Positions 1 through 64,000 of a DNA stretch of 64,000 nt are shown one piece after another; position 1 is the first letter of the stretch, and each line of letters opens with the position of its first letter. The DNA comes from Phallusia mammillata (taxonomy: Eukaryota). The notes below the pieces were generated by a model. That model had not been told where the DNA came from. It saw nothing but the letters and a program-made list of their open reading frames with translations, and made no database searches. The translations under genes were made by a program, and so were the position numbers. The DNA lies in assembly GCA_965637545.1 (NCBI GenBank), contig OZ281496.1, positions 25,358,001 through 25,422,000 on the forward strand, read 5' to 3'.

Positions 1-3000
1 AGCCGTCCCATCCAATTGCACACAGACAGCGGTATTTGGTTTCATTTACACTGTACTTGACCTCTTCACACTTGGCATCGTTTTGACATGGATCACTTGT
101 GCAGGGCACCTGATTTTCTAATACAATGGTAAGGGTACAACAGGTTTTTTAACATTTAACGGCTTGTAGTATTTTTATTCATGGTATAAATGCACTGTTT
201 GATTCTAAAGGCATGGGCAGTATAGGGTTTAGGCTCTAAGAATGTAGACCAATTTTGATAAGATTTTGACAAAATTGTAGATACTTGATCACATATTTTT
301 TCACTGAACTAGAATGGTGATTTAAAGCATCATATAAATTCTAAGTTAACAAAATTGTACCATTCAAGAAGGATTGAGTCAAGCTTCAGTATATATGTTG
401 TTTATAGTAGGCCAGATATCGTTGGCTTACAAACTCTTAGTCTAAAATTCCCTATATATATTTGTTTTCGATTGTTTACCACAGCTGGTTCCATTGTAAC
501 CAATTGCACATTTGCAGGAAAAGAAGTTCATCATATCAGAGCATGTTCCTCCATTTTGACAAGGATCGCTCTCACATTCATTGAACTCTGGCAATGTAAA
601 CCAGGTTGGTTCAATCAAAGAGTTGTTGGCTATTGTTAGTGTAATATTAAAGATTATTTACATACAATACATGATATATTTTGTTGAATAAAACAGAACC
701 GAAATTATTATTTTACTGTAATTGCTAGTTCTTGATTTCATTGTGGTTTACCAATAGGATTTTACTGATATATATATAAAGTGTGTAAACAAATTCCCTT
801 TATTCAGTGGTGGGATTCAAATTTTTTGTCAGTCGGTTCAATCACAAAAGTCATATTTTTCAGCCGGCCCTTTTACAAAAAGTTCATTGATAGTTACCAG
901 TAATTTTTGATAGTTAATTTTTGATAGTAATCATTGATAGTTACCAGTAAAAATGTCCTAAACTTCTTTTCAATATCATATTACGTTTATGTATATAAGA
1001 TAGGCCATATGCCACTAACTAGTGTTGTCTTGTAAAGCAATTTTTAGAAAAACACAAGTGCCATAAGCCAATGGTGTCGGTTATGGCCATTGTGGTATCA
1101 ACCCTTTGCCACTCATTAAACTTTTTTTTTACCAATATCACAGTTTTCTCCAGTGTATCCTGGATCACACTCTTCTCGGCAAATGTATTCATTCACTTTA
1201 TCCACACAAACCAAATCTCCCTCGCATGGGTTGGATTTGCACTCGTTGATATCTAAAAACATTTTGCTGTAAAAGAACATCTGCACAGGTAGATAGGACT
1301 TTGTAAATATTTTTAATACTGTTTGTGGTGGTAGAGCAAGATTAGGTTGTTTTGGCGTACATTCGTTTAGCAAAGTTACATATTATTCGGGAAAATATTG
1401 GTTATTATGGGTCCCTCTTTCGGAAGGGACTTTACCCTATTTTGTGTACTTTGGTCATTCAGTAAATGTTTTGTTAAGGTGAACTTTTAGATCATGGCAA
1501 TGTGACATTTGTTTTGTTTAGTAGTTATCCTTGTAGTCCTCACCCCCCAAAACACTCAAATGAACATTTTTTTGTCCTTGTGCATTTACTGTTGTAATGG
1601 ACACAAATGCTCCACCACTTAGTTTCCTAATTCCCCAAAAAGGGGGGCATTTTAACAATATGTGATGTGTCAATAATTTTATTTTTCATAACCAGTTACC
1701 CTCATAACCCCTAAAATAGATTTCACTGTTAAACAATGTTCGAATCATGTAATTTGGAACTTAATACAGAAAAATAAATCAGTACATTTTTTTTTAATAA
1801 GTACTGTAGATCAATTAAACAAAATTTCAACTTGCCTTTTTCACACTTTTCACCATTAAAGCCACTCATACAAGTACATGTAAACTTTTCACCCCATGGG
1901 ATACAGGAGCCACCATTCTCGCATGGATTCGGGATGCACACATTTTCCCCTGTACAAAACAATATCACTGATTTTCTTGTTGTCAAGTTGTTTTCTTACA
2001 GTTGTCACTGCAGCGGAAACGCTATTTCAAGGTATTTCAGAGGCAATGTGCAAGATAAACAGTGTTTATTGCACTCAAAAACGTGAATTGATGCAAATGA
2101 ACATACATATTGACAATGCAACCATAAAAAGCCATGTTGTGTATGGTCTTCATGCACAACATATCCATTGTAACAAAATTACACAATGTACCTGAACAAC
2201 ACAAAATATAACACAATAATATCGACAATACAGTACAAATGTCCAAAGTGTAGTGATAAAGGCATCACAACCCCTTAATATACAGTAATACAGTATATAA
2301 AAATAAGTATACGCGCACTATATCATCAACAAGGGATAATACAGTATTGCAAAAGCCACATCTCGATATTAATTCACCACATGCTAATCAAGATCTTTGC
2401 TGATACAAAGTCGACTGTCCACCACTGATGACTACTTTGCCAAGATATTCCGCATTGGACATATCTCACAACTCTACAAGTCACTTTTAATACTGCTGGT
2501 TGACCATTGTACCTTCCTCGCATAAATCGCCTTCGAAGCCGTCGTGGCAGAAGCAAAATACCTCGCCATCGTCCAAATCAAAACATGTACCTTCGTTCTG
2601 GCATGGGTTTGGGTTGCATATATCATCAGGATCGCCTACATCCTCCACTAAACAAGTAGAGTCATATTAGACCTTTTCAAGGCAAAATAACCCTTCTAGC
2701 TCAGTGGTTTTAAAACTTCAAGGGAGAAATTTGCTTTAATTTGCACATTTGGTTTATAAATAGACACTTCAGCTCTGGGAATATAACCTATGAAGTTGAT
2801 GAAATATCCAATTTTAAATCATTGTTTGGTTTAGCATCTGCCATGTAGTCTGGGAATGAATGAAAATTATTTGAATTGTTAAGGGAGGAATTCTTTAAAA
2901 AAGGTTGGGAACCACTGCCCTAGGTTTAACTTAGTTGTTATGTACTTTGGGTGGATAAGTACAATATTTACCTTGAGCTGGTGCCGTTTCGCATCTCGTA

Positions 3001-6000
3001 CCAGTATAACCATCCTGACAGTTACAAGAATAAGAGTTTATCTTGTTCTGGCAGCGGCCGTTGTGTAGGCAAGGATTGGAAGCGCACTCATCGATATCTG
3101 TTCATCAATATCAGCAAATTCAAATTAAACCAGTAACAAAAGTTGGATGGCGTGTTGGCTAAAGGTTGTTAGAATATGTTGCTGGAAATTATATTTTAGT
3201 GGGTAGACATTGCAAAATTAAAGGCACTCCATTACCTTGCGTGCATGTGTTGCCTCTAAATCCAGAGCTACAAGTACATTTGTATCTGTTTGCTTCGTTC
3301 TTACACCTTCCTCCGTTCTGACACGGGTTCGGTGTGCAAAAGTCTTCTGCTTCTGAACCAAAAAATAAGTATTAGCAACATCAGTTCCTTTCCTTTTGCT
3401 TATTACCAAGTAAAAAGTATTCCATGTCCCGTGGTCCTTCGTCATTTTGGGAACTTTTGCGTCAATTTTCATTAACGTACTAATGTAAGGATTGCTCCAA
3501 ACGTTTTTCTATACCTTCTTCTACTTCACATGTCTTCCCAGTCCAACCTCGCGCACATTTGCACTTGTAATCTTCTCCCTTGCTCTCACAAGTCCCGCCG
3601 TTGCGACAAGGATCAGAATTACACGGATCGACTCCTGGAAATTGCTAACTTCATTGCGAAAGGATTTGAACTGTTCAAGCGTCTAGCGTTAACTAACAGG
3701 CAGCGAAGCAGCAGAATTATTGCCAAGCGTCGTTTGGAAGCTTACTAAGTCTGTACGAGTTGTTGAGTGTGATTTGGCTGTTTTGTTTATTGAGGCATTA
3801 GTTGAGTTAATTTTGCCCAGTGAGACGTTTTAGCAGCACAATTGCGCTAAAATATTCAGCAAGCCGGAAATAGCTGCGCAACGCTAGGACGTTATAAAGC
3901 GCTACAAAGTTGGTGGAGCACACAATTGATTGGTGGATAGATGGTAAATGCACTGTATATTCAGCAATGGACGTAGTGATCTTTAAGTATTTTAGCTTGC
4001 TGGATGCTAAAAAGCGCCTTATTGATGAGCATCTTACTCGTTTCGCACGTGACACCAGTCCAACCAATCACGCAACTGCACGTGAAGCTTTCATCGCCAT
4101 CTTCACATGTACCGCCATTTTTACAAGGTTGTGATTCACACTCGTTAATATTTTCTTCTAAAAACAAAGATGGAATTGATTTTGGTATAGTCATAACACT
4201 TGCAAAGATGGAATGGAATTTGGTATAACCCTTGAATTCGAAGTGTGTCATAACACTTGCATAAGCGAAGTGCACTTGTAAAACTTCACGAGTATAGTTT
4301 ACGCTTATCCGCCTATGAGCCGTTTACTGTGTAAACAACGTTGGTTTTGTTTCAAATAATGGTCAACTCAGTAAAACATAGCACTTCAGCGCTTGGGAAA
4401 AGTCAAACCAAGTGGATTGACGCCATGACCCAGCTTTGCGATTACCACTTGAGTATAGGGATCAACGCATTTGTACTTCCTTCTCGACACAAGCTTATAG
4501 CGGGCTCACTGTTTTCACAAGTATCTCCGCTCCATCCATCGGCGCAGGTGCAAGTAAACATGTTATCCCCATCTACACAAGAACCCCCGTTTTGACATGG
4601 CCCTGACTCGCATTCGTTGATTTCTTCCTCTGTAAAGGAAGGTTCTTGGTTTCTTGTTATTTTTTACAGTTTGCCAAGCATAGCAGAAAGATACAGCTGC
4701 ATATCCAAGCATGTATGCGAAGCTTGCTGTAAGTTGTTCTTTGGTCTGAACACAAAGCGTGGACCGTCCATCTTAACTTGCTAGGTTCAAGGCAGGAGGC
4801 TTATAGTTGCTTGTACTAAATACCACCAACTAAAACACTAACCTTCTAGCCTCGGTATAACGTATTTGTGCATTTCTAAGTCATTTTGATTCATTAAAAC
4901 TCAAAACAAACCTTGACATAGTATGCAGAAGCACTATTATTTTTCAAAAGTTGAAGTTACAATCGCAAGACATTTGTTTGCACGCTGCAGTACGAAAAAC
5001 AAACAAAACAGAGAGCAAAGCGCACAAGCACACCACCTTAAAACTGTATATCCAAGCCTGCGTAGCAACTGTTAAGTGCAGCCGTACTGCCTTACTGAAT
5101 AAGTAGCAAAGCATGTCTAAAACTGCATTCTCTTGAATTTGGTATCTAAAAAATGCGCTACTCACTAAGTTTTGCATTAAGCCAAACGGTTCAATCTAAG
5201 CCAGCTTCGGCAAATTTGATACAACAAGCGGATTGCTAAAGCGTTTTGTAAACCGTTTTGTACATTAAACATTAGTTAGCATCAGCAGTAAAAGCGCTTA
5301 GCAATGCATGGCAGTGGATTCTTACTAGTTTCGCACGTATCTCCGATCCACCCTTCAGCGCAAACACAAGTAAACATTTCTTCCCCGTCCTCACATGTCC
5401 CTCCGTTCAAACAAGGATCAGAATCACATTCGTTTACCTTTTCCGCGACCTCCACTGAATAAACAGCAAAATAAATTAGTTTTTTGATTCACTAAGCGTT
5501 TAGCGAAGAGAAGCTGAGTCTACCACGCTGCCCAAAAGCGGGACAAAAGGTCCGAAGTAGTTCTGTATTGTTATGAAAGTTTGAGCAGTGTTTATTATAG
5601 TAAGCCTATGTTTTCATGGCATTTCATGAAGACAGAAAAGCATTTAGTCTGCGCTGTTGTTTTATAGCAGAAAAAAATCCGAAGTAGTCCTAAATGTTTC
5701 TGTAGTCTGATGGAAGCTTGAGCAGTCTGCATTGAAGTTGGCCGTTATTTCCATGCCATTTCACGAAGGAAGGAAAGCATTGATTCTACGCTCTTGTTTT
5801 ATAGCAGAATATAGAATTCCGAAAGAGGTCCTAATAATTTTGTATTCCTATAAAGTCAAAGGAGTTTAACATTAAGACCATGTTTCTTGACATAACATGA
5901 AGCCACAGCAAAGAATTCGTCAAAATGATGCAGCGTAGTCTGGTCTTGATTAAGCTTTCGGCCTCTAAGCTGAAGCAAAGCTGATTAGTGCTAAACCTCA

Positions 6001-9000
6001 CTGATTTCACAACGATCCCCGTTCCAACCCTCTGTGCACAGACATGTGAACATTTCTTCACCGTCTTCACATGTACCACCATTCTCACATGGCTCAGATT
6101 CACATTCATTAATCTCCAACTCTACAACACCGGAGATTTAGACACAACTTACTGCAAACCTTTCGAAAAATCACTAGCAAGCTACAAAGCTTGAGGTTTC
6201 CAGCCAGAGCTGCAAAAACAGGCAAAGCGCTAATTTCACAAACGCAGGCGTTTGGGTGCAAGCAATATTGCCAAACGCTTTACAACATATTGCACGATTG
6301 ATCTCCCATGATGGGCTTGAACGAGCGCGAATGGAATATTCTTGTACAGTATAACGGTAATTCATATATTGCATCCTTTGCAATGTGCCATGGCAAGCAA
6401 AGCGCAGTTCTCACTTTCTTCACAAGTTTCCCCACTCCAGCCATCCACACAGATGCACGTAAACAAGTTCTCTCCATCTTCACAAGTCCCTTCGTTCTTG
6501 CAAGGACCGGACTCACACTCATTTATATCTATAGGAACGCAGTTACCACAAAAGAAAGCAATTTGTATGTAACCCAAGTTTCACATGCCAAGCCAAGATA
6601 GAGATTAGCAAGATCAGCATACACAAAAAACCTTTGCTGACGGTTTTGAACCATTTTTTTCGATTTCCATGTACAGTGTTCGTGTAAGTAACAAGTTGAA
6701 CAAAAGCTTAGCACAGGAATAACTTTAAGGACCAAAAAACGTAAACTTATGCTGCACTTAACACATATGTTTATACTGCACTTAACCCACTTCTACTATC
6801 ATTTTTGGTTGTTTATCAAATCAATTACGACAAAGTTAATTTAAATTGGAATGATTTTCTAAATGTTGTATAAACCGGCCCTCCTATAATTCCACAATGC
6901 ATGTTGTCATACACACTTTCTTTAAGCCTGATAACGCCTCATAGACAGATCACATAGCATAATAAGCGTGAATAATATGCCAAGCGAGCGCATTCTTACT
7001 GGTTTCGCAAGTCTCTCCTGCCCAACCTTCAGCACAAGTGCACAGAAACATATTCTCGCTGTTTTCACAAGTCCCTCCGTTTTGACAAGGACTTGACTCG
7101 CATTCGTCGATATCTTTGCCCCAAACATCATCGTTAGACTTACATACCTTTGTTATGTGGGTTAAGTTAATGAAACAAGCAGATTTAACTTTTTCTTATT
7201 TAACACAAACAATAGAATAGGCAAAGGTAACTTACAATCTGTATTATTGTTAACATTCCCCAGTTAATCTAAATATTTTTCTGGAGTTTTTTTGGAATTC
7301 ATATTACAAACATTCACCACAAAAATAGTGGTTACTTCTCAGGCGCCACCAAAAATTTAATAAAAATGTACTGTTTTGAAAATCCTGTAACAAAAACTTT
7401 CTTGAAAATTACTGTCACATAACAAGATTTGCTGCAAAGTGAATGTTGTTTGGTAAAAAGTTGACCATAAGCGGACTATTCTCTTACCGTTGCTGCACGT
7501 ATCTCCTGACCATCCTTCCTTACATTTGCATGTAAATTGGTTCACTTCATCTTGGCATTCACCATCGTTAAGACAAGGATTTGATTGACACTCGTCAATA
7601 TCTGAAAGAATTTTGACACATAATGGCATTTGCAATTTGCTTTATGTGCAACGAGTCGATGTGTGCGCACAAGCACGTAACCTTAAAAAAAAAGTCATTT
7701 AAGTCTTTATAAAGACGAATTCGATTAATAGCATATATTCGTTTTATTGCATGGGAATCATAAATCCCAAACACCATGTGTTATTTATACTGGTTTATAT
7801 AATCTCAAATTCCGGATTTTGGTACACAAAAACATGGCTTTCTGTATCCTATTAACTGGAAAAAGCTGTTTGTCTTACAACACAAGGATAAGTAACTATT
7901 TTTTTCTGAATTTTAAATATATTTTCTCACACGTTATGGCGTTATTCTTACCTGTTTCACATGTAGGATCCGTGTATCCAGGAACACACGAGCAAGTAAA
8001 CTGATTCGCGCCGTTTTCGCATGTTGCCCCATTTTTACAAGGCTCTGCAGCACACTCGTCAATATCTTAAAATGAAAAATGTTTCTGGTTAGTTTTTAGT
8101 TTCATTCGCTGGTTGCCCAAATGTCTCTATAGGCAGCATCACAAAAGCGTACATATTTTGTCATTACCCAATATTTAGCACCTTCCGGTTTAAAGAGTTA
8201 TATTAATGTAACTAACTTCCAATTTTCGGGGCTTTTATACAGTAACTAAACCAACACGCTTGATAAACGCACCAATCAAGTTTTCTCCTCTAAATTTCGA
8301 TTTTGTAGGTGATTGTCATTTTGTACATATACTTTTAATTTTGGTAATGAGTACCGCTTGGATTTTACTTTCATCCCCACCCCCCACATGGATCATTTAA
8401 AACAGGGCTCTTCAACCGGGGCCTGGGGTTCCGTCCAATCCTTTCAGGTGTTCCGCGAACTTTATGGGTCGCATAGGGGTTCTCAGTGCTTTTGTGTAGC
8501 AATTCAAACATGAATGATTCATAATATCTTTGTTGCGAACAGCAATGCTCGCTTGCACAACCTAGTTAGCCTTGGTTACACCATTGATCAATTGTGACGT
8601 AATAATTAAAGTCTTGATACTCTCTGTCTGAATTGCGAGATAAATGTACAAACGACCAATCTAAATAACATGACAATGCTTTTTAGTAAATCGTTTAATT
8701 TAATTGAAGTCAACATTTGTTATGTGCTTGGGGTGTAGAACGTAAAAATGTATGTTGTTTCATGTAGCCTACTTGAGTTACATTCATTCAAAATAATTTT
8801 ATGAGGGGTTCCGCAAAGCTTGACAAAACACCGTGGGGGTTCCGTGTCACTAAAAAGGTTGAAGAGCACTGATTTAAAAGATGCTTTTTGATTTCTTCGT
8901 TTCGATTGTGATAACTTATAGAGCACTTTACCTTCCGAACAAGTATCTCCTGTCCATCCAGGAGAACAAGCGCATGTAAAACCATCTCCTGTATCCGTAC

Positions 9001-12000
9001 ATGTGCCTTCGTTTACACATGGGTTTGGGTCGCAATTATCGACTGCACCTGTATGTGATGAAACATATGTAATTGTTTACTGTCACAACGACATGTATTG
9101 CAAATCCCACAGCAAAATTTAGGCACTTTCGCTTTTCAAAAAATATATTCAGTTTAGTAGTTAAAAAAACAGTGCGGGATAAACCATTTAGTTGGCTAAG
9201 ATAGAGGTAATCTGTTTATAGGGGGCATTCAGTGTATCTTGAAATCTATTGAAAATTATTTTCGTTCGCCCAAATGCATTTTTGCCATTAACAGGACATG
9301 TTCTTGTTCTTAAGCTCCCGAAAATTGTTGTTTATAAACAAGTTTCCGTTAAAACAATATAAAAATGCAAATGATAACATGGCACATATCCACTTAATAA
9401 AATGCTATAGCATACCCAGAAACCCTTACAAAACAAGGTTCAACTGTCCGATTTTTCGGTACTAACTTGATTCAACTTCGTTCTCGCAGTTTCGTCCTTC
9501 AAACCCATCTGTGCAATCGCATCTGTAGTTGTATCGCACTGGGGAACAACTGCCGTCGTTTTGACAAGGACTGGACACACATGGACTTACCATAGGCATT
9601 CTTCCTCTCTGCACTGTAGTAAAGGTAGATCAGATTTTATACAAACTACAAATACTATAATGCTTTCTTGTAAAGAACGAATTGGCATGTAAATCACGTA
9701 TTGTTGCTGTAGGCGTAGTGTAAATTTGGGTACAAACATTTTTTGCTTGCCAACGTTTCAACGCCTTATCAGGGTCGATCAAGTAGTATTTTACACACCA
9801 ATTGGTGCGCAATTATAAGCCAGTTTGGCGGTTTTCGTGCAAACATAGCAAATAATAGTTTTGCCAACAGTTACGTGCTGCGTACCTTTTCTGTTACCAT
9901 GGTAATTATTGTGCCTTTGTTTTAAATATTTTTACCCTAAGAACGTGAGATTTTATTCCATGCCTTTCGCGTAATATGTAAAATACATAGTCTATACATT
10001 TATAACAGTTTTTATGCTTATAATAACCTAACGTTGGGTACCAAAGTAGTATATCAGGGTTAATGAAACATAGATTTAGCCTATTACAATCCATCTTTTA
10101 AACATGGCCACCCCTCAAATGCAAACACTTGGCACTTCGAGCTTTATCAGTAACAAGTAATATTGTCCTTCGAGCAATGATCATTTCAAAACACAAAAAA
10201 TAAAAGCAATTTTTGGTTTCCTTTGAACTGTATTAGTTTGTCCAAAATCTGTATTGCTGTATTTTACCATCAGCTTGTTTCGTTGCCCCCTGACGTTTTT
10301 GAAAACCAAACCCGGCGGTGCACAAAATTACAAATCCTGTACCTTTATAAGTTAAATACAATCCCCGGTACTGAGTTGCACTGTCGCTTACAAACGTAAT
10401 AGTGCCTGGACCACCTCCTGCGAATGGTCGAGGACGGCGAGCTCCGCAGAGGGTCTTTGGTTTCTGACCGTAAAACTCAAATTTGACATAATCCTTCGAA
10501 CAGCTTCCACCGTTTTCAATCTGCATGTCTTGGATTTCAATCTACAATATTGGCTAATAGGTTAATATTGTTAAAATAAACTAACTTAACTTTTTTGTTG
10601 TTACGGTCCCGTAATTTTATAGGTCTGTCCCCCACCTAGAATTACAACCATTTAGAAGCTTGAACATTGTTTAATTTGGGCACCCAAAGACCTTCTGAAA
10701 CTTTCCCGTGGTCCTCTTTGCAGCCTGCCAACCCCAGTTTGGAAACGACTGACTTAATTTACAGTATTCAATCACTAAGCATTCCCTTATGGCAGGGCGT
10801 AGACTACGAAAATCGAACCTGCGGTGGGATTCGAACCTACAACAGGAGCACTTATAGGACTCGTTCTTTACCAACTGAGCTACAAAGGCTCAGTGGCAAG
10901 CCAGCCCAAAGTCGAATCACAAGTTCCGTTGCCTGCTCCATTTGCTACGCATGTCAGCTTCGAAAAAGATGATCACCAGTTCGAACAATTTTCAGTTAAG
11001 ATGAACATAAATTTTATACTGATGTCAGTTCTCTAGCCCAGGGGTCACCAAACTTTTTTCGCCGCGGGCCGGATAAGTTTAATGATAATTTGCGCGGACC
11101 GCATAGTTTACCCCATGCTCTAACGCCGTCTTTCCAAACTTAGTCCGCGAGGCAATTTTACATTTTTACTACACCCATTTAAAATCCGGTGATGCGACTA
11201 TTAACTGTATAGTTAGTTTTATTTTGAAAGCAATGCTTGTATATTACGTCACAAGCAAAAACGAAGGCAATTGTTTGCGCACAATTAACACTTGTAGTCT
11301 TGTCTGTGACGTAACAAATTGACTTTGGATCAATCCTGGACGTTGTAATCCTTTGAAACAGGGCAAAATCAATTCTACATTTCGCGACAGGAAAAGTTTC
11401 GTAAGGAGTAGATTAATTTTTGAATGTTGCATAGTTATCAATACGATTTGGCAAACCAAAAAATGTGGTCACGGGCCGGATGAAATGACCTCGCGGGCCG
11501 TAGTTTGGTGACCCCTGCTCTAGCCTATGACTGTGGACATGCTTAGTGACCGGCTGATTCGATATAACGCATGATTTATAAAGTCGTGTTTGCTGAACTG
11601 CATAGACGCTTCAGAGCTGATCCCAGTGTCGAACCTATGTTCAAGATTTACAGTTAGACACTTACAGTAATGCGGTCGCTGGGTCCAAATCTCATGTTCC
11701 ACACACAAGTAGCATCAGGTGGATAGGGTCTCCGATTATAGTTTGGTGTTATAATGTAGCCCTGAAGTTTAGTGATCTCCCCACCACAAGCCTGACCTCT
11801 GACCGATACTGAAATGTGAAATACTTTTGACATTGCCATTTGCTGGACATTTAGTAGTCGTATTCACAAACACTTGTATGCGTCCCTTCACACAAGACGC
11901 GTATACAATGGGCCAGATAATTATATCACTCTTGAATGCATATGCTGTTGCTATTTGCGCTTTGTATCTATTGCGGCTTTTAAACCGGTTTTATTTTACT

Positions 12001-12315
12001 TTTTTATTCTTAATACCTTCATGGACGTGTAAATGTTGCATTTTAAGCATTTAATTATCCCACTAAAACATTTATATTTAGGTATATTTTCCACAAGGGA
12101 ACTAATGTACTGCTACGCCATTAGCTTCGCACTGTAAAAAGTCCTTGAACCGTGGTTTCAGCACTAGAAACTCAAAACAGACTTCAAAAATTAATATTTT
12201 AAATTATAAACTTCTCTATTTTCGATTACAGTTATAGTTTTTAATGTCCTGTTTATGACACCACCGACTTACCTGCAAAGACATTCACAAAAACACATAA
12301 CAATAAAATCACCAT
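1..12315 (-). CDS. Secreted/cell-surface CUB + multiple EGF-like repeat protein (fibropellin/Notch-type EGF array); 3' end lies beyond the left window edge
   Basis: 21 phase-consistent exons in transcript order: 12273-12315 (signal peptide [14 protein letters not shown]), 11666-11808 and 10343-10541 (CUB: [17 protein letters not shown]...CVWNM...CSKDYVKF...LCG...[18 protein letters not shown]), then one EGF per exon at 9467-9613, 8932-9048, 7952-8065, 7488-7601, 7000-7113, 6415-6528, 6002-6121, 5326-5454, 4510-4629, 4038-4157, 3515-3634, 3236-3352, 2972-3097, 2513-2647, 1836-1949, 1133-1252, 480-587 and <1-117. All EGF exons are phase 1-1; many carry the calcium-binding signature D/E-I-D/N-E-C (e.g. 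[16 protein letters not shown]). One GC donor; all other introns GT-AG. Confidence 0.93.
805..870 (+). mobile_element. hAT terminal fragment
   Basis: CAGTGGTGGGATTCAAA resembles a hAT terminus; no matching other end found. Confidence 0.3.
2702..2918. mobile_element. Old, degenerate hAT MITE
   Basis: Ends CAGTGGTTTTAAAACTT / AAGGTTGGGAACCACTG; flanks TTCTAGCT vs CCCTAGGT match only 5 of 8. Confidence 0.5.
5551..5833. repeat. Degenerate ~130-140-bp tandem duplication in an EGF-gene intron
   Basis: TCCGAAGTAGT...TTGAGCAGT...CATGxCATTTCAxGAAG...AAAGCATT...TGTTTTATAGCAGAA present twice, with a third TCCGAA start at 5818. Confidence 0.75.
8403..8871. mobile_element. Non-autonomous hAT element (MITE) in an EGF-gene intron
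   Basis: TIRs CAGGGCTCTTCAACC / GGTTGAAGAGCACTG; perfect 8-bp TSD ATTTAAAA on both sides. Confidence 0.9.
10817..10889 (-). pseudogene. tRNA-derived sequence (SINE head or tRNA pseudogene)
   Basis: Minus strand GCCTTTGTAGCTCAGTTGGTAAAGAAC...GTAGGTTCGAATCCCACCGCAGGT has Pol III A box (TAGCTCAGTTGG) and B box (GTTCGAATCC), but mismatches in the D, anticodon and acceptor stems. Confidence 0.6.
11039..11517. mobile_element. Non-autonomous hAT element (MITE) in the intron splitting the CUB domain
   Basis: Perfect 16-bp TIRs CAGGGGTCACCAAACT / AGTTTGGTGACCCCTG; perfect 8-bp TSD CTCTAGCC. Confidence 0.93.
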
Positions 12316-13370
12316 TTTTGATTTAAAATCTTGTTGTGACTTTTGGCTCTACCATGGTCATGCCGCGAATCAAGTTTGAAGCCAAAACGGAACAATTAAT
12401 CACACTCCTATACTTTACCACTGTTTTCAAATATTCCTATACCCAGCAGCGGTCCCACGGCTAAATAACTCATTGCTGGTTGAATGATGACAGCACTTGG
12501 TGATCTGTACTTCAAAAGGCATCTGTACAAACACTTAAACAGTGGCACAGGCATATGTATCACAATAATTCAGCTTGTCTCGTTTATCACTCTGGTTATC
12601 CGAAAAAAGGCATTTTTCAATCGATATTGTGTAGTTCTGGGCCAAAAGGCTTACAGGGCTTGCATCTTAGTGTGCGGAATCCACAAAACTTTACTTAAGT
12701 GGCAATTACTTTTGGATAAAACCTCTTGAGTTTTGCCGAAGAAAGTCGAGTATTTGCTTAAGATGTGAATTGATTTTGAAACAAGGCAATTTATTGCTAT
12801 GTTTAAGTGTTAGATAAACTTATGTATTTTTTGTCATTTTAGGATCTACATCGAAGAAACCTCGGTGATATGTGGAAGAATTTGTGGGAAACAGTCGAAA
12901 CACTTTTTCGTTTGAATCCGAAATGTGATTCGTTTTTTGGCGTTGAAGGTATTTGTCTCTCTCATACAATTCATCATGCTAGAAAAACGCAATTGTTCGT
13001 ACATTGTTAGACTTTAGGTTAGGTCGATTTGGTAGTTGACTTGCGCCGCCCAATACAATCGCTATTGTCCCAACATACCCCTTTTTCTAAATACTAAACA
13101 ACTTTCAAAATGGATAAATGTAGATTTAATTTACACGAAAAAAAACATTAATATCATTTATGTTTGTGAATGTTTTAGTACAATTTCAGGCCTTTTATGA
13201 GCGTTTTATAGAAATAACATCGCGTCTATCTTCTATAAGACTTCCTAGATGAATGTTTATTTTACAATTATAAAAACTTTTTCACACAAAAATTGCACTT
13301 TTTATGAATATATCAGTAAAATTATTAAGCGGCCATTTTATCTGCAATAGGACTTACAACTTGTATATAT

Positions 13371-13517
13371 GTTTATTTTGCATTTAAAAGCCTTACAACA
13401 TAAAACCCAGCAATTTTTGTGCAAAATTACGACCCTAAACATCGTTTATTTGCATTCATAAGCCATACAACATAAAACCCAGCAATTTTTGTGAAGTAAA
13501 ATTACGACCCCAACATC
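13371..13517. repeat. Two-copy ~73-bp tandem duplication
   Basis: GTTTATTT(T)GCATT...ACAACATAAAACCCAGCAATTTTTGTG...AAAATTACGACCC occurs twice in succession. Confidence 0.85.
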
Positions 13518-14740
13518 CTGTCAGCAACTTGCTTCCGGCCTATCCAGTGCTTATTAAACTTGTCTAATGTTCCCAATCTCCGGGGCCAGTAATTGCTTGA
13601 CCTTAGAAGCATAGTTGTCAACGTCAACAAACATTCGCACAAGCTTCGCAAACTAATATAACACGGCGGCGTATTGGCAAACTGCTTCAGCCTCAGGGCA
13701 AATTGCCTTTGTTCGGCATTTGGCCTTTTAAATAAAGAGATTTGAAGGGCAGCGCCGTAATTCGGATAAGCCGCATAGATTAGGTAAAGTCAGACGCCTT
13801 GTATGTTTTAAGAGTACCAGATTTGTGAGAGTTTCGTTTATTATGCTGTCTTTTTGGTAATTCGGTGTAGAGTATTAAATCAGCTACACGTTTTATGTTA
13901 TGTAGTTGAGTACAAGCGCGCATGAGGGACTTGAAACGTGTTTTACCTTTATACATTTTAAAATGGTATTTGCGTCTTCTCAGAATACAGTAATATCTCA
14001 GCTAACTCTTCGATTATTGACCCATTAGTGCGAGCTTAAAAGGATGTGAATTTAAACTAAACTGGTATGTTACTGCAGTTTAACTGTGAAAATAACAACC
14101 CAAATAGGCGAATATCACTGATGATGGCATAAGCATTTGCCGAAACGTTTGAAAAATCAAGCATGTCGCTTTTCACGTCTATTAGGGCCGTTATTTTCAC
14201 CATTAAACTTACGAACAGACCCGCATATAGTGTTCCAAAACTACCATCTTTTCTGTAGAAAAAGGTACAACATAGAACAGGTGCTAGCCTTTTTGAAACA
14301 AGTCTATTTATGAAGGAGACCACGTTGACGCGAGTATTATGGTTGGATTTGTTTATTGTTGCGCCGTAATAATCAGGACAAACCTGTCTGCTGAGTATTT
14401 TAACTGTGGTTTCACGTTGGACCACGTGATAAACAAGCTACGTACATAAATGCTAGCCTAAGCTACAATGTGAACTATACCACCCAAGCTAATGTCGAGA
14501 TAATGAGCTATAATTATCAGCCAGCAAGGTTAATGAAGAATTGTTATTAAATCGACACTGGATTGGTTATTACAGACCCGGAGAGTTAAGTTTTGCTTTA
14601 ACAAGCTGTGGTTTGGATTGCAGACGTGTTGTGGACAAAGCATGGTAACCGGATTATACCGGTAAGTTGACCGAATGACAGTAGATATCGGCGGGTTTTA
14701 AGTCTTGTCTTTTTTTAGGAAGATGCAAAGGAAATAATGA

Positions 14741-17700
14741 ATGATGTATTCACGACTTCGAATTTGTGCGATATTCTTTTTGTCGACGTTGTTATTTTCA
14801 ACGAAACGAAACTACTACGCATATCAAACGGCCTTGGAACTTAATTACATCAAATTAAGTGAAAGTCAGTTTGACCACAAACATGAAACTCTTATTGGAT
14901 CTAATATGTCGCAAGTACTTCCAAATGATCGCAAAATTGCACCAATAAGAACACGCGGCTGTGTCACGTGCCGCAAACCGTTGCAATGTGAACGTTGGCT
15001 TACCAGTGACCAAATTCTGACTGGCAACAAGAAATCGTTACTTCAAACTTCACAAACCAGATTTCTACTGCCTTGGTTGTACAACGGCCCGAATAATCAG
15101 TTATTTGGATTGAGGCAAGCAGCCTATGTTGCTCTGAGGTTAAACAGGACTTTGGTGTTGCCACTTTTTCACAAACATTTTACGGACGGCGTCGGAAGTG
15201 CTGAAGAAATAGACGCGAATCATAGGTGGGGTTATTTTAATTTTTTGATATTACGTAGTCAAATGCTCTGTGCATTATAACATTCTGAACCAGGGTTGCA
15301 CAACATAACAATTTAAGTAAAGTACCCTTAAATGATGAACTCTTTTCTGCGTTGATTCTGTCATTATCACCTAAAAAATTTGAAAGGTGTTTTTAGGACA
15401 CTGCAATGTTTTGTTAAAGAAGGTGTATATTTGTTTCTATTATGTGTAAAATGTTTTGTAGTATACAGTTAGTCATGGTGAATTTTATAATAGTACCATG
15501 AGTCAGAATGCCTATTTTTTGTAGATTGGAAGTTTCAGCTCTTCAGAGTCTCGTCCGTACAGTTTCGATATCAGAATACAAACGTCACTGCCCACGCCAG
15601 CCTGACGTCACTCTCCTCAGTTCTTCATTGAACAATGATTGGACGATAGATCAACTTAAACTTGCCGAGAAAGAACTTGACATCGACTTATTCAACAAGG
15701 TTTGACCAGTCAGTTAAACGTTTGCTGAATCTTTGTGCATTGAGAAAACTACCTTATTTTTAATAGCAGTTTTTAAATTAAATCGTGCCATGCCTAAACT
15801 TTGTAAAATCGGTGATCCTTGGACGGGCTGTATCAATTTATGCTTTAAAAAGTGTTTTGTAATTTTAAAAAGATCTTTATTGCAATGATAAGAAAAGGTT
15901 AAAGACCTCTAATTCATAGATTTCCAAACGTATAACTTGCAAACAGCCATTCGTTTGAATCCGTCATTTAAAAGGTCACAAACTCTAGTGTTTTTTTTTG
16001 TAGATCATCATATACTTTTTCTGTATGCAGGTTACAAACGGTAGTGTGGTGGACTTGCCATTGCAAAAGCGGCTAAAGATGCCATTTCTGCCAAACTATC
16101 GAGGCTGCAAATACCGTATGAACAGCAGCATTGAAGACATTTTGCGTCACTTTGATTCAGATCAGCAGTGTGCGTTTTATGCAATGCCTTTTCGAGAAGT
16201 CTCATTTCCGAAACTGGATAAAGCCGTGAGTAAAATTCATAAACTAAGTTTGGTATAGGGAGGGATTTTAATGTTTGTTTGCAAAAAGTAATTTTCTTAT
16301 ATTTTTTCTATTCCTAAAAAACTAGTGTTGATTTATTGAAAGCTAGATCATCGGCGTGTTTAGTTGGTAAAGTGGTATTAATTAAAAAAAATATATATAA
16401 AATGAAAACGCAACAAAGGGTCGTGTGTTTTCATGTGTGGTGTTTATCAAAGGTTTTGTTTTAGTAAGTATTTGATTTTTCTTTTTATCGTTAAGTATTA
16501 TTGCAGACGGAAGCACAGATGCGCGATTTGTCACACAGAAATATGATACACAATGCAAGCGTATTCGCCGACTGGTCGCTAAACGGCTTAATTGTGAAGA
16601 ACACCCAGTTGCCAGGATACGTCCAGGTCAGTTTGGGTTGTTAGTCCTGTGTTTTGTCACTTTTTTACTAACTTTTGTTCAATTACATTTCGCGGTTTGC
16701 ATATGAAGAATGAAACAAAAAAAAATGCCGCAATGTTCCGAATAGGCAGACTTCTTTTTCTGCTCGAAATACATTTGTTATTTCAAATCACTTTGACAAT
16801 AAAACCCTAATTGTTTATGATAAATATATAATTGGGCTTAAATAGTTGTTTTGTACAAACTTCATTAGTAGCTTTTAAGAAGTGTTTGTAGCATGATTTG
16901 TCAGTATGAACCATTCGTTAGATGTCGCTAACGGGTCGATTTTGGTTTTAAGCTCGCAAAGCACGCTTGACGCCGGATATCACGTGGCATCATCAATAAC
17001 AATTCACTGTCTATTCAGGAAATCGCAAACTTATACATCAAGCACGAGTTATCTGGCGCACCGTACATGTCCATGCATTGGAGATACGACAAGGAAGACT
17101 TCTACAAGTTTATGTGCACACCTGGGGGAAACCCACAAAACAAACGTAAATGTATTTTCACTGTCCTATAAAGTCGTTAAAAGTGACACGCTTTTTATCA
17201 AATGTTCTCGGCCTTTGCATGTCTGCGACCAAAAGCCCATGCAATTCCTACGTTTAAGGTTTTTTTTTACAAATGGCTTGTTTTTTAAAATGAATTTCGT
17301 AGCATACTCGCGTCAAAATCCCAGGAGTTCCACACTGGGGTAAATTCACCCTTAATGGATAAATTTGAAATGCTCTAGAAAAACGAGAAAAGAAAGTTTA
17401 AGAACTTATGCTTTAAACCATTTTCAAAGAGCTAAAAACAGCTTTTTAACGTTTGAAAACACAAACGCACTAATTTTGAATTTAAATTATCACCTTGTTG
17501 ATTCAAAATGGCTATTTCTAAAATCCGTTTGTGATGTACATTATGGGCAGGGCAGCAATTTGGGTTTTTGTAGTTTTTAGTGGTGCAAAATTTGAGTCAT
17601 TAAATTTCGCAATTACAGGACATCTGGTAAATTACCGGCATGTTCTTAGTTTACCAATATTAAGTTAAACAAATGAGAAATTTAGGAGTTACGTCACCAA

Positions 17701-20338
17701 AATGTGGCTTTGTTCAAAATAGCCTTTATTTACAATCCTAAGTAACTTTGCATTTATGTACACATTTTGGCCCTCGAACTTTTTAAAGATTTCGGTATGT
17801 TTACTGTAGCAAACAAATGTAAAATTTGATTGATGAAACACCTTAAGTATATGTAACAAACAATACAATGTTTAAGGATTTAACATTTTTATCGCGTGCA
17901 AAAACAAAACACAATACCACTTAACATTACATGAATTTAGAATCTAAAATTTGCCCAATCTGTTTCGACATTTAATGTTAACCTACGTAATAAGAGGAAC
18001 TTTTGGCATTCACATATATGGCGAACTCAACATTTCTTGGCATCCTACGACGTGAAATACCAACCGATTGCATAGAGCATGCCTTCAACAGAATGGGGCC
18101 CTAATATGTGTGACTTATGCCACGATGGTAGCTTGAAAATTATGCAATCGCTTGATTTGAAACGTGCAGTACACGATTCCACGAAATTTTGTGTCGCAGT
18201 TTCGTTCAGTCCTAAGAATGATTGGACGTCTGTCTGCAACCTAATCAACACATAATTTACACGCGTGGTATAACTGTAACAAAACCTGTACATGTGCAAA
18301 ATTCAATTAAGTGGAGCGTATGTATGAATGGATTTTATGTAGGTTTGTCCCCACCAAGGGCAATCGTTTATTATGTAGTTTGCCTTGACTAAACGCCTTA
18401 CAGAAAAATGTTTTACTTAGAAGGTAAAGCGTTCATAACTTATTCACTACATTTGAAAGAAAGGCATTGGTTATATTTTATTGCATTGACTATCTATATT
18501 TTTTTAAATATTTTATTGCATTGACTTAAATTTAACAAATTTAATGAATTTTAGAAGCAGCCTAACTATGAGTTTAAAATTAAAATATTGATGCGCGTGC
18601 AGTACAACGACATTTCTTGCATTTTACTTTTCAAAATTCCATGTTTAGAACCTTTTTACGCAAAAGAGTCTTGTTGTAATGACAAAAAAGCGACAAAACG
18701 TCGCATAAACGTGTCATGTTTTAGGTGCATGATGTTGGCCGTACTATCCAGCTGTAATGAACCCAAAATGCCTTTGACCGAATGCTGCACTCCATCTGTG
18801 ACATTATGTATAGTTTAGCTTACGTAACCTGAACTATTGTTATTTAACAGATAACTATGCACATCGAAACCCAGCTTTGGTAAAAATGTGCAATGCAGTT
18901 TCAAACACTGATGCACAGTTGTTGAGTCGATCACTTTACCAATATCTCACTCACAACACTTCAGTTACGTCACAGAATGACGTAATTTATGTTTACGTTG
19001 CTGCTCCACCTAAAGCTCTGGATTGGTTAATGGAAGGCTTGGAAAAAAATGTGTAAGAGGTTGAATTAGTTTAGAATTAGGTTTTAATATGTGTTTCTAA
19101 ATACCTTTGTAAAAGTTTTGAACTGGTGTATTTTTTCGTCAAATTAATCAAACGTTTATTTATTAAACTTACCAGGACTGGATTTAAATTCTTCAATTCA
19201 AAGAGCGTGTTGAACTTTCTGTCTTCTGAAATGATTTTGGATCGTTGTGAATTCCTCAAAACAAACTTAAACGACTTTGTGTCCCTTGTCGAGACTCAAC
19301 TTTGCATCAACAGTCAAGTAAGTCCTTGTGTCACGCGTCGTGTCGTTGTGACGTCACACTGGCACGTGTCAATGCATATTGCCATTACGTCATGGGAAAA
19401 TCCCCAAAGGTTTTGCCCTTGAAGAAAGGTTGAAAGTTTGTTTTTGTTTCATTGTGCGTCATACTGTTTACAAAGCAGATTACGTCAAGACTGTTATTGC
19501 TGGTTATGTTGTAACTGTTTTTGGTATGTAAATTTTGGAAAGTATGTTTTGTAAGAACTTATGTCATCTATGGCTGTTGCCAGAATACCATTTTGGACAT
19601 AACGTGTTTCCAAATGAAAACGTCCCGTGATACATAAAGGGTGCCGAAATAACATTTTTTGGATGGATCTTTGTCACTTTTTAAGTGAAGGCTTACCACA
19701 ACAAATTGGTTCTCAACCTTTTTCGTTCCCCCACCCACTTTAGTAACAAAATGTAACTTACAACCCCCCTTCCATAAATTTCCATATTTTTTCATAGTTG
19801 CTAGGATGAACCCTCACTCTTGGCAAAGAGAAATTGGGTCTATAAAGCTTGCCTTTTGGTCCATCCAATTGTAATGCCTGTTTTGACATCAGATTGCCCA
19901 CGAGGCACTTGCATTGAATTGTCTTCTCTATAGGGACGTAATAAAGCCTTGCTTTTTTGTAATGGAACACGAAATAAGTTTAAATCGAATTCGTTTACTT
20001 TTTAATTGTTTATCAAAAGCCTTGGCGACCCACAGGTAAATGACAAACGACCCTCCACGTTAAAAACCACTGGTTATAAGCATGTTGTCAGTTAAAACAT
20101 GGACATCTTGCCGCTAGTTGGGCAAAATAAAAGGATTCAGTTATTTGAATATTAATTTTGAAACTTTCATTTTCAGATATTTTTTCGATCATCGTATTCA
20201 AGTTGGTCTGACAACGTTGCAATGGCGAGAAAACTAACAAACAATGAAAACCAACGTTTTGATCGCAGAATCCAAAGTCTTGCGTTCACGGCGGGAAACT
20301 ACCAAAATAAAATTATTAAAACTTGGACAAGTGTGTAA
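14741..20338 (+). CDS. GDP-fucose O-fucosyltransferase family (PF10250-like, GT-B fold) type II membrane protein, ~535 aa
   Basis: 8 exons joining in frame with GT-AG sites: 14741-15225, 15525-15699, 16031-16225, 16507-16626, 17019-17145, 18851-19052, 19176-19317, 20177-20338 (1608 nt incl. TAA). N-terminal hydrophobic anchor (RICAIFFLSTLLFS). Family motifs in the expected order: YNGPNNQ...ALRLNRTLVLP, PYMSMHWRYD, IYVYVAAPP, DFVSLVETQLC, FFRSSYSSWSDNV..R. Lacks the POFUT1 GRFGNQ and POFUT2 EGFNL motifs, so no symbol is given. Confidence 0.88.
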
Positions 20339-21979
20339 ATTTGCGTTTTTGTTCGTGAGTTCCTGTTGTGTTTTTTGTTGTTGTCCGTATTTTGTGAAGT
20401 CGCCAAATAAACTCATTACATCCGATTGACATAAAGCTAATGAGTCTGGACCGTGTTTCGGCCACTACTAAAATAACCATTTTTTACGCACAAACCCTTG
20501 TGCTGCACTCAAACAATTTTCACCCTTTGAAAAGAAACTACATTTTTTATTACCTAGATATTTATTAGTTGGGTGCAGTAAAATTATGCAAATTTTTTTT
20601 TAGTTTTGTTACCTTCATTTTAACTCTGTTTTTAATCTAATTATTTTAAAGGTTCTGAGTGAAAATAGAAGGATTTAGTATTTTTAGTTTTCTGAACTTG
20701 TGGTGTAAAACCATAGCTTTTTTAATTAAATAAACCCCTAAACGTAAAATTTACCTAAAGCGAACACTGCGTTAGCCCCAGTTTTGTAGACTAGCACATC
20801 AATAAAAAACGACTTAGTAGGCTAAATTGAAAATCTGTCCAGTATCCTAACTCTATGGTTTTAGTATTTAAAGCAAGTCCAGCTTTCCAAATGTTGATTT
20901 TTGTGTCTTTTAATGACAAAAGGCAAGTACGGTGCGATGCAAAAAATTCACAGTTACCATTGTTACCGAGCATAAAAGTACACAAACAAATACTGCTTAA
21001 AACTCCTCATACTTGCTACATACTCTTTTCAACATAAATTTCAACCACCAATTATCGTTAAATGAATACAATTTAGCTTAAGTATGAGTCCTACTCAAAA
21101 ATGTAATTAGGGCCCGGACCAACACTTTCGTTAATAGACTTCACATGAATTATGACGATTATTATAATTTTAACAAGTCTCCAGCCTATGTGCCGGCGAA
21201 AGACTTCTGTCAAAGTCACGTATAACCATAAACGGAATGGCTTAGCTAGACGCTGTAGATAACAGGGTTGGTGGAATGATGGTAGGCATTTCGACCTATA
21301 TGAACAGTTTGTTGCACGATGATACAGCAAAAATAGGTTTGTACAGTTGAAAATAATAAACACAACATAGAAAAATTATACAATGACTTAACAGCATTGA
21401 CATAAAAACGATTTGTAACCTTTTTTACAAACGTTATATAAAGTGGAGATATTTGCTTGCAACATAGTCGACATTGACATATCTATACATTGTTCCCTTG
21501 AAGGAAATACATTTTTTTCTGTAATATACAGTAAAAATATGGCAAAATGGCCTTTGTATATTCACGTGTCTCTGGGTAAGGTTTCTCAACCTAATGTCTT
21601 AAATTTTAAATCTGTACAGACTCTTTATTGGGTAAAAATGTTGTAAAGGGTGATTTTAAATTACCCAAGCCCGGATACGGTAATATATGGTGTGTGTTAT
21701 CTCATGACTTGACGTACGCACTAAGTCGCGACGGGCATAGGGTGAAGTCAGTGACTATATGACATATCACGCACCGAAGTAAGCAGCATAGCACATAATC
21801 GAATCGCTTGAACTATGCAGAACAACCGAATCAATTCTTTAACTGTTTGTACCGTGTTCAGTTTTTAACAGTTACAGTGACTTGAACAAGTTTTTCGGTC
21901 TGTTTTTTTCCCGATTGTCCTTCGCAAGGGCATGTTTATTGAGGCTGGTGGTTTGTTTTTCATCTCCCGTTGGTTGTTT

Positions 21980-24900
21980 TCAGGGGTCGCAGTTCACCAC
22001 GTAGAGTCCTGTCTTTTTCTTGTTGCGATGAATACGAACGGCGATGAAAACCACGAAGACTATTAAGATGATTGCAGCGGCCACCACTACTCCAATCAAC
22101 AGGTTTCTGCGAGAAAATACACATGGTAAGCAATTTGAAACTTATTGTAAGTGGAGTATCATCACTAACAAAACCCGCTGATGCTTTAATTGAAAATTTT
22201 GTTATACTTAAGAAAGAAAATTAGAAAATATTGAATCCACATAAGCACCACAACTTTATTTGCAACTTTAAATTTTTTAGTAATGTTACCCCCAACAACA
22301 GCCAAATGCATTTTGTTAACCCCTTTTCTTAATCGAAAACTACTAACTATGACATCACAAAAGGATAACTTGAAAAAGATAATGTTAATACCCCCTGAAA
22401 AAAAAACAAGGTTCCCCCTCTAAGGGTAATTACCCACAAGCTAAGAACAACTGCTCCCTTTACAAAATTAGCATTTTTACTTGGTGACTATTTGGCATAT
22501 TGAGGAGGTTTCGCTGTAAATTTGCGAGATGATTGATTCGAAAATCTATTTAGATGACGCTGGTCGCTAAATGTCAGATAGGTCATTTTCTGTGTAATGT
22601 CGAAAAATACGCCAATGACATGGTAACTGATGCGTACATTTCGTGACGAACATCACTTTTGTACGTAATCATGCCTTAAGTAAATTGCAGTTTTTTTACA
22701 TCTTGCAACCTTACGATCAACTTGCTAATGTTCGAAACGTTACTTTCATTTCGCTCGAGTCATGGTAGGCATTTAATGAAATATCTTTTGACCTTCGCAT
22801 TCTGTTTCACGTTCCTTAACGTATAAGGCATGTTGGATTGAAATAGCTCTGTTTTGAAATTGGTAGGCCATTACAACTTCGTTTGAAATTTGCTGAAAAA
22901 TTGTCATGGCCGTTACTTAATTACACCGTTGTCAAGTGCTGATTTAGTCTTTCATATCGGCCGAACGGTATTCCAATTATGTAAGCGCTTGTTCTTGGAC
23001 ATGAAGTGGGTATTCGGAATTAAGAGTGTTTTGCTCGTGGCGAAATAACGTAACCACGTCTCGTGGGATTTTTTGTTCCACTTGATCAAAGTACTTCGTG
23101 GTCCGTGGGTTGACGTGCGATGAAAGTAACAGGTGTTTGTTTACAACTTTCCGTTTGGCACGTGAGTTCAAAACGGCTGGTGCTTTTCTCATCACTAGGC
23201 ATTAACACAGAGGTTTTAAGAGGTTCTCAAACTCAAAATTGTGTGTTGTTTACGCCTTGAAATTTTACCCCCCTTCCGGTTGCTTTAAAACGACAATGCT
23301 GAAATGATTTGCTTTTATATATTTATGGATAAAATTTTGACCCCAGGTTGAGAACTACACTATAACATTCATCTTACATATTCATTTTTCAGGGTTGGTT
23401 TACTAACGTAAATGATTTACCAAAAACCAAAGCCTTCTGTAAACGTTTTGTTGAAATTGGTACTTGTCTATACTCAGTTAAAATCAGAACCATTTTTAAC
23501 ATTTCCTAAGAAGTTAATATGATTTGAACTTTCATAATGACTTACTGTGGTATTGCTTCATTAACAACTCCATCTATATTTGTTGTTTTTTCATTAGCTG
23601 TCGTTGAAGAAGGTACAAGAAACTCATTGGTTGGCTTTTTCGAATTAACCAACACAATTCCAGTCCGTTTTGTAGTAATCTTTTCAGGTATAGTGGAAGT
23701 TTCCTGTACAGCTGTCTGATCTTCTCCAGTATATGTTGTGTTTTCCACGAATACGGTGCTTCCTACCTCATCTGTAACAATACCTTGTGAAGTGGTTAAG
23801 ACTTGATTCGTTCCTACCACAGCTGGTGGGGTTGCAACATCTTTGTCCCCAGTGGGAGGCGTTGTATTTATAACAGTTAATGCTGTTGTATCTTGTATAA
23901 CATTGACTGCTGTTGGATCGACACTTGGAGTGGTTGCTGTAATATCCAATGCTTGCGTTGTTTCCCAGCCTGTAGTCGCTTCAGTGCTGTTTTCAGGTCT
24001 TCTTTCGGCTGTGGTATATGGCTCAAAGGGGGTCGTTGTTTCGGGTTCAGGCGTTGTTTCTTCTTCAGTAGTAGTTGGAGCGGTTGTAATGATTGGTTCT
24101 GGCCTTGTGGTTGGACAAACCGAGTCGTCGTTGGTACAAAACGGAGTTTCCGCGTGAATACAGCAATACGGTGCACTGGCAAAACAGTATGTTGCCCCGC
24201 ATTCTGCTTTAAAAACGCAACTTCGCGGGCTCACTGTGCAGTATGGATCTGGCCCCAAACGACAGCAATGGCTCTTCACTGCTGAGCATTCTTGGTCGCC
24301 GCACAGATCTGAATCTGAAGCTTGCGTTGTGGATAAGTCAATGGATGTTGTAACGGCAGATGTGGAGGAAATTTGCTCAATGAACGTGGTGTCTGAATTA
24401 GGCGGAGGAGAGCTTTTAGCGCATATATCCTCGTTCAATGTGCAGAAGGAATCAATGCTTTGGCGACAACAGTAAGGCAGATCAGCTAAGCAGTAATTTA
24501 TGCCGCACTGTGTTCTCGCGACACAGGTTTGGCTGCTAACCGTGCAGTACTTGTCACCATTGATCTCACAACAGAAAGGAGTGACCACATTACACGAGGT
24601 AGTGCCACACTCAAAACTTGACACACACTCGCTACTGTCAGCTGCACAGTAGAAAGCCAGTCCTGTTTTACAGCAGTGAGGGTTACTAGCTGGGCAGCGT
24701 CCACCTCCGCAAGACGTCTCTTGGCATGTTTCTCGATTTGCTGTACAGAAGGCTGAGGTTCCTCTTCCACAGCAATACGGTTCCCGTTCAGTACATGACC
24801 CACTGCCACAAATGGTGGCCACACAGTTACGACCGGCTTTTGTACAGTAGGCAAACTTGCCTGATCCGCAACAGTAAGGCTTGCTAACCGAACAAACGTA

Positions 24901-26312
24901 TATTCCGCACAGACTGCGTGCTACGCAATTCCTTGAGCTTACTGTACAGTATGGACTGGTTCCTTTCATGCAGCAGTAGGGTTTCACAAAAGAGCATGTT
25001 TTCAGTCCACATTGAAGCCCTGATTGAAAATCGTATGTTGGTTAGAGATGTACGAAATATTAAAGGTACATATCCAATTGTTATGGCATTGGTGTAAACG
25101 CTAGTTTTAAATGCTGTTAGTTTTTAAATTATGATGAAAATGAATCCGGATAAGAGCTATTGGCAATGTTTCCGTTTATCATTCGTATAACTGTCAAGGA
25201 ATAAAATTCCAGTAATGTGGTTTGAGGTAATACACTAAGGGGCTTTATGAATTCGGGTAGAAGAAACTAAATTTACATTTTGCCTGGTGAGGAAGTTTTT
25301 AATAATAAAGTGGGTTTCTATTATGTTACAACGAAATGTATGTTTCTCGTTAAAGCGCAATTTAAAGAAATAACTCGCGTACAATTTTTCAATCGTTCAG
25401 TTACAAGTAATACAAGTCGTTTAAACCTCAATGTTTCTGTCACCTTGTCCCTAAAGTTCTCTAAATCTTTTCTGACAGAAAATGCAATATGTGGTGTTCA
25501 ACCGATTATTGGCTGAAATGGTGACTGACAGGCTGTTGTGGCATGTGAATATCAAAAGCCTTTTTTAACATGGCGTTGTGATTTGTAGAATGAGATTTCA
25601 AGCTGTAATATTAGGCCATAGTTGACACGGGTTTTCCGTCAATTTCAGTATGTTGCCAAGTTGCGAAATATGATCTTAGTAGAAAATGCCTTGTGGTCAT
25701 GTTAACTCGTGATTTGGCATTACACTAGTGGTACGTGCCATATTTGCGACATTGATTGACTTCATTGGCTTAGTTTGAAGGCTGTGGTATTTTGTTTACG
25801 CGACTGTACCAGATTACACAGTCAAATCGCGGACCAATCCTGTATTCAAGGTTTAAAACAACATTAAAGTCACCTTCATATGCATACCGGTGTAAATGTG
25901 GTGAGGCTGGGCAAATATTTATTTTTAGGCTTTTATTACGACACTGTTTTATTGCAAGGCTACGTCACGCGCATATACCTTTAAAAACTGTTACAAAATT
26001 GGGACTATAACACTAGCAATACAATACTTCTTAATAGGGTTTGGGAAATATCTTGCCTCTGTACATAGCTATAATTATAAACAAACAATGTTATAAAGTT
26101 ATCAGAAGTAAAATATTCAATATTTTTTTAGTAGTTTAACGCTTTTTTAACTGTTAACTTCTTGAAAATCTGTGCAACGAAAATTTAGTCAAATGAGGTT
26201 TGTTATTGCTCATTTCATCTGCAACTATTTTACAAAAAAATCACTCACCTTGTGCATTAACCAGCAGAATTAGATTGAAAACAAACAATAAAACGTAGAC
26301 TGGTCGCTCCAT
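21980..26312 (-). CDS. Type I membrane protein (~554 aa): signal peptide, 8 six-cysteine repeats, Thr/Pro/Glu-rich mucin-like stalk, TM helix, short cytoplasmic tail
   Basis: Exons 26249-26312 (MERPVYVLLFVFNLILLVNAQ, GTGAGT donor, phase 1), 23546-25019 (Cys repeats + stalk, GTAAGT donor, phase 2) and 21980-22106 (NLLIGVVVAAAIILIVFVVFIAV-RIHRNKKKTGLYVVNCDP*). Frame closes exactly (1665 nt). Confidence 0.88.
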
Positions 26313-29300
26313 GATTTGTCAATGCCCTCAGACGGATTTTTGACAATTACTAATTAATAACTGCAATTAAACACTCCTACTTTAATTTTCTATTAGAGCT
26401 TACGGGTTGTCTGTTTCCTGCGAAGCAAAACCCTGTTTAAGCACTAGTTAAGAGTCGTCCGAGACAAAGTCACAACTTTGGCCACAAAAGTGACCATCCC
26501 GTATTGGGAATAACCCAGATCAAATTTCGTTGTGGTGATTTTCTCTAAAATCTCGCACAGGCCAAAGAGAGCTATAATCCGATAAAAAATTCGTAATCCG
26601 TCATCGCGGAATTTGGTTGTTTTCAATGTCCAGCGCATTTAATTAGCTTCTGACCTGCTGGACTCGCGTGCTTATGGTAATCGTACAACAGGTTTACCCA
26701 CAATATGATTTTCGCCTCAACTCCCGTGTAAATAGTTTATGTTTGACAGAATGATTTTCATTGATAGCAGTCACGATTAATGACTTCAGCTCCTTAAATA
26801 TGTAATAATTGGGAACTCACGATCATTCGCTGTACTGCCTTCGGCTTTAAAGTTCGGTGTCAGGATTGTCCTTGCGTCAGAGTACTGAAATACACCTTAA
26901 ATTTACAGGCTCATGAAAGCCATAACTCAGCAATTATAAAATTCCCTTGATATTTTTCTTGTCGTTCACCGAAAATTTGCTTGTTTTTTACAATGTTTGT
27001 GGCTGCGTTTGAAAGTTGTTACAATGCCACAAAGAGTTATATGCTATAGAATTGGTGCCTGAATTACATTACAACACAAAACATTCCTAATTGCAGCCTG
27101 AAAAGAGCGTTACGTAACTCTAATTCTAATCTTTTCTATGAATCTTAAATTGGTCCCTGTAATTTTATCCTTTGAAACACCAATTTTGTGTTTCTTATCT
27201 AAAAATACCACATTTTCTTGATGCAACGAAACAACACATGATTTGCCTACCTGTAAAGTGGCCATTAGTTTATAATCGTGTGGCCCACTTTATTAAATAT
27301 ACTTCATGCATTTATGTTGTGTACATTCACTCCTTTATTCAGACCCCTCAATCTTTGTTACAAACATTTACTACTTTACAAATTGTAGCCTAGATTCGCA
27401 TTTGTTCATACAACAAAAACGTCACATGCCTTTGTCATGCTACAGAACAGATAACATTGATGGTCGTGCGGGCCGCTTTATATAACCTATCCTTAGCATT
27501 TATCTTATATGTGATGTCTTCTCTATTTAAATACATAACTAAGACTTTCTGTGGAAAAGCACAATTGTTCTGCAGTGTAAAGCAGCCTTTAGCCGACATA
27601 GCCCCTGAATTCAAATGTTTAACTGCGAAATGACCCTCAATGCAAATGTGTTACCCCCTGTTGTTTATAAGTAGTCGTACCAAGAATAAACGTGATCCAG
27701 CGAACACTGGGCCCCTCGCCATATACTGCAATGCACAACCAATCGCCCTCTACATTCAATTAAATGCCATTCCTTGCGTGGTATATTCCCCACGACTGAT
27801 AACATACGTGGTACATTTGCCGTATCTCACTGTACTTTATTTAAATACCATTCCGGGTATGGTATATTGTTTACGTCTTGCAGCATATCCCGTCGTGATC
27901 GCACCTGTGAAAGCATTTCAGGTGTTTGCCTTAGCCAAATGCCCTGTTATTTTGCGTGTACCGCTATATCATCACATTTTGTGCATATTGGCTTTTATAG
28001 GATCCTGTAAACACGTCTTTGATATACACTGACCTTAATATAACTTCACCTGAATGCACCGACTGTAAAAATGTGCCGCAGAAATTTATGAAGCTACCAA
28101 CTGAAACTTGATACCGCCTAAATATCAGCATGTTGACGGATGCGTTGATTAGGTTCTGCAATGCGAGCAACTTATCTTAATGTAACGAACTTTTATTATT
28201 GTGCCATATCAATCACTATAACCCGCCATTTACATACCGTACATTGTTAACAGTATTTTTGTTTAATGCCAAAGCGTACTATCAGCGCAGTGGTAAAAAT
28301 AGCATATATTTTTTTCAAAACCGTTTTTTTGTGTATTTTTATCACTATGTACTATCAATTACACTTTTCGCATTTTTACGTACGAAGCTCAACAAGTTAT
28401 TCAAGCCATTTGTAATACTTTTACATGATTGCAACAATTTCAATCCTAAACCCTTTTAATCACCACTAGATAACAACTCTGCATGATGTTACCTATGGCG
28501 TCTGCCAATATCTGCCCATAACTTACGCAGGAATCTAAGCCGATGCCCAGAGCATAGTTCCGCCCACTTATTAATCTCCTATCATCTGACTGTAATTGCA
28601 ATCACGCTGCTCGATGGCCCTGGAATCATTAAACTGTTCTGGTCGGGTCAGGCGTTGATGACGTCCGCTATGGCCTGGCTGCAAGCGTTTTTTATACCGG
28701 ATAAAGGAAAACGTTTTTATATCGTATTCGTCCAGTTTGTGGAAAAGATTTTTATGTAAGATTTCCTACGGCAAGGTAGCATTTAGTGCTTGATCCTAAA
28801 ATGTTTAATTTCCTTTGCGATTTTTGGATAATTTACGTTTACATACCTCGCGAATTTTTTGCAAAAATTGCACGACAAATGTATAGTAATCAATAAAACC
28901 CTGGTTTGAATGCAAATTGCAAACGAGATCGTATGCGAACAATCCTATATCTTAAGACGGTCTGATTGCCTCAAACTGAAATCAGGGTTTTACCCTAGGC
29001 ATATAGGACACACTTAAGAAAGATTAATAAAATGCGTATTTTGCACAATATGTTTCTTCTGCATATGCATTTAAATGTTATGACTCAACTCACGTTGTTA
29101 CGCGGACACATAAACGCTTTCCAAATCACCACAACTGCTTTTGCGGTAAACCAGCGAACTCCAAACAAGCTATCGTAGCATTTTTTCATGCCCGTTATTG
29201 TCCCGTGGATATTTTTCTGTACCTCGGCTCCCACACGCAGAACGAGACATGACAATTACCACTCGGCCTCGTAGATTGCCACTGTTAACTGCGATTTACG

Positions 29301-29775
29301 TAGAATCTGCTTTAATTGAGCCGCGTTACTTGACCGTGTATCGTTTCTCGCCTTCGCATTTCAATTGCCTGCCAAAAGCCTACAGTAACTGCATTCAAGT
29401 ATTGTTGATTTTACTTAAGGCTTACAACTTTTGATGACGCCATCCACTTACATCAAGCCTTCAAGTTAATGGTGCAAAAATTCTTTGCAATCCAAGCTAC
29501 TTCTAATTCTTAACTATTTTGGGTTATTGCTAAATGTTTATTCCTGGTTAGTGATACTGAACCTTAACCGATTCTCCGAAGTCCAACGCTATTCTGTAAC
29601 ACAGCAGTGGTTTCCACTTTTGTTTACCCATTACCCACGCAGTTCCATAAAATCCCATTGCCTTTAATGGGTTGACATATAAATCGCATTTGTTTCCATA
29701 TAAGTTAACTTTGTTTCAAAAGTTTCAAATGAACGTACGCTACAAGTTGTGAATCACTGCTCTGACCCTTTACAT

Positions 29776-30078
29776 CAGGGGTGGGCAACCTGCGGCCCTT
29801 CATTAAAGGTTGTGCGGCCCGCAGAGATGCTTGGATTTCAAAAGTACTGATGGTAAACGAGTCCTATTATTACATATTTTGAGCTGATTAATGCGCCTGA
29901 TGCTAGTTTTCTGCGATCTGGCAAAATGTGGCTAGAATCAAATACGAATTATACTTGTAGTTAAGCACATTTGGTAAGAAACAAGGCAAAATCACTTTGT
30001 GTTATGCACATGTGCGGCCCGCGATCCAATTTTGACATTTATAATTGGCCCTACAGTAACAAAGGTTGCCCACCCCTG
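29776..30078. mobile_element. Non-autonomous hAT element (MITE)
   Basis: TIRs CAGGGGTGGGCAACCT / AGGTTGCCCACCCCTG; perfect TSD CTTTACAT; subterminal GCGGCCC motifs. Confidence 0.93.
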
Positions 30079-30737
30079 CTTTACATCAATACGAGCACTT
30101 TAACTTTGCCCAGATTATGCTTTGCTATATGGTAAGGTAACAATGATATCAAACTGCTCTCCAACATATGCTTGCTTTAACACCAGATTGTCTTGCCTTA
30201 AAGTGATTTTTTTCGTCTATGTCTAACACTGGCCATCGAACCATTGCGTGCCAAGCTATATATGGCGTTGGTTATCACGTGATAAGAAAATGAGGCATTT
30301 AGTTGAATGCTGGTTAAGTTATTCTCTACTAACTCAAACATATTTGCATTGACCATGTTGTTGTTACGCTATTGCTCATCATGTAGGTTCTACAGTTGCC
30401 CATGATGGTGTTATGACATAATCGTGACTTTACTAATATCACGCCTTGCAGAAAGTCTGTGATCTTTTCATCTATGTGAATGGTTTTGATAGTTAGTCTC
30501 CGTGCAGTGATATGGAAACGTAGGTTGCAGTACACAGAAATAAAACTTAGCGCTAATTTTAGACGAATATCATTGGAAATGTGTAATTTTGTCGCACGAG
30601 GTGCAAAAGCCACGTCTGCTCTGCTTTTTTCAGCATTTAGCAATGCTATGTACACTGTACAAAACACCTGATGTGGCATGTACAAATTGATGAAAAAACA
30701 CAAAAAATACAACACTGAGTCATTGTCCAATCGCCTT

Positions 30738-33700
30738 TTACTGCAAGAAGTTTGCACCAGAGCCTGCTCCGCTGCTCGCTCTTGTGGTCGTGCCTTCAGG
30801 TCCGTTTTTATCGATGGTTGCCGCTGAACCAATAATAGCAACTACCGTGGTTGCTGTAGGAATAGTTTCTTCTTGTTCACGAGGTCTTACAGTCGCTGCG
30901 CACTTCCGTTCATCGTCAACGCACATTGCGTATTTTCCTGTTCCACAGCACTGTGGTCTCCCCGCGTAGCAATATCCCAAGCCACAGCGTTGCTTGTACA
31001 CACAAGAACGTGGACCAACTGAACAGTACGGTTCTCCACCTTTTCGACAACAATGAGGCTTTGTTCGGCTGCAAGTCTCCGAACCACAAGATAGATTCGG
31101 ACATTGACTCTGCTTCGCCACGCAAAAAGCCAAGCCGCGGTAGCTACAGCAGTAAGGTCTCAGCAAAGAACAGAATCGGCTTCCGCATACATTCGCTCGA
31201 CGCGAGAGGCAACTGCGCACGCTTACTGCGCAGTAGGGTTGATTGGTTTGTGTGCAGCACACTGGCCGTATTGCTGAGCAGGTTATTTGACCACACGGAG
31301 CGACTTCTGCAAATGAAATAAGATTGTAAAGCTACATTAATTCCACTTTTCTGACACACTTATGGATCTGATTGGATTAATGAATCGTACACGTGTTGTC
31401 ACTTTTTGTCCTTTTCGATGTTGTCAGTTTTTGACCGATCATCATTAAGGCAACTATTTCTGCGACTTCTAATCATTATTACTAGAGAACGTATCTGAAC
31501 TCGAAACTTTATGCCCCACTTTACATTCCCAAAGTATTTGCTTTACAAAGCTATGTCTAATGTACCAAGTCATCTAACTTTCTTGATATATAACGCTTAC
31601 CGGGATCCCGCCGTACAGTGCTGATCCTCACAGTCGGTCTGCTCGGTGGCGCTCTCTTACGGACATTACAGGTGAACTCGCTTCGCGTGCAGTGTGCGCC
31701 ACCTACCGGACAGCAGTACGGCCTCAAGCTGTCGCAATATCTCGTCCCACAAATTTCCCTGCCAACGCACGTGCGCGAACTGAACGTGCAATAGTCGTTG
31801 TTTCCGCGGGAACAACAGAACGGCTTTACCACATTGCATCGCTCTGCGCCGCATGTGTTTTTAGGTTTGCAGAACTCTTTACTTTGTGTGCAGTAGGCGG
31901 CTCCTTCTGTACCGCAGCAATAGGGATTGGAAGATGGGCATCTGACACGACTGCACAGCGTACGGGTTACGCAACTTCTCGGGCTTACGACACAGAAGGA
32001 TCGCGCTTTCGTTTTACAGCAGTAACGCTTGATGCCACGGCACTGCTGACGACCGCATCTTGTATCTAAACAAACACAAAATACAATGTAACGCCACGTT
32101 ACAAAGGGTTAACACGTCAATGGCTGCATTGCAATGGGGTCATGAGATAAATACATTGTATGCATGCAAAGGAATGTAGGTTACTGCAAGATCTTGTCAA
32201 ACGGTGATTGCGATGCGACGTACAGCATCGCAACAGGGACATTGCGTAAACAAAAATAAACAAGACTTTGCAATCTTTCGGCCATTTGTACTACAGCTTA
32301 GAATTGTTTGTCGTATTGAACCGTTTATAAAACCGTTGGTATTTTTCTGAAGTGATGGAGTTTTCATAACAAACTTAGTCTCAAACTTGTCCACCGTTTT
32401 TTTAGTTGTTTAGTTGTAACTTGTTTGTCACGGTTGCAAAAACTGATTTGGTGATTTAAACTTGTTTTCGTCGATATGTACCCGTTATTGGGCATGTAAC
32501 GTGTTGGTAGCTTTTCTCCTTCGTTTTTGTTTTGAACGACTGTTTTCCTTTTTAGTTTAATCCGTAAACTGTGCCGGGGTAAAACTTTTTTTTTCGGCTT
32601 TAGGTGTGCTATTGGTGGATATTTCCATTATTTAACTTTAAATAAAGCGTTTCGGAAATTTACGACGTTTGATGGAACGGGTGGAGTTAGTAAAGTAAAG
32701 TAATAGTTAAATGCCTACAATGAGATTTTGGATGCTTGAATCAAATCACAGTCACCGTCTGGAAATCGCAATGTTTTGTTGAATGTAAATGATTTGTATC
32801 TTATATTTCGTGTAATACGGTCGATATGTTTGTTGGGTGAGCGTTATAGGTTGATGCCAAACTGACTTTCTACATACTTTATCCGAACAAACGAACATTA
32901 TATACAACAAGCTTCCCTATACCTACACCCTTCATGTCTTGCACCTAACGATGTTCGTTATATGCAGAAGATCTTAATCTTTTCCGAGATGTTTGCTATG
33001 ATAACCTACAGAACAGCAACGCCGTAAGCAACCTAACCCTGCAACCAGTGTTATTTCAAGTTGTTGTTACCAAGTAATTGACCTTTAAGCTAGGGAAGTT
33101 TGGTTTTATAACTTGTGGTATTTCAAGATCACAACCCATTTGGTTTTGGTTTTATAACTTTTGGTTTTGATTTTATAACTTGTGGTATTTCAAGATCACA
33201 ACCCATTTGGTTTTGGTTTTATAACTTTTGGTTTTGATTTTATAACTTGTGGTATTTCAAGATCACAACCCATTTGGTTTTGGTTTTATAACTTTTGGTT
33301 TTGATTTTATAACTTGTGGTATTTCAAGATCACAACCCATTTGGTTTTGGTTTTATAACTTTTGGTTTTGATTTTATAACTTGTGGTATTTCAAGATCAC
33401 AACCCATTTGGTTTTGGTTTTATAACTTTTGGTTTTGATTTTATAACTTGTGGTATTTCAAGATCACAACCCATTTGGTTTTGGTTTTATAACTTTTGGT
33501 TTTGATTTTATAACTTGTGGTATTTCAAGATCACAACCCATTTGGTTTTGGTTTTATAACTTTTGGTTTTGGTTTTATAACTTGTGGTATTTCATGATCA
33601 CAACCCATTTTGTTATGATTTTTTAACGACCGCATTTTCTCAGCCGAGTAGGGTTAATTCTAACACAACGTCCAACTTTGCCTTTAGATGCATTTTTGTT

Positions 33701-36103
33701 CTTTTTTAACTTTTTAGGTATATAGTTTTTATAACACGTTTCGTCGAAATTGTTTTCATTTTCTTCCAAAATTTTTGGACATATATTTGCCGCCTTAACC
33801 CCCAAAAATGTTGTTCGTTATCGCAACCAGGCTCTTGGAATGTTTCTCTTTTAAACGCATTTTGATCTTATAACCAAGTAGGGAAATCTTTAGGGCGAAG
33901 TTTTGATTGTTTTGTGACATTTTACTAAAAGTTTTAATCCTTAGCAAGTAAAACACTTCATACCAAAAAATAAAGTTTTTTAAAATACGTTTTACCCTTT
34001 GTGTGGCATAGTGCAAAATTTTCCATTTTTTGGAAAATACCTTGGCTTTTATCACTGTCTTGAAAACCCGATTCAAGGAAAACTATGATTATCCCAAAAG
34101 CACAACAAACAGCTTAGCATTTTTTCAACGTCGAACAATACACTTCATGAGCAATACTCAGGATGAACGAGCGTTGAATAAGCGATTTGCAGCCCACAAA
34201 CATGTTGAAATATTACACAGAACCGTGTGCTTCAGTTAAAGTACACTGCCTGGGGTGGTTAGATATCTTTTTGCTTATTTGTGATAGCTGCGCGATAGCA
34301 GGGAATCTCCTGCGTGCATTGGAATCGCTTTTTCGTCATTGTTAAGGCTTAAGCCACCTTTAGTGTAAATGAAACCACAGTTGCAAGGTCAGCATTCGTT
34401 TTACTGTTAACGTGACACCAGTTTTGTCGTGTTATCGTGGTCGATGTGCCTGTTGTAGCGAACCTGTACGCAATCCGATACTGCATCAACAAATATCATG
34501 AGAACTTTGACCCCAGCTAAGCGATTACGACCAAATTCCGATTGTCTGTGGTTCTCAAACTGTTTTTTTTAAGTTTTACGCCACAGAATGTATCTCCTAT
34601 GTTCTGTTTTATCCCTAGTGCTTCCATATCATAAGTTAAATCGAACATAGACTATAAAATAAACACCATTGCAAGCAATACATTTTTTTGGTGAAACCAT
34701 GTTTTGAAGTTGCAGTCCACGACAAAATTGATTTACCGGCCTTTATTTGAATCACAGATCCCGGTTAATTAATTTAGCGTTTTGTTTTTTATTTTGGTAA
34801 CATTTTGTTTCCACACAGTTTATCTATGCAATATTTTTTATAAAGTTGTTTGTGCAACGGTAACAATAGCACCCTTAGGACGGGAAACAAAAATCTTACT
34901 TCAATCTATTTGCCTAGATGACTAAGGTGGCCCTTTTAGGTGTGTTGCTTGATTCACTATACAATTACCGTTTCCTTAAGGCCTAGGGCAAACTTGCATC
35001 CGGTAATCTTATTTACTTGCATTTGCTACCCAAGGGTTAAGGCCTATCTGTTTGTGCATCAAAGGTGTTTGACGTTTTAGCGTGAAACGTCGATTTTACA
35101 GTTTTCAGACAAACATCGTATGTGTGACGTGTTTTCGCGGCCTGCTGGTTTGTTGTTCATGACGTCACGTTTTAAAGATTGTTTATCGAGTCGACAAGGG
35201 TCGAACTTTGTCTTAAATTGTCACCCAAATGTCAATGTGAGGCAAGAGGTTCAATGGTGTTTTTGTCGAAATTTGTCATTGAGAAACGGTGGATTATAAC
35301 AAATATAAGATTATTTCAAATTTTGACACCAAAACAGTATATCTCTGGTGAAAAATAAATATGATTTTGTAGAACCAAATTTTCATTTAATATTGTTTTG
35401 CTGTGAATAACCATTGGGACAATATATTTTTTTGTAATTTAAATTTGATTCTTATTTTTGATGCTGTTGCGTGTAAAAGTTTCTTGTTTTTTTAACGTCA
35501 GCGTATAAAACATTTAGTTTTTTCATATTATGGCCTCGCAAAAAGAAATAACTGGTATCCTCCGTCAAGGATATAAATTATATCCTTTTATATCATATAA
35601 TGTTCCTTTATATTACAAAACACTGTTAAAATATGTTAATTCGCCAATTTACATTTCAGCGTGCAGCATGATGATTGTGGTTTGTGTAAAGTTGTTTTTG
35701 CTAGGTGTGTTATCCACATAATGTTTGTGGTTGCAAGAAATCGCATTATAATGACACATCATTATTAAACTACATATTTCCCTTCAACGTTGTTTATCGT
35801 AGAAAATTCCCCAATTTAAATTTTCTGTAATTTGAAACCAACTTGGTAACTAGATACCGTTTGTCGGCAAAACCAATTTCAATTGTCAGTTTTAACATTT
35901 TGCCTTTTATATGACCCCAGCATCGTGCAAGGAAAATCGTGCCTATAAGGCTAACGAATATGGGACCTATATGACCGAATGGTTGCGTCGTATTGCTTTC
36001 CCATAACATGGCTTTATGTAAAATGACAGTTTGTTTATGTGAGTCACTTACTTGCAAATGTCACTGCCACCACTGCGAAGATGATCGCTAAAGACCGCAG
36101 CAT
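30738..36103 (-). CDS. Secreted Arg/Lys-rich protein (~361 aa) with 8 six-cysteine repeats; paralogue of the 21980-26312 gene
   Basis: Exons 36052-36103 (MLRSLAIIFAVVAVTFA, GTAAGT donor, phase 1), 31601-32065 (4 repeats + basic linker, GTAAGC donor, phase 1) and 30738-31306 (4 repeats + short Thr/Ala/Gly tail, ending NFLQ*). Frame closes exactly (1086 nt). No TM segment seen. Confidence 0.85.
33100..33611. repeat. Minisatellite, 67-bp unit, about 7.6 near-identical copies, in intron 1 of the secreted Cys-repeat gene
   Basis: ACTTGTGGTATTTCAAGATCACAACCCATTTGGTTTTGGTTTTATAACTTTTGGTTTTGATTTTATA recurs at 33111, 33178, 33245, 33312, 33379, 33446, 33513 and 33580. Confidence 0.97.
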
Positions 36104-39100
36104 TATGTAGTGAATTGGACAGATTTTTTTACCTTAATTCTAAACTCACTGCCTAAAAAGTAGAGAAGTAATAGTATACATGAAACATAAACCAAGTTAA
36201 ACCAAATATGTGAAACAAATTGTTAATTTCCTGAATTTACACAAGGCGAATATCCACACTTTCTTTGTATTTTTGCAGAATATAACTTTTGTTTTGATTT
36301 TTTTCTTTCCAAAGGAACATAATACATTTCAAACCTGTACCGATGTATAGCCTGCACCCATTTCCTATTCTATTCAGCTCAAAGCAAACAATTACAATAC
36401 CTAACCGTTACTTGAACTGCCTTACTTCAACCAACCCAACAATACCAAGTCTTAACCGGCGTAGCGCATTTAACTGGTAATCTTTTTTCCTATGATGGCT
36501 CAAATCTGCGCTATTCCAGATTAAAATGATTCATTCTTCCATGTATCACGTCTCACCCTTCTGAAAGGTCGATGCGATTTGAAATGCCACCTGCACTGGT
36601 TTTGCTCCGCGTTTGCCAAAGGCACTGTCGTTTTTCTCGCTTTTGCTGGACCGAGGGTAGCAACCCTGGCTGTTTTTAACCGATTTTTCGGTGAATGTCA
36701 GTCTAAATATAAACTAAGCATTGCAGCGCGTAACGCAGTTTTTAAACTTTGTTGGCAATGGCCTTAATTGCTGCATGACGATGTTTATGCAAAACTTCAA
36801 AGCGCTAATAGATCGTTAGTGAACTTTTATAACCGCGCAGCTATGTAAATGGCCTTGCAATTTAACGCTTGTTCCAAATACTAGTTTGTCAGTTTGAAGC
36901 CAGTTTCTAACAAGGTTTGAAGCCATTTCTAACAAGTTAAAAAAAACGGGGTGATTTTACTGCACAAATTATTAATCAAAGCGTTTCTGATTGGCCGAAA
37001 TTTGTTCTTACGATTTTCGCTGTGTTCTCATATGGCCTATTTTATTACAAAAACTACTTACTGCTTTTAACCCATGTTCAAACTGTCATTCAGCTTTAAA
37101 CTTGATCCTGTTGCGTAATACACCCAAGTTTAAAAGCTGAAATGATAGCAAGTTATAAACTTTCCTTAAAAAGCTAGACCACAATATGACCTTCTTCTTG
37201 TCCGCACTAATTTTTCCCTAATCTGGGTCACATCTTTATGCTTTATTCGTGCTGGCCAGGTTATACAATGTCCATCATGCCAAACCGAATTCTCACGTGA
37301 CATAAAAACGAGATACAGGCCACGCAGGCATTTCCAGATCGATTTTACACTGATACTTCACACGTTAGTTCCGAGAATTGAGTTTGCAGTTCAAAGAGCA
37401 ACATTGCAACCCAAATTCGCCTTTCCCTAAGCCAAAAACAAGTTAATGTCGAAACCACGCCTACATACGTTTTGTACTTTTGCGGTCTGGAAAAGCATTT
37501 TGTAAACTTTGTTGAAAAATATGGGTTATGCATTAGCTTTTTCAATTGAGTAAGAATTGAGAGAAACTGGCTTTGATGTTTCTTTAGATGGTGTTGTAAA
37601 ACCATTCAAACCACAAGAAATGTGTCGTAACCCTCAGGCATATAAACTTTCTTTCACTCTTGGAGGTTAGTTCTTGTTTAAAACGGCAACCACCTACTCA
37701 GTGAGATTGTGTGAATGCGTAACCACAGCACGTGTGCCATATACTTATTGAACCTTCTTTGAGATACAATTACAACAAACGTGATCGAGCACTAGGCTCA
37801 ATACTGAGAAAAGTGGTTTTATTATAAAGCTAAAATTTGAAAAGCGTTTTTTTAGGGGGTGCTGTGTTTGTCTGACCCATAGGTTCTCAAACTTTTTCAA
37901 AAGTTTTTCTCGATAAGCGTGCACCTCTTTCGACGATTTGCTATCTAGGCTTATGTTACGCTCTTAACAGTTTATACGCTATTAGTGGAATTCATTGCAA
38001 ATATGAACTAGTATATACCAACGTGTTTCTACATTTAAGCGCAAATTTAAAGTCAACAAGCTACAAAGATTGTTGGGCGCTGGTTAAAATTCCAAGTATG
38101 CATAATAACGACGTTTCGCGACTTTTCCATATTTGTAATCGCAAACTAATTTTCCCCGTTTGACATTCGTTATATTTCGTCGCTGGCAATTAATAGGATT
38201 TGCATTGTAAACTTCGAGGCGTGTCTTATTTACCCATGACCAGTTTGCATATCGGGTAACGTTTTTGGACAGCAATATCTATAAAACATGCAACCATGAC
38301 GCATACAGGGCTCATAAAAACATGTATGATCAATCGCTTGACTTTTCGTGTAAGCTATTGCTTTGCCACAACCAACCAACATCTTAGTTTTCTCATGCAT
38401 TATGAAATATTTACCGTTGCAATCAAAGCCCTTTTTAAGTCCGTGTATAGTGTCCCTCAGTATAGCATTTTGGAGGCATTTAATCTTTGTTATTTCTTAA
38501 ACATGGTTATATTCAATAAGATATTGCTGCCAGGCATAATGTATAAACGGGTATTGCTCTTTCACCTAATAAAAACTGCTTGAAGAGCAATATTCGTTTA
38601 TGATTATATTACCTTAAATTGTGCAGTTTTTGGTAAACCGTATAAACCGCAAGTTAAACGAAGCTTTTAACAAAGTAAAGCAACTGCGAATATGTCAAAC
38701 AAGCATGTCGTTATTTTTGTCAAAATTTGACCCCGTTTGCTTCATTTTTCTAAGTCGAGGAAATTGCTTAAGGTTCTAACGATGTTTGGTGATGCACTGC
38801 TTCCTTCCTCATTCATCTTCGCTTCGCAAATGTCAATTACTAATTGCATAGAGAGGTGACGAAGCCTCTTAACACGTGTAGCCCTAATTTGGAAATCCGA
38901 ACGCTGTGAAAACGCGATAATAGTTGTTGGACATCGGCAGATTATCGGTTGGATAGCAGCATACATACCGCTTAGACGTTTGCAGTTGTTCAAAAGACCA
39001 ATTTACTTATAATACCGGTTTCTTGGGCATATTTACGTAAGATCAAAGTCACTACGTTAGTTGTAGTTGAAAAACGTTTTCAAGCGTTCCACCATTGGCT

Positions 39101-41117
39101 GTATGTGGAAACGAAAGTACCCGGTCATTTATTCTTATCACTTATCTTCATTTCATGCTTCCTAAGTTTATATTCCATATGCTAGCTATACAATATTTCC
39201 CTCATGACAAATGTTTAAGAGATATGATGTAAATGTTTCTAGCATAAGTTGTATTTGTTGCTCAGAATTCCATGTAAGGTCAACTCTGGTTGCGCACACA
39301 ATTTATAATGCCATGCTAGACTGATAGTAAAAGGGTATTCGTCCCTGGTGCAACAGCCCCCCAGCAAACATTCAAAGTTAAATAAATCACCTCTCATTTC
39401 GACGAATCATGACAAATTGTTTTGCCTCTTTTGGGAATTCCCCTCTTCATAATGTTGAAACGTTTTTTTTTTTTTTCGGTCTATTGTTGAACGGTTTTTT
39501 TAAAGTGCGTACGGCAGTGGTTTCCAAACGGGAAGGAATTTAAAAGATAATTTTAAATTACTTTGATTTGTACATGTGGTTTATAAATAGGAAATTCAGC
39601 TTTCGAAATATAACCTGTGAAGTTGATAATAGACCCGATTTTAGATGATCTCTTCTATGGTTTAGCATCCACTATATAATATACTATGTAGTCTATTGGG
39701 GGGAATAAAAATGTTTTGTGTTTTAAAGCGAGGAAATTGTCGATAAAGGTAGACAACCACTGGCAAATGGGTTTAATATAAAGATTCCAAAACACGGAAA
39801 TTGCATAATCTATAACGAATAGGGTCAACAGCGGTGAGCCCTAGCGCCATTGTTAACCTTTGCAAAAGGAAATCGACTTTAACGGCTTTTACAACGACCG
39901 CGTATCGCTTTCAGCAAATTTGCTAAAAACAGTTCACACGTGCTTTGGTTTACGTAAAAGCGTGCGTTCTTAAACACTTTACTATGACTTTCCCACTGTG
40001 ACCTGTATAACCTTTTTTGCTGCAAACTTTTCGCAATGCAAGTTTGTTCCTATCGTTGCATTCATAGCTTTCTAAAAGCTGCATAAGTCAAATTACTTCT
40101 GTCTCTGTTTGTCATAATAATGACTGAACTTATTGTCGTGTCCACTATAATATGACTGCTTAGGTACAACCAGATCCTGTATAAACCACTTAATGTTTTT
40201 TTCACTCGGTAATAGCCTGTCCTAAACTCAATCGTTTAACTTTAACGCAACGGAATAATTTGCTTTTAGTGTTAAAAAATGCACACTATTCAAACTTGTC
40301 GCTTAAAAGTTAAGTCATTACAAAAGTGAAGGTTCATTCCTGGCCAAACTACTCATTTATCGATTTGAAGTCACAAAAAAATGATTTAAAAGTGATTAAT
40401 GCGATAACAAGAATTCTGCTTCACTTCATCGGAATACGTGTTAACTTATTTGTTCTCGGATTTCAAAGGCGTGTCCAAGTGGCCCAACCTTTACTGCGGT
40501 TGGTCGTTTGAGAATAAATTTCATCTCTAACCTAATAATGAAATATGGTTTGATTTATGGCTGCACCGACTGTGCAGGTAACTGTCTTTTTTAGAAACCT
40601 AATATTAATGCGGTCAACAAAGATCCATTTAGCTATTGAACTAAACCTAAAATACCGAAAGTAGAAACTAAAGTAAGTCCGGTTCGGGTTAGGTTCGGGC
40701 TTAATAAGAGTCTGACTACACTCCACATTATTTGAACCGCAATTTTCCGAACTTCCGTGCATAATTTAGACATTGTTTTTAAAAACAATTCGAGTTCGGG
40801 ACCGTTTACAAGTCTGGTGGAAACGTGCACCTTGAGTGTTTCAATCACATGACAATCTAATGCAATTCAGTTCAATTATATGCTAAATTTGTGATACAAT
40901 AGGCACTGTCAGCTTTTAATCAAGCATGGCCCTTTGGAGTTGCGAAACTACATACGCTTACACTTAACAGGTTTAAGTTATCCCCTTGCGTCTATATAGC
41001 CCGATTTTCCTTGGCATTTAAATTAAACTTCCATTATTTATGTTATATGGCCAGTTTGTTTATAACACTGTCTCTTACTCCAAAAGTAACCTTTTGTACT
41101 GATACAACGTTCTAGGT

Positions 41118-42041
41118 CAGGGGTGGGGAACCTTCTGTTTATAAAGGCCACCAAACGGTTTATCGACACTCGTGCAGGTCGCATAGACTATTTCGCAGGC
41201 CAAGGACAGTGATGTTCAAACTAGTGATGCACCGAACCCGCCTAAAAAGGTTCGGGCCGAAACCGAATATTCGGCCATGAGGCCGAATAATTTCGGCCGA
41301 ATCAGGCCGAACCTAAAATCCCCGTTTTTTGGATGGTTTCAACTGAACCTTGTGTTGTTGATGCGAATGAACTCAATTTTGACAAACTAAAATCACTTTC
41401 ACACTGGGTAAACTTTGCTAAACATCTAATATTTTGCAGACAACGTGGCTGGTATTTCATAGATACAACAAATAGTTAATTAATGATGTTTCGTATGCGC
41501 GTAAATGAAATTTAAGGCCTTAATTCAATGCAATAAAAAAGTTCGGTTTCGGCCGAATTTTAAAAAAAGTTCGGGCCGAAACCGATACATTGGAAAACAG
41601 CGGATTCGGCCGAAATGTTTCGGCCAACCGAAACTTCGGTGCATCACTAGTTCAAACTTTTTGACTTACAGAATGGTCATTTTGCTATTTCCTCGTAGTT
41701 TGTAGGTCCAAACTGATTAAAATCCCTCACTACATTTTCATCTTCACTACAACATTCAGGATTTATTTAACCTAGAAATTGAACCTGGAGTTTTTGGTAG
41801 TCCTATGGAAATCGCCTTATGTACCACTATGGGACCATTGGTCTTGTTTGAAAAACGCTGCCCTCGAACTAATCAAATAGTAATGTGGAATAAAGTCAAA
41901 AATACGTTTCTGTCTATTTTTTTCAGCGTCTGGTGTAGTCTGTTATATCAACATCCTAAAAATGTATTTTGCCATCCAAGGCCGCACTTATTGCCCTAAA
42001 AGGCCGCATGTGGCCTTTAGGCCGCAGGTTCCCCACCCCTG
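41118..42041. mobile_element. Non-autonomous hAT element interrupted by a nested MITE
   Basis: TIRs CAGGGGTGGGGAACCT / AGGTTCCCCACCCCTG; perfect TSD TTCTAGGT. Confidence 0.92.
41222..41649. mobile_element. Nested hAT-type MITE of a second family
   Basis: TIRs TAGTGATGCACCGAA / TTCGGTGCATCACTA; perfect TSD GTTCAAAC; many CCGAA/TTCGG subterminal motifs. Confidence 0.92.
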
Positions 42042-44970
42042 TTCTAGGTATTCATACGTGTTGAGCCAAGTTATCTTATTCCCACAAACCGTAGCTGCAA
42101 ACAACATAAGGTGTCCACGTGTTTGCGGCTTGCCTGGGGTGTTTATATACAGTAAAAGTCATATGTTACTGTTCGTCTGTGTTAAGGGTCGGCTTATAAG
42201 GCGTGAAGTTTTGAACGTCTGTTGATATGCATCAAACTTGCCCTCTAGCGCAAGTAAGAGGTTATGGCTACATGAACGTCCAAGCACGTAAGCCTTGTCT
42301 TAAAAATGCAAATTTGTGGCTTGAATTCTGTGTTAAGCTAAATACCGTGAAATTTGTGCAATTATTTTACGCGCGAGTTTGAAATTATATTTAGCTCATG
42401 TATACAGTATGTGAAAGTTTGGATGTAGGCCTCAGAGTCGAGCCTGCTTCCTATCTTGTTCCGTCAAAACACAGCTCTTTCCAAACTACAACGTCTTGTG
42501 GTTAAATGTGGCTCTTTAAATCACTTGTGCTGATAACACATGAAAGGTATCAGCACTATTATGTTTCAGGTTTTGGGGCCTGAAAGTTGCAACTTGCGTT
42601 CTCTTAACTCGCAAGCTTTAAATATTGTTGTAATGCTTCATCTGTCTTGAATTGACATTTAAACTCTACTAATACAACGACACAAAGAATCAAAGAAACA
42701 TACTTTACAAATATTCATTTCAAATGACTTACTCCAGCTTTCCTTGTCTCGTAATAACTCTTGCAAACTGATAAAAGTTTCTCTTGTACTTGCTTTTTTA
42801 TTGGGTTTATCAGTTTCGTCAGTAATCGTTTTTTAGATCATGCGGTCACGGCATTTTCAGATGATTTTATGATCTTGCACATTAAGTCCAATTATGACGG
42901 TGTATGGCGTAAATTTTCCCCAAATTGCCCTTTTCTGATGTAGGTGATCATCAACATTCAGTATAGGATGACAAAATGCAGAAATGTACTTTGTACTGTT
43001 GGCTGTGTAGAATCTCAAACAGTTTACCACTAAAACTTTTTTCACATTTGCCAATTATTGGGGTGACAAGTATTTATGTAACAATGATCAATAGGGGAAC
43101 AATTTTTATTAGCCCATTGCTGTGAGTGCAACCATTAGCCTTAAACAGAATTTTTAAGTTCATAAATGTACTTCACTACATACACTCTATCTTTGTGAAG
43201 TGGAAATATCTAAACGTATTTTTATTTTAGGGACCCTGCTTTCACAAAACTGACGGCATAAGAAAACATCTGGTATATCACATAGGTATGTGGAAAGCGG
43301 CTTCTCTAGTTTTACGCGAATATTTTCTAAAGAGGACTAATTTATTCACTCGTTTAAGCCAGGCTTTGGACTAATTCCAATTTAAGGTTTTTAATGTCGG
43401 TAAAGCATTTAGGTTAAGACTAACGCCTACATGAGCCTTACCTTTACTCCTGCGGTATATTAATAAGATTGGTATTGTCAGCGGGTGGCGCTCATGGGTA
43501 TCATTTTGATCAAGCCTTGTTGTTGAAAAGTTTCTTACCAATCCCCAATAGAGGTTATAAAATCCATCCTGCGTAAATGTCAGATTGTCGAGTAGATTGC
43601 ATGTTGGGCTTTGGATGTCACCTGATCCCTGTAAATCAGGTGCTGATTTGCAAACTTAAATCAACCATGGGTTTTGGGGTTCAAATCATATCCTCTTGAA
43701 GTTCAAATTATTTCCTACTTTAAATCAGAACGCAGCATTTCGATCAATGCAGTCATGTTATTGACAATTGAAGACAGCGCTCAGGTTGGCTCCTGCTATG
43801 CAATTAATTTTCGTCCCGCATTAACATTTCACGTTCCACATTCCATTATCACTGTAACTTAGTTGGTAGGGTTACAACGACTGCGGTGGTATCTTAAGTT
43901 GTGTAGCATGTACTTCGATGCTAAATTTTTTTTTGAAACTCGTTCAGAAGGCTCTAACTTCGCAGCGCACCTCTTTTTGCAATTGTTCTAGTCAAGTAGT
44001 TTGTAGCTACTGAACGTTGTTACGCATTAAGCAAACCAGTGATTCTTAACTTTTTTCTCTGTCGGCGCCCAGAGACAACCAACCAGTTCTCGCACTGGCC
44101 TTTCGTATTTTAAACTAAGTATCATTTCCTAATCCCATTGATTCTGTTTCCATGCACCCAAAGGTACACCTGTCGTACCCCTGGTTAAGATCCTCCGCGC
44201 AAAACATCCGAAGTTACTTCCTCCAAACACACAACTTCAGTCCTACGTTGTTATTTTCATGTTCTGCATCTAAACTTAAATTAACGTTGGTTTCAAAGCC
44301 TTCTTTGTGCTTTTTGAACATAATTAAACAGCGGTGCCATGTCCAGGGTTTGTTTTATTATTATAATGCATGGCTGCGCGTGTACAAAGCAAAAACAAAA
44401 CTTTTTCAATAGGTATTTACATATATCGCATTGTTTCGGCTGTTAATGTGTTCTTCCCTTGCATGGATAGCTAGGCTGCACAAAACAATAAAAAAGCAAA
44501 AAAGAAAACGTAAGACTGTGCTTAAATTACAATAGTTTTCTTTCACATATAAAGCTAACAACTTATTACTTTAAACGAAAACGACTTTGTTTTTGCTAGA
44601 TGGGCAGTTATTCATGGATTTGCGTACTGTGCAGAAAAATGGCGAAGTACACGCTTTTGTAAAGCGAGGTGGACATCCAAAACGTTTTAATACTTTAGCT
44701 TTCGATATGTGACAGCTTTGTAAGCCACAAACAAGCAACAAAACTAAACGACGCATTTTTTGTCTCCCGATTTGCTCCGTGTGATTCTGTGGCATTGAAA
44801 AACTAAAGTCAATTAGAAATGAAACAATAAAGAACTGAAAAAAATTTCCACAAAAAAAACATATGGCCAGCACAGCGTTATCAACACGAGTTTAAAGAAG
44901 CGGCCAGTTCCGGCAGAAAGCTGGCAGCTTTTACGAAGTCCATCCCCTTCCATAGTCAATTTATCCCTTA

Positions 44971-47900
44971 TCACTCTCCTAACGTACAAGTCTTCTGATT
45001 AAACTTTTTCTCCATCTTCTTGAGCAACTTGTTCTTTTTGTCCCACTTGTGGATGACGGTCACTAGCAGCTTCCTATTCACTTTGCGTCCCATCACAAGG
45101 AAAGCAACCTTCTTCTTTTTTCCTTTTCTCTTTTTTCCTTTTTTGTCTCCTTTCTTCGAAACGAGATCGTCAACTTGCGGACAGTCGCACCTTCTGCTAC
45201 TTGGAATGCTGAGCTTGAGATACTTGCGTTTCAGATCTCGATCCTTTAATGGCCCTTGCTTGTAAACCGTTCGCTTCTTTTTCTTGAATCTGATTTGACG
45301 TTTGGAACCTTTGCCCGAAATCTTTAGCTTGTTGAAGTAGGCCTTGAACACTGAATAAAAGAAATGTAATCGTCAACAAGGAAGTCATTCTAAATATAAA
45401 AAACAATTTTATTTTTAGCTTGTTTTGGGTTTCAAAAAGTGCTAAATGAGTGCATTTTGGTTGGAGTTTTTATTGGATGTTCCCATTTCAAAGATGTTTA
45501 CGGTGCGTTGAACAGGTCAAATACCAGACAAATCAACTTGATTTAACAGCTATTAATATAATCACTTCCTACGGACGTTTAAACCCTGCAAGAATGTCTA
45601 TGAAACCTTTAAGCTACTGGCAGGGTAGCATATTTGAGTTGAAATAATGCGCTTGTATATTGTTTGGGAAACACAAACATTTAGCGCGGCCTTAAAACCA
45701 CCGCGTCCTTGTCGAATTTTCGACCACCTGCTGCGAACACCTCATTAGGCACTTCTGATTAGCGTGAAAACTCGGTAGAACAAGTTTCACCATCAATCCG
45801 GTTTCTGTTTGTTCACACACCACAGCTCACAACAAGAGCATCTGGGGTTAAATCGTTTCATAGTCAAGAACCAGATTTTTTGTCTTGTGCAAGTGCTTTT
45901 TGCTTTGTGTACGGAAAACTAGTGTCAGAGGGTTGTTTGGCGAAGTGATACAGCCATTCGTGTGCATGAGCAGAGAGTGTGTCGCCCCAAAACACTGCCG
46001 GGGTTAGGAGCCAGGCCACAACTGCTGTGTGCAAATGTTTCGGAAACATTTTCGTGTGCCTGGTTTGCAAGCCCACCCACACAAGGTGTGAAAGTCGATA
46101 TGCTGAGCATTTGTTAAAAAATTGACACTTGACAATCGATAATATTTGTGGACTTAGCATTTCCACTGTTAGTGTTTGCCTTGCTGCTTGACCGATGGCC
46201 CCTGTACACGGCAAAATGGATGCCTGAAGGAATGTTAAAAGCTTGTTAACTTAGTAACAGTTTGCCCCTATAACAGTTTTTTACTCTGCCACCTACGTGC
46301 CTGTTGATTTAAATAACGTTTTATTTCAGTGTTATTTATTCTCATACGTGCGAAAAATCACTCACAGATGGAAATATAAGACCCATTACAAGAACCAAGT
46401 ACTTGAGAATTTAGAAGCCCACAAACCTTGTATAGGAATTGTCCACTTAAAACTGTGGTGGGGCGTTGGTTATTTTTTGAACCATTCGTTCCGAAATAGC
46501 CCACGTAGAGATATACTGGATAGGCAACGTATGCTTTTGGAGTGTTTACTACTTACATGATTGACACCCTGCCCATAAAGGAATTCTAGTTTTAATAAGC
46601 GCTAGTCCTGAGTATTCCCGCAGGTGGGTTTTAAAATTGGGGCAAGGCATCTGTGGAAATGGTGCCTTGGGGGCCGTAATCAAGCCCCAGGGGTGACTTT
46701 CTCCGAGCAGAGGGCGCCAGGGTCGCACCTCGCCCCAAAAAATGAAACCCAAAACGGGGACGGTGTATTTTTAGCGCCCGATTTTCAACGAGGCGCGGTG
46801 ACGCTTGTCCGCCTCCTTTGCGACATAAGCATAATATCCGGTGCAGGGGTCACGAATTTACGTGACAAACGGCGGGTTTTGGGGTTGCGTGACCGCCGCA
46901 GGAACATTCGACGCCGCCCTTCGCGTGCGGAAGACAGCCACTTGTTGAGATTTGGAGGACTCGGTGGCGTGTATAGATACATTTTACCCCACTAGGTTTT
47001 AGTGTGAAGTGTCGGTCGTATATGGGGTATAGAAGTTTCATTTCGTGTTTTGTTTGTCGTTGACTCCTGTTTAATAGGTCAAACCGTAAACTGGGCGTTG
47101 ACGCACGAACGAACTTTAGGAAGCAACTTCAGAGCGATTAAATTTCTTGTTTCGTTGATAAAACTTTTCAAAGTCGAAATTTTTTAAATCGAAAGATAGT
47201 CAATTTTATTTAAGAAAAGTTATTCAAGGCAGTTTAGCTGTTTAAAATTAGGGGATATGCGTTCAAAATAGAAAACATTTTTTAATTAATGCATTTTTAC
47301 AAGATAGTTGTATACAACTCATCCGCATTAAACTATTTCGCAATGATTAAAACCTTTTCCTTATTAGTCGATTCATATTCTACACACGCATACAATTTCC
47401 ATCTTTGATAAACATGTGCAAGGTGACCAATGTTTATCTGCTAGAATACCTCGGGCATCTCAGTAACGATAAAGCATCAAACATGGCCCTAACCGTGTCA
47501 AGGCTATGCCAGGTGAGAAAAACCACAGAAATTTGGGCGAGTTAACCACCAAGCGATCGGTCTCCATTTTTTCGCCAACTTGGACAGCAAACCTTCTGCC
47601 TACGGTTAGCTAATTGCTTGTGGTGTTGTTGTTAGCATTAGCAGCACGTGCCATTTATGCTTTATAGGGGAAACTGAACAGGTTTTGTTTGTGTAGCGCT
47701 TGGGCGTAAAACGGATCGGGGTTTTTGACAAGTTAGCATCCCAGGTGCAAATTTTTTAGCAACGCCATTTTTTTATTTAACAAACACTGGAGACATTCAA
47801 AGAAGGCTATCATAATCACATGACAATTTTTACGTTTTTTAACATTTTAGCGCTGTCAACCCTGTTAACCCTGTTTATATAGTATTACCAAGTTTCCTAA

Positions 47901-50900
47901 GTTTGCCTTTTTGGTATTACGATCGTCTTTTGTTTTTGCTTACCCACTGCAAAATCCCATATCTTAAGCCTGCTCAAAAGATGGATATGACTACGGAAGC
48001 ACGGTTATTAACAGCTCACTGGGTAAGCTAAACACTATGTACATTCCAGATCAGGCGTTTCTCCCCTTTTTGCCCCTGCCCGATAGTGTAAATTGCTGTT
48101 AAAATCTCGAAAGCGTAAACAAATTGCGTACAAGTTCACATAAATGGAAATTGTCACCAAATGGGTTTTGCAAACGGATTTTGATTATGGCTGTGATTGG
48201 GCACTGGTACATACCAGAAGTCATATAGGCAACACTTATTGGTCCACTAATATCCTGTTAAAATTTTACAGTGGTTGTCATTTGTCGAACTTCGTATCCA
48301 TGCAAACACTTCCTATCTAGTTATCTCAGAACCATTTTTAACCCGCTCCCGGACAGGGGAAATGCTCCAGACAGCTTAAGCTTGTCAGGCCTTCACCGCA
48401 GGAACGCTAATATCCTTGCTTCGCTTCGAGGGTATAGAAACAAAAGCGCAGGTTGCTTTCATGTTCAAGGCAACGCTATTACCCCTTACCACCTCTGCAT
48501 TATAAACCGATTCTAAACAATGCAATACCGTCTGCAGTTTTGCCAAGGTACATGTATTTATACACGCTTTAATACATTAGAGCCTCAATTTTTAGCTTTG
48601 AACTGAACAATCCCTGTTGTTTGGTCTGTTTGTGTAAAGATTCATGACTGAAGCCGGACCTAAGTTTAGGGATGTTCGTGTTCAGCTAAAGCTACACCTG
48701 TGTCTTTTAGTGTGGGGCCAAGTTTTTTTTTATGTCGACGTGCATAACTTTTTGTAGGAAACACTTTTTGCATAATTACATTCAAGATTGTCGCTCTTCT
48801 GGCAAAACTATTGGCTATAACAGCCGTAGACTGGGTTGCTTGCAGAAGAATAACCATCATTTTAATGTAATGACATAGTTTATGCGAGTTGTGATTAGTT
48901 GCCACGAATCAAAGTGTTAATTTACTTCATTAGGCTGTGTATTAAGCTTCTCTTTTCTTGTGATATCTCTTGCATGGAATGTTAAAATGCTTGTCTGTAA
49001 GTGTTGGTCGTGGGAAATGCGAAACGTTTAATCACTCGTTATCTTAAGTGACAATGAGTCAAAAATTTTTCACAGAAAGGTTTAATGTACACATATGTTT
49101 ATTTTGTTAACACATTAACAGATGAAGTTTGACGACATTGGCTTGATTAATGTGCAGCAACCTTAAACCTGGCTTCCGACTTATCCAAGTGGGTGCCGTT
49201 GACAAATGCCTTTGAACGTTGCGATGCCTGATTAATGTGCTTATTCTACGTCAGAGCTGAAAGTGCCCTTGTTGGTTTGCCTTGTCTAGACTGGCGGGGG
49301 CTTCTGTGGTATACGGGATGTGGTCTACATTATCACACCAGTGTCTCAAGTAGACCTGCTGGAAAATATTTGCCTATTGCGCTTTGGGTTCTTTAATGTT
49401 GATTTGCTTTTTACGCTTTTACAACATGAAAAGTCAACCTAATTTGATTGTTAACCTTGACTTAATTGAGGTTTTGGTTGGTTTGAAGTTTTCCGATAAG
49501 CCTAACGGGATGTTAATTGGATTCTGCGGTAATGAGTGGTTATTTGTGGCGATATTTATTTTTAAAATTTGATTTTTTAAGAAATGCCACGAACAGTGGT
49601 TGTTTTGTGTAGAGGAAGTCAACATCCCTTGGATGTTAATTTTTATCCGGGCATTTTTAGTTATTAGTGGATATTTGTGGTAACCGATGTCGGTCATTTG
49701 CACTAATGATATACGGTCTTGGTACTATCAACGATCGAGGTTCAATCGAGGTACTTCCTTGTAACCCCGTTAAAAGTCAGATATGTCGCCCTATTTACAT
49801 TCCGTTGTCTGGAATACGCGTTGTTAAATGATGATCCTAAGCGTCAAAATTTCCGCCCAAGATAATGAATATACATAACATTTACAAGTCTTTACGCCAA
49901 ACGGTTTCCATGCGTTGCGACGGGACAATATTTTCCACAGTCGGTTCATATTTTAGCCTAAAGGCTACGGAGTAAACCACCAAGGACAAGCCCATTAAAA
50001 CATACACGTTCCCCTTTACGTAGCACTTCGACATTTTCGGGACAATGCTTCTGCGGTCTAATGTGCGCAATGCCTAGACGTGATAACATTTATCCCTATT
50101 CGCTATTGGATATCCATCACCAATTGATACCCAATTGATCATTGCGTTCTGTGACATAACGCTGAGCCAAGTCCAATATTTGGTTCTGATTCAGTCGGCG
50201 GTGGCTGTACTCTCGTGTGTTGTGCCGTCTGGGAAATCAATCTTGTTTTGGGGTGATTCACTACATTGTTGGTTTATTACGGCGACTGGCGAGGTATTAG
50301 AGTTCAGAATATCGTATAACTTATGTTTAAATTGAAAGGATTTCAACCATTATTGGTCTTGATTGGTTAAAGACATCGTGCAATAAGTTGGCTATCAATT
50401 CGTTCTACTATATTTAAACAGGAAATCACAGATTTAAGTCTGTAATATAGTTTAAATAAGACTTCCCATATGGCCCAAAATGACAAGTGGTTTATAGGTC
50501 TTTTGATCAAGATTGGCTTGGAAAACGTGTTGGGTGTAATGTGTATTTTGTAATGTTCAATGGTATCCTTTGTAAACATGACTTTGAACTGCCATTGCCT
50601 TCCTTGTTCATTATACTTTCTGCGTATGCGTATGTCCAATAAACGTTCACGTTTTTTGGCATGGCACAATTTCACCAGTTTGCAGGTAAAACAAAAATGT
50701 TAAGCACGTTTTCCTATCCATCCCTTGAATAATGTTTTGGATTATTCTTACGGCTCCAAAAATGGGATACGGCCCTTTAGTCACACTCTAGTATTGTTTA
50801 TTTGGCAATCAACCTGTTTTCGTGATGCCAAGCCCTCATTTACGTCAAACTATCAAAAGATTCTATCTTATGCCTAAATCAACTCTAAGCAGTCCAGGCA

Positions 50901-53900
50901 GCGCAAAATGTGACAAATTTTGAGTGAAATATATCACCTGTGGTCGTTTATCAAGACGTAAAAGCGTAAGACATCCAGGGCTGTTCGATCTTATCTCTTT
51001 AACCATTGTCTAGCATTGTAAGTCCGTGCGTAGGCGACACATCAGGCTTATATGACCGTTATGTTTGTTTGCTGTTTGGGAGTTTGCTACAACGCCTATC
51101 GCCATCGAATATATTCAATAATGTTCTTTGTACGGTTGACATACGAGTAACGACTTCAGCAATTTTTAGACCACAATGGGCACATTTGAGCATTTGGTCA
51201 AAATGAAGAATCCACATGTTAAAAAAAAACGTTTTTGAGATCACAATGTGTCGTGGAATGCGACGCGAATTGAATATTCAAGTTATGTAATCGCAAATTG
51301 GTTTTCTCCTAACTGCGGTGGTTTGATAAAGGGTTTTGATATTGCTGTATTGTGTTCCATATGTCCGTGTTTGCGCAGTAAATGGGAGGAGTTCTTGTGG
51401 CTTTTTTGACAGGTTTTGGTCCCAGTCTAGCGGCAGAAATGTTACAATTTTCTCCCAAACCGACCGTGTAATCTTTTGTGGTGAAATATAATTGCACACT
51501 TGTGGCAAACGACCACAAGCACGACTGCTGTGAACTGCGGTATACATAGAACCCATAAAAAATGGTGTACTTACTGAATTCGCTTGCACAGAAGTTGTCC
51601 ACGACTGTGTTGTCCAATGGAGTCGTACACGGTGCGCAAATTCCGCCTGTTAAAACAAAAATCTTTGTTAGGATGCGGCCTAGCGTTAGTTTTTAATGTT
51701 GTCTTGTCAAACGATGTGTCTGTTTTACGGGTGTTACCGTAACAATAATTAAGCATCTTTTCTTAAAATCGGCCAGGCCAATAATTGATCTAGATACATT
51801 ATTCATGTAGGGTTGTTACCTTGTTTTTACTACAATAGAATGCAAACAATTGTCTGAAGACTTTTTCTATACATCAGACATTTGTTCACAAAACTAAGTA
51901 AAACTGCAGGGCATACGATATCTAGGCTGAGCAGGAGTAGATACAGCACAATATGTTTGAAAAGGTGCCTAATGGTCTAAATTTGGAATAAAAACGACCA
52001 AGGTTTATGTGCATCTTTCACGTTTCAAGTGTTTGTTTGTCAAGTATTTTTTGCGTTGTATGTTGCTTGATCTAAAGAGTGACCGATTTTCAGGAAGCGG
52101 AAATACTTTGTTGACAGCGTTACAACATAACTGTGGCTAATAGGGTCTCACGTGGCATCAGAACCAAAAATTTACCCGTAATTAGCGAGCAAGATAACAT
52201 CCAAAGATCGCGAAAACGCGAGAGATCGGCGACTATCTTTATATCGCCATAAACTTTCACAAAGTAGGTGCAGACGCTTTGTGACCCTCATGAAATCTCA
52301 TCAAAATCAAGCATCAATTTGGATCTGGTTTGCCTAAGGCAGCCCGTCAACAGTCTCGAAGCTAATGTCCTTGTTTTTAGTGACGTAATGTGTTGAAAAT
52401 ACGATACCATCTTTGAGCCACAAGTAACAGTTTTCCTGTCTACGATTCCGACACCTAGGTGTTGTACGATAATCGAACGATACCGTAGGATACAATGGTA
52501 ACTTTGTTCTAATTGTGTACATGCCAAATTCGCTTTCGAGTGATTATCACTGCTGATTTCTCTGCCCCTGAAACTTGTAATTAGGTCCGATAGCCCTTAG
52601 TACGAGTTAGCTCGTAAATTTCAAAACCATGAACAGACACGGTGTGCTAGAGAGTGTACTATGTGTTTGAATGCCAGTACCATTTAAATATGCTATTATA
52701 TGCGCAAAATTGAAACAATTTTATTATTACGAATTTAATAGTACCTTTAAACATGATTTTATGAGCATCGGTTTCTTATTCTACTATAGAGGACACGGTT
52801 TTGCTTTTGGGCAATTACTTTTTACTGTAACTTATAATGAAGCACGTCTATGACAGATCTGTGCTGAGAAGGGCACTAAAAACGTGGTATAGTTCTTTGT
52901 GGATGTTAAAGCTTACAACACAGAAATTGCACAAAGACGTGATTCTACCAGTAACAAAGGACCACCAATCATTTGTTAGCGTTAATTAACACCTTCTACG
53001 CCGTAACGGTGTTTTCATCGATTAAAATCTAATCAACATGTAGCGTGACCCTTGGACCTTTCCCTTCATTTGTTTTACCAAAAACGTATTAAATTCGCGG
53101 TTGCTAACTTTTTAACGCGCCACACACGAGTTCTGATTTGTGGCAAGCGAGCCAGCAAACAATCAACGCTCATAATCTGTTTTCGCTTTGCCGCTATAGA
53201 TTAGCCGATTTTATCGAGATCCGACTCGTAGGCCCGAGGCGTCTGAACGAGAGACGACGAGTGATTTTTCTGTGTTGCCAGCAAGCTCATTAGTGTTAGT
53301 GTGTTAGCAATGTGTCGACAGCTCTTCTTGCTTCCGGAAGAATTAGCGCCGCACAAACATTTACACCGTAACACCAAGTTCATTCAGCCCTTATACTTTC
53401 TGTAGGCTGTTGGCTGCTGCAAATTTACCCTCTTTCATATTGGTGTTTAAGCATACAGGGGTCGCAAAATCATAATATTTGGAAACACGTTTATCTGTCA
53501 AGATTCCACAAACTAAAACGAAAATGCGAGTGTTTTCATTCATATTAAAGGCCTATGGTGGAGAAAAACCTTGGCAAATGTGCAAACCATTAGCTCTTGT
53601 GGGTCACTGTACAGAAGTTGCACGGATGGGAAATATGCGAGTGTTTTTTTTTCGAATATTTTAGGTCTCTCTATGGGTAAATTTATTCTTGGAAAAACAA
53701 AAAAGTCGCACCCAGTAGCACCACAAAAGTTACCACCCAAAACACACAAAAAAGAAAATACCCAACATACTTGCTTCTGACTCGTTGCGTGGGTCGCCCA
53801 GGCCACCTATGAAATACACCAGAGAAAAAGGTTGAATACCGGCTCCTTGTAACACCACAAATGCATGCGAAAGGCAGTAAATCCCACTCAAGGTGTAAAC

Positions 53901-56900
53901 ATGCAATATGCAATCCCACAGATAGGCACGCGATTTCACGCATTAACAAAGAGTCTTTAATGCTCACACCATAGCATGCATATTTGACACCATAAGTCAA
54001 CTAATAGATAAACTTCATTCACGCTATTTTGGGTTTAACGTTTGCTTAAATGTTTGTAACCTGTGCAAACAAAGGTAACGTAAAGTGTGTAAATGACAAG
54101 GAAGTTCCTGTAGTATTCAGGTGATTAAGAAGCGATTAACTTTTACGAGCGTTTGTAGACCTGTTGCAAACGAGATTGTTATTTCGCTTGTTTTGACGCG
54201 TTGTCCCAAAATTGTACTTTTTAGGCGTATTTTTGTTAACATGACTAGCGAAAAATAATGAGATATCGTGAATTTTTAGGTAATGCCCAAGAGTACATAA
54301 GTTCTTCCGGGGTTCGAGCCCCTGGCGCCGTCGAACGCTCAAAGCGTCGGCAACTAGGGGGCAAATGCTACTGGGGCAGAGTAAGCAGTCTGTTGACAGC
54401 TGACGTGAGTTGGTTACGGTCTGTACCGATTTTTACTGACCCGTGTTACGGAGCAATTTGGGCATGTTTCTCAGTCACGGCACTTCAACCGCAATTAGGC
54501 CGCAAGAAACGGGAAAGGCCTGTATTTCGCTAGTGCTACTAGTTCTCTTGAGGCTCCATGCATATGAAACAACATTACATACGAATAGCCACCCACGTTG
54601 TGTGTAAGTTACCGTATTCGAGCACTTTGGGCAACACATAGGTTTGCAGAGAGTTTTTCTCAAACAACCTCGCCCAGTTTTAAGTCAATCCTAATTATTG
54701 AAAAAGCGGTGTGGCCTATCTTGAACTTGAGGTTGGGCTTTGGAAAACATAGTTTAAATAGCTCCTTTTCCCACAATTTGATTCATCGAATGCCATGTCC
54801 CAGATGCGTTTACCAGAACTAGGGTGTTTTCCTAACCTTGCCACCTTAAACCAGACATCCCTGTTCCGTTTTCTACAAATTGATGACCACATCAAGTGGT
54901 TGTAGTTTTTATCCACCAAGTAACGAGCTTAAAATATACAGTCTTCGCTTCAAAGCGGCTGTTTTCATGGCGATATTAGCTCTACAATATGTGTTTATCG
55001 CATTGGCATATTTAAACAGACGCGAGTAAGTTAACAACCCTGTGGTGCGAAATTAAAGGCGGATCAATAGCTTGTTTGGTAACCTTCACGAAATTAAATT
55101 TAATCTTCACCTATGCATGAGCACATACACGTAAGAAACGAAGCAAATTAGGCTTGAAATTTTCTATTATAAAGTCTTTGTTTTGGGAAACGTGCATGAT
55201 AAGTTAGAGTGTTAGACGCTTCAATGCGCCCTAAATTGTATCAACAGGAGTTTCATGAGTCAGCTACGCAGGTTTCGGGCCGTTCCGCTAAAATTGCGTA
55301 ACATTGAATTTGACATTAAAATCGAATGAGAAATGTTCAATTTTAATACATTTTCTCGCATATTGATATTTACACTGTCTACCACTTCATTTTGTCGCAT
55401 GCTAAAGCGCAACACAGACTCGATATACAGTTCTACACCAAGCAACCTGGACGCTATTTGTAGTTTGGAACTATACTACAAATAGTCGTTTTCCTGATAC
55501 TAGTAAATTCAGTCTGGCGCCTTGTTAAATGCCAAAGGTCAGACGCCTGGCAGAGATATGGGGTTGTAAACAGGAAAATGCGTTAATAATTCACGTTTTG
55601 GGGTCGTTGAGTATTGGCTTGCGTTGACTGCTTATAAATTAAGCGGCCAATTTAGCTACATGGTTACCGTCTCGATTTTGCATTGACATTCAGCCACTAA
55701 AGGAATAGGCCGGCGAGAATTACGGTTGAATAAACAGAGTCAACTGTCGAGATCAAAGACCTTGGTGTGGTTTAATGATTTTTCCTAAACGATCTCTTTA
55801 TGGGCCAACTTAAATTTTTGTTAACATTGAGTGGATCGTTAGGGTGTAGTTCAAAGCAAGTGTGGCTTTATTCTGACTAAGAAATGTAAATACGGGTACA
55901 ACTTGTACTTTTGGATTTTCCGCATTTGTTTTTCATTCTGCGAATATGAATATTCACTACAAAATTGCAACCCGCCATCAGCAAAACACCTCTGTTTTCT
56001 ACACTGCCCCCCTGACATTTTGAGCTAGCCACAACATGTGCGTAATGCCTAACGCGTGACATGAATACTATGATTGGTGAAGCTAAAACCCACGCAAAGT
56101 CTTTACCATCGAACACATCTGGTCCTGCTTTCCATTACAGACAATTTGCAAAACAAAATGACCTCGTCGAAATCAAATCCATTCACAACACAACACACAC
56201 AGAAACACATGCAACACGGTAACATATTCTTCCTTGTAAAGGTTTGCGGTTTTATAATTTAACCCAGATTTTACGATTTGAATAAAACCAACATTTTGAA
56301 ATTCAATATATTCTGGGCGACCAGATAGAAACTTTTTTGGATGACAAAACTCATTTCTGGTGTAGTTTGGATATTCGTATAAATTGCAAAAAATCTCTTA
56401 AGTGTATAATAAGTTTGTCGTAGAGTTGTTTATTGAGCTGTTTCTTACAAAGCAATTTCTTTATGAATCCAATAAAGATAGAACGATTTTTTTATGTTTA
56501 GAACGTTCCAATCCTATTTTAAAAAGTTTCGCTTCTATTAAGGTTACAATACTGAATCCAACTTTTATAAAAAAATTCAAAAATTCAAAATGGCAAATGT
56601 GAATACCAGTGCATTGCGACTGTTCCAAACGGCATTCCAAAGGCACACGACAAAACAAACTCGAAAAAAACTTACTTTCTGTTGTTGGCAAAGGCGAGGA
56701 GGTTGTCGTTGCGTTGGTGATAGTGACGCACGGATGGGTATCAGTGAACTTGGAGCAGTTGAGCATCTCTGGCCATTCAAAGGAGAAATCGCTCATGATT
56801 TGCCTACAAGCCGACTGTACGCTAAGACATAGCGAACGGCAGGGAGGTATTGGACCTCCGCTCAGACAAACCGGCGAAAACAGAGAACATAGAAAGATTT

Positions 56901-57195
56901 TGGTATGCGGATGACATCGGGTTGCAAGCAAGGGCACAAAGCTTACAGACTGGCGATGCGCCTCGTCCAACGATTCGTGGCTAAAAAAGTTAGGCAGCAT
57001 CATTTCCCTGTAGCCGACGTCTCGACATAATTTCATGTTTGCTGGAATTGGTACGCAATGTGACGGCTGCCGCACATACTGTCCTATTGCTGTTGCAAAT
57101 GTCCGATGGCCAGATTGTATAATGGCGAGCGTTAAAATCAGTCCGCTTACTAGCACGCCAGCTTTGTGGGCGGTCCACGAGGTTTCGGGCGTCAT
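44971..57195 (-). CDS. sFRP1/5: Secreted frizzled-related protein, sFRP1/5 type (~323 aa)
   Basis: Exons 56676-57195 (signal peptide + 10-Cys Frizzled CRD: CVPIPANMKLC..GY..M.LPN...CHPHTKIFLCSLFSPVC...PCRSLC...WPEMLNC), 51575-51646 (GICAPC...DNFCASEF) and 44971-45350 (netrin/NTR domain: CDC...FLVMGRKV...HKWDKKNK...C). Both introns are phase 1, giving the same 3-exon layout as vertebrate SFRP1/2/5. HKWDKKNK matches SFRP1/5 rather than SFRP2. Confidence 0.92.
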
Positions 57196-57540
57196 TTTTC
57201 CGCCGAAAGCTCTCCAAAGCGTCAATGTCCTCCCGTAAGGCTAATCTTCGTCTCAATCGACGGATTGTAAAAAAAATTAAATCAACTCCTCTGTGGGCAA
57301 AAAACAAGTCGTTTAGCATGTACACAAACTATTCCAAATATGGAAAACTCTGTCACCATGAACTCAACATGGCGATTTCTCAAGCTCATGAGCTATGGGC
57401 TCGCTTTTGTATATTCTGTCTTTTTTCTTTTGCCGCGCAAATTTAGCACCTGAGGCCTGTTTTTCCCCAACGCTGCATACCTAAAAGCCGCCGTCTGCGA
57501 CGATGGTTAACTACACTTACCGTGAGTCCGAGTACGAGTC

Positions 57541-57720
57541 AAGGCGCTATTTCCGCTCGGCGTTGGTCATCAAGGCCATTTCCTTTACTCCGCTACTATT
57601 TGCCTTTTACCAAACACCAAGGGCATCTGCACGACTCCTTGAGATCAAACCCTAGTCTCCGACCACGTTTTGCGTTTTTTCCTACAAGTCGAACCGTTCA
57701 TTTACATTGGCGTGACGTCA
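57541..57720 (-). promoter_or_regulatory. Candidate sFRP1/5 promoter and non-coding first exon
   Basis: Consensus minus-strand donor G|GTAAGT at 57541/57540; perfect CRE TGACGTCA at 57713-57720 adjacent to a minus-strand CCAAT (57706-57710). Motif-based only. Confidence 0.35.
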
Positions 57721-60700
57721 AGACAATTAGTGCACTACTACTCACTGCTGTAATGTTGACATTGCGAATTTTAGCGGGGAATTTTTACGCGTGGGATGAG
57801 AGTTAAAGAAATGTGCTCGTGCTTTTGTTGCTGCTAAACCACACTGCTGAGCAAATACAACTGATAGCTTTTTCGGGTGGCCAATTCAAACTATAAGACC
57901 ACTCCTATCGCACGAAATATTTAAAAACCAAATCGCAATGCGTCATACTGAGTTATAACAAATAAACAGACTGAAGAACTGCTTTTTCAGTAATGGTTTT
58001 AACCAGCCTCTAGGAATTGTGAACTGACGCTAACAAAATACCAAAACTCCTCTATCGCAATGTACACCAAAGCTTTAACTGACTCGTTATGTTCACAAGT
58101 ATGCGACAAAAAACTGTAATTCTAAGTTAAAGAAAAAAAACTCGATAAACCATAAGATCGTCATACTTTTAAATGCCATTCCAAAGACGTAATTCTCCCA
58201 GACAGTGCACGAATGTACATTGACCACGTCAACTCGATCAAAGGTTTTCAGTTTCATAAACGGACACGCTTCTTAGTCTCACATAACCCTTCCAACATCC
58301 ACGCACCAATTAAGTTCTTCCTATGACGGACGTCAAGCTACAAGGCGAGTATTTAGGTTGGCGAAATTCCACCGATTTTGTTCTTACTTGGCGCCGTGAG
58401 GCAAATTAACGAACTCACGCTGTGTAATAAGGATACGCTCTGCACTCGCCAATTAAAGATAATTTCAATTGTAGGATTCAGACAGCGACGGACTTAATGA
58501 CGTAATCGGACTTGAAGGACGTAATCTCAGTCAAGTGGTTCTTTATGGGTGACATTGTTTTACCTTCTTCTACTTGACTTTGACATATAGTTACCAATTT
58601 GGTTGGTTAATATCATTCGAACCATGAGCTAATCGCCAATTTACAAATTTGTTCCTCAACAGGGATAAAATGTTTGTTAAAAGCGCCCCAATACGCAAAT
58701 ACTTTAGGATAATTCGCGCGTATACATTTTTGTCGGTTTTGCTCTCTCGTGCAGTATCGCGCTAACAGCGTCAGTTTATCTAATTCGCGACTATAAATCA
58801 CCTCAGACAATTCGTTGAAAATGTACCTTGTTTTTGCGTCAAGAACACCCTTAAGAAGCCCACATGGGCTTGTGTAAAGCGGCGTGATATCAGCTTTAGT
58901 TCGTTTTAAAGCCCTTAGGTTAATACTAAGACGGTTTGGAATGCGCTGAGGCCTGTTAACTGGCGTTACCTTACCGAGCGTGCTGTGACGTAGTGTCGCC
59001 GGCACGCTGATTGAGTGGTTTAAACCTTGGCTGATCGATTGTCAAGTAGCCCTAGAACTAGTGATGAAACTTGGGTGAAACATTTCTTCCAACGAAGGCT
59101 GCTTTGCCTATGTTACGCTTATAAAACGATGAAAGCCGACCGCAGGTACGCAGCGAGACGGCATGCACAGAAGCGCGCTAATCTAATTACGCCCGTTGAT
59201 AGACGCCTAAGCAGAGAACTCCTTCACGCGTGCCCCAGACGCATGAAAGTAACACCACTTGAGTTAAGATTAGGCGCAACATAAAGCTTGTTATTGCCGA
59301 AAGCGAGCCAACACCGGGCGAAAGCTGAGCATTTAGCAAACACCAACTGATGCGGTTGTCTCGTAGTTAACGCTTGCCCGTGCGTAAACATGAGGCCTCT
59401 GACTTCCGCATGATTTCATTCCACTCATTAGCGGGCGCTTGACTTTGGCTTGCTTTGACCTCAAAATCGCGCGTGTATAACCTCAAAATCAGTTGTGTTT
59501 ATCGCCATAACTTGACCTGTGTGTTGTCGGCAAGCCTGCTGTGCGAATGCATTTGTTGCCTGCAAACGCGGATCTCAATGCAGGAACGCGAACCTTATGC
59601 CCTCAATGACGTGATTCGGTCGGAGTTTGTGTGGAACAATAGGCACCTCGTGCTTGTGACGTGAATATCAAGAACGCTTGCTTTTGTGAAGGTCATCTCC
59701 TGACGCCGTCAATCACTCAGTTGTTTGCTCAGCGGGTATAGAACCGCTTAAGAATGCATTTTATCTGATGGCTTCGGCAATTATGTTGCGACAAGTTTAC
59801 TGGTATTACATTCACACAATGATTAACGTGCTACTCCATAACAAAATATCCTAATTACGTAAATAACATACTGAAGAACCGTATTAAATTCACTGCTTCG
59901 TATCTGCAAAAGCTACCTAAAGAGCAGTAAAATCTGCTATCTAAAACCTTGAATTTAAATTCAACCTCCAATGGGTAACAGACACTATACACATTTGGAG
60001 TTTGTTTGAACTACTGAGTTCATTTGGCTGAAGAGCTACTTTCTAGTCCTTCCACCATGCTTGCTGCTGCTATAATCTACTTCGAACGTTACTGCCAATT
60101 AGCCTAACAGTGGAAACAGAAATTAAGCTGTTTAGCGAATCTAGCTGTTTGACCTTAATCGTCCGAAACAGACAACAAGGTATTAAGCAAGCAAGCAGAC
60201 CGACCAGCGATTGCGGAAAGAAGTCACGCACTCAGGGTCTACCATTTGTTTAACCAGTCTGCCACGCAAAACAGCTGACTGGCGGACGAGGACATAGGCG
60301 CAAATTAAAAGTTCCCTTTAGCGCCTACATTTCGACGCTACCATTCTTGAAGCTAGATTTATGGTGTGGTATGCAATCCTGCTAGATTTAAGATCCTGTT
60401 TTTCAATGTAAAACACGATACAATTTTCCTAGGATAACGTTTTCCAATGTCTATGAAAGATTTATTGCTCAATCACGTTTAAACACAAGGTATGGGGCGA
60501 AGTGCATTCCGGCTATTATGTATGATCGTATTAAGCGGTCAAACTTTGTCTCGTGATTAACGACTTAAAATATACGTATTAATGTATTTTTTAATCATGT
60601 TGTTTTGCTTGTAAAGTTGAAAATTTGCGGCCAAAACCAATTTGCATCGAGGTGTATTATATTGCTCCAACATGTCCAGCCAACATTAGGTATGAAAAAC

Positions 60701-62416
60701 ATAATCGTACCATAACAATGTGTACAAAAGCTCATTACGTTACAATAACCAGCATACATAACCTACACCCTTTCATGAATGTGGACGACTATCGTCTAAA
60801 ACACACCACAAAGACTAACTCATTTTTACAACTATAACACATATTGAATATGTTGCTTTTGGGTTTCTCATTGCCGCACGCCCCTTTGCTAAATTTTCAC
60901 ATCATTTCTAGTGATAGTCAATACAGTTATACGACTTTGTAAAGGCCGCAACAACAGTCTATACCGGATACACCCAGCTAAGCAAATCTCAAACTGGGCT
61001 CATAAATCGGGCAAAAATTGTTACTCATAAAATTTTATTACCTCTTTTCCACGCAGTAGCCTGTTAGTTGGCTTAACACACAGCACCTTTTGCAGTTTTA
61101 AAACTAAACAAACTCGAAATTTGTCGCTATGTCCCTATCCACGCATCCGGGCTCTACTTTGCTTTATCGCTTTTAATGGCGTATTTTATTAACGTCAGTA
61201 TGATTTACGGCCAGGCGTTAGTTTAAATTTGAAACGTTTTCCAGTTTTAAGCTAACTTACGACTGTTTTGTGCATATGTCGTATTGATTTTAATAATTTT
61301 AACAAGCCTGCGAAGTTATTACTGATCATTTGATGTTAACAAAGAATAAACATCTAGATCCCTTAATACAATGCAACGTTTTCAACGTTCAAGACAATGT
61401 TACAAAGGCAAACCTAATCCTGCGTATCAGTTAGGCGGATGTAGAAAATCTGCTTCAGTTTTCAGCCACAAAACTGAACTTTACGCTGAGTTTAAAGTCT
61501 CTTTCACATTGACTGAAAACCTTAGCTTCGGCAAATAATTTGTTTACATAAAACTGCTGCATGCAAAACAGAGACCATGTCGAATTGTCTGCACAAACCA
61601 TCTCCAGACGTGAAGCCATCCGTGTCCAGCGAATTATCACAAAGTCGCAGAACTTATTGGAGATTAACTCGCCTTCTGCGCTTCCTGGGACCTTGTGCCT
61701 TTCTCCTTAATCTCAGCTCTCTTTTTACATAATTCACCAACCACGGTGCTCGTGTGGAGGTTCTATTGTGCTGCCTGGAACTTATCTGCTGCGAAATCAA
61801 CCAAAAAATCAAGCCTGTATCCCGGGCCTATTCGTCCCGCCGGACGAGATTATTTGCTTTGCCCCATTTTTAGGGCTTACCTTTTTGCCTGTGGCTGGTC
61901 GCGCCGGCAATTAATTCGCCAGAGTAAGGACGCTATCGCTTTTCCAATCTTCCTCTCACCCTCAAACTGAATTGGGCTTTATCTCGAAACGTGAGATTGC
62001 TGCGGTAAATCACCTGGTTCTATACACACTCCCTGATAACTAGAACTCTCTGGCATTTAAGGAGTACATTGGACGGTATTTAAAGTAGCGATAAAGCCAA
62101 TGAATTCGATTGCAAGTCAAACAATCGAGCTCGTGTTGTTGCATTTTGGCGACTATGCAAACTAATAATACCACGGCTATCTTTCCAGCGAAATTTCTCT
62201 GGCTACTGTAACCTACTCGCACGTGACATAAGGGGGTGTTTTTCAAACAGTTGAAAGTTCACGAAGCAGGGTTTGATAAAGCAAGAACATTATACTAACA
62301 GTTCTCGATAAAATTGCGTTTTTACTGATTCAGCCAGTAATGCTTTTTGTATGTGTTTGAAACATTTGTGCATGCCCATGACAATTTTTTTCAACGCCGT
62401 TTCTCTTCCCCTAAAT

Positions 62417-62447
62417 CAGTGGTCCCCAACTTATGGGCCACGGCCTA
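62417..62447 (+). mobile_element. hAT terminal fragment
   Basis: CAGTGGTCCCCAACTTATGGGCCACGGCC preceded by CCCTAAAT (TA at positions 4-5); other end not found. Confidence 0.35.
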
Positions 62448-64000
62448 GCAGTAGCGTATAACGAAAAATGCTGTCAAAATCGCTTCTAAAAACCGCTAAA
62501 GCAACATGTAATGAGCCTTTGATTAAATATTTGGGCCAAAGAATAAGAAGTTAAGGGAAACACTACCCGAAACTATGTTCTTCTACCAACCTATTAAACT
62601 AAGCGGCTGACACGATCAGGTGAAAATTTAAGACTTGTGGAAACCAGCTTTCTCCTCGAACACTTCTCAGACTGTTCCCACGCATGAAACTTCACCTCTT
62701 GTAGTTATGAAATATCGCGGTTTAAAACTTCTTCTTTGCTCCAAACCCACAAGGAGAATACAATCCCCCCTGCGGGTCTCCCTCGAAGGCAAACAAACTT
62801 GGCATTAAACACAGCTAATCTTACATAATTAGTACAAACCCAGCGCCATACCAGTAAGCATTGTTATTTTGTTGGTCCAGGGTTGCAAGTCCCAGCGGGA
62901 CTAATGATTGGCAAACAGAGTACGCCGATTGGTGTGTTTGTTTTTGCACCTGTTTACCTGCCTATAGTCGCCTGCTGTGATTATTCGGCTCCCATGACTC
63001 AGGTTTAGAAAGCCACAAGGCGTTAGATGCCAAGTGTTTAAGTGCACACTTGCTGACAGATAGACGTGCTTTCTGTCGCGGGTAAATCTAAGAAAAACGA
63101 AATCTTTAGGGCGTCGACTTGACCTTAGAATCTTAATTGTAGAGGAATTACTGTTTCTCTTGTTAATTCCCACAGTTTTCACAAAAGAACTTTCGTAAAA
63201 AAAATCCCGGGCGTGGCATTTTCGTTCTTGCAAATGCTATTTTAATTATGGTTTACATTTTGTTTAATTTTACCACAGCAGCGGTTTTGATCATGTTTTC
63301 TGGATTCAAAAGCCTTGTTTTTGACCACTGAAAGTGAACATAAAGGTTGCACTTAATGACTCGTTGTATCTTCGTCATTTATAACTAGTTGCTAAATTTC
63401 TATGGCATTATTTTACAATTCAATCAAAACCATGAGTTTTGACTTAAGCTTTGTTTATTTGACATTGTAAATGTGTATGAAAACAAACCAATGCCTATAC
63501 CCTTATTAGGAAATATGAATTGTGACTTCGATTACTAAACCAGCTATAATCTGAAAGCCAAAACGCCTTTTAATTCACAACTCATTTTGAACTTAGTTAA
63601 GACTTAGCCTTAGACAACCTTAATCTACCATGGTTTCTTATTTCATATTAACGTCCCAAACTCATGCCATACGAGATTAACCGCTGGGATGATTGTGAGT
63701 AACGGGTCCAATTTCTAACTTAAACTTGGGATTGACTCGCCCTTGAAAGCGCCTTCAAGTTCAGATCGCAATCTGTTTCTGGCTCTTGGCCTCTGAAGTG
63801 GTTTCATCATATTTGCCTGGTGAACATTGAACCCTTGCTGAGTTTATAGCGGTTTCAGCGCTCGTGTTGAAACAACTTAACCCGGCAGAACATAAAGATA
63901 AATATTTGATTTTCTTGGCACGTCTAAATACCCCAAATCCTTCAAAACACCATTTCAATTTAAGCTGCCACACACTTTGGGTTATGTTCAAATGTAATGT

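Follow-up and report, generated by a model that had tools for sequence, protein, structure and literature searches.

Tandem genes in Phallusia mammillata encode arrays of an unclassified six-cysteine module: a candidate new domain family on a known architectural plan

The LDL receptor and thrombomodulin are type I membrane proteins in which tandem six-cysteine modules of about 35-40 residues are combined with a stalk that carries O-linked glycans, a single membrane helix and a short tail, and their modules work as projected binding arrays. Multivalency from tandem small domains is typical of lectins, and multi-headed protease inhibitors are usually arrays of small disulfide-rich domains. The Shisa/STMC6 proteins (Shisa_N, PF13908; CYYR1, PF10873) are single-pass membrane proteins that likewise have a small six-cysteine extracellular domain with a CC pair; each has a single such domain close to the membrane, and a tail that is rich in proline and contains PPxY (PMC6125347). 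Gene A, one of the two genes described here, appears to share the LDL receptor and thrombomodulin plan of signal peptide, tandem six-cysteine modules, stalk, one helix and short tail, but the modules of those proteins are LDL-A or EGF and the module found here matches neither.

The two genes lie in a 64,000-nucleotide stretch of the genome (the window), which is free of N runs. A six-frame motif scan of the window gave 16 stop-free module matches, every one of them on the minus strand. Gene A holds eight (24115-25011) and gene B the other eight (30900-32057), and no further copies were found in the window outside these genes. A 54-repeat profile detected the same 16 matches in the 240-Mb genome, with E values from 1.5e-12 to 3.8e-6, and nothing beyond them, the next match having an E value of only 0.066. 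The module array is far beyond chance, and the arrangement described in an earlier note on this DNA, two adjacent same-strand genes with eight modules each, was recovered in full. The module is approximately 33 residues long and has the pattern C-x4-C-x6-CC-x7-C-x6-C, with a glycine after Cys1 and a proline and an aromatic residue before the CC pair. When the 16 repeats were aligned the six cysteines were invariant, the glycine was conserved in 90% or more of the rows and the proline in 70% or more. Conserved aromatic residues precede CC and Cys5, and the order C-C-CC-C-C is invariant in all 54 aligned repeats. Searches and folding were run per exon or per repeat, while the joined coding sequences were used for frames, variant classes and local blastp against seven relatives.

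The exons assigned to gene A are:

26249..26312, minus strand: gene A exon 1, coding part of 21 codons and 1 base, holding the start codon and the signal peptide
23546..25019, minus strand: gene A exon 2, eight six-cysteine repeats and then a mucin-like stalk
21980..22106, minus strand: gene A exon 3, predicted transmembrane helix and tail, with acceptor ctcgcag/A in a phase that fits the exon 2 donor

Exon 1 contains the sole ATG upstream of exon 2 that has a hydrophobic stretch and a donor (AAG/GTGAGT, phase 1), and the 5' UTR extends to at least 26416. Repeats 6 and 7 are separated by a 39-residue S/T-rich linker, and the array is followed by a stalk of about 190 residues (about 23546-24114) that is rich in T, S, P and E, with S+T+P accounting for 39%. 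Exon 2 ends in a phase-2 donor (CA/GTAAGT). The predicted helix of exon 3 comprises 22 residues (about 22037-22102) and is followed by a basic stop-transfer stretch and an 18-residue cytoplasmic tail with the motif KKK-x-G-L-YVVN (KKKTGLYVVN), in which PPxY, NPxY and other known tail signals are absent; the stop codon is the TGA at 21982-21980. Since the splice phases match and the cytoplasmic tail motif is common to a distant relative, the gene A product is probably a membrane-anchored, mucin-like surface protein. Membrane-tethered mucins of the MUC1/3/12/13/17 type have a SEA domain next to the membrane; the exon products gave no Pfam match to SEA.

The exons of gene B and the two repetitive elements associated with the locus are:

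36052..36103, minus strand: gene B exon 1, start codon (ATG at 36103-36101) and 17-residue signal peptide, with phase-1 donor CAA/GTAAGT
31601..32065, minus strand: gene B exon 2, holding B1-B4 together with the greater part of a basic linker
30738..31306, minus strand: gene B exon 3, repeats B5-B8 and a 54-residue tail without a hydrophobic anchor
33099..33627, strand not assigned: tandem repeat of 67 bp x 7.9 copies, lying within the first intron of gene B
29770..30083, strand not assigned: interspersed 312-bp repeat, between genes A and B and part of neither

The outer coordinates of the pair, the gene A stop and the gene B start codon, had been placed exactly by the earlier note. The basic linker between B4 and B5 is 26 residues long and spans the intron. 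The gene B stop codon, TAA at 30740-30738, is embedded in a donor-like CA/GTAAAA, and the 3' UTR extends to at least 30533. Hydropathy revealed no transmembrane-like exon between 26400 and 30740, and a vestigial membrane exon downstream of gene B was not found by hydropathy, tblastn or blastn. The 312-bp repeat reached a depth of more than 100,000 in the DNA run against a baseline of about 80, and has at least 1415 candidate copies, with 92-96% identity for those scored; a search of the repeat for a tRNA-like part came back negative. An Rfam scan of the window returned nothing.

Four sequencing runs (X1-X4) were taken as RNA by inference, a reading supported by their exon-only coverage, in contrast to the continuous coverage in DNA run X7. 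These four runs contain 94-95% of the gene A exon 2 words; expression showed up in certain runs and not in the rest. Two of the predicted junctions were confirmed by these RNA-like contigs. The gene A exon 1-2 junction is seen in contigs X1 rec1 and X3 rec9, which cover 26248-26416 and whose loose end reads as the beginning of exon 2, and the gene B exon 2-3 junction is seen in X3 contig rec15, which covers 32065-31601 and joins 31306 across a GT..AG intron (31600-31307, minus strand). The gene A contig of run X1 is 2123 nt, a length that fits a spliced or an intron-retaining transcript alike. An X3 contig carries 78 nt upstream of gene B exon 2, a length that would be accounted for by 52 coding nt and 26 nt of UTR, and X3 sequence is contiguous without splicing from 31306 to 30533, that is, from exon 3 into the 3' UTR. 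Because the gene B transcript is unspliced through its stop codon, its product is soluble. Separate transcripts were confirmed for the two genes; a single gene in which B is spliced onto A is ruled out by the more than 200 nt of 3' UTR on the B contig and by the A contig's own 5' UTR and signal exon. The earlier note had described one membrane-tethered and one secreted protein. The soluble half of this claim is established by the contig through the stop codon, and the membrane half is made probable by the signal peptide, the stalk and the phase-compatible transmembrane exon.

Repeats A3-A6 and B1-B4 match collinearly with 41% identity, the pairs A4/B2, A5/B3 and A7/B7 are reciprocal best repeats, and two repeat types alternate along both proteins. 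Judged by these alignments the genes are paralogues and tandem duplicates, as had been proposed; the repeat order, called reshuffled there, amounts rather to a collinear core, to which a further repeat pair is added in either gene (A1-A2 in A, B5-B6 in B).

When 1.84 billion protein cluster representatives were searched with a profile, seven relatives (P0001-P0007) were recovered, with E values from 1.8e-41 to 2e-5. P0007 (CAK8671513.1 / A0ABP0EVS2) is an uncharacterised protein of the ascidian Clavelina lepadiformis, P0001-P0006 come from metagenome-type assemblies, and none of the seven has a described function. A further match, P0008, was a low-complexity false match lacking the cysteine pattern. 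Word-index protein searches were blank for both the gene A repeat region and the full-length family alignment, but such searches require shared 5-mers and their blanks carry no weight; an ESM Atlas feature search gave no usable match. The profile result supports a family that appears lineage-restricted, in line with the earlier suggestion, with all placeable relatives being tunicate and belonging to one species.

All seven relatives have the same module in tandem, followed, as in gene A, by a Ser/Thr-rich stretch. They contain 2 to 9 repeats, compared with 8 in genes A and B, and identity between relatives is 23-42%. The annotated P0007 protein itself includes a membrane helix and a short tail like those of gene A, and of the five other relatives looked up, four (P0002, P0003, P0005 and P0006) have similar membrane-plus-tail exons downstream; none was found downstream of P0001. 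The relatives checked share the three-exon plan of gene A with a phase-2 donor ahead of the membrane exon, and relatives also show the signal exon, as well as a phase-2 donor inside which a stop codon lies. The tail encoded downstream of P0003, KKKGVYVVN, matches that of gene A. P0004-P0007 have an additional membrane-adjacent module that gene A lacks. By its modules each of genes A and B belongs to this new six-cysteine repeat family; the stalk, membrane helix and basic tail on a separate last exon are recognizable by sequence in gene A, and not in gene B.

We favor the interpretation, with a probability of roughly 0.6, that genes A and B are tandem duplicates within a small family of cell-surface glycoproteins built on an unclassified six-cysteine array, B being a soluble derivative. 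In the family plan, exon 1 would supply the signal peptide, the big exon the N-terminal module array and a Ser/Thr-rich, probably O-glycosylated stalk, and the last exon one membrane helix with a short, basic tail on the cytoplasmic side. Gene A would keep this plan and display its eight modules high above the membrane. Gene B would have lost the stalk and the membrane exon, with the former phase-2 donor now reading as a stop, leaving a soluble eight-module product. The modules may be extracellular ligand-binding units, in which case the soluble paralogue would carry the same binding into the extracellular fluid or matrix as a competitor, a bridge or a coat component.

A narrower proposal is that the module is a new disulfide-rich fold, tunicate-only among its named relatives, and that the pair would be a surface receptor and a soluble competitor for a tunicate-specific ligand, for example tunic polysaccharide, a microbe or the surface of a partner cell. 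The soluble form would then have arisen by dropping the membrane exon, the old splice donor becoming a stop. We hold this tentatively and think it rather unlikely. The receptor and decoy design put forward in the earlier note was not supported. No relative was seen to share gene B's lack of a membrane exon. In another organism, the sole further tandem pair that was found carries a membrane exon in each of its genes, and thus gene B looks like a local derivative and not part of a conserved receptor/decoy design.

AlphaFold produced confident models of the module (pLDDT 86 for one repeat; pLDDT 92.4 and pTM 0.67 for two repeats), in each repeat of which two small beta-hairpins are predicted; the module would consist of two disulfide-pinned hairpins and a short turn. 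No Pfam match was found for it in the exon products or in 22 repeat pairs, no PDB sequence matched, and Foldseek and VIA searches with the one- and two-repeat models gave no convincing PDB fold match, the two-repeat model returning nothing at Z >=2 in VIA. This agrees with the earlier note, which could place the module in no named family and had proposed comparison with knottin, hevein and granulin folds. Resemblances to Shisa, granulin and toxins were marginal.

The first of these resemblances raises the question of whether the module is a very divergent Shisa/STMC6 cysteine-rich domain (Shisa, WBP1/VOPP1, CYYR1), uniquely multiplied here into an array, which we judge unlikely. When shapes were compared against the ESM Atlas, a Shisa_N cluster came first (TM 0.55 over 31 residues, rmsd 1.8), and the mouse Shisa3 N-domain (5m0w) appeared in both PDB searches (Foldseek rank 3; VIA rank 2, Z 2.2), in neither case standing out from unrelated rows. 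Of the seven sub-threshold Pfam matches among the 22 repeat pairs, four were to CYYR1 (two), Shisa_N (one) and Opy2 (one), and a single-pass membrane protein is involved in both cases. However, all of these signals are at chance level (E 1.2-8.9, Z 2.2): the best E values, 1.2 for CYYR1 (2 of 22 repeat pairs) and 1.8 for Shisa_N (1 of 22), did not reach the cut-off. The two-repeat model had no match at Z >=2, and Shisa_N was not detected in the 240-Mb genome. The architecture also differs. STMC6 proteins have a single membrane-proximal domain, with PPxY in the tail (PMC6125347); that tail is long, and they have no mucin stalk. Here there are eight repeats and, in gene A, about 190 residues of stalk and an 18-residue tail that lacks PPxY.

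The N-terminal two-hairpin half of granulin is also a disulfide-pinned stack of small beta-hairpins with a strand of the P-x-aromatic-CC type, zebrafish granulin AaE aligns over 33 residues (VIA, Z 2.1, marginal), and progranulin, like the gene B product, is a secreted tandem array. Granulin, however, has 12 cysteines and four CC pairs as opposed to six cysteines and one CC pair, and neither a Pfam match to Granulin nor a granulin match of the two-repeat model was found. Inhibitor cystine knots, in which the cysteines are linked 1-4, 2-5 and 3-6, and conotoxin framework VI/VII resemble the module in cysteine order and size, but its Cys4-Cys5 loop of 7 residues is longer than usual in knottins; an alphaD-conotoxin row at Z 2.1 was the sole conotoxin match in VIA.

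A hevein- or CBM-like carbohydrate binder, directed to tunic cellulose, chitin or microbial glycans and forming a surface and humoral lectin pair, seems improbable to us. The proteins are extracellular, their tandem small domains would give multivalency, and there are conserved aromatic residues before CC and Cys5; these residues adjoin cysteines in the hairpin strands and may instead be structural. Neither Chitin_bind_1, whose hevein motif has eight cysteines, nor any CBM had a Pfam match at E up to 10 in the exon products and 22 repeat pairs, a test that the hevein/CBM18 kinship considered in the earlier note failed. Neither Foldseek nor VIA listed a hevein chain for the one- or two-repeat models, although for so small a domain this is weak evidence.

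A role in self/non-self or gamete recognition, comparable to that of the polymorphic EGF-repeat vitelline-coat proteins of ascidians, might be suggested by the lineage restriction and fast divergence of the family, by repeat numbers that differ across species and by expression in some runs and not in others. Recognition loci normally show an excess of amino-acid polymorphism, yet all 10 coding differences found in the gene B RNA-like contigs were synonymous, which is weak evidence against hypervariability. Together with the retention of 96 of 96 repeat cysteines, this result argues that the two genes are under purifying selection, and in three of five genomes there is a single gene within 10 kb either side. 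We regard a recognition role, also raised in the earlier note, as very improbable. Multi-headed protease inhibitors, or precursors of knotted antimicrobial or toxin-like peptides of about 3.5 kDa, are the least plausible candidates: the array of small disulfide-rich domains, the C-C-CC-C-C framework common to many knotted peptides and weak fold rows to conotoxin and three-finger toxins are offset by the absence of regular dibasic cleavage sites between repeats, by a mucin stalk and membrane anchor unlike precursor architecture, and by the different patterns of known ascidian cysteine-rich peptides, rusticalin (Cx6Cx6-7Cx8Cx7CC; PMC6339383) and the St-CRP/turgencin peptides (St-CRP, CC-C-C-CC; PMC13208793), which were rejected as counterparts.

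The wider importance of the tandem duplicates depends on their ligand and on the tissue that expresses them. The module itself is compact, folds confidently in prediction and has neither a Pfam entry nor a convincing PDB counterpart. These properties make it a clear-cut candidate, both as a new domain family and as a disulfide scaffold, possibly new, for structural work. The gene pair sets this domain within an architecture already well known from other proteins, and it illustrates a route by which a soluble paralogue may be derived from a membrane protein, through loss of the last exon and reading of the phase-2 donor as a stop.

A six-frame scan of the 64-kb window found 16 stop-free matches to C..C..CC..C..C, every one on the minus strand and eight in each of two neighbouring paralogues, a predicted membrane form (gene A) and a secreted form (gene B), which bears out what the earlier note had observed. 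Alignment of the 16 repeats showed six invariant cysteines spaced C-x4-C-x6-CC-x7-C-x6-C, with a glycine following Cys1, a proline and an aromatic residue usually preceding the CC pair, and an aromatic residue usually preceding Cys5. All 96 repeat cysteines are intact, and the repeats alternate between two types, one of which has a conserved V-S-x-R-x-C-V stretch. A 54-repeat profile searched against all six frames of the complete 240-Mb genome returned the same 16 repeats (E 1.5e-12 to 3.8e-6), the next match being at E 0.066. The repeats are real and restricted to this locus. The coding ends that the note had proposed, 21980 and 36103, were found to be the true ones.

Features of gene A and gene B (window positions)
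26312-26249, minus strand: gene A exon 1, start codon and signal peptide, ending in phase-1 donor AAG|GTGAGT
25019-23546, minus strand: gene A exon 2, eight repeats and then the stalk, ending in phase-2 donor CA|GTAAGT
24115-25011, minus strand: the eight gene A repeats (six-frame motif scan)
22106-21980, minus strand: gene A exon 3, predicted membrane exon, after acceptor ctcgcag
36103-36052, minus strand: gene B exon 1, signal peptide, ending in a phase-1 donor
33099-33627: 67-bp tandem repeat inside gene B intron 1, 7.9 copies, 98% identity
32065-31601, minus strand: gene B exon 2, repeats 1-4
31306-30738, minus strand: gene B exon 3, repeats 5-8, then a short tail that is not hydrophobic
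30900-32057, minus strand: the eight gene B repeats (six-frame motif scan)

Both genes have three coding exons, and the joined frames are open over 554 residues (gene A) and 361 residues (gene B). The gene A stalk, about 190 residues long, has a high content of Thr, Ser, Pro and Glu; exon 3 encodes a hydrophobic helix of 22 residues followed by a basic stretch and a tail of 18 residues. The gene B stop, TAA, is embedded in a donor-like CA|GTAAAA.

Four sequencing runs from this species (about 30 Mb of contigs) contain 94-95% of the sequence words of gene A exon 2, and seven other runs from it contain none. When four runs were mapped onto 26200-32199, run X7 covered the region evenly and is thus DNA, and runs X1 and X3 covered exons only and thus behave as RNA. 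Contigs of X1 and X3 lie over 26248-26416 with an overhang that is the exact start of exon 2, which confirms both the join of gene A exons 1 and 2 and some 100 nt of 5' UTR. One X3 contig, 1317 nt long, runs from 32065 to 31601 and then from 31306 onward to 30533, lacking 31600-31307, a GT..AG intron on the minus strand, which settles the choice between two candidate gene B donors. The same contig is unspliced at the terminal donor-like site and continues past the stop into a 3' UTR of at least 200 nt, so the gene B product is secreted; its 78-nt overhang above exon 2 is the size expected for the predicted exon 1 join. Taken together, the X1 and X3 contigs indicate that the two genes are separate transcription units, and the RNA check of junctions suggested in the note came out in favour of gene A exon 1-2, gene B exon 2-3 and the soluble end of gene B. 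A 2123-nt X1 contig has a length compatible with either splicing or intron retention before the predicted membrane exon. The gene models are largely confirmed.

Exhaustive HMMER comparison of a 16-repeat profile with 1.84 billion cluster representatives gave seven true relatives (P0001-P0007; E 1.8e-41 to 2e-5), one of them a protein of the ascidian Clavelina lepadiformis (P0007, CAK8671513.1) and the other six from metagenome-type assemblies. This narrow range agrees with the lineage-specific character that the note inferred for the pair. Each of the seven has two to nine copies of the module followed by a long Ser/Thr-rich stretch, and the signal-peptide exon and the phase-2 donor with embedded stop are also present in relatives. 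P0004-P0007 have an additional, shorter module, C-x4-C-x6-CC-x7-C-x4-C, directly before the membrane exon and after the mucin-like stretch, which gene A lacks. Membrane-helix and tail exons were found downstream of P0002, P0003, P0005 and P0006 in the fetched contigs, and the tail after P0003 (KKKGVYVVN) is close to that of gene A (KKKTGLYVVN), giving good comparative support for the predicted gene A membrane exon.

Features at the relatives' loci (contig regions)
L010 11609-11689 and L011 11390-11470: extra shorter module before the membrane exon
L006 10001-13427 and L009 10001-12532: second tandem pair, P0003 then P0002

The note could not place the module in a named family, and neither could the catalogues: Pfam had no match for any of the exon products, relatives or repeat pairs, PDB sequence searches had none, and word-index protein searches, which need shared 5-mers, were blank. 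The cysteine patterns of rusticalin, turgencins and St-CRPs, known ascidian cysteine-rich proteins and peptides, differ from that of the module. AlphaFold2 gave confident models for one repeat (pLDDT 86, 54-repeat alignment) and for two (pLDDT 92.4, pTM 0.67, 22 repeat pairs), in which the predicted repeat is made up of a pair of short beta-hairpins plus a short helical turn. The structural comparison proposed in the note yielded no convincing PDB match; with the one-repeat model, Foldseek reached at best E 7 and exhaustive VIA-align at best Z 2.2 (three-finger toxin, mouse Shisa3 N-domain, alphaD-conotoxin, zebrafish granulin AaE), and with the two-repeat model Foldseek found no match and no PDB representative reached Z 2. 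An ESM Atlas shape search with the one-repeat model placed a Shisa_N cluster first (TM 0.55 over 31 residues), and sub-threshold Pfam matches on single members were to CYYR1, Shisa_N and Opy2 (E 1.2-5.7). The link to the Shisa/STMC6 six-cysteine domain, recurring yet statistically empty, is a lead and not a placement. STMC6 proteins combine a single domain with a PPxY tail (PMC6125347), an architecture from which the gene A and gene B proteins differ.

The paralogues had been described as reshuffled. The repeats paired in the note (4-6 with 2-4, 7-8 with 7-8) do correspond, but the order is collinear, A3-A6 matching B1-B4 and A7-A8 matching B7-B8, with one extra repeat pair in each gene; the gene B linker between repeats 4 and 5 has gained an intron. 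P0003 and P0002 lie on one metagenome-type contig, on the same strand and about 13 kb apart, and so form a second tandem pair. Each has six repeats, arranged as two, a linker and four, and a membrane exon downstream. At three other relative loci there is a single gene within 10 kb either side. Since both genes of the second pair have membrane exons, the membrane/secreted split in Phallusia looks like a local derivative and not a conserved design. An unspliced phase-2 GTRA donor always reads as a stop, so loss of the last exon directly yields a clean soluble product, and gene B likely arose in this way; a hydropathy scan with tblastn and blastn comparisons found no membrane-exon remnant below it.

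Other features were seen in the window and genome. A 312-bp interspersed repeat between the two genes (29770-30083) reaches a depth above 100,000 in the DNA run against a baseline of about 80, has at least 1415 candidate genome copies (those scored being 92-96% identical), and is abundant in the RNA-like contigs too. A search for a tRNA-like part came back negative, and the repeat resembles a young non-autonomous element. An open frame at 56461-57225, minus strand, encodes a clear cysteine-rich domain of Frizzled type (E 8.4e-28 to Pfam Fz) and probably forms an exon of a Frizzled or secreted Frizzled-related gene. The window lies about 3 Mb from a GH6 exon (G000:C3:28480812-28481030, region L012), which exceeds the Pfam cut-off when in-frame neighbours are counted and would fit a cellulose synthase/GH6 gene of tunicate type; GH6 of this type is not known from animals other than tunicates.

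The RNA contigs of gene B differ from the assembly at ten coding positions, always synonymously, which together with the intact cysteines indicates purifying selection on gene B. In this small sample nothing points to amino-acid hypervariability of the kind that a recognition locus would have. The note's functional story of a receptor with a soluble partner or decoy is supported in part only. Receptor/decoy, recognition, lectin and inhibitor roles compete as readings, each of them individually improbable. The results are in keeping with a type I glycoprotein of the cell surface, whose small rigid modules are projected as an array on a stalk, and with a soluble paralogue bearing a similar array. 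Other stalked receptors built from six-cysteine modules exist, and by analogy extracellular binding would be the most likely role. The module represents a new domain family of narrow distribution, set in a familiar architecture.
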